The notes beneath the pieces are model-generated. The model saw only the letters and a program-made list of their open reading frames with translations, ran no database searches and was not told where the DNA came from. This document shows, one piece after another, positions 1 through 44,267 of a stretch of 44,267 nucleotides of DNA; position 1 is the stretch's first letter; every line of letters begins with the position of its first letter. The stretch is taken from NCBI GenBank assembly GCA_027858455.1, contig JAQICQ010000027.1:1-44267 (forward strand), in the 5' to 3' direction. The translations under genes were made by a program, and so were the position numbers. Source of the stretch: Elusimicrobiota bacterium (GTDB taxonomy: Bacteria > CG03 > SLGR01 > JAGXOG01).

Positions 1-246
1 CTTTTAATGGGGGTTGCGGGCCTGTGGGCGGTTAGAATTCCCCTGGCTTATTTATGGTCGGGCTGGTTAAATTCTCCGACCGGAATATGGAACGCTTTCA
101 TAGTGGCGGGAATAGCAGAGCTTTTGATAAGTGTGGTTTACTATAGATACGCAAACTGGGAAATCCCTGTTATAGATAAAGAAAAACTAACCGAAGAAGT
201 TATATCTTCTGAGATTGAAAGGGAAGACGGGACTTTCAGAACCTAA
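1..246 (+). CDS. C-terminal fragment of a polytopic membrane transporter, possibly MATE-family efflux (5' end outside window)
   Basis: The frame is open to the window edge. The hydrophobic helices (GVAGLWAVRIPLAYLW..., IWNAFIVAGIAELLISVVYY) followed by a short charged tail resemble MATE C-termini. The family assignment is weak. Confidence 0.4.
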   Translation, partial: LLMGVAGLWAVRIPLAYLWSGWLNSPTGIWNAFIVAGIAELLISVVYYRYANWEIPVIDKEKLTEEVISSEIEREDGTFRT

Positions 247-308
247 TGGTTGTTTTTTTAAAAAAAAGGTAAAATAAACAAGAAATATATAGTAAGGAGG
301 GAAATAGT

Positions 309-518
309 ATGACCGAATGCAATTTAGAAAAAAATATGGAATTCTGCAACTGTACTTACGAACCCTGTTCGAGGAAAGGCAAATGCTGTGAGTGTATTGT
401 ATATCATAAAAATTTAAACGAAATGCCGGCGTGTTTTTTTCCGGACAGTATTGAAAAGACCTATGACCGTTCTGTGGAAACTTTTATTAAAATCTATCGG
501 GAAAACGGAGGGTTTTAA
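309..518 (+). CDS. Small Cys-rich cytoplasmic protein (DUF6485-like)
   Basis: A strong RBS (AAGGAGGG) lies about 8 nt upstream. The 69-aa product has the pattern [21 protein letters not shown]...ACFFP, as seen in a conserved small Cys-rich family. Confidence 0.5.
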
Positions 519-526
519 TAAAGAAT

Positions 527-1027
527 ATGAGAGCCTATAAATTTTGTCCCCACTGCAAGGCTGCATTAAAAAGAAAAAAGGAAGACGGGATAGACCGCTT
601 GGTTTGTTCCGGGTGCGGCTGGATAAATTATCTTAACCCCGTACCGGCTGTTGCTTGCATAGTAAAAGATAAAGACCGGATACTTTTGGTCAAAAGGGGG
701 GTTGAGCCTGAAAAAGGCAAGTGGTCACTACCTGCAGGATTTATGGAACTCGGAGAGAGCCCGGAAGAAGCGGTTCTGCGAGAATTAAAAGAAGAGGCAG
801 GGATAGACGGAAAGATAAAAGAACTTATCGGAGTTTACGCCCAGCCCAGTAAAAATTATTCAACGGTACTTACTGTCGGCTACAGTGTATTAACTTCCGG
901 GAGAGATGATGATGTTGTGGCGGGTGACGATGTCACCGATGCGGAATTTAAAGAAATTGAAAAAGCCGAAGATATTCCGTTTGTCAGCCACCGCCGGATG
1001 TTAAGGGATGCCGATGCGCTCGTATAA
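527..1027 (+). CDS. NUDIX hydrolase with N-terminal zinc ribbon
   Basis: A complete Nudix box is present: GFMELGESPEEAVLRELKEEAGI (G-x5-E-x7-REUxEExGU). The N-terminus has CPHC...CSGC. Confidence 0.85.
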   Translation: MRAYKFCPHCKAALKRKKEDGIDRLVCSGCGWINYLNPVPAVACIVKDKDRILLVKRGVEPEKGKWSLPAGFMELGESPEEAVLRELKEEAGIDGKIKELIGVYAQPSKNYSTVLTVGYSVLTSGRDDDVVAGDDVTDAEFKEIEKAEDIPFVSHRRMLRDADALV

Positions 1028-1970
1028 ATATCTTTTCGGCCCGGTTCCTTCCAGGCGTCTGGGGGTTTCGTTGGGTGTGGATTTAGTGCCTTTTAAGACT
1101 TGTACGTATAATTGTATATATTGCGAATGCGGGCCTACAAAAGAGTACACTGCCTGCCGAAAGGAATATATTAAAATAGGGCCGGTTTTAGACGAACTTG
1201 ATGATTATCTTTCTTCAAAACCGGAACTTGATTATATAACTTTTTCCGGAGGTGGCGAGCCGACTTTAAACAGCAAGATAGGAAAAGTAATTAAATTTAT
1301 AAAAGAAAAATATCCGGAGTACAAGACCGCTCTTTTAACTAACGGCAGTCTTCTTTACCGGGAGGATGTTATAGAGGATATAAAGGACTGTGACCTGATT
1401 ATACCGTCTGTTGACGCGGTAAGCGGGAATATATTTAAGAAGATAAATAATCCCGCAAAAGGATTTAGCGCGGGACGAGTAATTGAAGGTATAAAAAAAC
1501 TTCGCTTAAAAAGTAATGCCGAAATTTGGATAGAAGTATTTATAGTACCCGGATTAAATGATACTAAAAAAGAGATAGGAAAAATCAAAAAAAGGTTAAT
1601 GGCAATTTCTCCCGGTCTTTTTCCCGATAAAATTCAGCTTAACAGCCTGGACAGGCCCGGCACCAAAGAGTGGGTGAAACGTACTCCTCCGGCAACGATG
1701 ACCCGGATTAAGAAGGAGCTTAGCCCGCTAAACGCGGAAATAATAGGCGGTTACAAAGGTAAAAAGAAAAAAGAATCGCAGGAGAAGAGTAATTTAGAAA
1801 AAAGAATACTGGGGCTCATAAAACGCCGCCCTTGTACTGCTCAGGATATTGCGGATTCTTTCGGGGCCAAAAAGGGAGAAGTATCCCGTAATTTGCGAAA
1901 ACTGGAAAATTGTGGTAAAATAAAAAAACTACATAAAGAAAGAGGAGAATTTTATAAATCAAATGGATAA
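1008..1970 (+). CDS. Radical SAM protein with C-terminal winged-helix domain
   Basis: The N-terminus reads FGPVPSRRLGVSLGVDLVPFKTCTYNCIYCECG (CxxxCxxC). The C-terminal ~55 aa (ILGLIKRRPCTAQDIADSFGAKKGEVSRNLRKLENCGKI) look like a wHTH. The gene overlaps the upstream gene by 20 nt and the downstream gene by 8 nt. Confidence 0.8.
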   Translation: MPMRSYKYLFGPVPSRRLGVSLGVDLVPFKTCTYNCIYCECGPTKEYTACRKEYIKIGPVLDELDDYLSSKPELDYITFSGGGEPTLNSKIGKVIKFIKEKYPEYKTALLTNGSLLYREDVIEDIKDCDLIIPSVDAVSGNIFKKINNPAKGFSAGRVIEGIKKLRLKSNAEIWIEVFIVPGLNDTKKEIGKIKKRLMAISPGLFPDKIQLNSLDRPGTKEWVKRTPPATMTRIKKELSPLNAEIIGGYKGKKKKESQEKSNLEKRILGLIKRRPCTAQDIADSFGAKKGEVSRNLRKLENCGKIKKLHKERGEFYKSNG

Positions 1971-2895
1971 CAAAAAACAAAAAGGCGGCAAAGGAAGTGC
2001 GGGGAAAGTTCAAGATATCAGGACAGAGGCCCTGGCTTTTATAGAAACAAGGGGCAAGACAGGCACTATAGGTACGCTTGATATTATGCCTAAGACTTCG
2101 GACGTAAGTTTTTTCAGAAGAGTAAACATAGGAACGGGTCTGGTTTCGGTAGTATATACAGGGGAAGTTGCCGCCGCAAGTTCTGCGCAGGAAGCCGCAG
2201 AAAATCTTGCCGGCAAAATAAGTGAATTTCATGCCTCTAATCTTATAGCCCGGCCTCATGAAAGAATATATTCGCTCATTCTTCAGAGATCCGGCGAAGA
2301 AGTCAATGTGGATTCTCCTTCAAACTCAAAACTTGCGCTTGGTATAGTAGAAATAGACGGTTTTGTCGGGATGGTTAAAGCCGCCGATGCGGGGATTAAA
2401 GCCGCTGATGTTCAAATACCTTCATGGGTTACTGTGGGGGGAGGGTTAACGACAGTTTTTTTTAGAGGTGAAGTTGCAGCGGTGCATTCTGCGGTAGAAG
2501 AAGGGATGTCGGCTGCCGGCAAAGTAGCTAAAATAGTATCCTCACATGTAATACCTCAGCCTCACGAAGGAACCGATGAAGTAACGCCAATAGGTAAATT
2601 TACAGGAAAAAGTACATTTAAAAAGACCGCAAAAGATGATGCTTTGGGAATTCTTGAAACTAAAGGTATTACCGGACTTATCGAGGGGATAGATGCAGGT
2701 TTAAAGTCAGCTAATGTAGTTGTCCAGGGCTGGGAGAAAATCGGACGGGGGATAACTTCTACAATTTTCCGAGGCACAGTCGCCGATGTGCGTTCGGCTC
2801 TTGATGCTGCGGTTTCCGGCGCAGGCAGAGTAGGCGAAGTGGTTGGAAGTTATATAATTGCCAGGCCTCACGAAGAGCTAGAAAAGGGACGTTGA
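1963..2895 (+). CDS. Triple-BMC-domain protein (three tandem PduA/EutM-type microcompartment shell domains)
   Basis: Three repeats of ~79 aa (aa 22-100, 124-202, 227-304) each carry the BMC-H pattern: LG.vEt.G, D.m.K(s/a)a(d/n)V, (i/v)G.G(l/i) and G.Va.V..A...g......v......I.rPHe. Domain 3 is close to PduA (ALGILETKGITGLIEGIDAGLKSANV...EKIGRGI...RGTVADVRSALDA...IIARPHEE). Confidence 0.8.
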   Translation: MDNKKQKGGKGSAGKVQDIRTEALAFIETRGKTGTIGTLDIMPKTSDVSFFRRVNIGTGLVSVVYTGEVAAASSAQEAAENLAGKISEFHASNLIARPHERIYSLILQRSGEEVNVDSPSNSKLALGIVEIDGFVGMVKAADAGIKAADVQIPSWVTVGGGLTTVFFRGEVAAVHSAVEEGMSAAGKVAKIVSSHVIPQPHEGTDEVTPIGKFTGKSTFKKTAKDDALGILETKGITGLIEGIDAGLKSANVVVQGWEKIGRGITSTIFRGTVADVRSALDAAVSGAGRVGEVVGSYIIARPHEELEKGR

Positions 2896-3560
2896 ATAAC
2901 TCGGGTATAAAAGAAAAAGTTAACGAAATATTAGAGGAACTTCCTCCCGGAGTTAAACTCGTAGCGGCTTGTAAGACGCGGACACCAAAAGAGATAACAG
3001 CGGCGGTCAAGGCCGGTATCAAAATACTCGGACAAAATTATATACAAGAATCCGAAGATGTTATAGGCCAAATCCCGCCCGGAGTTAAATGGCATTTCAT
3101 AGGACACCTCCAGAGAAATAAAGCAAAAAAAGCAGTACATCTTTTTGATATGATAGAATCGCTTGATTCTCTCCGGCTTGCAAAAAAGTTAAACAAGGAA
3201 AGCAGAAACGCCGGTAAAATAACTAAATGCCTTGTTGAAATTAACAGCGGAAGAGAAAACAACAAGGACGGAATTTTACCTAAAAATGCCGAAGAAGCTA
3301 TCCGGGCGTTTTTAGACTTTAAAAATTTAAAAATAGAGGGTCTTATGACTATGGGGCCTTTTGCAGGCACTCCGGAAGATTTTAGGCCGTATTTTAAAAC
3401 AACCAAAGAAATATTTGAATCCTTAAAAAGCAAAAATATTAAAAATTGTGATATGAAATATCTCTCCATGGGAATGTCGGCCTCATATCGGGTTGCTGTA
3501 GAAGAAGGAGCAAATATAGTGAGGATAGGGACCAAGCTCTTCGGTCCCCGGGAAAAATAG
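2892..3560 (+). CDS. yggS: YggS-family pyridoxal-phosphate homeostasis protein
   Basis: Matches include KLVAACKTRTPKEI (PLP lysine context), HFIGHLQRNKAKK and SMGMSASY..A...GAN.VRIGT.LFG. The TTG start overlaps the stop of the BMC gene (GTTGA). Confidence 0.9.
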   Translation: MNNSGIKEKVNEILEELPPGVKLVAACKTRTPKEITAAVKAGIKILGQNYIQESEDVIGQIPPGVKWHFIGHLQRNKAKKAVHLFDMIESLDSLRLAKKLNKESRNAGKITKCLVEINSGRENNKDGILPKNAEEAIRAFLDFKNLKIEGLMTMGPFAGTPEDFRPYFKTTKEIFESLKSKNIKNCDMKYLSMGMSASYRVAVEEGANIVRIGTKLFGPREK

Positions 3561-3588
3561 TTTTATAATATCACGCATATAAAATTAA

Positions 3589-4686
3589 ATGAGAAGAAAA
3601 ATATTTCGGATTTCAATATTTGTTTTTGTACTTATATCCGTTACCGGTCGAATCTCGGCGACTCAAGCTGAATCTAAATACGCAAAAGCCGAAGTAACAG
3701 GCAGTCCCGAAATAATAGTATCTTCTGCCGGCAGAATCCAGAAAATAAATATTGTAATACTCTCGGGCAAATATAAAGGTTTAATGGCTCCGGTTGATAA
3801 TTACATCTGGGACTATGAAGGATATAATATGCTCCTGTCCGAAGGAGATAAACTTACCCTTAAAATAGTGAAAGATTATGACGGCAGTCTAAGTTTTCTT
3901 GTTATGGGTCGTTACCGGTCTCCTTATATATTTATGGCTCTCGTACTTTTTATTGTTGTTTTTTTTATTATAACGGGTTTTAAGAACAAATGGGCTCTTC
4001 TTATGATTGCTTTTAATATTATTGTTGTCCTGCCCTTGCTTATATTCATTATAAGAACCGGTTTTAATCCTTTTGCTGCCGGAATAATTATATGCGGTGC
4101 GGGGATATTTATATCGGCAGCTGTTATTTTAGGCGGCGGCAAAAAATTTTATGCGGCATCTGCCGGTTCTGTTTTAGGCATATCTGCCGCCGGTGTTTTA
4201 ACCTTAATATTTTTGGACTATATGCACATTGAGGGTATGTTTTCTTCTTCGGCAAGAATGATTCTTGTTGCATCCAGATATTTAAAGGGATGGAATGTAG
4301 GTGATCTTAAAGGTATAGTTGCCGCAGGAATTATGATCGCCAGTTTAGGGGCGGTTATAGATATAGCTGTTTCTATTGTGTCGGCAATGAACCGGATATA
4401 TTTAGAGAGCTCCAAAAGTATTGGCTCGTTAATATTATTTAAATCCGGGTTAAATGTCGGACGGGATATGGTTGCAACTATGTTAAACAGCCTTGTGCTT
4501 GTTTTTACGGGACTCTCTTTGCCAGTTTTAATGGTACTGGGCATAATGGATATACCGTTTATTAAGATTATTAATTTTGAATTTGTTCTTATTACAATAC
4601 TCTCGGCGGTAATATCAAGCTTAGCTTTAATGATTACAGTTCCGGTAACTGCTTATATATCTTCAAGGGTTCTCAGAGATGATTAG
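3589..4686 (+). CDS. YibE/F-family integral membrane protein (signal peptide plus ~100-aa extracytoplasmic N-domain)
   Basis: The protein is multi-TM. YibE/F-type motifs are LGAVIDIAVSIVSAMNRI and GRDMVATMLNSLVLVFTG. Confidence 0.7.
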   Translation: MRRKIFRISIFVFVLISVTGRISATQAESKYAKAEVTGSPEIIVSSAGRIQKINIVILSGKYKGLMAPVDNYIWDYEGYNMLLSEGDKLTLKIVKDYDGSLSFLVMGRYRSPYIFMALVLFIVVFFIITGFKNKWALLMIAFNIIVVLPLLIFIIRTGFNPFAAGIIICGAGIFISAAVILGGGKKFYAASAGSVLGISAAGVLTLIFLDYMHIEGMFSSSARMILVASRYLKGWNVGDLKGIVAAGIMIASLGAVIDIAVSIVSAMNRIYLESSKSIGSLILFKSGLNVGRDMVATMLNSLVLVFTGLSLPVLMVLGIMDIPFIKIINFEFVLITILSAVISSLALMITVPVTAYISSRVLRDD

Positions 4687-5857
4687 AAAAAAAGCAGCTG
4701 TATTGGTTTTTATGGTTTTTATAGGTTTTGTTAATTATCTTTCGGCAGATAGTTTTTATGACGATCCTACGATTGATTTACACGCTCATCCCCTGCAGGA
4801 CATAAGGGTCTCGTCCAGGGCTTTTGCCCGCGCTGAAATCATTGAAGTTCTGCGCCGGTCCGACAGAAAGGAGAAAGGGCTTATAAAAGCAGTAATTACA
4901 CAGGGTAAATACAGCCGGCAAATTGTTTTTGCAGAGACCGTATCTTACTATGGCGGCGGGGGAATAAAAACAGAAGCAGGGGAAAATATTATTTTAAGTT
5001 ATTTAGACGGGCCCGGAGGTCCCGGAAGCATTCTTGTAGATGGCTACGACAGAACCGGCCAGCTTGCTGTCCTTTTTCTTTTGTTTATTACCGTAGCATT
5101 ACTGGTGGGGCGGCGGAGCATAGTTATGCCGTTTTTAGCGCTCACAGCCGGACTGCTTATTATTAAAATATTTTTTATCCCGGCTGTTATGGCAGGCCGG
5201 CCACCTCTGTTTTATGCTCTGGTAACTGTTACGGTAATGGTTTTAATAACTATGATATCCATAGATAAATTCAGCCGGAAGGCATTAACTGCTACAGCAG
5301 GCGCCCTTTCGGGGTTAGGTATAATGACAGTACTTGCGCTTATCTTTTATAAACTCTCCGGCATAAACGGTTTTCATATTACAAATATTCAGTTATTACA
5401 GTATCTCGATTCACCGTTAAAATTAAAATCCCCGGACTATTTTCGGCATATTATGGTAACTGTTCTGGTTTTGGGTTCAAGCGGAATAATTATGGATGTC
5501 GCTATAAGCATAGCGTCTTCAGTAAAAGAAATAGCGGCTGTTTCTGACAGGGTTTCGTTTAAAAGATTATTTGCGGCTGCCGGTGAGGTCGCTTCCCGGA
5601 TAACCGCTACAATGATTAATACTTTAATATTTGCTTATATAGGAGCTTCAATAGGAGTTATGCTTGTCCGGGGACTGGAAATCAGTTCTGTTTTTCAACT
5701 CTTAAACAGCGAATTTGTTCATATTGAATTTTACCAGATTGTTATAGGGGGTATCGGGTTTTTAGCATGCGCCGGCGTTACAGTTGTTGTCGGCGCGTGG
5801 CTGTTTAGTCCGAAAAAGACGGAACAAAAATCGGGGGTTGACAAAAGTAATAAATAA
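4679..5857 (+). CDS. YibE/F-family integral membrane protein (paralogue of the upstream gene)
   Basis: Motifs SGIIMDVAISIASSVKEI and TATMINTLIFAYIGAS are present. It overlaps the upstream paralogue by 8 nt, matching the paired yibE/yibF arrangement. Confidence 0.7.
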   Translation: MIRKKAAVLVFMVFIGFVNYLSADSFYDDPTIDLHAHPLQDIRVSSRAFARAEIIEVLRRSDRKEKGLIKAVITQGKYSRQIVFAETVSYYGGGGIKTEAGENIILSYLDGPGGPGSILVDGYDRTGQLAVLFLLFITVALLVGRRSIVMPFLALTAGLLIIKIFFIPAVMAGRPPLFYALVTVTVMVLITMISIDKFSRKALTATAGALSGLGIMTVLALIFYKLSGINGFHITNIQLLQYLDSPLKLKSPDYFRHIMVTVLVLGSSGIIMDVAISIASSVKEIAAVSDRVSFKRLFAAAGEVASRITATMINTLIFAYIGASIGVMLVRGLEISSVFQLLNSEFVHIEFYQIVIGGIGFLACAGVTVVVGAWLFSPKKTEQKSGVDKSNK

Positions 5858-5884
5858 TATATAATAATATTAGAATAAAGTAAT

Positions 5885-6169
5885 ATGAAAACAGATATGA
5901 GAAATAAAAAAATAAGTATATACAGGTCAAAAGCGGATTTTTTCAAGGCGTTTGCGCATCCGACAAGGCTGCTGATTATAGGTAAATTACTGGAAGCTGA
6001 AAGATGCGTGGGCAGTATTGAAAAAGTGCTTAATTTAAAACAGGCTAATGTTTCTCAGCATCTCAATATTTTAAAGAAAGAAGGAATAGTTGATTACGAA
6101 ATAAAAGGCCGAAAGAGGTGTTATTACATTACCGAACCTGAAAGAATGAAGAATATAATAGAAAGCTAA
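5885..6169 (+). CDS. ArsR/SmtB-family transcriptional regulator
   Basis: Matches FKAFAHPTRLLIIGKLLEAERCVGSIEKVLNLKQANVSQHLNILKKEGIV, the canonical HTH_5 pattern. Confidence 0.85.
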   Translation: MKTDMRNKKISIYRSKADFFKAFAHPTRLLIIGKLLEAERCVGSIEKVLNLKQANVSQHLNILKKEGIVDYEIKGRKRCYYITEPERMKNIIES

Positions 6170-6182
6170 GGAGGAAAGTAAA

Positions 6183-6500
6183 ATGATAGAAGTAACAGAT
6201 AGTAATTTCAAAGAGGAAGTTTTAGAGTCGGACATACCGGTATTGGTGGATTTCTGGGCAGAATGGTGCGGACCGTGCAAAATGGTGGCGCCGACTGTAT
6301 CCGACATCGCCGATGAAAATGAGGGTTCGCTCAAGGTTTGTAAGTTAAATGTTGATAATGCCAAACAGACTGCCTCAAAATACGGTATAATGAGTATTCC
6401 TACTCTCGCTATATTTAAAGATGGTGAGGTGGCTGATAAAGTAGTCGGAGCTTTGCCGAAAGATGCAATAATGGCAAAAGTTAAACCATTTCTCGGTTAA
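6183..6500 (+). CDS. trxA: Thioredoxin
   Basis: Has VLVDFWAEWCGPCKM (WCGPC active site) and GIMSIPTLAIFKDGE. An RBS (AAGGAGGA) lies upstream. Confidence 0.95.
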   Translation: MIEVTDSNFKEEVLESDIPVLVDFWAEWCGPCKMVAPTVSDIADENEGSLKVCKLNVDNAKQTASKYGIMSIPTLAIFKDGEVADKVVGALPKDAIMAKVKPFLG

Positions 6501-6512
6501 GGAGATTTAGAT

Positions 6513-6731
6513 ATGCCGATATTTAATTATAAATGCAAAAAATGCGGAAATACATTTGAAAAGATGACCGGAGTAATTTCCGAGGAGGAAGAACTTAAAT
6601 GTTCGAAATGCTCAAGTAAAGAGATAGAAAAAATCCTGTCAACTTTCAGTGTCGGCGCCGGACGCAGTTCAACACCTGCGCCATCCTGCAGTACGGGAAG
6701 TTGCAATACGGGAATGTGCGGATTGGGTTAA
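6513..6731 (+). CDS. FmdB-family zinc-ribbon protein
   Basis: Has MPIFNYKCKKCGNTFE...KCSKCSS, plus a C-terminal Cys/Gly tail typical of the FmdB/CxxC_CxxC_SSSS family. Confidence 0.8.
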   Translation: MPIFNYKCKKCGNTFEKMTGVISEEEELKCSKCSSKEIEKILSTFSVGAGRSSTPAPSCSTGSCNTGMCGLG

Positions 6732-6737
6732 AATCAC

Positions 6738-7112
6738 TTGAATACTCTTGCTGATTTTTTGAATATGCAAGTATATGCCGTTGCCGGGTCGTTTCGCAAT
6801 AAGTCTAAGTATGCTTATCAGGTGCTTTTAGACCTCTTAGAGAGAGGTAAAAAAGTTTATCCTGTAAACCCCGGAGGCGGCCAAGTTGAAGGAATAGATG
6901 TTTATAAAAATGTAAAAGATATTCCCGAAAAAGTGGAGGCAGTCTCTATTGTAACTCCACCACAGGTTACGGAAACAATTGTTAAAGATTGCCGTGATAA
7001 AGGTGTAGGGTATGTATGGATGCAGCCCGGCGCGGAAAGTAAGGAAGCAATTCAATTTTGTAGGGATAACTCAATTGAAGTTATCTATCATGCCTGTCTG
7101 CTTCGCAGTTAA
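6738..7112 (+). CDS. CoA-binding domain protein (YccU-like)
   Basis: Has YAVAGSFRNKSKYAY....L...G..VYPVNP and a VW.QPG.ES tail. The start may be TTG at 6738 or ATG at 6765. Confidence 0.75.
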   Translation: MNTLADFLNMQVYAVAGSFRNKSKYAYQVLLDLLERGKKVYPVNPGGGQVEGIDVYKNVKDIPEKVEAVSIVTPPQVTETIVKDCRDKGVGYVWMQPGAESKEAIQFCRDNSIEVIYHACLLRS

Positions 7113-7176
7113 TTTGTATATTTAACTTGATTTAGATAAAGTACTTTGGGTGAGGAATATTTACAGGAGCAAAATT

Positions 7177-7767
7177 ATGATAAAAAAAATCACAAAGTTT
7201 AGAGGGATTGCCTTCGCGGCTGTTATAGTTATTTTATTTTCAGCTTGCGGAGTAAAAAATAAGAGCGCAGATGAAAATTCTTTAAAAGTCGGGTTTGATG
7301 TAGATGATACACTTCTTTTTTCTACACCGGCATTTCAAAAAGGATTTGAAAGTTCAGAAAAACCGTTTTCCGGGGAGTTTTGGGCGGTAGTAAATAATTC
7401 TGACAGGGGCAACAGCAAGATAAAGAAAAAAGTACTCCAGATTTTAGAAAAGCACAGAGTTGACGGCGACGAGATATATGCAATAACAGCCCGCAAACCT
7501 AACGGCGGAGAGGGATTAAAAAATTATTTAAATGATGCTTTAGGTATCCCAAAAAGTAATATCTATTTTGAATCCGAGGGTAAAACAAACCGCCTGCAGC
7601 AGCTTGGTATAGATATTTTTTACGGGGATTCCGATTCGGATATTTCCGATGCAAATGCGGCGGGAATAAAAGCTTACAGGATTGAACGATCAACAGCATC
7701 ATCGTATCAGAAAAAATACAATCCCGGAAAATACGGAGAAAAAGTTATAAAAAACTCCGATTGGTAA
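7177..7767 (+). CDS. HAD-superfamily class B acid phosphatase-like lipoprotein
   Basis: Has a lipobox (ILFSACG), HAD motif I (VGFDVDDTLLFSTP) and motif IV (YGDSDSDI). The ATG at 7177, with AGGAG 8 nt upstream, is preferred over the GTG at 7150. Confidence 0.7.
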   Translation: MIKKITKFRGIAFAAVIVILFSACGVKNKSADENSLKVGFDVDDTLLFSTPAFQKGFESSEKPFSGEFWAVVNNSDRGNSKIKKKVLQILEKHRVDGDEIYAITARKPNGGEGLKNYLNDALGIPKSNIYFESEGKTNRLQQLGIDIFYGDSDSDISDANAAGIKAYRIERSTASSYQKKYNPGKYGEKVIKNSDW

Positions 7768-7777
7768 TAATTGAGAC

Positions 7778-8281
7778 ATGACCGGTTTTATTGATAAAAA
7801 ATTTAAAAAGATGCCGGGAAGATATTTAGCTCAATGCTTACTTGTAGTAATTTTACTTATAGTAATACTTTCTTTTCTTGATGTAATAAATGAAACAGCA
7901 CTCATTGCTTCTCTCGGAGCGACGGCATTTACAATATTCAGTATGCCGAGTTCTTATATGTCCGCGCCACGCACAGTAATCGGGGGTTATGCGGTAGGTA
8001 TGCTTTCGGGGGTGATATTTTGGTATCTTTCCGGCCGGGAAATTATTTCAGTAACTCTGCCCGCGGATTATATACCGGCAGTATTTGCCGCAATTGCGGT
8101 AGGAGTATCGATTCTTGTCATGGTTGTGACAAATACAGAGCATGCGCCGGCCGCGGGAATTGCATTGGGACTGGTTTTAAATAGCTGGAACGGAGGAACT
8201 CTTCTTTTTACATTAGCGGCGGCTATAGTCATGTCTGTTACAAAAGAAGTCCTTTCGGATTATCTCGTTGATCTCTTATAA
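7778..8281 (+). CDS. HPP-family membrane protein
   Basis: The protein is ~4 TM. It carries a TEHAPAAG variant of the HPP(A)G signature in the third helix region. Confidence 0.65.
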   Translation: MTGFIDKKFKKMPGRYLAQCLLVVILLIVILSFLDVINETALIASLGATAFTIFSMPSSYMSAPRTVIGGYAVGMLSGVIFWYLSGREIISVTLPADYIPAVFAAIAVGVSILVMVVTNTEHAPAAGIALGLVLNSWNGGTLLFTLAAAIVMSVTKEVLSDYLVDLL

Positions 8282-8411
8282 TAGAAAAGCAGTTTTTTAT
8301 AGCAGATTTATGTTCTTTATGATCAGTTCATTGTTTTTGACGGGATGCATGATGGGAACATATTCAAGATTAAGAAAAAGGAATTGTTGTTGAGAAAGAA
8401 AAGGAAAAATT

Positions 8412-8933
8412 ATGAATGTAGAAAAAGCAATTAAGTTAAGGCAGAGTGTTAGAAAATATTCCGATAAAAAGATAGAAGAAGAGAAACTCATGAATGTTTT
8501 GGAAGCGGCGCGGCTTGCCCCGTCTGCTTCAAACAGGCAGGAATGGAGATTTGTCACGGTAAAAGAAGCTAAAATCCGCGAAGAGCTTTCTCGCGCGGCA
8601 AACCAGCAGATGGTAAAAGAAGCTCCGGTAGTTATTGTATGCTGCGCCGAAACTGACGGCCATCTTATGAGTTGCGGACAGAAATGTTATCCAATTGATG
8701 TTGCCATTGCAATTGACCACATGACTCTGCAGGCGGCAGAACTCGGACTGGGGACATGCTGGGTTGGCGCATTTAATGCCGACGAGGTTAAAAAAATTAT
8801 AGATATACCCGAAGATATAGAGGTTGTAGAGATGCTTGTTATAGGTTATCCGGAAGGCAAGTTTGAAATTGTTGATAAGCCGAGATTAAATATGAAAGAA
8901 ATTCGTCATAAAGAAAAATGGGGTAAACATTAA
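8412..8933 (+). CDS. Nitroreductase-family protein
   Basis: Has IKLRQSVRKYSDKKI, LEAARLAPSASNRQEWRF, LGTCWVGAF and the tail PRLNMKEI.H.EKW. Confidence 0.85.
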   Translation: MNVEKAIKLRQSVRKYSDKKIEEEKLMNVLEAARLAPSASNRQEWRFVTVKEAKIREELSRAANQQMVKEAPVVIVCCAETDGHLMSCGQKCYPIDVAIAIDHMTLQAAELGLGTCWVGAFNADEVKKIIDIPEDIEVVEMLVIGYPEGKFEIVDKPRLNMKEIRHKEKWGKH

Positions 8934-8946
8934 TAATAGTTAAAAT

Positions 8947-9621
8947 ATGGATGTGTCCTCTTTTATAGGTTATATACCCGCAGTCTATGCCGCAGGAGTA
9001 GTTACTAGTTTTACTCCGTGTGTATATCCGCTTATACCTGTGGTGGCAGGGGCAATTGGCGGAGCAACTGACAACAGATTAAAAGGGTTTTTGTTTTCTC
9101 TTGTATATGTTTCGGGTATGTCTGTTACATATGCAGTGCTTGGATTAACAGCGTCGCTTGCCGGGAAAATGTTTGGATTTACTTCTCAAAGTCCGTGGAT
9201 AAATATTTTAGTGGCGGCAATGCTAATACTCTTTGGATTGGCAATGCTTGATATAATTAAGCTGCCTCTTATAGGATTAAAAGAGTCCGGGGGAACTAAA
9301 TATTCAGGGACATGGATGGGTATACTTTTGTTGGGGATAGTATCGGGTCTTGTAGCAGCGCCGTGTGCAACTCCGGTGCTGGGAAGTATTCTCACTCTTG
9401 TAGCTGTTAATGTCAAAAATATGATCTCAGGGGCAATTCTTCTGTTTATCTATGGCTTTGGTTTAGGTACATTGCTCATATTTGTAGGTACTTTTTCCGG
9501 ATTGGCGTCTAATCTGCCAAAAAGCGGTCGATGGATGGATATTTTAAAAAAGATATTTGGTATAATGATTATTCTTGCCGGCCTGTATTTTCTTTTGTTC
9601 AAGGGCTTTCATCTGTTTTAA
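8947..9621 (+). CDS. ccdA: Cytochrome c biogenesis/thiol:disulfide electron transporter CcdA (DsbD membrane-domain family)
   Basis: Has SFTPCVYPLIPVV and a second APCATPVLG motif. The protein is 6 TM. Confidence 0.85.
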   Translation: MDVSSFIGYIPAVYAAGVVTSFTPCVYPLIPVVAGAIGGATDNRLKGFLFSLVYVSGMSVTYAVLGLTASLAGKMFGFTSQSPWINILVAAMLILFGLAMLDIIKLPLIGLKESGGTKYSGTWMGILLLGIVSGLVAAPCATPVLGSILTLVAVNVKNMISGAILLFIYGFGLGTLLIFVGTFSGLASNLPKSGRWMDILKKIFGIMIILAGLYFLLFKGFHLF

Positions 9622-9718
9622 TACTATAGAAATTTCCTTTTCCTATAGTATTGATTAGGGATAAAGCGAGTGTGCTTAGCCTGAGAAACAACCATTTAGG
9701 TTGTTTCTGGAACGAGTG

Positions 9719-9764
9719 TGCTCGAGCTGAAAAACGACACATTGGTGTCCTTTTTTTGGGCGCC
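9719..9764. repeat. 46-bp internal direct repeat, copy 1 (hairpin AAAAACGACAC-ATTG-GTGTCCTTTTT)
   Basis: TGCTCGAGCTGAAAAACGACACATTGGTGTCCTTTTTTTGGGCGCC is compared with the copy at 9971-10016. There are about 4 mismatches. Confidence 0.85.
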
Positions 9765-9970
9765 CTCACACGAGCGGCTTCGCAAGGGAAAGAATCTGCT
9801 TTCCCTTATGGGGATGAAGGAACGAACGCATGCGTAAGCATGAAGCAGAGAGTAACTGAATGAGATACAGTGGAAAAAATACCTAAATGGTATTTTTGTA
9901 ACGCCAGAGGGATGAGGGAGCGAACGCTGCTAAATGCAGGAGGAGAGAGCGACCGAATAAAAAGAGTTCT

Positions 9971-10016
9971 TGCTCAGGCTGAAAAACGACACATTGGTGT
10001 CCTTTTTCCGGGCGCC
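9971..10016. repeat. 46-bp internal direct repeat, copy 2
   Basis: The sequence is TGCTCAGGCTGAAAAACGACACATTGGTGTCCTTTTTCCGGGCGCC. This repeat explains the shared peptide AEKRHIGVLF in the two spurious ORFs 9651-9863 and 9870-10058. Confidence 0.85.
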
Positions 10017-10088
10017 TTCGCACCCTATGGAAGTTACGCATGCTTTAGTATGCGCTAACTTAATTTTGGGATTGGAAAAGACCTGCAG

Positions 10089-10117
10089 TTGAAAACGGAC
10101 AGTTAATTTATTATAAA
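10089..10117 (+). promoter_or_regulatory. Putative sigma70-type promoter for tRNA(CAT)
   Basis: TTGAAA (10089-10094), a 17-nt spacer and TATAAA (10112-10117) lie about 18 nt upstream of the mature tRNA 5' end. Confidence 0.5.
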
Positions 10118-10134
10118 CTATGAAAGAGTTTAGT

Positions 10135-10211
10135 GGCGGAGTAGCTCAGGTGGTTAGAGCAGCGGAATCATAATCCGCGTGTCGGGGGTTCGAGTCCCTC
10201 CTCCGCTACCA
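10135..10211 (+). tRNA. tRNA with CAT anticodon: elongator Met or Ile2 (lysidine) type, not initiator
   Basis: A 77-nt cloverleaf was folded by hand: GGCGGAG TA GCTC AGGTGGTTA GAGC A GCGGA ATCATAA TCCGC GTGTC GGGGG TTCGAGT CCCTC CTCCGCT A CCA. CCA is encoded. The anticodon stem lacks the initiator GGG/CCC. Position 1:72 is a G-U pair. Confidence 0.9.
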
Positions 10212-10245
10212 TTAAGATTATTTTATTGATGCAGTAATTATTTAA

Positions 10246-10414
10246 ATACTATAGGAGTTTCCTTTTCCTATAGTATTGATTAGGGATAATAAGGGAAAGA
10301 ATCTGCTTTCCCTTATGGGTGACAGTGGAAAAAATACCTAAATGGTATTTTTGTAACGCCAAAGGGGCATTAGCCCCTATGGAAGTTACGCATGCTTTAG
10401 CATGCGCTAACTTA
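10246..10414. repeat. Compact copy (169 bp) of the mosaic multi-hairpin repeat, downstream of tRNA(CAT)
   Basis: Modules A (10246-10289, 2 mismatches to the left copy), B (10291-10319, identical), C (10322-10361, identical) and D (10376-10414, 1 mismatch) are almost contiguous. A private hairpin AGGGGC-ATTA-GCCCCT sits between C and D. Confidence 0.85.
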
Positions 10415-10424
10415 AAGAGAACAA

Positions 10425-10901
10425 ATGCGAAATTTTAAATTATTAATAGTGGTTTTGATTTTGTCAGCTATATCTTATGGCTGCAAGCAGGCGGGTCTTT
10501 CAGATTACAGTACGCCCGAAGGGACTTATAAGACTTATCTTAAACAGGCAAAGACTTTGAGAGTAGTTGCCGACCACCGCTATTACCGCCGGGCGATAAG
10601 ATGTTTTACAGAAGAAAACCGTGACTGGTTTGAAGAAAAATATGATTCTATTTCATGTGACAAAGAGCCCGGTGTCTATGGCAATCTTTACAGGACAAAA
10701 AAGTATGCTTATGTCTTCGGCCGTTCGGTTGTTCCCGCCGGCCCTTCGCCTGAGAACGAAGAATACTCCGTTAATCGTATTTCTGACGATTCTGCGGCCA
10801 TTACGATTTCCGGATATGAAAATGACGTTAATTTTGTAAAAGTTGGAGGTTCTTGGAAAATAACAGATTTGTTCGGAGTTAAAAAATCTTTAAAAGATTA
10901 A
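10425..10901 (+). CDS. Hypothetical lipoprotein
   Basis: Has a signal peptide with lipobox (LSAISYGC). No family was recognised. Confidence 0.6.
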   Translation: MRNFKLLIVVLILSAISYGCKQAGLSDYSTPEGTYKTYLKQAKTLRVVADHRYYRRAIRCFTEENRDWFEEKYDSISCDKEPGVYGNLYRTKKYAYVFGRSVVPAGPSPENEEYSVNRISDDSAAITISGYENDVNFVKVGGSWKITDLFGVKKSLKD

Positions 10902-10928
10902 AAGCATCAGTATTATGCTTGTTTTCTC

Positions 10929-12293
10929 ATGAATAGAGCGGTTCAAAAAGTCCTGCACTCCGCCGATTTTAACAGCCCACTCGTATTAGCGGTATCCGGC
11001 GGTAAAGACTCTGTTTCCATGCTTGACATGGTTATGAAATTTGCAAAAAAGTTCAAATTCCCTCCGGAAATAGTACATTTCAATCATGGTTTAAGAGAGG
11101 AAAGCAAAGAAGAAGAAGGGTTTATCAGGTCTCTTGGCGATAATTATAAAATTAAAGTTAAAATATTTAAATTAAATACTCTTGAATTTAAAAACCAAAA
11201 TAAACTTTCAACCGAAGAGGCCGCGCGTCAACTCAGGTATCAGATGTTGGCGAACTATACCGCCGGTAAAGATAATCCAGGGTATATATATACCGGACAT
11301 AACGCGGGGGATCAGGCAGAAACCCTGCTTTTTAGAGTTATTACCGGCACCGGCAGAACCGGTTTGACGGGGATAAGGGACAGCCTGACTCTTGATTCCG
11401 GATGGAAAGTTAAAAGGCCGTTGCTGGATATTACACCAGAAGAAATCAGCGACTATGCCGAATCCAATAACCTTAAATATGTTATTGATAAAAGTAACTT
11501 TGATGAATCAATTCCCAGGAATTATATAAGAAAAAGAATAGTGCCTCTCTTAAAAAACTTAAATCCGGCTGCGGAGAAGAATATTAAAAAACTTACAGAC
11601 ATATTGAAGTCAGAGGAAGATTTTTTAAGTGCAGAGTTCAAAAATAAATTCAAAGAGGCTAAAATAAGACGGGAAGGCGATAAAACATACATTGAATTAA
11701 ATTCCATTATTAGTTATAATAAGTGGATACAAAGAAGATTGATACGTAAAGTGTCTCCGGTAGTTCTTGATTATGACCGTATAAATTCCATTGAAAAGTT
11801 AATAACCAAAGGGGGAGCTTCCCGGTATATTGATATAGGAGAAGGATGGAAAGCCCGGAAGGTTTACGGCCGGCTTGTTTTTGAAAAAAGTCTGCCTGAA
11901 TTTAAGGATTTTTTTTACAAGCTGAAGCCGGGGAAGAAATTAGATATCAGTCCCGCCGGAATAATTTTAAAAGCTCTTGAAACAAGCCCCGAAAATATTG
12001 ATTATACCGAGGAGAATACAGAATATTTTGATATGGGTCGGATAGATCCGGATAATATATGGGTCAGGTCCCGAAAAGACGGAGACAGAATGAGCCTGTT
12101 CGGGATGAAGGGCACAAAAAAAATAAAGGACATCTGTATTGATTTAAAACTTAATTTAGAAGAGAGAAATGATCTCTTAATAATAGGATCGGAAAATAAA
12201 ATAATGTGGGCCGCGCCCTGCAGGCGTTCGGCAACGGCCCCTGTAGCTAAAAATACCGGGAGGATACTTAAAATAGTTTATGAAAGAGGATAA
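10929..12293 (+). CDS. tilS: tRNA(Ile)-lysidine synthase
   Basis: Has the PP-loop LAVSGGKDSVSML, GHNAGDQAETLLFR, and the C-terminal TilS domain (R.R..GDR......G.KK.K....D.K.......P). Confidence 0.9.
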   Translation: MNRAVQKVLHSADFNSPLVLAVSGGKDSVSMLDMVMKFAKKFKFPPEIVHFNHGLREESKEEEGFIRSLGDNYKIKVKIFKLNTLEFKNQNKLSTEEAARQLRYQMLANYTAGKDNPGYIYTGHNAGDQAETLLFRVITGTGRTGLTGIRDSLTLDSGWKVKRPLLDITPEEISDYAESNNLKYVIDKSNFDESIPRNYIRKRIVPLLKNLNPAAEKNIKKLTDILKSEEDFLSAEFKNKFKEAKIRREGDKTYIELNSIISYNKWIQRRLIRKVSPVVLDYDRINSIEKLITKGGASRYIDIGEGWKARKVYGRLVFEKSLPEFKDFFYKLKPGKKLDISPAGIILKALETSPENIDYTEENTEYFDMGRIDPDNIWVRSRKDGDRMSLFGMKGTKKIKDICIDLKLNLEERNDLLIIGSENKIMWAAPCRRSATAPVAKNTGRILKIVYERG

Positions 12294-12843
12294 TATAAGA
12301 AATGATATAAGTGAGAAGCTGATTACCAGGGAAGAGTTAAATTCTAAAGTTAAAGAACTTGCCGCCCGGATTAATAATGATTATAAAGGTAAAAAACCCG
12401 TAATGGTGTCAATTCTTAAAGGCAGTATAGTTTTTCTGTCCGAGCTTATGAAGCATATAACCATAGAGAGTTCTATAGATTTTATTGCGGTTTCTTCTTA
12501 TCAGGGGGGCACTCAGTCTACTGGTATAGTTAAAATGATAATGGATTTAAGGGAGAGCATTGAAGGAAGGAATGTCCTGCTGGTTGAGGATATAGTTGAT
12601 ACTGGGCTGACCGTAGCTTACTTAAGGGATAATCTTAAAACTCGGCGGCCCGCAAGCTTAAAGCTTTGTACGCTTTTAAATAAACCGGCTAATATGGAAA
12701 TAGATATAAAAATGGATTATTTAGGGTTCAAAATTCCGGATAAATTTGTTGTGGGTTACGGACTTGATTATCAGGAAAAGTACAGGAATTTACCTTTTAT
12801 AGGAACTTTGAAGCCGGAAATATACAGGAAAAAAATTAAATGA
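12280..12843 (+). CDS. hpt: Hypoxanthine phosphoribosyltransferase
   Basis: Has the PRPP loop VLLVEDIVDTGLT, KGS..F...L and VVGYGLDY.EKYRNLP. It sits in the conserved tilS-hpt-ftsH order. Confidence 0.9.
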   Translation: MKEDNIRNDISEKLITREELNSKVKELAARINNDYKGKKPVMVSILKGSIVFLSELMKHITIESSIDFIAVSSYQGGTQSTGIVKMIMDLRESIEGRNVLLVEDIVDTGLTVAYLRDNLKTRRPASLKLCTLLNKPANMEIDIKMDYLGFKIPDKFVVGYGLDYQEKYRNLPFIGTLKPEIYRKKIK

Positions 12844-14816
12844 CAAAGCCGAAGAACAATAATAAAAACAAAATTTTTAAAAGTTTATCTTTTTGGGTAT
12901 TTATATTTATTGGAGCCATACTCATATCTAATTATGTAAGCAACAGGGAAAAACCTAAGGAAATCACATACAGTGATTTTCGGATTAAACTTCAATCCGG
13001 AAGGGTTAGAAAAGCTAAAGTGGGCAATGAAAAAATATCCGGAACTTATACCGACGCAGCCGGCAATGCGGTTGAGTTTGAAACAATTACGGTCACGGAT
13101 CCGGATCTTGTAAAAGAGTTACAGGAATCCGGCGTAGTTTACGAAGGAGAAATTTCAGAGGGTTGGTTAAAGATGCTGATATTTAACTTCGGCCCGATAC
13201 TACTTTTTATCGTAATATGGTTTGTCATAATAAACCAGATGCGTTCCGGGGGTAAAAGCGCAATGAAATTCGGCAAGTCAAAGGCGAAACTTAACATAAA
13301 GTCAAAAGATAAGAAAGACATCACATTTAATGATGTTGCAGGGGTAGAGGAATCCAAGGAAGAACTTGAGGAAATTATAGAATTCTTAAGAAATCCAAAG
13401 AAATTTACCAAGCTCGGTGCCGAAATCCCTAAAGGTGTGCTTTTATACGGTGCGCCCGGTACTGGAAAGACACTTCTTGCAAAAGCCGTTGCCGGCGAAG
13501 CCGATGTGCCGTTTTTTTCTACTTCGGGCAGTGAGTTTGTGCAAATGTTTGTCGGGGTGGGAGCTTCAAGAATAAGAGACCTTTTTGACAAGGGAAGGAA
13601 AAACGCGCCGTGTCTTTTGTTTATTGACGAGTTGGATGCGGTAGGCCAAAAAAGGTTTTCCGGTGTGGGAGGTGGGAATGACGAGCGTGAGCAGACATTA
13701 AATCAGATGTTAACTGAACTTGACGGATTTGACGCTCGGGAAGGAGTTATCCTTATAGGGGCTACAAATAGACCGGATGTGCTTGATAAAGCGCTTCTGA
13801 GAAAAGGCAGATTTGACCGGTTGATATCGGTACTCAATCCGGATGTCGGGGAGAGAGAAGAGATACTTAAACTTCACGGCAAAAAGGTTAAACTTTCCGA
13901 TGAGATTGATTTTGAACTGATTGCCCGCCGGACTCCGGGATTTGTGGGCAGCGACCTTGCCAATATAGTTAACGAGGGTGCTCTCTTGGCCGCCCGTGAA
14001 GGCAAGAAAAAAGTAAATATGCATCACATTGAAGAGGCTGTAGACAGAGTTATCGCCGGACCGGAAAAGAAAAGCAGGGTTATCTCCGATGAAGAGAAGA
14101 AAAAAATTGCCTACCATGAATCCGGACATACCCTGGTCGCATTAAATTTAAAGTATGCTGACCCTGTGCATAAAGTTTCTATATTATCTCGCGGACCTGC
14201 TCTTGGATATACGCTCCAACTGCCTCTGGAAGACCGGTATCTTACTTCCGAAGAAGAAATTCTTGATAAACTCAGTGTATTATTAGCCGGACGGGCAGCC
14301 GAAGAGCTTATATTTAATTCTAAAACTACCGGAGCTCAAAACGATCTCAGAAAATCCACTGAAATGGCCTATAAGCTTGTCACTGAATTCGGTATGAGCG
14401 CTGAACTCGGCCCTCTTGCTTTCCAAAGGGACAGGGAAAATATGTTTTTAGGCAAAGACCTTTCTCAGGGGAGAGAATATTCAGAAAAAACAGCTCAGCT
14501 TATTGATGAAGGGGTATTAAAAATAATTAAAAAAGCTCATAAAAAAGCCAGGGACGTACTTGAAAAAAACAGAGATGTGCTTATAAAACTTGCCGAGGAG
14601 CTGATAGTTAAAGAGATTATAGAGTCCGACGAAATTAAAAAAATTGTAGGTATAGATTATAAGACCCATAAGACGAAAAAAACCTTAAAATCCAAAGAGG
14701 GCAAAAAGAAAAAAGAGAACAAAGAAGATAAAGAAGCAAAAAAGAACAGAGAAACAAAAAAAATGGCGGAAAAAAAGAAAAAAGATGAAGAAAAACCAGA
14801 TAAAAAAAGCAGTTAA
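12840..14816 (+). CDS. ftsH: ATP-dependent zinc metalloprotease FtsH, with a Lys-rich C-terminal tail
   Basis: Has Walker A ([18 protein letters not shown]), Walker B (LFIDELDA), SRH ([20 protein letters not shown]) and the zinc site (HESGH). Confidence 0.97.
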
Positions 14817-15345
14817 AGTTTTTTTAGATGCTATAGGCGAAAATCCCGACCGTGAAGGACTTAAGGATACCCCTGATCGTGTGGCAAGGATGTGTGAAGA
14901 AATTTTTTCGTCGTATGAAAGTCAGCCGGTATCGCCGCCTGTTTATTTCAGGGCAGAAAAATATTCCGAGATCATACTTGTTAAAGATATAGATTTTCAT
15001 TCGGTATGCGAACACCATCTTTTACCTTTTTACGGCAAGGCTCATGTTGCCTATATTCCGTCGGAAGGTAATGTCACGGGGCTTTCAAAAATAGCACGGC
15101 TTGTAGATTCGGTTTCAAATAGGTTGCAGCTTCAGGAAACTCTTACTGAGGTAGTGGCTGATTCTATGATGGAAAATCTAAATCCGCTGGGAGCTATGGT
15201 TGTAATTGAGGCTCAGCATCTTTGTATGATAATGAGAGGAATAAAAAAGCCCGGGTCAAAAGTCATAACCTCTGCGATGAGGGGGGTTTTTCTTAAAGAT
15301 GCGCGCACCCGTGCGGAAGCGTTGTCGCTTATAAAGCAGGACTGA
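14785..15345 (+). CDS. folE: GTP cyclohydrolase I
   Basis: Has [39 protein letters not shown] and EAQHLCM.MRG. The start lies 32 nt inside the ftsH tail. Confidence 0.93.
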
Positions 15346-15359
15346 TATAGAATAGTTTT

Positions 15360-16181
15360 ATGAAAGCAGGTGATATCATCCCGACCGGTTGCGGAGTTAT
15401 GGGGATACTCAATGTCACTCCTGATTCATTTTATGACGGTGGCAAATATAACGAGACTGACGCCGCAGTTAAAAGAGCGTTTAAAATGTGGGAAGACGGA
15501 GCTGATATTATAGATATTGGCGGTCAGTCGACCCGGCCGGGAAGTAAGCCTGTCAGTATAGAATGTGAAAGAGAAAGAGTAGTTCCGGTAATAAAAAAAA
15601 TAAAAGGTTTGGGGAAAAAGATATTGATTTCATGTGATACCTCAAGGCCTGAAATTGCCCGCGAGGCGCTTGAAAGCGGCGCCGTTATGATAAATGATGT
15701 TACTGGGTTTGAAAACAAAAAAATGAGAGTTACAGCTGCAGAGCATAAGGCGTCAATAGTTATTATGCACATGCAGGGTGATCCTGAAACTATGCAGGAT
15801 AAACCAGAATACAATGATGTTCTTAAAGAAGTTAAACATTTTTTATACAAACGCGCCGACCTTTGTATAAGAGAGGGAATTAAAAAAGAAAACATAGTTA
15901 TAGATCCCGGTATAGGTTTCGGCAAGAGCAGGGAAGACAACCTTAAAATACTTGCAAATACAGAGTATTTTGCAAATGATTACCCTGTGCTGATAGGGGC
16001 TTCCCGTAAATCTTTTCTGAAAGATTTATTAGGGATTGAAGTTAAAGAGAGACTGGCCGGTTCACTGGCGGTTGCCGGGTATTGCTCGTTCCGCAGGGTA
16101 GGGATGGTCAGGGTGCACGATGTAAAGGAGACGGTTGAAACTATTTCTGTAACAGAGGAGTTAATTAAAAGAAAATTATGA
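15360..16181 (+). CDS. folP: Dihydropteroate synthase
   Basis: Has MGILNVTPDSFYDGG, DIGGQSTRPG, DPGIGFGK and GASRKSF. Confidence 0.93.
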   Translation: MKAGDIIPTGCGVMGILNVTPDSFYDGGKYNETDAAVKRAFKMWEDGADIIDIGGQSTRPGSKPVSIECERERVVPVIKKIKGLGKKILISCDTSRPEIAREALESGAVMINDVTGFENKKMRVTAAEHKASIVIMHMQGDPETMQDKPEYNDVLKEVKHFLYKRADLCIREGIKKENIVIDPGIGFGKSREDNLKILANTEYFANDYPVLIGASRKSFLKDLLGIEVKERLAGSLAVAGYCSFRRVGMVRVHDVKETVETISVTEELIKRKL

Positions 16182-16984
16182 CTGAGATATTACAGTTGTT
16201 AAAAGTTGTATGGTCAAATTATATTAGGCATATACTGGATATACTTTTAAGTGCATTTATTTTATATAAACTTTTTAATCTTATCAGGGGGACCCGCTCG
16301 ATTCAGGTCTTAAAAGGCATAATTTTACTTCTCATATCTACGGTTGTAGCCGACCTTCTGGGTTTTGTTCTCATAAGCTGGGTTTTAAAGTGGTTCTGGG
16401 TAGCCGGCGCAGTTGCTCTTGTAATTGTTTTTCAGCCCGAGCTTAGAAGTTTTCTGGCCCACCTGGGTTCCGGTAAGCTTACCCGGATAATAATGAAGGG
16501 TAAAGTTGAATTTATTGAAGAGGTCATAAAAAGCATAAAAGAAATATCCCGTAAAGGGCACGGAGCGCTGATAGTATTTGAGCAGGATACCGGCTTGAGA
16601 AACTATATTGAATCAGGCATTGGAATAAATGCGGAAGTTACGGCAGAACTTTTAGAGACCGTATTTACCCCCCGCACACCTTTGCACGACGGCGCTGTTA
16701 TCCTTTCGGGGGACCGCATAGTCGCGGCAGGATGCATCCTGCCTTTAACCCATAACCCTTCTATGTCTAAGGTGATAGGAACCCGCCATCGCGCGGCGGT
16801 CGGGCTAAGCGAAGTTTCTGATGCTATTGTCTGTATAGTATCGGAGGAGACCGGAGAATATTCTCTTGCTCATGAGGGTTCGCTTAACAAGGGGATGGAG
16901 CTGGCCGATATCAAAAAGAAACTTCTTGATTATTACAGGGAGAGTGTCGCAGAGAAATCAATTAAATTGGGTGGTAAAGCTTGA
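16178..16984 (+). CDS. cdaA: Diadenylate cyclase (membrane-anchored CdaA/DacA type)
   Basis: Has 3 N-terminal TM helices and a DisA_N domain with GALIVFE, PLHDGAVIL and GTRHRAAVGLSE.SDA...VSEETG. Confidence 0.9.
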   Translation: MTEILQLLKVVWSNYIRHILDILLSAFILYKLFNLIRGTRSIQVLKGIILLLISTVVADLLGFVLISWVLKWFWVAGAVALVIVFQPELRSFLAHLGSGKLTRIIMKGKVEFIEEVIKSIKEISRKGHGALIVFEQDTGLRNYIESGIGINAEVTAELLETVFTPRTPLHDGAVILSGDRIVAAGCILPLTHNPSMSKVIGTRHRAAVGLSEVSDAIVCIVSEETGEYSLAHEGSLNKGMELADIKKKLLDYYRESVAEKSIKLGGKA

Positions 16985-17067
16985 AAGAATCGGATCGGTA
17001 TATTTATTTTATGGCTGTAATTATAGCAACTATTTTATGGCTTTATGTCAAGTTTTTAGTCCAGTGA
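16981..17067 (+). pseudogene. Possible vestigial cdaR (YbbR-family) N-terminal micro-ORF, 28 codons
   Basis: The TTG overlaps the cdaA stop (GCTTGAAAG). The peptide (M)KESDRYIYFMAVIIATILWLYVKFLVQ resembles the single N-terminal TM helix (..A..LW.YV) of CdaR, which normally follows cdaA. No YbbR domains follow. This call is speculative. Confidence 0.25.
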
Positions 17068-17080
17068 TATTTTTAGTTCA

Positions 17081-17791
17081 ATGATAAAGCTGGGAGTAAA
17101 TATTGACCACATAGCTACGCTTCGTCAGGCTAGAAAGGAAGGGGTCCCGGATATCCTTAAAGCCGCTCTGGCGGCAAAAGAAGGCGGCGCCGACGGTTTG
17201 ACCGTTCATCTTAGGCAGGACCGCCGTCATATACAGGACAGAGATGTTTTTAATTTAAAAGAAAACTCAGGGCTTCCTTTAAATCTTGAGATGGCCGCAG
17301 TTGACGAGATTATAAATATTGCCCTGGAGGTAAAACCTTCAAGCGTATGCATGGTCCCAGAAAAGAGAGAAGAGCTGACCACGGAAGGGGGGCTTGACGC
17401 CGCCGGGAATAAAGAAAAGATAAGAACGGCTGTCAATAAATTCAGGAAAGAGGATATTGAAGTTTCTCTCTTTATAGATCCCGACATTAAACAGATAAAG
17501 GCCGCCGCGGAAGTCGGCGCCGATACGGTAGAAATACATACCGGCGCGTATGCAAATGCCTTGCCTGATAAAAAAGAAGAGCATATTAAAATTATTGCCC
17601 GTAGCGCCGAGGCCGCCCTTAAAGAAGGGCTTAAAGTAAATGCAGGGCACGGGCTTGACTACAGCAATGTCTCGGCGGTAAAAGAGACGGATGTTTTCAG
17701 CGAATTTAATATAGGTTATTCCATTATCTGCCGCGGTGTATTTACCGGGCTTGAAGTTGCCGTTCGTGATATGAAAATTCTTTTAGGTTAA
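17081..17791 (+). CDS. pdxJ: Pyridoxine 5'-phosphate synthase
   Basis: Has LGVNIDHIATLRQAR, LTVHLRQDRRHI, VE.HTG.YA and NAGHGL.Y.N. Confidence 0.93.
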   Translation: MIKLGVNIDHIATLRQARKEGVPDILKAALAAKEGGADGLTVHLRQDRRHIQDRDVFNLKENSGLPLNLEMAAVDEIINIALEVKPSSVCMVPEKREELTTEGGLDAAGNKEKIRTAVNKFRKEDIEVSLFIDPDIKQIKAAAEVGADTVEIHTGAYANALPDKKEEHIKIIARSAEAALKEGLKVNAGHGLDYSNVSAVKETDVFSEFNIGYSIICRGVFTGLEVAVRDMKILLG

Positions 17792-17816
17792 TGGAAATTA
17801 CAGCAGGTAATTGCAG

Positions 17817-18137
17817 ATGAAAAAGGGATTAATATTTTTAATAGTTGTTTCCGCGCTTTTTTGGGGTATATATTATACAGGTAATATAGAGGATAAAGCA
17901 GAAAATTTCGCAAAAGACTCGGCGGAAAAATTAAAAGCTCCGACTGAAAAAGCAAGCCGGGCAGTTCACCGGGCCAATCTTAATATATTAGAGACTTCCA
18001 TAGAAATATTTAAACAGAGCAAAGGACGGGCTCCTTTAACTCTTAAAGAACTTGTAGAAAAGGGATATCTTTCTAAAATACCGAATTCAGGTTCAGTCGG
18101 ATGGGAGTATGATCCTGCTTCCGGTCGGATAAGATGA
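17817..18137 (+). CDS. Small membrane-anchored protein with a GspG/pseudopilin-like globular domain
   Basis: An N-terminal TM helix is followed by ANLNILETSIEIFKQSKGRAPLTLKELVEKGYLSKIP...WEYDPASG. This follows the T2SS GspG pattern (L..AL..Y....G.YP..L..LV..GYL...P.D.W...Y.Y). There is no G-F-T-L-I-E prepilin site. The stop overlaps the acpS start (ATGA). Confidence 0.5.
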   Translation: MKKGLIFLIVVSALFWGIYYTGNIEDKAENFAKDSAEKLKAPTEKASRAVHRANLNILETSIEIFKQSKGRAPLTLKELVEKGYLSKIPNSGSVGWEYDPASGRIR

Positions 18138-18538
18138 ATCTTCTTGAGATCGGGATAGATATAGTCAGTGTTGACCGGGTTAAAAAGCTGGTCGGAAAAA
18201 ACAAAGGATTTGAAGAACGCATACTTTCTAAAAGGGAGTTAAAATATTGCCGGCGTAAAAAGAATTATATTGAACATATAGCCGGCCGGTTTGCCGCAAA
18301 AGAAGCTGTCTATAAAGCAGTTAATAAATTTGTGGGGCCGACAGCGTTAAAAGATATAGAGATAATAAGCGACGGCAAATCTCCCGAAAAAACTCCCGAA
18401 GTGTCAGACAGCTGTTTGTTAGGGAGGAGTCTTAAAAAGAAGGGTTTCGGCTGCAGGGTAAGCATATCCCATAACCGCAGTCAGGCAGTAGCTAACGCTG
18501 CTTTGTTTAAGAAGGACAATGAAAGTAATAACAGCTAA
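18134..18538 (+). CDS. acpS: Holo-[acyl-carrier-protein] synthase
   Basis: Has IGIDIVSVDRV, RFAAKEAV.KA and ISISH. It follows the conserved pdxJ-acpS linkage. Confidence 0.85.
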   Translation: MNLLEIGIDIVSVDRVKKLVGKNKGFEERILSKRELKYCRRKKNYIEHIAGRFAAKEAVYKAVNKFVGPTALKDIEIISDGKSPEKTPEVSDSCLLGRSLKKKGFGCRVSISHNRSQAVANAALFKKDNESNNS

Positions 18539-20072
18539 AGAGATGGTCTGGATAGATCGCAAATCGGCGGTTTCCGCCGAAGTGTTGATGGAACGCGCAG
18601 GCAGAAGTCTGGCTGATTTTATCTCTGGCTATATGCCCGGATTTCCCGTAGTTTTTATCTGCGGCAAGGGCAATAACGGCGGCGACGGATTTGTTGCGGC
18701 CCGTTATCTTTCTCAAAGTAACCGGCAGGTTGCGGTATATACAACAGCTGAAAAAAAAGAGATTAAGGGGCTTGCTTTGAAACAGCTTAAAAGATTAAAT
18801 CTGCCTGTCCGGAAGCTGGATATAAAAGAACTGCCGTATATGTTCCGGAGGAATGTAATTACGGTAGATTGTATTTTAGGCACCGGGTTTAAACCGCCGC
18901 TGAAACAATCTATTCAAAATATTCTTGAAATAATAAATAAAAATAGTAAAATAACTTTATCGTGTGATATTCCGACAGGGGTAAGCGGGGATACCGGTGA
19001 AGCCGATAAGTTTGCCGTAGATGCCGATATAACAGTTACTTTTGAATATCCTAAAGTCGGGCATATTAAGGGGGAAGGTGAAGTCTTGACCGGATCGCTT
19101 GAAGTTGTAAATATAGGAACGGGAATTTTCCCGGATAAATCGACGGATAATTTTTGTCCGGATACGGGCAGAAAATATTTAGAAATTATTGCCGGACAGG
19201 ATATACGCGGATACTTTAAAAGGCGTCCGAAAAAGAGCCACAAAAAAGATTACGGGCATATAGTGGTTGTAGGGGGGTCTCGCGGATTAACCGCAGCGCC
19301 GGTGATGGCAACTGCCGGAGCTTTGCGCGCCGGTGCGGGGCTTGTTACCTGCGTTGTTCCGGAAGGGGTAACCGGAAGGCTTAATAAGATGCCCCTAAGC
19401 GCAATGATTTTGCCCGTTGAAGAAACTGCTGACGGAACCCTAAAAGCATCCGCGGCAGGCAGGATTATAGATTTTATAAAAAGAAAAAATATAGATGCTT
19501 TAGTGATAGGGCCCGGGCTGGGGGTGAATGACGATACGGCGGAAGTTGTTGAAATACTTTTAAGGGATACAGAATGTCCTGTTCTTGTTGATGCGGACGG
19601 GTTAAATTGCCTGTCGGGTGATTTAAAAATTATTAAAAAGAGAACCGCGCCGACAGTGCTTACTCCGCACCCCGGCGAGATGTCAAGGTTGACGAAAAAA
19701 AGAACTGCTGATATTCAAAGTAATCGCATGTCTGCGGCAAAAGATTTAGCGGCAGAGCTTGACTGCACGGTTATTCTTAAGGGATACAGGACAGTAGTTT
19801 CTGACGGTAAAAGAACAGTTTTAAATGTAACGGGTAACCCGGCAATGGCAGTCGGCGGCGCCGGAGATATTCTTTCCGGGATAGCCGGAGCTCTTATCGG
19901 GCAAGGGTTCGGGCAAGGTTTCGGACAGGAAGCCGGGCAGAATTTAGATGAATTTGAAAGCGCAAAAACTGCTGTATGGGTCCATGGAAGGGCCGCAGAT
20001 ATAGCAGCTTGGAAATACGGAGAGAGATACCTCAATCCGGAAGAAATAGTAAAAGAGTTAAATAGAGTGTAA
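18519..20072 (+). CDS. nnr: Bifunctional NAD(P)H-hydrate repair enzyme Nnr (epimerase plus ADP-dependent dehydratase)
   Basis: The YjeF_N domain has CGKGNNGGDGFVAARYL. The carbohydrate-kinase domain has KKDYGH.VVVGGS....GA, LTPHPGE and GGAGD.LSG. Confidence 0.9.
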   Translation: MKVITAKEMVWIDRKSAVSAEVLMERAGRSLADFISGYMPGFPVVFICGKGNNGGDGFVAARYLSQSNRQVAVYTTAEKKEIKGLALKQLKRLNLPVRKLDIKELPYMFRRNVITVDCILGTGFKPPLKQSIQNILEIINKNSKITLSCDIPTGVSGDTGEADKFAVDADITVTFEYPKVGHIKGEGEVLTGSLEVVNIGTGIFPDKSTDNFCPDTGRKYLEIIAGQDIRGYFKRRPKKSHKKDYGHIVVVGGSRGLTAAPVMATAGALRAGAGLVTCVVPEGVTGRLNKMPLSAMILPVEETADGTLKASAAGRIIDFIKRKNIDALVIGPGLGVNDDTAEVVEILLRDTECPVLVDADGLNCLSGDLKIIKKRTAPTVLTPHPGEMSRLTKKRTADIQSNRMSAAKDLAAELDCTVILKGYRTVVSDGKRTVLNVTGNPAMAVGGAGDILSGIAGALIGQGFGQGFGQEAGQNLDEFESAKTAVWVHGRAADIAAWKYGERYLNPEEIVKELNRV

Positions 20073-20086
20073 CGTATAAGGAGGAA

Positions 20087-20362
20087 ATGTTCATGTTAAG
20101 TGTACTTTTTGGTTTAATTGGAATCGTAGTAGGTGTATTGTGGCTGATAGGAGTAGGTGTCGGAAGCGCATGGAATGAGTTTTTGATGGTGCTTCAGGGT
20201 TCTTTGCCGCCTTTCTTTATTCTTGTAGGTCTTGTAGCTCTGGCTGCGGGAATATCAAGCATAAAAGACAAAGCGTCTGCAAAGAAAGAAGAAGAAAAGC
20301 TTGAGGAAAACAGCCAGGAAAAATCTTCAGAAGCAACAACAGAAGAAAAAGCTTCGGAATAA
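20087..20362 (+). CDS. Small two-TM membrane protein with acidic/Lys-rich tail, hypothetical
   Basis: An RBS (AAGGAGGA) lies upstream. The protein has two hydrophobic helices. A strong terminator follows. Confidence 0.6.
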   Translation: MFMLSVLFGLIGIVVGVLWLIGVGVGSAWNEFLMVLQGSLPPFFILVGLVALAAGISSIKDKASAKKEEEKLEENSQEKSSEATTEEKASE

Positions 20363-20373
20363 TTTTTCCAAAG

Positions 20374-20410
20374 ATATACCCGTTATGTTGACGGGTATAT
20401 TTATAATTTT
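20374..20410 (+). terminator. Rho-independent terminator
   Basis: A perfect 10-bp stem, ATATACCCGT (20374-20383) / ACGGGTATAT (20391-20400), has a 7-nt loop and is followed by TTATAATTTT. Confidence 0.6.
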
Positions 20411-20457
20411 ATATAGGAAGTGAGCATGTTAAAAACCTGTGGAAAACTATACAGGTT

Positions 20458-20910
20458 GTGGAAAACTTGGTAGTAACTACTTATTCAGCTGAAGAAACTT
20501 TAGAATTTGGAGCAAAACTGGCCGGCCGCATCACCGCAGGAGATAATTTATTTCTTTCGGGTGAATTAGGAGCCGGAAAGACTACTATGCTTCAGGGTCT
20601 GGGCAGAGGACTGGGTATAGAGGGAAATATTATAAGTCCGACTTTTCAGCTGGTAAGGAAATATTATCTTAAAGACGGCCGGGAATTTGCCCATATAGAT
20701 CTTTACCGCCTGGATACTGTTGAAGATATATTAAGGATAGGGTGGAGGGATATAACCGAAAGCAGCCGGATAGTTGCTGTGGAGTGGGCGGATAAGGCAA
20801 AAGAAATTTGGCCGGATAAAGGTCAGAGTAGTCAGGGTAAAAGTTATATAATCAATATGTCTGTAGCCGGGAAAAAAACAAGAAAGATAGAATTAACAGA
20901 GCTCCTATAA
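20458..20910 (+). CDS. tsaE: tRNA t6A37 biosynthesis ATPase TsaE
   Basis: Has LSGELGAGKTT (Walker A), SPTF.LV..Y and H.DLYRL. The start is GTG. Confidence 0.85.
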   Translation: MENLVVTTYSAEETLEFGAKLAGRITAGDNLFLSGELGAGKTTMLQGLGRGLGIEGNIISPTFQLVRKYYLKDGREFAHIDLYRLDTVEDILRIGWRDITESSRIVAVEWADKAKEIWPDKGQSSQGKSYIINMSVAGKKTRKIELTELL

Positions 20911-20912
20911 TT

Positions 20913-21476
20913 ATGTTCCTTGCGATAGATACTACAACAGAAATATTTACCGTTGCTTTGGGCAGCGCTGAAAAAGTATATGCTTCAAAAGTAATTAAAG
21001 GGAAAAAACATTCAGACCGCCTTATCCCATCTATTGAAGAAGTTATTCAAAAAAGTTCAACATCTTTTTATGATGTTAAGGCAATCGGCGTTTGCGCCGG
21101 CCCGGGGTCTTTTACCGGGATACGAATAGGATTAAGTTGTGCGCTGACGATGGCCCAGGTACTTAATATTCCTGTCTATTCTTTATCTCTTTTAGATATT
21201 GCCGGGCGCAGCGTTAGATGTCCGGCGATAAAGGCATTTGGAAAAAAATATTATTTTGCGGAATATGAAAAATCCGGGAATCGCAAAGAAGAGATAAGGA
21301 TTATTGAAGAACAAGAGTTAATAAAGATGGAGGGGGTTCAGGCTAAAGTTGACCCTGTGCAGCTTTTAAAAGAAACGGCCGTATTTTTTAAAAGCAAAAA
21401 GAAAGGCAAATGGACGGATATTGAACCGTTATACTTAATGGAGACAAAATACAGAGCTAAAAATGCAAAACATTGA
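20913..21476 (+). CDS. tsaB: tRNA t6A37 biosynthesis protein TsaB
   Basis: Has LAIDTTTE....AL, GPGSFTGIRIG and the YeaZ-like N-domain. It lies in the tsaE-tsaB-rimI order. Confidence 0.8.
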   Translation: MFLAIDTTTEIFTVALGSAEKVYASKVIKGKKHSDRLIPSIEEVIQKSSTSFYDVKAIGVCAGPGSFTGIRIGLSCALTMAQVLNIPVYSLSLLDIAGRSVRCPAIKAFGKKYYFAEYEKSGNRKEEIRIIEEQELIKMEGVQAKVDPVQLLKETAVFFKSKKKGKWTDIEPLYLMETKYRAKNAKH

Positions 21477-22665
21477 AAGTTTACAGATTCAAAGACGAGA
21501 AGTTTCCGAAAACATAAGAAGGGTTACTAAAGAGATTATTATGATGGAAGAGGTCTTAAAAGAGACCGATGATAACATTATGGGCCTGGAATTTCAGCTT
21601 GTATCCAAGGAGTCCGACCGGTGGAACGATATTGTAAATAAAGCAAGAAAATTCAGGGAAAGAATAGCTCATCTTAAATCGGAACGCCGGCGGTTTATCC
21701 GGATGGAACAGTCCTATGAAAATCAGATTAAAGAGCTCCAAAAAGAAGCAGAAATTCAAAACAGGGAGCAGGAAAACATTAAAGAGTTGGAAACAAAAAA
21801 GGAAGAACTTGCTATAGAACTTCAGAAGATGAGCGAGGAAAGGGAGAAGACCGAAGGGGTTCTTAAAAAGTTAAATCAGGAAAGAAAAGAACGGGAAGAA
21901 AAAATTCAACAGGCAGCCATAGAAGAGGAGAAAAAAGTTTCCTCTAAAGAGTCAGCCGGCCCGGAAAAATCGGTTTCCCGGGAAATAGAAGACGTTCTGG
22001 CCGGTGATATAGAAGAAACTCAACCGGAGCAAACAATTGAAAATGAGCCTGCGCCCGAGCCTGAGCCTGAAAAGAAAGAAGAAACGCCCCGCCGTAAATT
22101 AAAGACTTTAAAAGATTTGGCAAAAATGTATAAGACCATTGATAAAAAAGAAAAGGAGACTCAAGAAAGTGAAGAGGATATAACTTTTCCGCCACCCAAA
22201 CCGTTGGATAAACTTAAGTTTTCAATAAGCGAATTCAGCGCACCGGACTTAAAAGAAGTAATTGATATAGAGACTTTCTCCTTTCCCCGTCCATGGCGGC
22301 GTTATATGTTTTATAAAGAGATGGAAATACCTGTATCCAGGCATTATGTGCTTAAAGCCAATGACGGCATATCCAGGTTTGTCATAGCTTACTGTGTTTA
22401 CTGGGTTACAAATAAGAAGATGAATATTAAAAATTTTGCAAGTCACCCTTCATACAGACTACAGGGGGTAGGAACAAAATTTTTAAAAGCAATGATAAAT
22501 AAAGCAAAAGGGTCGGGAGCCGTAAAGGCAAATGTAATTGTCCGGGAATCCAACACGGCTGCGTTGGAACTCGTTAAAAAACTGGATTTCAGACAGGGGG
22601 AAAAGAAAAAGGAATATTTCGGGTTTACAAAAGAAGACGGAATAGTTATGGAAAGAGAAATATAA
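21463..22665 (+). CDS. rimI: RimI-like GNAT N-acetyltransferase with a ~250-aa N-terminal coiled-coil/charged extension
   Basis: The C-terminal ~145 aa carry a GNAT/RimI pattern (IDIETFSFPRPW, N.ASHPSYR.QGVG..L, VRESN.AA..L..K.F). The N-terminal 251 codons are a continuous stop-free K/E/Q-rich heptad-like sequence. Confidence 0.75.
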   Translation: MQNIESLQIQRREVSENIRRVTKEIIMMEEVLKETDDNIMGLEFQLVSKESDRWNDIVNKARKFRERIAHLKSERRRFIRMEQSYENQIKELQKEAEIQNREQENIKELETKKEELAIELQKMSEEREKTEGVLKKLNQERKEREEKIQQAAIEEEKKVSSKESAGPEKSVSREIEDVLAGDIEETQPEQTIENEPAPEPEPEKKEETPRRKLKTLKDLAKMYKTIDKKEKETQESEEDITFPPPKPLDKLKFSISEFSAPDLKEVIDIETFSFPRPWRRYMFYKEMEIPVSRHYVLKANDGISRFVIAYCVYWVTNKKMNIKNFASHPSYRLQGVGTKFLKAMINKAKGSGAVKANVIVRESNTAALELVKKLDFRQGEKKKEYFGFTKEDGIVMEREI

Positions 22666-22667
22666 TA

Positions 22668-23549
22668 ATGACAGAAAAAAAACTTAAGTTTGCGTTACCT
22701 AAGGGCAGTCTACAAAAATCTACAATAGATATTTTTGCAAAGGCGGGAATTAGAATATCTATAGATGAGGAACGTTCGTATTATCCCTCGTCGGATGATT
22801 CAGACCTGGAACTTATGCTTATAAGGCCCCAGGAGATGCCGCGGTATATTGAGGACGGTGTTTTTGACGGAGGGCTTTGCGGCAGAGACTGGCTGATGGA
22901 AAACGGTGCCGACCTTGAAGAAGTTACGGAACTTGTATACGCTAAAAGCGGATTCCGGCCGGTTCGGTGGGTGCTGGCCGTTCCGGAAAATTCAGATATA
23001 AATTCAGTTGAGGATCTTGAAGGTAAAAAAGTTGCCACAGAGTTAGTTAATTATGTGACAAATTATCTTAAATCAAAAGATATCAATTGTGATGTAGAGT
23101 TTTCATGGGGAGCTACCGAGGTAAAGCCCGGGGTGCTTTGTGACGCAATAGTTGAGTTAACAGAAACCGGAACTTCTTTAAAGGCAAACAAACTGAGAAT
23201 AGTTAAAGAGCTTTTGACTTCCTCAACCCTTTTGATTGCAAATAAGGATTCCTATCGGGATCCCTGGAAGAAGAAAAAACTTGAAAATATAGCGCTTCTT
23301 CTGAATTCTGCTGTTGCTGCCGAATCAGTGGTGGGGTTAAAGATGAATATTGGTACTAGTAAAATAGATAAAGTTTTGGAAATTCTTCCGTCCGGCAAAA
23401 ATCCAACTATATCCTCTCTGACCCGGGAAGGCTGGTCGGCGCTTGAAGTAGTAATTGCTGAACAGCAGGTAAAAGAAATACTTCCTAAACTCAGCCGTAT
23501 AGGCGCAACGGATATAATAGAATATCCGTTAAACAAAATAGTTTATTAG
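22668..23549 (+). CDS. hisG: ATP phosphoribosyltransferase, long form with C-terminal regulatory domain
   Basis: Has LKFALPKGSLQKST..IF, D.G..G.D...E and TE..TG.SL. The C-terminal HisG_C-like segment has PT.S.L....W.A...V. Confidence 0.9.
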   Translation: MTEKKLKFALPKGSLQKSTIDIFAKAGIRISIDEERSYYPSSDDSDLELMLIRPQEMPRYIEDGVFDGGLCGRDWLMENGADLEEVTELVYAKSGFRPVRWVLAVPENSDINSVEDLEGKKVATELVNYVTNYLKSKDINCDVEFSWGATEVKPGVLCDAIVELTETGTSLKANKLRIVKELLTSSTLLIANKDSYRDPWKKKKLENIALLLNSAVAAESVVGLKMNIGTSKIDKVLEILPSGKNPTISSLTREGWSALEVVIAEQQVKEILPKLSRIGATDIIEYPLNKIVY

Positions 23550-23584
23550 TATGAAAATACGATTAAACAAAAGAGGTTATTAAT

Positions 23585-25009
23585 ATGAGAGTCAGATTTG
23601 CCCCTTCTCCTACAGGCTATCTTCATATAGGCGGAGTGCGTACAGCTTTATATAACTATCTTTTCAGCCACCATTCCGGGGGCAAGTTTATATTACGAAT
23701 TGAAGATACCGATTTAAAACGTTCCGAAGATGAATATACAAAAATTATTTTAGACGGATTGAAGTGGCTGGGTCTGGACTGGGACGAAGGGCCGTATTTC
23801 CAGAGTAAACGAATGGCTCTTTATAAAGAAGCGCTTAATTACCTTATAGAAAAAGACCGGGTTTATAAGTGTTACTGCACACCGGATGAATTAAGTCAAA
23901 GAAGAGAAGAAGCCCGCAAGCAGGGGTGCCCTCCCGGTTATGACGGCCGATGCCGTAAGCTTGATGAAAACAAAATTAAAGAATACAAAAATTCCGGGCG
24001 GAACTATGTATACAGGATTAAAACTCCGGATAAAGGCGCGGTATCATTTAAAGATATTGTAAAAGGGAAAATTGAGATAGATACCGGCATATTAAGCGAT
24101 TTTGTGCTCTTTAAGTCCGACGGTATGCCTACATACAATTTTGCCTGCGCTGTTGATGATTCTAACCTGGAGATTACCCATATTATAAGGGGAGACGATC
24201 ATGTTTCCAATACGCATAAACAGATACTTTTATACAGGGCACTGGATAAAGAGATACCGGAATTTGCTCATCTTCCTCAGGTGCACGGGACAGACGGCAA
24301 ACGTTTATCTAAGAGAACCGGAGCTGTTTCTCTTGACGAATACAGGGAAAAAGGATATCTTCCCGAGGCCCTGAGAAATTATCTTGTTTTGCTGGGGTGG
24401 TCAACGAAAGACTCTCAGCAGATATTTAAATGGGAAGAGCTTAAAAATAAGTTTAAGCTAACCCGATGCGGTAAATCCGCAGGAGTCTTTGACTTAGAAA
24501 AACTTAACTGGATGAACGGCAAATATATCCGCAGTCTTTCTTCTGCAGAGATTGCCCAAAGGGCTGCCGGATGGTTAAAAAAAGAAGGGCTCATAGAAGA
24601 TAAATCCAGAATACCCGATAAAGTTATTGAGGCAATTGAAGTTGAGAAAGATAAGATTAAATTGCTTTCTGAAATTCCGGAGCTGGTTGATTATATGATA
24701 AAAGATAATATAATATACCAGGAAAAAGCAGTTAAAAAACGCCTTAAAAAAGAAGGGGTAAGAGATATTCTTAAAAAGGTAATTGATATAATTGAGAATA
24801 TTGGCGATTTTAACGAAGAGAATCTTGAAAAAGCAATAAGGGCAATGTGTGAAGAGACTCATTTAGGCGCCGGGAAGATATTTCACCCGGTCAGAGTAGC
24901 GGTTTCGGGACGTATGAAAGGTCCTGGGGTTTTTGAGCTTTTAAGGGTAATAGGCAAACAAAAAACCATAGAAAGATTACAATACGCTCTCGATAAATAT
25001 GTTGATTAA
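23585..25009 (+). CDS. gltX: Glutamate--tRNA ligase
   Basis: Has RFAPSPTGYLHIGGVRTALYNY (HIGH), RIEDTD..R and RLSKR (KMSKS). A Cys cluster CYC...C.PGYDGRC is present. Confidence 0.95.
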   Translation: MRVRFAPSPTGYLHIGGVRTALYNYLFSHHSGGKFILRIEDTDLKRSEDEYTKIILDGLKWLGLDWDEGPYFQSKRMALYKEALNYLIEKDRVYKCYCTPDELSQRREEARKQGCPPGYDGRCRKLDENKIKEYKNSGRNYVYRIKTPDKGAVSFKDIVKGKIEIDTGILSDFVLFKSDGMPTYNFACAVDDSNLEITHIIRGDDHVSNTHKQILLYRALDKEIPEFAHLPQVHGTDGKRLSKRTGAVSLDEYREKGYLPEALRNYLVLLGWSTKDSQQIFKWEELKNKFKLTRCGKSAGVFDLEKLNWMNGKYIRSLSSAEIAQRAAGWLKKEGLIEDKSRIPDKVIEAIEVEKDKIKLLSEIPELVDYMIKDNIIYQEKAVKKRLKKEGVRDILKKVIDIIENIGDFNEENLEKAIRAMCEETHLGAGKIFHPVRVAVSGRMKGPGVFELLRVIGKQKTIERLQYALDKYVD

Positions 25010-25032
25010 TAGTTTATTTAGGAGGTTTAATA

Positions 25033-25416
25033 ATGAATGAAAATATAGATAACAAGCAGGTGGATGAAAATTTTTTTAATATAGTTATATCGCTTTCTCA
25101 GTCCGCTTTAGTGGGGATGGGCAAGATAAGCAATCCGCAGACAGGCAAAGTTGAAAAGAATATGGATCTGGTAAGAGTAAATATAGATATACTCCAGATG
25201 CTTAAAGAAAAGACAAAGGGGAACCTTGCTAAGAAAGAAAAAGAGATTTTAACAGACACTTTAACCAATCTGCAGCTCACCTTTGTAGATGAACAGAAAA
25301 AAGATTCTAATGAATCCAATAAAAAAGAAGAGAATAAGGATTTGAAAGAAACTAAAAAACCCACTAAAAAAGAAGATAGTAAAGATTCAAAAAAATCAGG
25401 AAAAAAAGATAAATAA
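25033..25416 (+). CDS. DUF1844-domain protein with Lys-rich tail
   Basis: FFNIVISLSQSALVGMGKISNPQTGKVEKNMDLVRVNIDILQMLKEKTKGNL matches the DUF1844 pattern. Confidence 0.7.
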   Translation: MNENIDNKQVDENFFNIVISLSQSALVGMGKISNPQTGKVEKNMDLVRVNIDILQMLKEKTKGNLAKKEKEILTDTLTNLQLTFVDEQKKDSNESNKKEENKDLKETKKPTKKEDSKDSKKSGKKDK

Positions 25417-25423
25417 ATTTAAT

Positions 25424-25497
25424 TGCCGGGTCGTCTAATGGCAGGACGGCGGCTTCTGGAGCCGTTTGTGGGGGTTCGAGTCCTCCCCCGGCAGCCA
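25424..25497 (+). tRNA. tRNA-Gln (CTG anticodon)
   Basis: A 74-nt cloverleaf was folded by hand: TGCCGGG TC GTCT AATGGCA GGAC G GCGGC TTCTGGA GCCGT TTGT GGGGG TTCGAGT CCTCC CCCGGCA G CCA. U1-A72 and G73 are as in bacterial tRNA-Gln. Confidence 0.9.
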
Positions 25498-25607
25498 CTT
25501 TATATAATATAGAGGAAGGGAAGAGGGTTTTTGGGTTTTTTTTAAATTTTAGGTGGCCTACTTTTGTATTATAACCAATATTCACATCGTATTAGGTTTT
25601 AAGTACC

Positions 25608-26699
25608 TTAGTTTATTTTATAGAAGAGAGTATCTTCTTTATGGATTACAGAGAGTATTCTCATCGAGGTAAGTTCTGATAATATATTTTTTACTTCTTT
25701 TAAAGGAACGCTGGTTTTGTTAGATATATTTTGCGCAGAAAATTTGTTAACTCCGGAGGAGTTTTTAGAGAAGTTTTTATATATACAGGACAGGATTAAT
25801 ATTATGTGCCGTTCTCTGTCTGTAATGTTGTTGTTTTTAAGTTTTTCCTTTCTTTCAATAGATTTATAATTTTGTATCGCAAAAGATATTTCTGTCCCGG
25901 CCAGTATAATCAGCCAACTTATATATATCCAGATAAAGGCAAGTACAATTTGGGAAAATCCGCCATATATAATATTAATTTTAGCTATGCTCCGGGACCA
26001 ATAAATATAAGTTCTTTGAGCCAGATGCCAGAGAATTGTAGTTGACGCTGCGCCCGAAGCCGCTGCTTTAAGCTTCACTTTTACATTAGGAAAATAAAGA
26101 TATATAAGGGTAAAGCCTGTGAAAGTTATTATATACGGCAGTATATTCCAGCTGAAGGGAATTGTTTTTTTTATAAAAGAAAGAGCCGCCGAAAGGCCTA
26201 CGGTGGCAATTAGCGGAATTATAAATATTCCCAGGAGATAATAAGTCAGCTTTTTGAAAAGATGTCTTTTTTCCTGTATATTCCATATGTCGCCAAAAGA
26301 TTTTTCTATATTATTTAAAAGGACAACAGAGGTTAAAAAGAGAGTAAGAGCGCCGAAGATACCTAAAGCGCTTACGTCGGTAGAATTAACATAGCTGATT
26401 ACTGTTTCGGTAACTTCGGGATTAAGAAGAATCTTGTTTAAAAGAGAGGCCGCATATATATTCTGGACTCCGGAGCGTTTTAATACAGCAAATACCACAG
26501 CAGAGAGCGGCACCAAGGCCAAAAGTGTGTAATAGGTAAGAGATGATGCCCGCACCACACAACGGTCATTAAAAAAATCCCGTACGATTATCATGCTGAT
26601 TTTAACAATTCTGACAAGCCGGGATTTTAAGGGGGGCAGATCCTCCTCATTTAATTTTTGTATCTTGTCCGATAAAAAAAATGTTAATTGTTTGAACAT
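25608..26699 (-). CDS. YihY/BrkB-family membrane protein with a C-terminal wHTH-like extension
   Basis: Has the N-terminal D.C...AS.LTYYTLLALVPL pattern and 6 TM helices. It is the only minus-strand gene in the window. Confidence 0.8.
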   Translation of the reverse strand: MFKQLTFFLSDKIQKLNEEDLPPLKSRLVRIVKISMIIVRDFFNDRCVVRASSLTYYTLLALVPLSAVVFAVLKRSGVQNIYAASLLNKILLNPEVTETVISYVNSTDVSALGIFGALTLFLTSVVLLNNIEKSFGDIWNIQEKRHLFKKLTYYLLGIFIIPLIATVGLSAALSFIKKTIPFSWNILPYIITFTGFTLIYLYFPNVKVKLKAAASGAASTTILWHLAQRTYIYWSRSIAKINIIYGGFSQIVLAFIWIYISWLIILAGTEISFAIQNYKSIERKEKLKNNNITDRERHIILILSCIYKNFSKNSSGVNKFSAQNISNKTSVPLKEVKNILSELTSMRILSVIHKEDTLFYKIN

Positions 26700-26810
26700 A
26701 AATAAATGATAACTTTTTAAGAGTTTTACTTCAAATCAAGGATTTATATATTTTGTTTTTTTAAATTATTTTAGTAGTATTAGAGTAAACTTTAAAATAA
26801 AAAACAATTT

Positions 26811-28667
26811 ATGAATAAGAGAATCTTAACAAAAAAACTTAATCTGACCAATATCTTTGCAATAGCTTCCGGAGCCATGATAAGCTCGGGGCTCTTTATA
26901 CTTCCGGGGCTGGCATTTGCCAAGTCCGGCCCGGCGGTGGTTCTTGCTTATTTTATAGCCGCTGTACTTGTAATTCCAGCGGTCTTAAGTATAGCGGAAC
27001 TGGTTACCGCCATGCCTAAAGCAGGAGGGGATTATTTCTTTATGGAAAGAAGTTTCGGCCCGGCGGTAGGAACTATAGGGGGATTGTCTTCTTGGTTTGC
27101 GCTTAGTTTTAAAAGCGCTTTTGCCCTTACCGGAATGAGTTTTTTCTCTCATCTCATTTTTCCTGATATTTCAATTTTCTATATAAAGCTTATAGCCGCC
27201 GGTTTATGTGTTTTCTTTACCCTCTTAAATATTTTCAGTGTTAAGGCTGCCGGCCGTTTTCAGGTTATTCTTGTGTTCTCGCTCCTCTCTCTTTTGTTTT
27301 TATATATCATGAAAGGTTTTGCTTATGTTGATGTACAGAGGTTTCAGCCGTTTGCTCCCCATGGTTTAAATGCCGTTTTTATGACCGCAGGGCTCATATT
27401 TATATCATTCAGCGGTCTGACAAAAATTGCCGCCCTCGCCGAAGAAGCGGAAAATCCGGGAAGAAATATTCCAATGGGAATGTTTCTGTCGCTGGGTATA
27501 ATAGGAGCCTTTTATATACTGACAGTATTTGTAACCGTAGGTGTTTTAGACGCGTCTGTTTTATCCGGGTCTGAGACCCCTATCTCTTTGGGGGCGGAAG
27601 TTATTATGGGCACTCCGGGAATCATACTCCTTTCTGTAGCAGCTCTTTTTGCATTTATTAGCACCGCAAATGCCGGCATAATGTCTGCTTCCAGGCAGCC
27701 CATGGCGCTAAGCCGGGACAAATTGCTCCCCAGGTTTTTTTCTAAAGTAAATAAGAGATTTAACACTCCGCACTACGGAATAATTTTTACAGGCATATTT
27801 ATGGTAATGGTGGTATTGTTCTTAAACCTTGAGGGGCTGGTGAAAGCTGCATCCACGCTGACGATACTTATCTTTATGCTGGCAAATGTGGCGGTAATAA
27901 GTATGAGGGAGGGCAGGATATTGAATTATCAGCCTAAGTTTAAAACTCCGCTCTATCCATGGACCCAGATATTTGGGATAATAGGGAGCATAGTTATACT
28001 TATTTATGTGGGGCAAGCGGCTTTGCTGACTATAGGGTCGGTTGTCGTTATAGGCATTGCTGTATATTTTTTATACGGCAGGAAGAGATATGAGAAAGAA
28101 TTTGCCCTTATTCATCTCGTTGAGCGCATAATGGATAAAAGTTTTTCTAAAAATATTCTGGAATCGGAGTTAAAAGATATTATAAGAGAAAGAGATGATA
28201 TTACAAGAGACCGGTTTGATAAGATAATTGAAAGCAGCACAATAATTGATATAAAGGAAAGACTTAATTTAGAAGAGTTTCTGTCCCGAATGGCCGATAT
28301 TATATCTAAAGAGATGGATATTGAAAGGCAGAAGGCGTATGACGCCCTCCATGCCCGGGAGAAAGATACAAGCACAGCCATTTCCCCGTTTGTTGCTATT
28401 CCCCATATAGTTATAGACGGCAAAGAAAGATTTGAAATATTTATGGCCAGGGCAAAGAAAGGCATTGAATTTACTGACCAGGATAACATAAAAGCAGTAT
28501 TTATATTAATAGGCACCCCGGACGAGAGAAATTTTCATCTGAAAGCTCTTTCGGCAATAGCCCAGATAGTTCAGGCGGAAAATTTCAGGGATATATGGAT
28601 GAATGCTTTGAGAGAAAACAATCTGAGAGATATCATACTTTTAGGCAAGAGGGCGAGGCACAATTGA
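26811..28667 (+). CDS. APC-superfamily amino-acid permease fused to a C-terminal PTS EIIA type-2 (PtsN-like) domain
   Basis: The ~12-TM permease has IASGAMISSGLF.LPG. The C-terminal 150 aa (nt 28212-28664) match the EIIA-2 pattern, including RE..TSTAI.P.VAIPH and VF.L.GTP.....HL..L..IA. Confidence 0.8.
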   Translation: MNKRILTKKLNLTNIFAIASGAMISSGLFILPGLAFAKSGPAVVLAYFIAAVLVIPAVLSIAELVTAMPKAGGDYFFMERSFGPAVGTIGGLSSWFALSFKSAFALTGMSFFSHLIFPDISIFYIKLIAAGLCVFFTLLNIFSVKAAGRFQVILVFSLLSLLFLYIMKGFAYVDVQRFQPFAPHGLNAVFMTAGLIFISFSGLTKIAALAEEAENPGRNIPMGMFLSLGIIGAFYILTVFVTVGVLDASVLSGSETPISLGAEVIMGTPGIILLSVAALFAFISTANAGIMSASRQPMALSRDKLLPRFFSKVNKRFNTPHYGIIFTGIFMVMVVLFLNLEGLVKAASTLTILIFMLANVAVISMREGRILNYQPKFKTPLYPWTQIFGIIGSIVILIYVGQAALLTIGSVVVIGIAVYFLYGRKRYEKEFALIHLVERIMDKSFSKNILESELKDIIRERDDITRDRFDKIIESSTIIDIKERLNLEEFLSRMADIISKEMDIERQKAYDALHAREKDTSTAISPFVAIPHIVIDGKERFEIFMARAKKGIEFTDQDNIKAVFILIGTPDERNFHLKALSAIAQIVQAENFRDIWMNALRENNLRDIILLGKRARHN

Positions 28668-28726
28668 ATTTCTGCTCTCTTTTTTATATAATCAATACTT
28701 AAATATTTTAATTATAAATAACAGTT

Positions 28727-29461
28727 ATGAAATCACTTAAATTTGTCATATTAGCGGGGGGCCGCGGTGTTAGGATGAAATCGGATTTACCTAAACCTTT
28801 AAAGAAGTTAAAAGGAAAAACTATGCTTAAAAGAGTTGTAGGTGCCGCCGCCGATTTTTTTTCGGAGAGGGTTCCGGACAGCATTCAGGACAATATTATT
28901 GTCGTTGAATCCGACGACAGAGTTAAGAAAGCCGCCGAAGAACTCGGATGCATAACAGCCCGGCAGGAAAACCCGCTCGGGACGGCCGATGCATTAATAA
29001 AAGCGCTTCCTTTTGCGGAAGACGCAGATGATATTATCGTTGCCTGCGCAGATGTGCCTCTAATAAAAGGGCAGACATTTAAAGAACTTTACCGGATCCA
29101 TAAAGCAGATAAAAATTATATTACTCTCATAGTTTCAAAGGTTGATGACCCAAAGGGGTACGGCCGGGTTATAATCAAGGGGGGCGAAGTTGCAGAGATT
29201 GTAGAAGAAAAAGAAGCTTCGCATAAAGAACAGCAAATAGATATAATAAACGGCGGGATATACTGTATAAAAGCCAAAGGCCTGAAAGAGTATCTGCAAA
29301 AGATAAAAAGGTCTCCGGTTAAAGGTGAGTTTTATCTTACGGATTTAGTTAAAATAACCGCCGGTGACGGCAGAAGGAACGGTATTATAAAAACCGGCGA
29401 AAGAGAGATTAAAGGTATAAACCGGCCCGAGCAGTTAAAGGCTGCCGAAGAATTTATTTAA
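28727..29461 (+). CDS. GlmU-like sugar-1-phosphate nucleotidyltransferase, N-terminal domain only
   Basis: Has ILAGGRGVRMKSDLPKPL, GTADAL, ADVPLI, GYGR and FYLTD. The 244-aa protein has no left-handed beta-helix acetyltransferase half. It occupies the conserved glmU-prs-ctc-pth position. Confidence 0.75.
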   Translation: MKSLKFVILAGGRGVRMKSDLPKPLKKLKGKTMLKRVVGAAADFFSERVPDSIQDNIIVVESDDRVKKAAEELGCITARQENPLGTADALIKALPFAEDADDIIVACADVPLIKGQTFKELYRIHKADKNYITLIVSKVDDPKGYGRVIIKGGEVAEIVEEKEASHKEQQIDIINGGIYCIKAKGLKEYLQKIKRSPVKGEFYLTDLVKITAGDGRRNGIIKTGEREIKGINRPEQLKAAEEFI

Positions 29462-29474
29462 AACGAGGGATTAA

Positions 29475-30416
29475 ATGAACAACAAAATGAAAATATTTTC
29501 AGGGACCTCAAATTTAAAACTTTCAAAGATGATTTGCAGTTATCTGGGGGTTGAGCTCAGCAAATCAAAAGTAAGCAGTTTTTCGGACGGTGAATGCCGG
29601 ATAAAGATACTTGAAAACGCCAGGGGAACCGATGTATTTATAATCCAGTCCACGGCGCCTCCTGTAAATCATAATATTATGGAGCTTCTTATTATGATAG
29701 ATGCCTTAAAGCGCGCTTCGGCAAAAAGGATAACAGCGGTGATACCATATTACGGTTATGCCAGGCAGGACAGAAAAGACAGCCCCCGGGTGCCGATTAC
29801 AGCAAAGCTGGTGGCTAATGTGCTTCAGGTGGCCGGAGAAGACAGGATACTTTCGGTTGATATACAATCCCAGCTGATTCAGGGATTTTTTGATTGTCCG
29901 CTGGATAATATTCTTGCATTGCCTGTTGTTATAGAATATCTTGAGAAAAATAAGATTAAAGATTTAACGGTGGTTGCGCCCGATACAGGCGGAGTGGAAA
30001 GAGCCCGGGAGCTTGCAAAGAGAATAGATGCCGATATTGTTGTAATAGACAAAAGGCGTCCCGAACCCAATGTAGCAAAGATATATAATGTAATCGGGGA
30101 TGTTAAGGGCAAAAATGCTGTTATAGTTGACGATATGGTTGATACGGCAGGTACTCTTGCCGAGATATCGCAAGCTCTTATGGAAAACGGGGCAAAAGGG
30201 GTTTACGGATTATGCACCCACGGAGTTCTTTCCGGTGACGCCGTAGAAAAAATCAGGAAGAGTTCCATTAAAGAGTTGATAACTACAGATACCATCCCGA
30301 TGGATGATAATAAAAATAAAGTTAATAAAATTAAAGTTCTGTCTATTGCGGAGCTTCTCGGAGAAGCAATAAAAAGAATTCATGAAGAGACTTCTGTAAG
30401 TGATTTGTTTGTATAG
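29475..30416 (+). CDS. prs: Ribose-phosphate pyrophosphokinase
   Basis: Has F.DGE....I.E..RG.DVFI.QS, PYYGYARQDRK and VDDM.DT.GT. Confidence 0.95.
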   Translation: MNNKMKIFSGTSNLKLSKMICSYLGVELSKSKVSSFSDGECRIKILENARGTDVFIIQSTAPPVNHNIMELLIMIDALKRASAKRITAVIPYYGYARQDRKDSPRVPITAKLVANVLQVAGEDRILSVDIQSQLIQGFFDCPLDNILALPVVIEYLEKNKIKDLTVVAPDTGGVERARELAKRIDADIVVIDKRRPEPNVAKIYNVIGDVKGKNAVIVDDMVDTAGTLAEISQALMENGAKGVYGLCTHGVLSGDAVEKIRKSSIKELITTDTIPMDDNKNKVNKIKVLSIAELLGEAIKRIHEETSVSDLFV

Positions 30417-30447
30417 AAAATTTAAGAAATAGAAAAGAGAGGAAATA

Positions 30448-31164
30448 ATGGTTGATGAAGTAAAATTAGATGTACAGGAAAGAAAAGTATTTAAAAGAAG
30501 CCGTGTAAACGAACTCAGAGGGCAGGGAAGTATTCCCGCTGTTCTTTACGGTCCGGATATAGAAAATGTTTCTATATTCATAGATGAAAAGGAATTCAAA
30601 GAGGCTATATATACCGAACACGGCGAGAATGTTTTAATAAAAATAAAGGTAGGTAAATCAAAACCGGTCACCTCTATTATTAAAGAGATACAGGTTAATC
30701 CGGTATCAATGAAAATTATCCATGTCGACTTTGCTCAAATAAGTCTTACCGAAAAAATTGAAGTTAATGTACCTGTAGAAATTGAAGGTAAGGCTCCGGG
30801 AGTAGAAACTGAAGGCGGTGTTATTGACCAAATAGTAAGAGAAGTCAGGGTAAGCTGTCTTCCGACTAAGATACCGAATAAATTTATAATTGATGTTTCC
30901 GAGCTCAATCTTGGTGAAAGTATTACAATAGCCGGGATTAAGACAGTTGAAGGCGTTGAAATTCTTAAAGACGATGAAAGACTTGTTGTTCATGTGGTTG
31001 AGCCTACAGAAATTGAAGAGCCCGAAGAAGGCGAGGAAGAAATAGCCGAGCCCGAAGTTATAGGAGCAGAGAAACCTGAGGCAGCCGCAGAAGAAGCCGC
31101 CGAGCCTTCTAAGGAAGAGCCGGCAAAAGCGCCCGAAGATAAGGAAACCAAATCCGACGAATAA
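30448..31164 (+). CDS. rplY: 50S ribosomal protein L25/general stress protein Ctc, with acidic C-terminal tail
   Basis: Has R..G.IPAVLYG, H.DF. and VPV...G.A.GV...GG. Confidence 0.9.
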   Translation: MVDEVKLDVQERKVFKRSRVNELRGQGSIPAVLYGPDIENVSIFIDEKEFKEAIYTEHGENVLIKIKVGKSKPVTSIIKEIQVNPVSMKIIHVDFAQISLTEKIEVNVPVEIEGKAPGVETEGGVIDQIVREVRVSCLPTKIPNKFIIDVSELNLGESITIAGIKTVEGVEILKDDERLVVHVVEPTEIEEPEEGEEEIAEPEVIGAEKPEAAAEEAAEPSKEEPAKAPEDKETKSDE

Positions 31165-31179
31165 AGAGCAAAATTTTAT

Positions 31180-31719
31180 TTGGGTAAAAAAATAATTATA
31201 GGGCTGGGAAACCCCGGATTAAAATACAGAAAGACCAGGCATAATGCCGGCTTTTTGCTGGCTGACGCTTTAGCCGGCAGTTTTAAAAAAGATAAAAACT
31301 GCGCGGCGCTTGTTTCGGAGGACGAAAACTATATTGTAGCTAAACCCGAGACATATATGAATAAAAGCGGACTGGCTGTAAAAAAGATAGTTAAAAAGTA
31401 TAATGCCGATATAAAAGATATACTTATTGCGTATGACGACTTTAATCTTTCGCGGGGAAAATTAAGAATAAGACCCGGAGGTTCGGCCGGAGGTCATAAC
31501 GGGCTTCAGTCCGTGATTGATACTTTAGACACAAAGAGAATTCCGCGTTTGAGATTAGGTATAGGTGGTATAGCTCTCAGGAATAAGATAGAATATGTAC
31601 TTGAGCGGTTTGGTAACCGCGAGTTTAAAGAGATAAAGGATATGATTATTGAAGCAAAACGGTTAATTTATTATTATGTAAAGTACGGCATCGCCGATAC
31701 TATGAACAAATATAATTAA
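31180..31719 (+). CDS. pth: Peptidyl-tRNA hydrolase
   Basis: Has IIGLGNPG.KY..TRHN.GF, YMN.SG, DD..L..G.LR.R..GS.GGHNGL.S. The start is TTG. Confidence 0.9.
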   Translation: MGKKIIIGLGNPGLKYRKTRHNAGFLLADALAGSFKKDKNCAALVSEDENYIVAKPETYMNKSGLAVKKIVKKYNADIKDILIAYDDFNLSRGKLRIRPGGSAGGHNGLQSVIDTLDTKRIPRLRLGIGGIALRNKIEYVLERFGNREFKEIKDMIIEAKRLIYYYVKYGIADTMNKYN

Positions 31720-31721
31720 AT

Positions 31722-32351
31722 ATGGGAAAATTTCAAGATAAAATAAAAGGTCAGTTTTTTACAGGTATAATTGTTCTAATGCCGTTAGGGCTTACGGCAT
31801 GGATAGTATGGGTTCTTTTCAGAGTTATAGGGAAAAGGTTTTTGCCGCTTTTTGAAAATTATCAAGCCCTTGCGGACTTACCGCTTGCCGCGCGGATGAC
31901 AATAAGCGCTTTTCTAACGGTTATTGTTATCTGGGCTATAGGCTTTCTGGCAAGAAATTTTATAGGGAAAGGTCTTCTTCACTGGCTTGAAAAGTTATTG
32001 TTAAAGACGCCCGTGGTATCTAAAATTTATAAAACTATAAGGCAGTTGACGGATTCCATGTTTGTCAACAAACAGGCTTTTAAGGAAGTGGCTTTGATTG
32101 AGTATCCCCGCCGTGGATTATATACGGTAGTGTTTGTAACTAATGCAGACATAGAAGATAAAAAAGGCAAAGATTTAACGGCTGTATTTATTCCTTCAAC
32201 CCCTAACCCGACGACAGGTTACTGCATATTACTTCCGACAGAAGATGTTAAAAAACTTTCAATAAGTGTAAATCAGGCAATGGAATTTATATTTTCAGGC
32301 GGGATACTGGTTCCCGGAGATATGGAATTTCCTGATTTTGAAAAAAAGTAA
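31722..32351 (+). CDS. DUF502-domain membrane protein
   Basis: Has FFTGIIVLMPLGLTAWIVWVLF, V.L.EYPR.G.Y...FVT and PTTPNPT(S/T)G. Confidence 0.75.
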   Translation: MGKFQDKIKGQFFTGIIVLMPLGLTAWIVWVLFRVIGKRFLPLFENYQALADLPLAARMTISAFLTVIVIWAIGFLARNFIGKGLLHWLEKLLLKTPVVSKIYKTIRQLTDSMFVNKQAFKEVALIEYPRRGLYTVVFVTNADIEDKKGKDLTAVFIPSTPNPTTGYCILLPTEDVKKLSISVNQAMEFIFSGGILVPGDMEFPDFEKK

Positions 32352-32374
32352 GTTAAGGAACAAAGGAGGATTAC

Positions 32375-34420
32375 ATGTTTAGCGGATTTGTAGGAGATTA
32401 CAGTTCACTTTGGATAGCGGCCGGGTGCGGTGTGCTTGGACTTTTGTTCGTATGGATGACTTCACGGGCAGTTATGAAAAACGACCCCGGAGATCAGAAA
32501 GTCAGGACTATATCCCGTAAGATACAAAAGGGAGCCATGACTTTTTTAAAGAGAGAATACAGCTGGATACTTGTATTTGTATTAACTCTGGCTGTTATAA
32601 TATTTTTTACGATTGCAAAGGCTACGGCTTTTGCTTTTATTATAGGAGCCGGCTGTTCAATTCTTGCCGGTTATATTGGGATGAGGGTAGCAACTTCCGC
32701 AAACGGCAGAACAGCGACGGCTGCTTCAAAGAGTATATCAAAAGCTCTCGGAGTTGCTTTTCAGGGCGGCGCCGTTATGGGCGTTAGCGTAGTAGGTCTC
32801 GGACTTTTAGGGCTTGCGCTGGTATATATATTATTAATAAGTATGGGTTTAAAAGAGATGCTTTTGTTTGCTTCTATTGAAAAAGCCACATCTCTTATAA
32901 TAGGTTTTAGTATGGGCGCGTCATCAGTAGCCCTCTTTGGCAGGGTCGGCGGAGGAATCTATACTAAAGCCGCCGATGTAGGGGCCGACCTTGTAGGTAA
33001 GGTTGAAGCAGGTATCCCGGAAGACGATCCCAGGAACCCGGCGGTCATAGCCGATAACGTCGGAGATAATGTCGGCGATGTAGCCGGTATGGGCGCCGAC
33101 CTTTATGAGTCTTATGTAGGCGCTATAATTTCAGCGATGGTAATTGCGGTAGCCGCAAACAATACTCAGGGTATAATGCTGGCTTTCTTAATCGCCGGAT
33201 GGGGGATAATTGCGTCAATAATCGGTGTGTTTTTTGTAAAAGCAGGCAGAGCTCAGCCTCAAAAAGCTCTGAGAAACGGGATGATAGTTTCTTCGGTCGG
33301 ATTGCTTGCGGGAACGTTTTTACTGGCCCGCTACTGGTATCCGACTTTTGATCCTTTCTGGTCGGTTCTTGTAGGGCTTGCAGCCGGTATAATAGTAGGT
33401 TATACGGCAGAATATTATACTTCCGGCAAAAAAGTTCAACAAATTGCCGAAGCCTCAAAGACCGGGCCTGCGACAAATATCATATCGGGAATGGCGATAG
33501 GAATGATGTCAACCGCCATACCTCTTGTTGCTATATCAGCGGCAATAGTCATTGCCTACAGCGTCAGCGGAGTATTCGGTGTATCACTTGCCGCTATAGG
33601 AATGCTTTCTATAACCGGCATGACGGTAGCTGTAGATGCATACGGCCCGATAGCCGATAATGCGGCGGGAATTGCCGAAATGGCAGAGATGGGGCAGGAT
33701 GTCAGAGAGCGCGCCGAAGCGCTTGACGCGGTAGGAAATACCACCGCAGCGGTGGGAAAAGGGTTTGCCATAGGTTCAGCGGCGCTTACCGCCATGGCAT
33801 TATTTGTTGCTTTCGCAGAGACGGCCAATATAAGCGTAATTGATATATTAAAACCGTCGGTTGTAGCGGGTATGTTTATAGGCGGAGTAGTTCCGTTTGT
33901 ATTTGCGGCAGCTACTATGAGCGCGGTAGGCAAAGCCGCTTACCGGGTTGTAGAAGAAGTGCGCCGTCAGTTTAAGGAGATTACCGGACTTATGGAAGGT
34001 AATGCAGAGCCGGACTCGGAAAGATGTGTGGACATAACAACCCGAGGGGCTTTAAGAGAGATGGTCCTCCCCGGAGTGCTGGCTATTTTAATACCTATTC
34101 TTGTAGGGTCTCTGCTGGGGCTGACAGCTCTTGGAGGGTTCCTTGCCGGAAGCCTTATTTCCGGAGTTCCGCTGGCAATATTTCTCGCTAATTCAGGCGG
34201 TGCCTGGGATAACGCAAAAAAATGGGTTGAAGAAGGGAATTTAGGCGGAAAGAATTCCGATGTTCATAAAGCAACGGTGATAGGAGATACAGTCGGAGAT
34301 CCGTTTAAAGATACCTCAGGGCCGTCGCTGAATATACTTCTTAAACTTATGGCCGTTGTTTCTCTTGTATTTGCCGGAGCCATAGGAAGCATACATTTTT
34401 ATCTGGCAGGGCTTTTTTAA
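32375..34420 (+). CDS. hppA: Membrane-integral cation-translocating pyrophosphatase (K+-dependent clade signature)
   Basis: Has [36 protein letters not shown] analogues, [18 protein letters not shown] (Ala rather than Lys after GNTT) and [18 protein letters not shown]. Confidence 0.95.
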
Positions 34421-34482
34421 TCCGGCCCCGCCCAAAAGATAAAATTGTTATACAGTTCTGTGGCAGGAAGCCGCGCGGATAA

Positions 34483-35481
34483 ATGAACTGCGGGATTATA
34501 GGTTTGCCAAATGTAGGCAAGTCAGCTCTTTTTAATCTTTTAACGGAGAACAATGCCCGCAGTTCAAATTATCCTTATTGCACGGTTGAACCCAATACCG
34601 GTATAGCCTACCTGACAGACAAACGCCTCGATAAACTTAAAGAGGTATTTGATGTTCAAAAAATAGGATATCCTTATATGGATTTTATAGATGTAGCCGG
34701 GCTTCCCCCCGGAGCGTCTAAAGGAGAAGGCCTGGGAAATCAGTTTCTTTCAAATATAAGGGATGCTTACTGTCTTTTGCAGGTGGTAAGAGATTTCAAC
34801 TCTCCCGATGTTTCCCGGTTCGAGCCGTCAAGCTCGACGCCAGTAAGAGACTTTGAGCTTGTGGATGCCGAACTTTTTCTGGCTGATCTTCAGATAGCCG
34901 AAAGAAGGATTGAAGATAATCATCAGTCGGATTATTGGAATAAAACCCGCAGCCGGCTTATGAGGCAGGAGCGCCCCGAACAGGACAGGGACGGAGTTTT
35001 GCTTACGGCAAAACCCATGATAGTTGTTGTCAATATTACCACCGGCAGCGAAAAACCCGAGTTTGACAGGGAGAAAGTTATCTATACCGACATAAAGTTT
35101 CTGGAGGAATTAAAGGCAATGGAACCTGCCGAAAGAGAGGAATTTAAAGATATGAACTCTTCATGGGAATCAGGTATAGATGAAATTATGTTTAAAGTTA
35201 AAGATATGCTTGATATGGTGACTTTTTTTACAGTTGAAGGCGGCAGGGAGGTTAAAGGGCATAATATCAAAAGAGGAAAAAGCGTATATGAGGCCGCCGG
35301 TAAAATTCACAGCGATATGCAAAAGAGTTTTGTGAAAGCGGAGGTCTATAATTACAAACAATTAAAAGAAGCAGGATATATGCCGCGTAAACTCAGGGAG
35401 TCCGGAAAAATCAGAATGGAGGGCCGAGACTACAAGGTTAAAGACGGAGATATAGTTAAAGTAATGTTCGGCTCGCCTTAA
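34483..35481 (+). CDS. ychF: Ribosome-binding ATPase YchF (divergent, short)
   Basis: Has the G1 motif GIIGLPNVGKSALFN, F.D.AGL..GAS.GEGLGN.FL, and a C-terminal TGS-like FFT.G..E....I..G..A...AG.IHSD..K.F..AEV. Confidence 0.85.
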   Translation: MNCGIIGLPNVGKSALFNLLTENNARSSNYPYCTVEPNTGIAYLTDKRLDKLKEVFDVQKIGYPYMDFIDVAGLPPGASKGEGLGNQFLSNIRDAYCLLQVVRDFNSPDVSRFEPSSSTPVRDFELVDAELFLADLQIAERRIEDNHQSDYWNKTRSRLMRQERPEQDRDGVLLTAKPMIVVVNITTGSEKPEFDREKVIYTDIKFLEELKAMEPAEREEFKDMNSSWESGIDEIMFKVKDMLDMVTFFTVEGGREVKGHNIKRGKSVYEAAGKIHSDMQKSFVKAEVYNYKQLKEAGYMPRKLRESGKIRMEGRDYKVKDGDIVKVMFGSP

Positions 35482-35517
35482 TTTGTAAAGAAAACTTTAA
35501 AGATATATAATCAAAAA

Positions 35518-36390
35518 ATGAATAAAAAAGATAATGCTATACTTTTAATATCGTGTCCGGACAGGCAGGGGCTTATAGCCGCTGTCTCTGAGTTTATACA
35601 TAGTAATAATGGCAACATTGAAGATGCCGACCAGCATGTAGACCGCAGAAGTAATGTTTTTTTTATGAGGATAGAATGGGAACTCAATAATTTTAATATA
35701 GACCGTAATCAGATAGAGAAAGAGTTTTTGCCCATAGCTGAAAAGTTCAATATGAAATGGACTTTAAGTTTCAGTAAAGATAAAATAAAAACAGCGATTT
35801 TTGTTTCAAAATATCTTCACTGTCTATACGATATTCTTTACAAATACCGAGAGGGACAGCTTCATTTAGATATTTCTCTCATAATTTCCAATCATTCCGA
35901 TGCGGCGGATATTGCAAAACAGTTTGGTATAAAATATGTAATAATTGAGAAAAACAAAGAAAATAAGATTAAGCAGGAAGAAAAAGAGATGGCCCTTTTA
36001 AAAAAACACGATATTGATACTGTTATACTTGCCCGGTATATGCAGATATTATCTAAAAAGTTTGTGGATAATTATAGGTTTAAAATTATTAATATACATC
36101 ATTCTTTCCTGCCCGCATTTGTCGGCGCTAAACCTTACGAACAGGCTTTTACCCGGGGAGTAAAGATTATCGGGGCTACCGGCCATTACGTTACCGAAGA
36201 GCTTGACCGCGGCCCTATAATAGAGCAGGATGTAACAAGGGTAAGCCACAGGGATTCTGTTGAAGATCTTAAAAGAATTGGTGAAGAGTTAGAGAAATTT
36301 GTGCTCAGCAGGGCGGTAAGATGGCATGCCGGAAAAAAGATCCTTGTTTACAAAACCTCGGAGGGCAACAAAACAGTTGTATTTGATTAA
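35518..36390 (+). CDS. purU: Formyltetrahydrofolate deformylase
   Basis: An N-terminal ACT domain (ILLISCPDRQGLIAAVS.FI) is followed by a formyltransferase core (LARYMQILS..F, INIHHSFLPAF.GA.PY.QA, ATGHYVT.ELD.GPIIEQDV). Confidence 0.9.
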   Translation: MNKKDNAILLISCPDRQGLIAAVSEFIHSNNGNIEDADQHVDRRSNVFFMRIEWELNNFNIDRNQIEKEFLPIAEKFNMKWTLSFSKDKIKTAIFVSKYLHCLYDILYKYREGQLHLDISLIISNHSDAADIAKQFGIKYVIIEKNKENKIKQEEKEMALLKKHDIDTVILARYMQILSKKFVDNYRFKIINIHHSFLPAFVGAKPYEQAFTRGVKIIGATGHYVTEELDRGPIIEQDVTRVSHRDSVEDLKRIGEELEKFVLSRAVRWHAGKKILVYKTSEGNKTVVFD

Positions 36391-36408
36391 GCAAAGTTAA
36401 GAGTATAG

Positions 36409-37686
36409 ATGAAAAGCGGAATTAAAATAAAAGCGCATAAAGATATTACGAGGTTTGAAAAGATAGGAAATATTCCTGTTCCTGATGAGGTTGCGCTCTG
36501 CACAAAACAGCACATCGGAAAACCCTCAGAAATTATAGTTAAAAGGGGGGATATGGTTAAAAAAGGACAGCTTGTAGCCAGAGCGGCTAAAGGCTGTTCG
36601 GCAAATCTCCATTCTTCCATAGCCGGTAAAGTAAAAGCCATATCAAACTTGCCTTCAATAAGCGGGGGAACTACAAAATCAATAATAGTTAAAAAAGAAG
36701 GTAGTCAGGATACCGATTTTATGGAACCTTTAAGTGAGATAAATGCAGCCGCGGTAAGAGAAAGGGTAAAAGAAGCCGGTATAATAGGAATGGGAGGCGC
36801 AGGTTTTCCCACCCATATAAAACTTAATCCTCCGGGGGAAATAGATATTTCTATACTTAACGGGTGTGAATGCGAACCATTTTTGACATCAGACGAAAGG
36901 ATGATGATAGAAAATGCCGAAGAAATAGTCGGGGGGTTTAGCTATATTATAAAAGCAACCGGAGCTGAAAAAGGAATTATAGGAATAGAAGACGATAAAC
37001 CTGACGCCGCCGCCGCAATGAAAAGAGCGGCCGGGAAAATGGCCGGGAAAAATATAGAAGTGGTGATTCTTCCTAAAGTTTATCCTCAGGGTTACGAAAA
37101 GATGTTAATAACTGCAATTACCGGCAGGGAGGTGCCTTCTGGCGGACTTCCGCACGATGTAGGCGTTTCTGTACATAATGTCAGGACAAGTAAAGCGGTT
37201 TTTGACGCAGTTGCCTCTGGTAGACCTTCAATAGATACTATAGTAACTGTTTCGGGTGAAAGTATAATAAATAAATCCAATATCAGGGTTCCTATTGGTA
37301 CTTCTGTTTCCAACCTTTTACAATACTATAATATTCAGTATTTAAGAGAAATATCACTGATATCCGGCGGGCCCATAATGGGGGAAGGGGTGGATTATTT
37401 AGATATGCCTGTAACAAAGACGACTACGGGCATATTGGCATTTAAATATAAAGTTGAAAACCAGATGAGATGTATAAGATGCGGAAAGTGTGTGGATGGC
37501 TGCCCCATGGGGCTTGTTCCACAGGAATTAAACAGGTTTTTTTCAGGCGGTGATTATGAAAAGATGGCGGATGCCGGGTTGGAAGAATGTATGGAGTGCG
37601 GCTGCTGCGCCTATATTTGTCCTTCAAAAATTCCGCTGGTTTATAATTTTATGGTAGCCAAGGCAGCCCGGTCAGGGGTGAAATAA
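36409..37686 (+). CDS. rnfC: Rnf complex subunit C
   Basis: Has QHIGKP....VK.GD.V.KGQ, GIIGMGGAGFPTH.KL and two 4Fe-4S motifs (CIRCGKCVDGCP, CMECGCCAYICPS). Confidence 0.9.
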   Translation: MKSGIKIKAHKDITRFEKIGNIPVPDEVALCTKQHIGKPSEIIVKRGDMVKKGQLVARAAKGCSANLHSSIAGKVKAISNLPSISGGTTKSIIVKKEGSQDTDFMEPLSEINAAAVRERVKEAGIIGMGGAGFPTHIKLNPPGEIDISILNGCECEPFLTSDERMMIENAEEIVGGFSYIIKATGAEKGIIGIEDDKPDAAAAMKRAAGKMAGKNIEVVILPKVYPQGYEKMLITAITGREVPSGGLPHDVGVSVHNVRTSKAVFDAVASGRPSIDTIVTVSGESIINKSNIRVPIGTSVSNLLQYYNIQYLREISLISGGPIMGEGVDYLDMPVTKTTTGILAFKYKVENQMRCIRCGKCVDGCPMGLVPQELNRFFSGGDYEKMADAGLEECMECGCCAYICPSKIPLVYNFMVAKAARSGVK

Positions 37687-37715
37687 GATAAAATATATAT
37701 TATGAGACAGTTAGC

Positions 37716-38231
37716 ATGAAAAATCTTACAATAAAAATGCTTTTAGTTCTTGGAGGGGTATCTGTTATATCAGCGGGATTTTTAGGTTATGTATATACGG
37801 CCACCTACGATCGCATAGAATTAAACAGGGAGAAAAGAGTAAAAGAAGCAATATACAAGGTTCTCCCGGAAATTGATGACTATGAAAAAATAAGCGCGGA
37901 ACCTGATATTTTCAAGGGCACCGGCGGTGGCGTTAAATCCGGTTACGCAGTGTTGGCCGGCGGGATGGGGTTTCAGGGTGAAATAACTATGATGGTTGGC
38001 GTAAATGAGGAAGTTAACCGGCTTATGGGAATAAGCGTACTTGAGTCGGTAGAAACTCCGGGACTGGGGGATAAAATAAAAGGAATTGATTTTCGAAAGC
38101 AATTCAGAGGAATGCCTATTCTCCGTCAGAAAGGTATTAAAGTCAATGCAATAACCGGCGCGACTATTTCGTCTGACGCGGTAGAAAAAATAATACAAAA
38201 GGCTATAAAAGATGTTAAAAGAATTCATTAA
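37716..38231 (+). CDS. rnfG: Rnf complex subunit G (FMN-binding)
   Basis: Has an N-terminal TM helix, ETPGLGDKI, and the flavinylation motif AITGATISS. Confidence 0.85.
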   Translation: MKNLTIKMLLVLGGVSVISAGFLGYVYTATYDRIELNREKRVKEAIYKVLPEIDDYEKISAEPDIFKGTGGGVKSGYAVLAGGMGFQGEITMMVGVNEEVNRLMGISVLESVETPGLGDKIKGIDFRKQFRGMPILRQKGIKVNAITGATISSDAVEKIIQKAIKDVKRIH

Positions 38232-38817
38232 GGGGCTTTGGAAAGATAATCCTGTCTTAAGGCAGCTTTTGGGTATGTGCCCGACCCTGGCGGTGACGAC
38301 TACCGCCTTAAACGGTATGGCGATGGGGCTGGCTACGACATTTGTGGTGGTAAGCGCGGGAATAGTGGTGTCTCTGTCCCGTAAATTAATACCCAAACAG
38401 GTTAGGATTCCGGTCTTTACCGTAATTATTGCTACTTTTGTTACAGTAGTTGATATGGTTTTAAAGGCCTATTTTCCTCAGTTGAGCAGCGCATTAGGAC
38501 CTTATGTCCCCCTTATTGTAGTTAACTGTTTAATACTTGGCCGTCAGGAAGCCTTTACTTCTAAAAATCCGATACATCTGGCAATAAGCGACACATTCGG
38601 TATGGGGCTGGGATTTACTTTTATCCTCATAGTTTTAGGCTCGGTAAGAGAGCTAATAGGCGCAGGGACCTGGTTTGGGACGGTAATCTTTCCGACGGGG
38701 CCGGCGGGATTTAAGCCGCTGGTTATTATGGTTCTTCCTGCCGGCGCTTTTATAACCCTGGGTTTGATAGCCGCGCTTTATAATTTAATAAATCTCAAAG
38801 TTAAAGGAGAAGTATAG
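38212..38817 (+). CDS. rnfE: Rnf complex subunit E
   Basis: Has LWKDNPVLRQLLGMCPTLAVTT and GPY.PLIVVNC.ILGR.EAF. Confidence 0.9.
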   Translation: MLKEFIKGLWKDNPVLRQLLGMCPTLAVTTTALNGMAMGLATTFVVVSAGIVVSLSRKLIPKQVRIPVFTVIIATFVTVVDMVLKAYFPQLSSALGPYVPLIVVNCLILGRQEAFTSKNPIHLAISDTFGMGLGFTFILIVLGSVRELIGAGTWFGTVIFPTGPAGFKPLVIMVLPAGAFITLGLIAALYNLINLKVKGEV

Positions 38818-38819
38818 AT

Positions 38820-39407
38820 ATGTCGCTTGCGGCTATATTTCTTTCTGCGGTACTTGTTAATAATTTTGTTCTTTATTATTTTTTAGGTATATGCCCGTTC
38901 CTGGGGGTTTCTTCAAAAATAGACTCAGCTCTCGGTATAGGGATGGCTACGACATTTGTTATGACAATGACGGTCTTTGTGACCTGGCCGCTTTATTATT
39001 ATATAATATCACCGGAGACAGGGTTCAATCTGCCTTTTTTGGAATATGTAGTATTTATACTTGTGATTGCCTCGCTTGTTCAGTTTGTAGAGATGTTTAT
39101 AAGAAAATTTTTCAGCCATCTTTATAAGGCCCTCGGTATTTACCTGCCGCTGATAACTACAAACTGCGCGATTCTCGGTATGGCTCTCTTTATGGTTCTC
39201 AGAGAATACAGTTATATAGAAAGTATGGTATTTGGATTCAGCGCGGGGGTGGGTTTTACTATGGTTATAACTATTATGGCCGGGATAAGAGAAGACATGA
39301 AATATGCGCCTATCCCGAAAATATTTAAAGGCGCTCCGGTTACTTTAATAACCGCCGGCCTTCTGGCCCTGGCTTTTATGGGATTTTCAGGTATTTTGTC
39401 ACCATAG
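38820..39407 (+). CDS. rnfA: Rnf complex subunit A
   Basis: Has NNFVL..FLGICPFLGVS and LGIYLPLITTNCAILG. Confidence 0.9.
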   Translation: MSLAAIFLSAVLVNNFVLYYFLGICPFLGVSSKIDSALGIGMATTFVMTMTVFVTWPLYYYIISPETGFNLPFLEYVVFILVIASLVQFVEMFIRKFFSHLYKALGIYLPLITTNCAILGMALFMVLREYSYIESMVFGFSAGVGFTMVITIMAGIREDMKYAPIPKIFKGAPVTLITAGLLALAFMGFSGILSP

Positions 39408-39419
39408 GAAGAGAGAAAG

Positions 39420-40226
39420 ATGATTATTAAAAGTATATTGATATTCGGAGCTATTGCCATTTTTGCAGGAATTATTCTGGCTCTTGCCTATCTTAAACTT
39501 AAAGTTAAGGATAATCCTGTAGTTGAAAAACTTGTTGATGTTTTACCGGGGCTTAACTGCGGAGCGTGCGGGTATGTTTCCTGTCATGAATACGCGGCAG
39601 CTATGTCGGAAACTATGTCGGAAGAAAGAGCAGAATTAAATCTTTGCCGTCCCGGAGGTGAAAATATTGTAAATCAAATCTCTGATATTTTAGGTGTTGA
39701 ATCGGAGGGGGATTCTAAAAAAGTCAAGGCGGTGGTAAGGTGTGGCGTAAAAGACAGAAAGAAAAGCGCCATTTACGAGGGACCCGTGGATTGCACCTCC
39801 ATGAATTTAATAGGGGGAGGGATGGCCTGCAGATACGGTTGTCTTGGCTGCGGCGACTGCGCGCGGGCCTGTCTGTTTGACGCAATTACGCTTAATGAAA
39901 ATAATCTGCCGGTTGTAAACTATGGCAGATGTACCGGTTGCGGACTTTGTGTTGATTCTTGTCCCCGTGATATTATTACTCTTAAAGAACCTGATAATGA
40001 TGAGATAATTTATGTTGCTTGTATGTCTGTGCAATCAGCGAAAGACACAAAAACTATTTGCGGCGATGGCTGTATCGGATGTAAGATTTGCGAACGCAAG
40101 GCTCCGGAAGGAATGTTTAGCGTAAAAGAAGATTTAGCCTCGGTTAAAAATCAGGCAGGTGAAGTAGATATAGAAAGTATTAAATGCCCCCCGGATTGTA
40201 TAGATGTCCTCAAAAGAAACAGTTAA
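39420..40226 (+). CDS. rnfB: Rnf complex subunit B (polyferredoxin)
   Basis: Has an N-terminal TM helix, LPGLNCGACGY.SC..YA.A, and several CxxCxxCxxxCP ferredoxin motifs. Confidence 0.9.
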   Translation: MIIKSILIFGAIAIFAGIILALAYLKLKVKDNPVVEKLVDVLPGLNCGACGYVSCHEYAAAMSETMSEERAELNLCRPGGENIVNQISDILGVESEGDSKKVKAVVRCGVKDRKKSAIYEGPVDCTSMNLIGGGMACRYGCLGCGDCARACLFDAITLNENNLPVVNYGRCTGCGLCVDSCPRDIITLKEPDNDEIIYVACMSVQSAKDTKTICGDGCIGCKICERKAPEGMFSVKEDLASVKNQAGEVDIESIKCPPDCIDVLKRNS

Positions 40227-40620
40227 AATAAGAGGCCGTATAACGGACATATCACATTTATCAATAAAAGTTACAATTAACAATGCATCCGAATGCAGTG
40301 ATTGTAATATATGTTCCGGCCCCGGCGGCCGCAGCGTAACTGTTCCGTACAGTAAAGGGTTCAATGAGAAAGAGTTCAATGAGGGAGAAAATGTTTCAGT
40401 TAATATTCCCTGTTCCCTGCTTAGCGGAATTTCTTTTCTTATATATTTCATACCGGCTCTGTTTTTGCTGGCCGGTTTTATAGCAGGATATACCGCCGGA
40501 GGGAATCTAACAGCCGTGATTAGCGCTCTTTGCTCTCTTGCGATAAGCTACATAATTGTGAAAGTTATTACTTTTAACAGACTTAAAAATTTTATAGATA
40601 TTACTCATGTCGAAAGTTAA
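40204..40620 (+). CDS. RseC/MucC-family (SoxR-reducing system) membrane protein
   Basis: An N-terminal beta-rich segment with C..C..C is followed by two TM helices. The size and layout are typical of RseC, and the gene overlaps rnfB by 23 nt. Confidence 0.65.
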   Translation: MSSKETVKIRGRITDISHLSIKVTINNASECSDCNICSGPGGRSVTVPYSKGFNEKEFNEGENVSVNIPCSLLSGISFLIYFIPALFLLAGFIAGYTAGGNLTAVISALCSLAISYIIVKVITFNRLKNFIDITHVES

Positions 40621-41521
40621 ATACAGGTATAGAAAATTTTCTGATTATTTAAAAGACAGATACGGATGCAGGGTATATAAGGTAGGAGTAAATGCCGGAT
40701 TCAGCTGCCCTAACCGTGACGGTAAAAAATCATCCGGCGGGTGCATATACTGCAACAACAAGACTTTCGGACGGCAGGATAAACCGGTAAGAGAACAGAT
40801 AGAGGATGGGATAAATTTTACCCGGAAAAGATGTAGCGCTGAAAAACATATCATATATTTTCAATCCTTTACCAATACCTATGCGACGCCGGGCAAGTTA
40901 GAAAAACTGTATAACATTATAAGAGAATATAGCAGCGTTGTCGGTTTGTCAATAGGGACCCGACCTGATTGTATAGACAATGAAAAGCTTGATATTGTAG
41001 AGAAATTTTGCGAAGATTATGAGGTGTGGATGGAATACGGCCTTCAGAGTATAAATGACCGCACTTTAAATTTTATAAACAGGGGGCATTCTTACGGTGA
41101 TTTTTTAAATGCGGTAAAACTCACCCGAAAGCGGAAGGATATAAAAATCTCCCCACATGTTATTATAGGACTGCCGGGGGAAACCGGCAGTGATTTTAAA
41201 AAGACCGCCCGTGAAATGGGGAGGCTTAAAGTAGACGGGATAAAGATACATCCCCAGCATGTGGTAAAAGATACGCTTCTTGAGGAGCTCTATAAAAACG
41301 GTGATTACAACCCACCCGGTTTTAAGGATTATACATCAGCCGCAGCGGATTTTTTAGAGTATCTATGGCCGGATACGGTTATACAGAGAATTACCGCGAC
41401 CTGCCCGACGGATATGCTTTTAGCCCCGGAGTGGTTAAATAATACCGGAAGCGTAATTAAGGATGTAAATGAGCAGTTAGCGGAAAGGAAGAGCCGTCAG
41501 GGGCGATTATTTTCAATATAA
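40607..41521 (+). CDS. TIGR01212-family radical SAM protein (YhcC-like)
   Basis: Has V.AGFSCPNRDGKKSSGGCIYCNN, YFQ.FTNTYA and GT.RPDC. Confidence 0.85.
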   Translation: MSKVKYRYRKFSDYLKDRYGCRVYKVGVNAGFSCPNRDGKKSSGGCIYCNNKTFGRQDKPVREQIEDGINFTRKRCSAEKHIIYFQSFTNTYATPGKLEKLYNIIREYSSVVGLSIGTRPDCIDNEKLDIVEKFCEDYEVWMEYGLQSINDRTLNFINRGHSYGDFLNAVKLTRKRKDIKISPHVIIGLPGETGSDFKKTAREMGRLKVDGIKIHPQHVVKDTLLEELYKNGDYNPPGFKDYTSAAADFLEYLWPDTVIQRITATCPTDMLLAPEWLNNTGSVIKDVNEQLAERKSRQGRLFSI

Positions 41522-41542
41522 TAATTTTCGAAAAAAATAACA

Positions 41543-43411
41543 ATGACAATAAAAAAATATGATATTATAGTTGTAGGGGCGGGACATGCGGGAACCGAGG
41601 CCGCATATATTGCAGCTGTCATGGGGGTATCAACTCTTCTTGTGACAATGGACAGGGATAATCCCGGGTTTATGTCATGTAATCCGGCAATAGGGGGAGT
41701 GGGCAAAGGCCAGCTGGTGAAAGAGATAGACGCTCTCGGCGGGATTATGGCCCGCGCAGCCGATGAGGGAGGAATAGAGTTTAAAAAGCTCAATACTTCA
41801 AAAGGGGCCGCTGTTCATTCTTCCCGCGCTCAAGAAGACCGGGATCTGTATAAAAAATATATTCAAAAAGAATTAGAAGAAAAAACAAATAATCTAAACA
41901 TAAAAGAAGCTGAAGTAAGCGGGCTTTTAAAGAAAGAAGGCGCTGTTGCGGGAGTAAATCTGGCCGACGGCGCCAAGATTGAGGCCGGAAAGGTTATTTT
42001 GACCCCGGGAACTTTTTTAAACGGAATGTTGCATATCGGATTAAAAAGTTTTCAGGGCGGACGCGTCGGGGAAAAGAGTTCCTGCGCGCTGGCAGAAGAT
42101 TTAAGAAAACTTGGGCTTGATATGATGAGATTTAAAACCGGAACCTGCCCCCGCCTTAAAGGAGATACAATTGATTTTAAGCAAATGGCCGTTGAAGAGG
42201 GAGACAGGCAGCCGGAACCGTTTTCTCTGAGGACGGATAAAAAACTTAAAAATCGGGTAAAATGTTTTACAACTTATACAAATAAAAAGACTCATCGGAT
42301 TATACGGGACGGGTTTAGCCAGTCTCCGCTTGTAACCGGCAAGATAGAGGGAACAGGTGTAAGATACTGTCCCTCTATTGAAGATAAACTTATAAGGTTT
42401 TCTTCAATAGAAAAGCATAGAATAGTCCTTGAGCCGGAAAGTTTAAAAAAAGACCTATATTATCCCAACGGAGTTTCAACGAGCCTTCCCGAAAAAATAC
42501 AGGAAAAGTTTATTCATTCTATCCGGGGGCTTGAAAAAGCCCGGATAGTAAAGTACGGCTACGGCATAGAGCACGATATTGTTTCCCCTCTTGAATTGAA
42601 ACCGACGCTTGAGACAAAGAAAGTAAATAATTTATACCTTGCCGGTCAGATAAACGGGACCACGGGCTATGAAGAAGCCGCCGCGCAGGGGTTGTTGGCG
42701 GGTATAAACGCAGCCGCCTCAATCAGGGGAATGGAGCCGTTAATTTTAAAAAGGCATGAGGCCTATATAGGTGTGCTCATAGATGATCTGGTAACAAAAG
42801 GAACTTTAGAACCATACAGAATGTTTACTTCCCGGGCCGAGTACAGGCTCATGATCAGAGAAGACAATGCCCATACGCGGCTTATAGAAAAGGCAAGAGA
42901 TTACGGTACTGTTGACGATGAGTTTTACCATAAAATAAATAAAATTAAGGAAGGGGTTAAAAAAGCCGTGCGGATAGTTAAAAAAACGGTAGTTTTAGAG
43001 GGCTCGCCTGCCGGGCGAAAACTTAAGTTAACTAAACCAACGGCTGCCGGGAAACTCTTTAAAAATCCTCGCGTTGACAGTGATATATTAATAGATAATA
43101 TTAAAGAGTTAAGAGGGTGTTCTCCGGAAATTTTTTTTCCGGAAATACTGAAAAGGCTTAAAATAGAGTTAAAATATGAGGGATACATAAAGAAGCAGAC
43201 AAAAAATATTATGGAGCTTTCCGATATGGAAAAGGTGAAACTGTCCGACGGCATTGATTATAGGAAGATAAACAGCCTTTCAAACGAGGAAACCGAAAAA
43301 CTAAATAAAGTCAGGCCGGAAAATCTTGCCCGAGCCTCGCGCATATCCGGAATAACCCCGGCGGCGATTGCCACTATAATGGTTTATCTTAAAGGGAGAA
43401 AAGAAAAATGA
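41543..43411 (+). CDS. mnmG: tRNA uridine 5-carboxymethylaminomethyl modification enzyme MnmG
   Basis: Has YD.IVVGAGHAGTEAA, MSCNPAIGG.GKG.LV.EIDALGG, GPRYCPSIEDK-like GVRYCPSIEDK, and AGQINGTTGYEEAAAQG. Confidence 0.95.
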   Translation: MTIKKYDIIVVGAGHAGTEAAYIAAVMGVSTLLVTMDRDNPGFMSCNPAIGGVGKGQLVKEIDALGGIMARAADEGGIEFKKLNTSKGAAVHSSRAQEDRDLYKKYIQKELEEKTNNLNIKEAEVSGLLKKEGAVAGVNLADGAKIEAGKVILTPGTFLNGMLHIGLKSFQGGRVGEKSSCALAEDLRKLGLDMMRFKTGTCPRLKGDTIDFKQMAVEEGDRQPEPFSLRTDKKLKNRVKCFTTYTNKKTHRIIRDGFSQSPLVTGKIEGTGVRYCPSIEDKLIRFSSIEKHRIVLEPESLKKDLYYPNGVSTSLPEKIQEKFIHSIRGLEKARIVKYGYGIEHDIVSPLELKPTLETKKVNNLYLAGQINGTTGYEEAAAQGLLAGINAAASIRGMEPLILKRHEAYIGVLIDDLVTKGTLEPYRMFTSRAEYRLMIREDNAHTRLIEKARDYGTVDDEFYHKINKIKEGVKKAVRIVKKTVVLEGSPAGRKLKLTKPTAAGKLFKNPRVDSDILIDNIKELRGCSPEIFFPEILKRLKIELKYEGYIKKQTKNIMELSDMEKVKLSDGIDYRKINSLSNEETEKLNKVRPENLARASRISGITPAAIATIMVYLKGRKEK

Positions 43412-43791
43412 AGAAGAAAGAAGAAAAGAAAGAAGAAAAGAAAGAGGAAGAAGTCCGGGAGTTTGTAAGGGTGCAGTATAATGTTCCTGTTATTGTAGAG
43501 ACAGCGGATATGGCTCTCTCTGAATTAGATGGATATATCCAGGATATAAGCGCGCAGGGAGTTATGTTTGAAATTGCCGAAAAGCTTTATCCGGGTTTGC
43601 TGGTGAGGCTTCAGCTAAAAATGAAAAGCGATCTTGCTCCTTTAGTAGGAAATGTTCAGTGGGTTCGCCCGGCCGGAGATAAATATCAGGTGGGGCTTAA
43701 GCTTGACGAAACTGTCGCCGAACAGAACGACAGAGTTATAGACAGGATTACGGAAGAAATCATAGATGAGATCCGGAAAGATAAAAAATAG
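43408..43791 (+). CDS. PilZ-domain (c-di-GMP-binding type) protein
   Basis: Has RxxxR (REFVR) followed ~25 aa later by D.S..G (DISAQG). The N-terminus is K/E-rich. The start overlaps the mnmG stop (ATGA). Confidence 0.7.
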   Translation: MKKKEEKKEEKKEEEVREFVRVQYNVPVIVETADMALSELDGYIQDISAQGVMFEIAEKLYPGLLVRLQLKMKSDLAPLVGNVQWVRPAGDKYQVGLKLDETVAEQNDRVIDRITEEIIDEIRKDKK

Positions 43792-44267
43792 ATTAAATAT
43801 AGTAGATATAATATTTATCGTCTATATGTCCCTTACAGGGATAATACTTCTCTTTTTTAACAGAGGCATAAGATATCCTTATTTATATACCATAGCGCAT
43901 CTGCTGATTGTATTTACAGTTTTTAAATTAATTCCCATTCTTGAAGACAGTACAAATAAATTTTTAAATTTTCTAAGGTGGTGGTATCCTATATTGTTTT
44001 TTACTTTTAATTACAGGGAAGCCGATAGGTTCACCGGGATAATAGCAAAGGGGTGGTATGACAGTTTAATTTTTAATTTTGAATACAGATTATTCGGAGT
44101 ACATCCGACCCTTTGGGTGGAGCGGTTTATTTCCCCTGCGCTTACCGAAATAATGAAGTTTAATTATTTTACTTATTATCTTATGATACCGGTGGCGGCC
44201 GCGGCGCTTTACTTTTTTAATAAAAGAAAAAACTATATAAGGTTTCTGACGGCGGTATGCATAGCGT
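43766..44267 (+). CDS. Integral membrane protein, possibly PAP2_3/inositolphosphotransferase-like (3' end outside window)
   Basis: This ORF is not in the supplied track because it runs off the window. ATG 43766 is in a frame open to the end. The hydrophobic helices and WYDSLIFNFEYRLFGVHPTLW resemble the PAP2_3 N-terminal region. The family call is tentative. Confidence 0.4.
   Translation, partial: MRSGKIKNRLNIVDIIFIVYMSLTGIILLFFNRGIRYPYLYTIAHLLIVFTVFKLIPILEDSTNKFLNFLRWWYPILFFTFNYREADRFTGIIAKGWYDSLIFNFEYRLFGVHPTLWVERFISPALTEIMKFNYFTYYLMIPVAAAALYFFNKRKNYIRFLTAVCIA

Follow-up and report, generated by a model that had tools for sequence, protein, structure and literature searches.

The window analyzed here, a whole 44,267-nt stretch of DNA from a 1.63-Mb Elusimicrobiota genome (G000), contains two copies of a gene-free repeat built of hairpins, one on each side of a tRNA-Met gene. 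The repeat, comprising modules A–D and a further hairpin, P4, is one conserved unit across many phyla, has no match to any catalogued RNA family or transposon, and is not tied to the tRNA. With a probability of roughly 0.6, we believe that it represents a new family of non-autonomous, structure-dependent mobile elements that work like REP/RPE repeats or by an HUH-type route, and that its two copies here arose by independent insertions.

The compact copy displays the five hairpins (P1–P5) and the junctions (J) between them:

10246-10414, + strand: compact five-hairpin element, 169 nt, terminus ...AACTTA (CM R1 score 177.8 bits)
10246-10276, + strand: P1 hairpin
10277-10288, + strand: junction J1/2, UGAUUAGGGAUAA
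10289-10316, + strand: P2 hairpin
10317-10326, + strand: junction J2/3, UGGGUGACAG
10330-10352, + strand: P3 hairpin
10359-10382, + strand: P4 hairpin, GGGGC-ATTA-GCCCC
10383-10413, + strand: P5 hairpin

Compact forms are 145–170 nt long and carry no gene. The original prediction described about 800 bp without credible coding, and we likewise find no credible ORF in 9622-10424. It also described four hairpin modules, A–D, which are present where it placed them and recur in the same order upstream of the tRNA; the fifth hairpin, P4, where conservation within the element is highest, had been overlooked. The modules are indeed highly similar between the two copies, with 0–3 mismatches per module rather than the 0–2 first reported. 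Module A (9616-9664 vs 10241-10289) is 94% identical, module B (9784-9812 vs 10291-10319) 100%, module C (9860-9911 vs 10315-10366) 92%, rising to 98% over a 45-nt core, and module D (10023-10063 vs 10375-10415) 98%. The junctions are nearly invariant and purine-rich (..UUAGGG.., GGGGUGACAG, and GCCAGAGGGGC-loop-GCCCCUAUGGAAGU).

Both folding and covariation, which had been suggested as checks, support a conserved single-strand fold. The compact copy has a predicted fold of −70.7 kcal/mol (z = −7.8), equaled by none of 200 shuffles; a comparable fold is predicted for the opposite strand (z = −9.05), as expected because the element is built of palindromes. The stems covary across genomes: 91% of cells are paired, and 30 of 36 pairs have changes on both sides. 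None of 500 shuffles is as good, and sliding the partners collapses the signal. G·U outnumbers A·C only weakly among the helix positions (43 vs 29). Inspection by eye of a pairing between J1/2 and the 3′ strand of P4 gave one compensatory case (in G004) and no confirmation from the other variants. In the sequences of the GC-rich versions from Gemmatimonadota and Planctomycetota, the P1 and P5 loops are complementary (GGUGACGUAU/AUACGUCAC), as they are in Holophagaceae (CUGGAUCA/UGAUCCA); small versions lack these kissing loops.

The upstream copy keeps the core order and contains three inserts:

9621-10062, + strand: interrupted copy, 442 nt; empty site in the congener G001
9621-9665, + strand: P1 hairpin and J1/2 (repeat family D3)
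9666-9783, + strand: insert 1, consisting of X1, then X2, then the X1 tail; repeats on other contigs
about 9666-9712, + strand: module X1, hairpin GAAACAACC/GGTTGTTTC, with its tail CGAGCGGCTTCGC after X2
about 9713-9770, + strand: module X2, interrupting X1 near the X1 3′ end
9784-9812, + strand: P2 hairpin (family D7, 100%)
9813-9866, + strand: insert 2, within J2/3, module Y (GAUGA-stem-GAAC-hairpin-purine run-stem-GAAU)
9867-9911, + strand: end of J2/3, P3, and 5′ strand of P4 (family D1)
9912-10022, + strand: insert 3, in the P4 loop, module Z then a second X2
9912-9970, + strand: module Z, a relative of Y
9971-10022, + strand: second X2 copy, X2′ (family D2)
10023-10062, + strand: 3′ strand of P4 (CCCUAUGG) and P5, terminus ...AACTTA (family D6)
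10089-10117, + strand: promoter-like TTGAAA-17 nt-TATAAA before the tRNA, read from the sequence; host DNA outside the element
10135-10211, + strand: tRNA-Met, anticodon CAT (ARAGORN, Rfam), host gene between both insertions

The inserts X and Y/Z are small repeats separate from the five-hairpin element. C227, C228, and G001 each have an uninterrupted X1 at the corresponding position. X2 is repeated within the window (9719-9771 vs 9971-10023, 89%) and also lies on contigs C59 and C179, with related X-type copies on C33 and C29. Module Y recurs in C202, C228, C23, and C3, is the difference between the near-identical loci C71 and C202, and has a covarying stem (GGAAC/GTTCC, GGACAC/GTGTCC); Z occurs without X2 in C228 and C23. 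We propose that X and Y/Z are two other families of small hairpin repeats that later invaded the upstream copy, and that within the core they may prefer three insertion places: J2/3, the P4 loop, and the position following J1/2. The mosaic appearance of the upstream copy is explained by this nesting.

ARAGORN and Rfam agree with the earlier placement of a tRNA-Met(CAT) between the two copies. The gene is present in 14 of 14 genomes of the order, and the promoter block also precedes it in relatives without the element. The congener G001 has the tRNA, the promoter, and both neighboring genes and neither element copy; its empty site at the position of the upstream copy reads ...CTATTTTA^ATTTTCAGG. 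The upstream copy probably inserted after the stop codon of the preceding gene and ahead of the tRNA promoter, and the compact copy would be a separate insertion between the tRNA and the next gene. Because both sides of the tRNA are empty in a congener, the element has moved recently. The suggestion that the region is a duplicated leader or trailer RNA of the tRNA fails, because most copies have no tRNA nearby and the G001 tRNA locus lacks the element.

The element is dispersed through the genome. About 12 other contigs of G000 carry copies, some whole and others partial or decayed (whole or partial on C71, C202, C227, C228, C23, C3, C44, C57, C221, C84, and C182), many of them at contig ends of this 236-contig MAG. 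Searching the modules against the rest of the genome therefore favors the dispersed, mosaic, hairpin-built extragenic repeat originally envisaged, with modules recurring singly and in other combinations. As was also recognized from the start, the region is no CRISPR array or tandem repeat, as its modules are unlike one another and irregularly spaced.

Insertions differ between the congeners in both directions. In addition to both sides of tRNA-Met, sites on C227, C71, and C3 are filled in G000 and empty in G001, whereas G001:C85 and G001:C42 are filled and their G000 counterparts (C181 and C203, respectively) lack the element. Internally deleted copies retain both termini (C182, the first C228 copy, C57, and G001:C52). 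On C228, one copy is inserted straight after the ..GCTAACTTG end of a decayed copy. A further precise insertion lies in the D-loop of a tRNA-Glu gene, and an intact duplicate is nested alongside the interrupted gene.

A covariance model finds the element in 8 of 14 genomes of the order, and genomes without any element exist within the same family. An exact 22-base core pattern identifies 49 loci in MAGs labeled as >10 phyla (all phylum assignments here are MAG labels, e.g., ‘Clostridia’ or ‘Elusimicrobia’), and the core-pattern family is also present on >120 metagenome contigs. Viral contigs, phage records, and plasmid records yielded zero copies. Rfam 15 returned only the tRNA for window positions 9000-11000 at E up to 1, and only tRNA or RNase P, with no match to the element, when copies of six further lineages were scanned at E up to 0.1. 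Literature searches retrieved no description of the element family.

Copies of the element nearly always come after a gene on their own strand. The nearest upstream ORF is co-oriented with the element at 32 of 34 loci, implying that the element is read through from the preceding gene, and the downstream ORF is co-oriented at 31 of 43. No gene family is enriched next to the element: among 143 neighboring ORFs with 161 Pfam families, none of the 25 commonest families listed occurs in >2 ORFs, and all 25 are housekeeping. A riboswitch or other 5′-UTR cis-regulator was rejected given the downstream co-orientation of just 31/43 and the unrelated housekeeping neighbors. Several species of MAGs labeled Clostridia share orthologous copies before rpsF, nrdR, and genes for aspartokinase, an aminotransferase, and cobO. 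The Shine–Dalgarno (SD) sequence and TTG start of nrdR come from the 3′ end of the element, and the SD of rpsF is carried by a P5 variant. On C44, a copy lies exactly between two tRNAs. Two in-gene copies are 147 and 150 nt long, multiples of three, and free of stops in the host frame, whereas most intergenic copies are closed in the single frame tested, from a conserved AUG; this difference suggests that in-gene copies are translated, not removed. A small conserved ORF starting at the AUG of CCCUAUGGAAGU was rejected, as its frame closes within the element in most copies.

Automatic boundary calling was poor, so the flank statistics come partly from alignments read by eye. G000 copies begin with ATACTATAGG... 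and end with ...GCGCTAACTTA; they have no terminal inverted repeats, and both ends adjoin a hairpin. The left flank closes with ..TTA, TTG, or CTG, like the 3′ terminus of the element (..AACTTR or ..ATCTTG), and left flanks resemble the terminus over 5–10 nt. In 11 of 14 G000-clade cases read by eye, the terminus and the left flank finish with an identical base, A or G; flank and terminus differ at three informative sites (CTG vs TTG and, twice, TTA vs TTG). At site a, TTA/TTAA can be read on both sides. Copies of the GC-rich clade, from other phyla, have GTG...CAC ends and imperfect inverted repeats of 11–13 nt (by eye), with T(N)A on both sides (permutation p 0.005): CTA|..|TAG at seven loci and exact TAA, TCA, or TTA pairs at three.

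From the ends of the G000 copies we infer an HUH-type, strand-specific nick-and-join route, as in IS200/IS605, IS91, and REP–RAYT systems. A trans-acting enzyme would recognize the folded strand and insert it beside a sequence that mimics the element terminus. The lack of inverted repeats, the hairpin at each end, and the terminus-like left flank all fit such a route. Counting against it, no candidate enzyme appears among the proteins searched, the G·U excess is slight, and both strands fold. All that G000 offers is an IS200 fragment on C172 and, at one end of C25, a RAYT-like ORF that is truncated on its 5′ side; the element flanks neither. Profile searches of G000 gave no Y2_Tnp, Rep_1, RVT_1, DDE_Tnp_1, or DDE_3, with the proviso that the Y2_Tnp and Rep_1 profiles (PF04986, PF01446) matched nothing in the control genomes either, leaving their sensitivity unproven, and that MAGs are incomplete. 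Among five other carriers, two have Y1_Tnp and none has Y2_Tnp. Neither G000 nor these five yielded an IS91 or RC-Rep enzyme, in searches whose controls were silent, and G000 has no IS5- or IS630-type DDE enzyme. In G007, one Y1 gene lies about 270 nt downstream of an element copy. A RAYT link across the order was rejected: Y1_Tnp is present in 8/8 carriers and 3/6 non-carriers, a difference that is not significant among non-independent genomes. Also discarded were a retroelement (no RVT_1 in G000) and an omega-RNA of TnpB, as the 3′ structure that comes after the sole TnpB fragment (at the end of C178) is unrelated.

Several known systems share features with the element. REPs are believed to owe their mobility to a single-copy HUH Y1 enzyme acting in trans (PMC3116915, PMC3337134). 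Like REPs, REPINs, and BIMEs, the element is extragenic, hairpin-based, combined into mosaics, long-lived in lineages, and usually found after genes. However, REPs are 20–40 nt long, with a conserved 5′ GTAG, inverted pairs, and hundreds of copies, whereas the element is 150 nt long, with five different hairpins, one orientation, and about 10–15 copies. It flanks no RAYT on both sides, and three carriers have no Y1_Tnp match. The REP/BIME membership first entertained finds no support: there is no 5′-GTAG REP unit and no inverted REP pair, and the RAYT association is inconsistent. Rickettsia palindromic elements (RPEs) occur in-frame within protein genes and also in RNA genes (PMC1779305, PMC10969869). 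Both RPEs and the element are about 100–150 bp long, hairpin-rich, gene-free, and scattered between genes, with occasional in-frame copies in protein genes and copies in RNA genes, and for neither is a mobilizing enzyme known. RPEs are restricted to Rickettsia and relatives, and no resemblance to them in sequence was noticed; the element has hosts in other phyla, under >10 labels, and has a fixed five-hairpin fold, invariant junctions, and an almost constant sense orientation.

Members of the IS91 family lack target-site duplications and have subterminal palindromes, and IS801 and IS1294 have GTTC at the target and the ter end (PMC13181058). In the G000 clade, the element likewise resembles IS91 and IS200/IS605 in having no inverted repeats, no clear target duplication, and hairpins at both ends, and, as in IS91, a short target sequence resembles its own terminus. 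A would-be circle junction can be compared with the pC194 origin at what we take to be the nick position of the latter. The junction, TTATCTTG^A, resembles the origin TTCTTATCTTGATAATAAGGG (origin sequence: PMC7072734). Unlike IS91 and IS200/IS605, the element has no consistent Y1/Y2 transposase and no autonomous parent was found, and its conserved part is the interior, not the ends alone. BOX in Streptococcus pneumoniae and ERIC in enterobacteria are modular intergenic repeats with optional internal modules that are transcribed with their neighbors and can form long RNA structures. The element shares their modular intergenic design; BOX and ERIC differ in being lineage-restricted and unrelated in sequence, with no cross-phylum conservation.

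Near-invariant junctions and copies kept at orthologous sites would also be expected of a functional RNA. The element could be mainly an RNA module of 3′-UTRs and intercistronic space that is selected at many operon junctions, where it could stabilize, process, or insulate mRNAs or supply ribosome-binding sites, with copy-number changes being secondary. The bias toward co-oriented upstream over downstream ORFs, the covarying stems and constant junctions across phyla, the orthologous copies in MAGs labeled Clostridia, and the element-derived signals of nrdR and rpsF favor this explanation, as does the C44 copy, which tRNA processing should free as a discrete RNA. We nonetheless think it unlikely, as loci are mostly unshared even by congeners, the element is entirely missing from other genomes of the family, many copies are decayed or internally deleted, copies sit within coding genes and a tRNA gene, and the neighboring genes have no theme. 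Some of these features could suit a small catalytic RNA, self-cleaving or self-splicing, with the junctions as active site and a fold that joins the ends. Ribozyme classes likewise combine a conserved junction core with variable stems, the P1/P5 loop complementarity of GC-rich versions would juxtapose the ends, sense orientation is almost obligatory, and copies lie inside a tRNA gene and ORFs. This too is very doubtful: Rfam gave zero ribozyme or intron matches (E up to 1 for the window), the in-gene copies appear to be translated, the interrupted tRNA-Glu has an intact duplicate beside it, and small versions lack the kissing loops.

Other explanations retain mobility and change its agent. Judged by sequence, the inverted repeats and T(N)A flanks of the GC-rich clade look like a DDE-type target duplication, not the HUH route. 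They would suit a classical MITE moved by an IS630- or IS5-like DDE transposase with a 2–3-bp T(N)A/TTR duplication, the low-GC clade having lost its inverted repeats; the 11/14 agreement of terminus and left-flank last bases in the G000 clade points the same way. We give such a MITE little credence, as G000 copies have no inverted repeats, flank and terminus mismatch at three informative sites, G000 has no DDE_Tnp_1 or DDE_3 gene, and a DDE route leaves selection on five internal hairpins and their junctions unexplained. It is also improbable that the element is a self-sufficient or host-factor-dependent structured nucleic-acid parasite, whose conserved junction core would act either as a novel catalytic motif, in RNA or ssDNA, or as a target recognized by some universal housekeeping enzyme. 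An assembly chimera would account for the many copies at contig ends, yet in many independent assemblies the element is found within long contigs, and neither window copy is at an end of its 44-kb contig; together with a tRNA-specific leader or trailer, contradicted by 13 relatives in which the tRNA locus is independent of the element, we regard it as scarcely credible.

Small gene-free repeats are usually lineage-specific and defined by their ends. The element described here is instead defined by an internal five-hairpin fold, and its junctions are almost unchanged among MAGs labeled Elusimicrobia and Clostridia and in Holophagaceae, Planctomycetota, and Gemmatimonadota, yet it moves within a genus. 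This combination of cross-phylum conservation and within-genus movement points to a widely available mobilizing activity or a co-travelling RNA function. If the parasite explanation were true, a gene-free 150-nt sequence would be spreading and persisting in >10 phyla, and would constitute a mobile-element class of its own rather than a miniature of a known transposon. The element breaks MAG assemblies at contig ends, sits in tRNA clusters, can add about 50 residues to proteins, and, as with nrdR and rpsF, can provide genes with ribosome-binding sites and start codons. For these reasons, it should be known to gene callers and RNA annotators.

The tRNA-Met(CAT) gene of contig C106 lies in a tract of 803 bases without a credible open reading frame (ORF) that runs from the stop codon of one gene (8947-9621) to the start of another (10425), in agreement with the ∼800-bp non-coding tract of the original prediction. 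The contig belongs to a metagenome-assembled genome (MAG; here G000) of 1.63 Mb, 236 contigs and 94.7% completeness. The tract contains:

9621-10062: interrupted element copy, 5′ of tRNA-Met
9666-9783: insert X1+X2 in the upstream copy, between J1/2 (the P1-P2 junction) and P2
9813-9866: insert Y in the upstream copy, within J2/3
9912-10022: insert Z+X2′ in the upstream copy, in the P4 loop
10135-10211: tRNA-Met(CAT)
10246-10414: compact element copy, 169 nt, 3′ of tRNA-Met
10246-10276: P1 hairpin
10289-10316: P2 hairpin
10330-10352: P3 hairpin
10359-10382: P4 hairpin, CCAGAGGGGC-loop-GCCCCUAUGG
10383-10413: P5 hairpin

The same modules had been predicted in the same order on both sides of the tRNA, and the pieces of the upstream copy indeed follow an identical order at 92–100% identity to the compact copy. 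Fold computation gives the compact copy five hairpins in series (−70.7 kcal/mol, z = −7.8). Four had been recognized and are present; the overlooked one, P4, is the most conserved part of the element. The upstream copy is decorated with nested secondary repeats, the small hairpin modules X, Y and Z. Its Y/Z and X stems (9813-9866, 9912-9970 and 9713-9771) are bracketed by G-A ... G-A, reading AUGA-stem-GAAU (and CGA-GUGUG...CACAC-GAG), and could form tandem sheared G.A pairs or k-turn-like motifs; P1 in other clades has the same bracket.

The element recurs far beyond this locus. The core is present in eight of 14 species genomes of the order and was not found in any of 12 other genomes of the small phylum. 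Across databases, the exact pattern GCCAGAGGGGC-N3-8-CCTATGGAAGT matched 49 loci among one-per-species genomes and at least 120 metagenome contigs, whose carriers bear submitter labels including Holophagaceae/Geothrix, Clostridia, Elusimicrobiota, UBP18, Gemmatimonadota, Planctomycetota, Hydrogenedentota, Auribacterota, Edwardsbacteria, NPL-UPA2 and CSSED10-310. (The record of G001, the congener of G000, is labelled ‘Elusimicrobia bacterium LH_S2’; loci L111 and L036, on its contig C35, coincide.) Neither the window copies nor copies of six other lineages match a family in Rfam 15, and phage, plasmid and viral-contig collections contained no copy. All copies share one architecture, with near-constant junctions and stems that vary with compensation. 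In a model-guided alignment of 61 distinct sequences, standard pairs fill 91% of pair cells and both sides change at 30 of 36 pairs, figures that lean towards the structure because the alignment was fitted to it. None of 500 shuffles reaches the observed covariation values, the signal collapses once partners are slid, and compensatory changes are plain by eye in the read alignments as well. In GC-rich versions the arms of P1 and P5 are long, and the two loops complement each other.

Within G000, BLAST and a covariance model built on nine compact copies (R1) recovered the element, whole or in part, on C71, C202, C227, C228, C23, C3, C44, C57, C221, C84 and C182. Many lie at contig ends, as expected of a repeat that breaks assemblies. 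Optional-module content varies from copy to copy, and the modules also occur apart from the core. Module X is found in three tandem copies on C29, singly on C33, 3′ of a tRNA on C75, nested in the loop of a second X on C59 and, on C179, flanking an integrase fragment on both sides; in two other genera, this tRNA-Met is followed by Y/Z-type modules without a core. The mosaic thus comprises at least three small hairpin-repeat families, nested in each other at preferred positions. The proposed check for modules elsewhere in the genome thus favours the original reading.

Several of these loci are informative in themselves. C71:3100-3590 and C202:1-400 are the same locus, an element followed by a CBS-domain gene, near-identical except for module Y and a few SNPs, reflecting either strain heterogeneity within the MAG or a recent duplication. 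At C59:8750-9005 (minus strand), an X-type module sits exactly in another X-type hairpin loop (GACA|...|TTAGTGTC), and X is therefore itself mobile, with its own loop as target. At C179:6600-7150, a tyrosine recombinase C-terminal fragment (…HTLRKTWGY…GHSSPAVTK…) lies between two X2 modules, the second of which replaces the region expected to bear the catalytic Tyr. At C75:1-550, a ∼170-nt block 3′ of a tRNA has a reversed X module and terminates with a second copy of that tRNA’s 3′ end (GTCCTGCATTGCCCACCA), the signature of integration there.

Comparison with G001 shows that the element is mobile. The tRNA-Met locus of G001 has the same flanking genes and promoter block and lacks both copies; at the upstream insertion site, ...CTATTTTAATTTTCAGG in G001 corresponds to ...CTGTTTTA[element]ATTTTGGG in G000. 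The proposed link to the tRNA accordingly dissolves, the tRNA being incidental. The C227, C71 and C3 loci are also empty in G001, and, conversely, two loci filled in G001 lack the element in G000. Copies have often lost internal sequence and kept both ends (as on C182 and C57, in the first C228 copy and on C52 of G001), and one copy begins immediately behind a decayed copy ending in ..GCTAACTTG. Elsewhere, the element has inserted cleanly in a tRNA-Glu D-loop (TAGCCTG|element|GTTAGGAC), with the intact form in a related MAG.

In MAG CSMAG_2684 (L097, ∼4050-4440) and at L116, three insertions split a tRNA-Glu(TTC) gene: the element occupies the D-loop, a small hairpin separates the D stem from the anticodon stem, and a large insert in the anticodon loop contains a complete second tRNA-Glu bordered by inverted repeats. 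The two tRNA-Glu variants have exchanged roles at L116. The spacer after tRNA-Met is a hot spot for gaining repeats; in two element-free genomes it holds an unrelated short tandem repeat, GTTTTAGTTTTTGTGAGGTAAT ×4 (G003, L122), and an unrelated ∼30-nt GAAA.ATCT.G-type repeat (G013, L130).

Copies also lie inside genes. A 147-nt copy lies in a PAS domain encoded by a sensor kinase gene (1369 aa), and a 150-nt copy follows codon 4 of a NAD-dependent epimerase gene, where its final codons, GTT ATC TTG, re-form the first β-strand’s VIL. Both are in frame without stops; intergenic copies are mostly closed in the one frame tested, set by a conserved AUG. Clostridia-labelled MAGs retain copies at the same junctions across several species. 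At nrdR (L090, L177, L193, L233 and L241), the element’s ...GGGGGTTATCTTG supplies the SD and TTG start, with an orphaned SD+TTG left of the element, and at rpsF (L079, L081, L094, L180 and L248), a P5 variant carries the GAGGA SD. These arrangements suggest a mobile repeat co-opted into translation initiation regions.

Counting orthologous loci repeatedly, so that events are not independent, the nearest upstream ORF is co-stranded with the element in 32 of 34 loci and the downstream ORF in 31 of 43. The element thus sits 3′ of a gene reading into it, within operons or between convergent genes, and almost never antisense or in divergent promoter regions. Position and orientation rule out a 5′ riboswitch. 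The bias fits either a role or constraint at the level of RNA or insertion by a strand-specific route.

The element has no gene of its own and no visible partner. The 143 ORFs found no farther than 2 kb from 49 loci matched 161 Pfam families, of which the 25 commonest are all housekeeping and occur at most twice. G000 encodes a RAYT-like Y1 ORF, 5′-truncated at a contig end (C25:2480-2934), a fragment of IS200, the C-terminus of a TnpB with an unrelated structure on its 3′ side (C178:11400-11726) and, from reading the sequence rather than a family scan, an IS256-like transposase-like ORF. Profiles for RVT_1, Y2_Tnp, Rep_1, DDE_Tnp_1 and DDE_3 found nothing in G000; those for Y2_Tnp and Rep_1 were also silent in control genomes and are weak negatives. 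Y1_Tnp occurs in all eight carriers and three of six non-carriers of the order, with only one gene near a copy; among five carriers of other phyla, Y1_Tnp is present in two and Y2_Tnp in none, the latter search being silent in all control genomes. Contig ends cut both the TnpB C-terminus and the RAYT-like gene; mobile-element genes are probably under-assembled in G000, which weakens every transposase negative for this MAG.

The ends point in two directions. Copies in G000 lack inverted repeats; the left border is the P1 start, and P5 ends one base short of the right border. At the terminus, copies in G000 read ..AACTT(A/G), and those in Clostridia-labelled and UBP18-like MAGs read ..ATCTTG. 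The last bases of left flanks are TTA, TTAA, TTG or CTG, with several flanks terminus-like over 5–10 nt. Flank and terminus mismatch at three informative sites (CTG/TTG, TTA/TTG and TTA/TTG), and the terminus in G000’s clade therefore looks intrinsic, not duplicated. The end geometry of G000’s clade matches IS91-family and IS200/IS605-type elements (PMC13181058). The would-be circle junction, TTATCTTG^A, resembles the pC194 origin (sequence listed in PMC7072734) if set against its presumed nick position, which offers a lead on the route rather than a test of it. In the GC-rich clade, however, GTG...CAC ends form imperfect 11–13-nt inverted repeats with T(N)A on both sides, and flanks match exactly over 3 nt in three of 17 loci (permutation p 0.005). 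These ends look like DDE-type duplication and would count against an IS91/IS200/IS605-like route. Since, in addition, the excess of G.U over A.C is weak (43 versus 29) and both strands fold, such a route is an inference rather than a demonstrated result.

The original reading of a dispersed mosaic palindromic element was right in kind, with copies spread over G000 in varying module combinations, and its assignment to REP/BIME elements fails. The element belongs to a hitherto undescribed family of small structured mobile elements that crosses phyla. Possibly it is primarily a functional RNA, or catalytic; if RNA function or catalysis is primary, the finding would be considerably more interesting.
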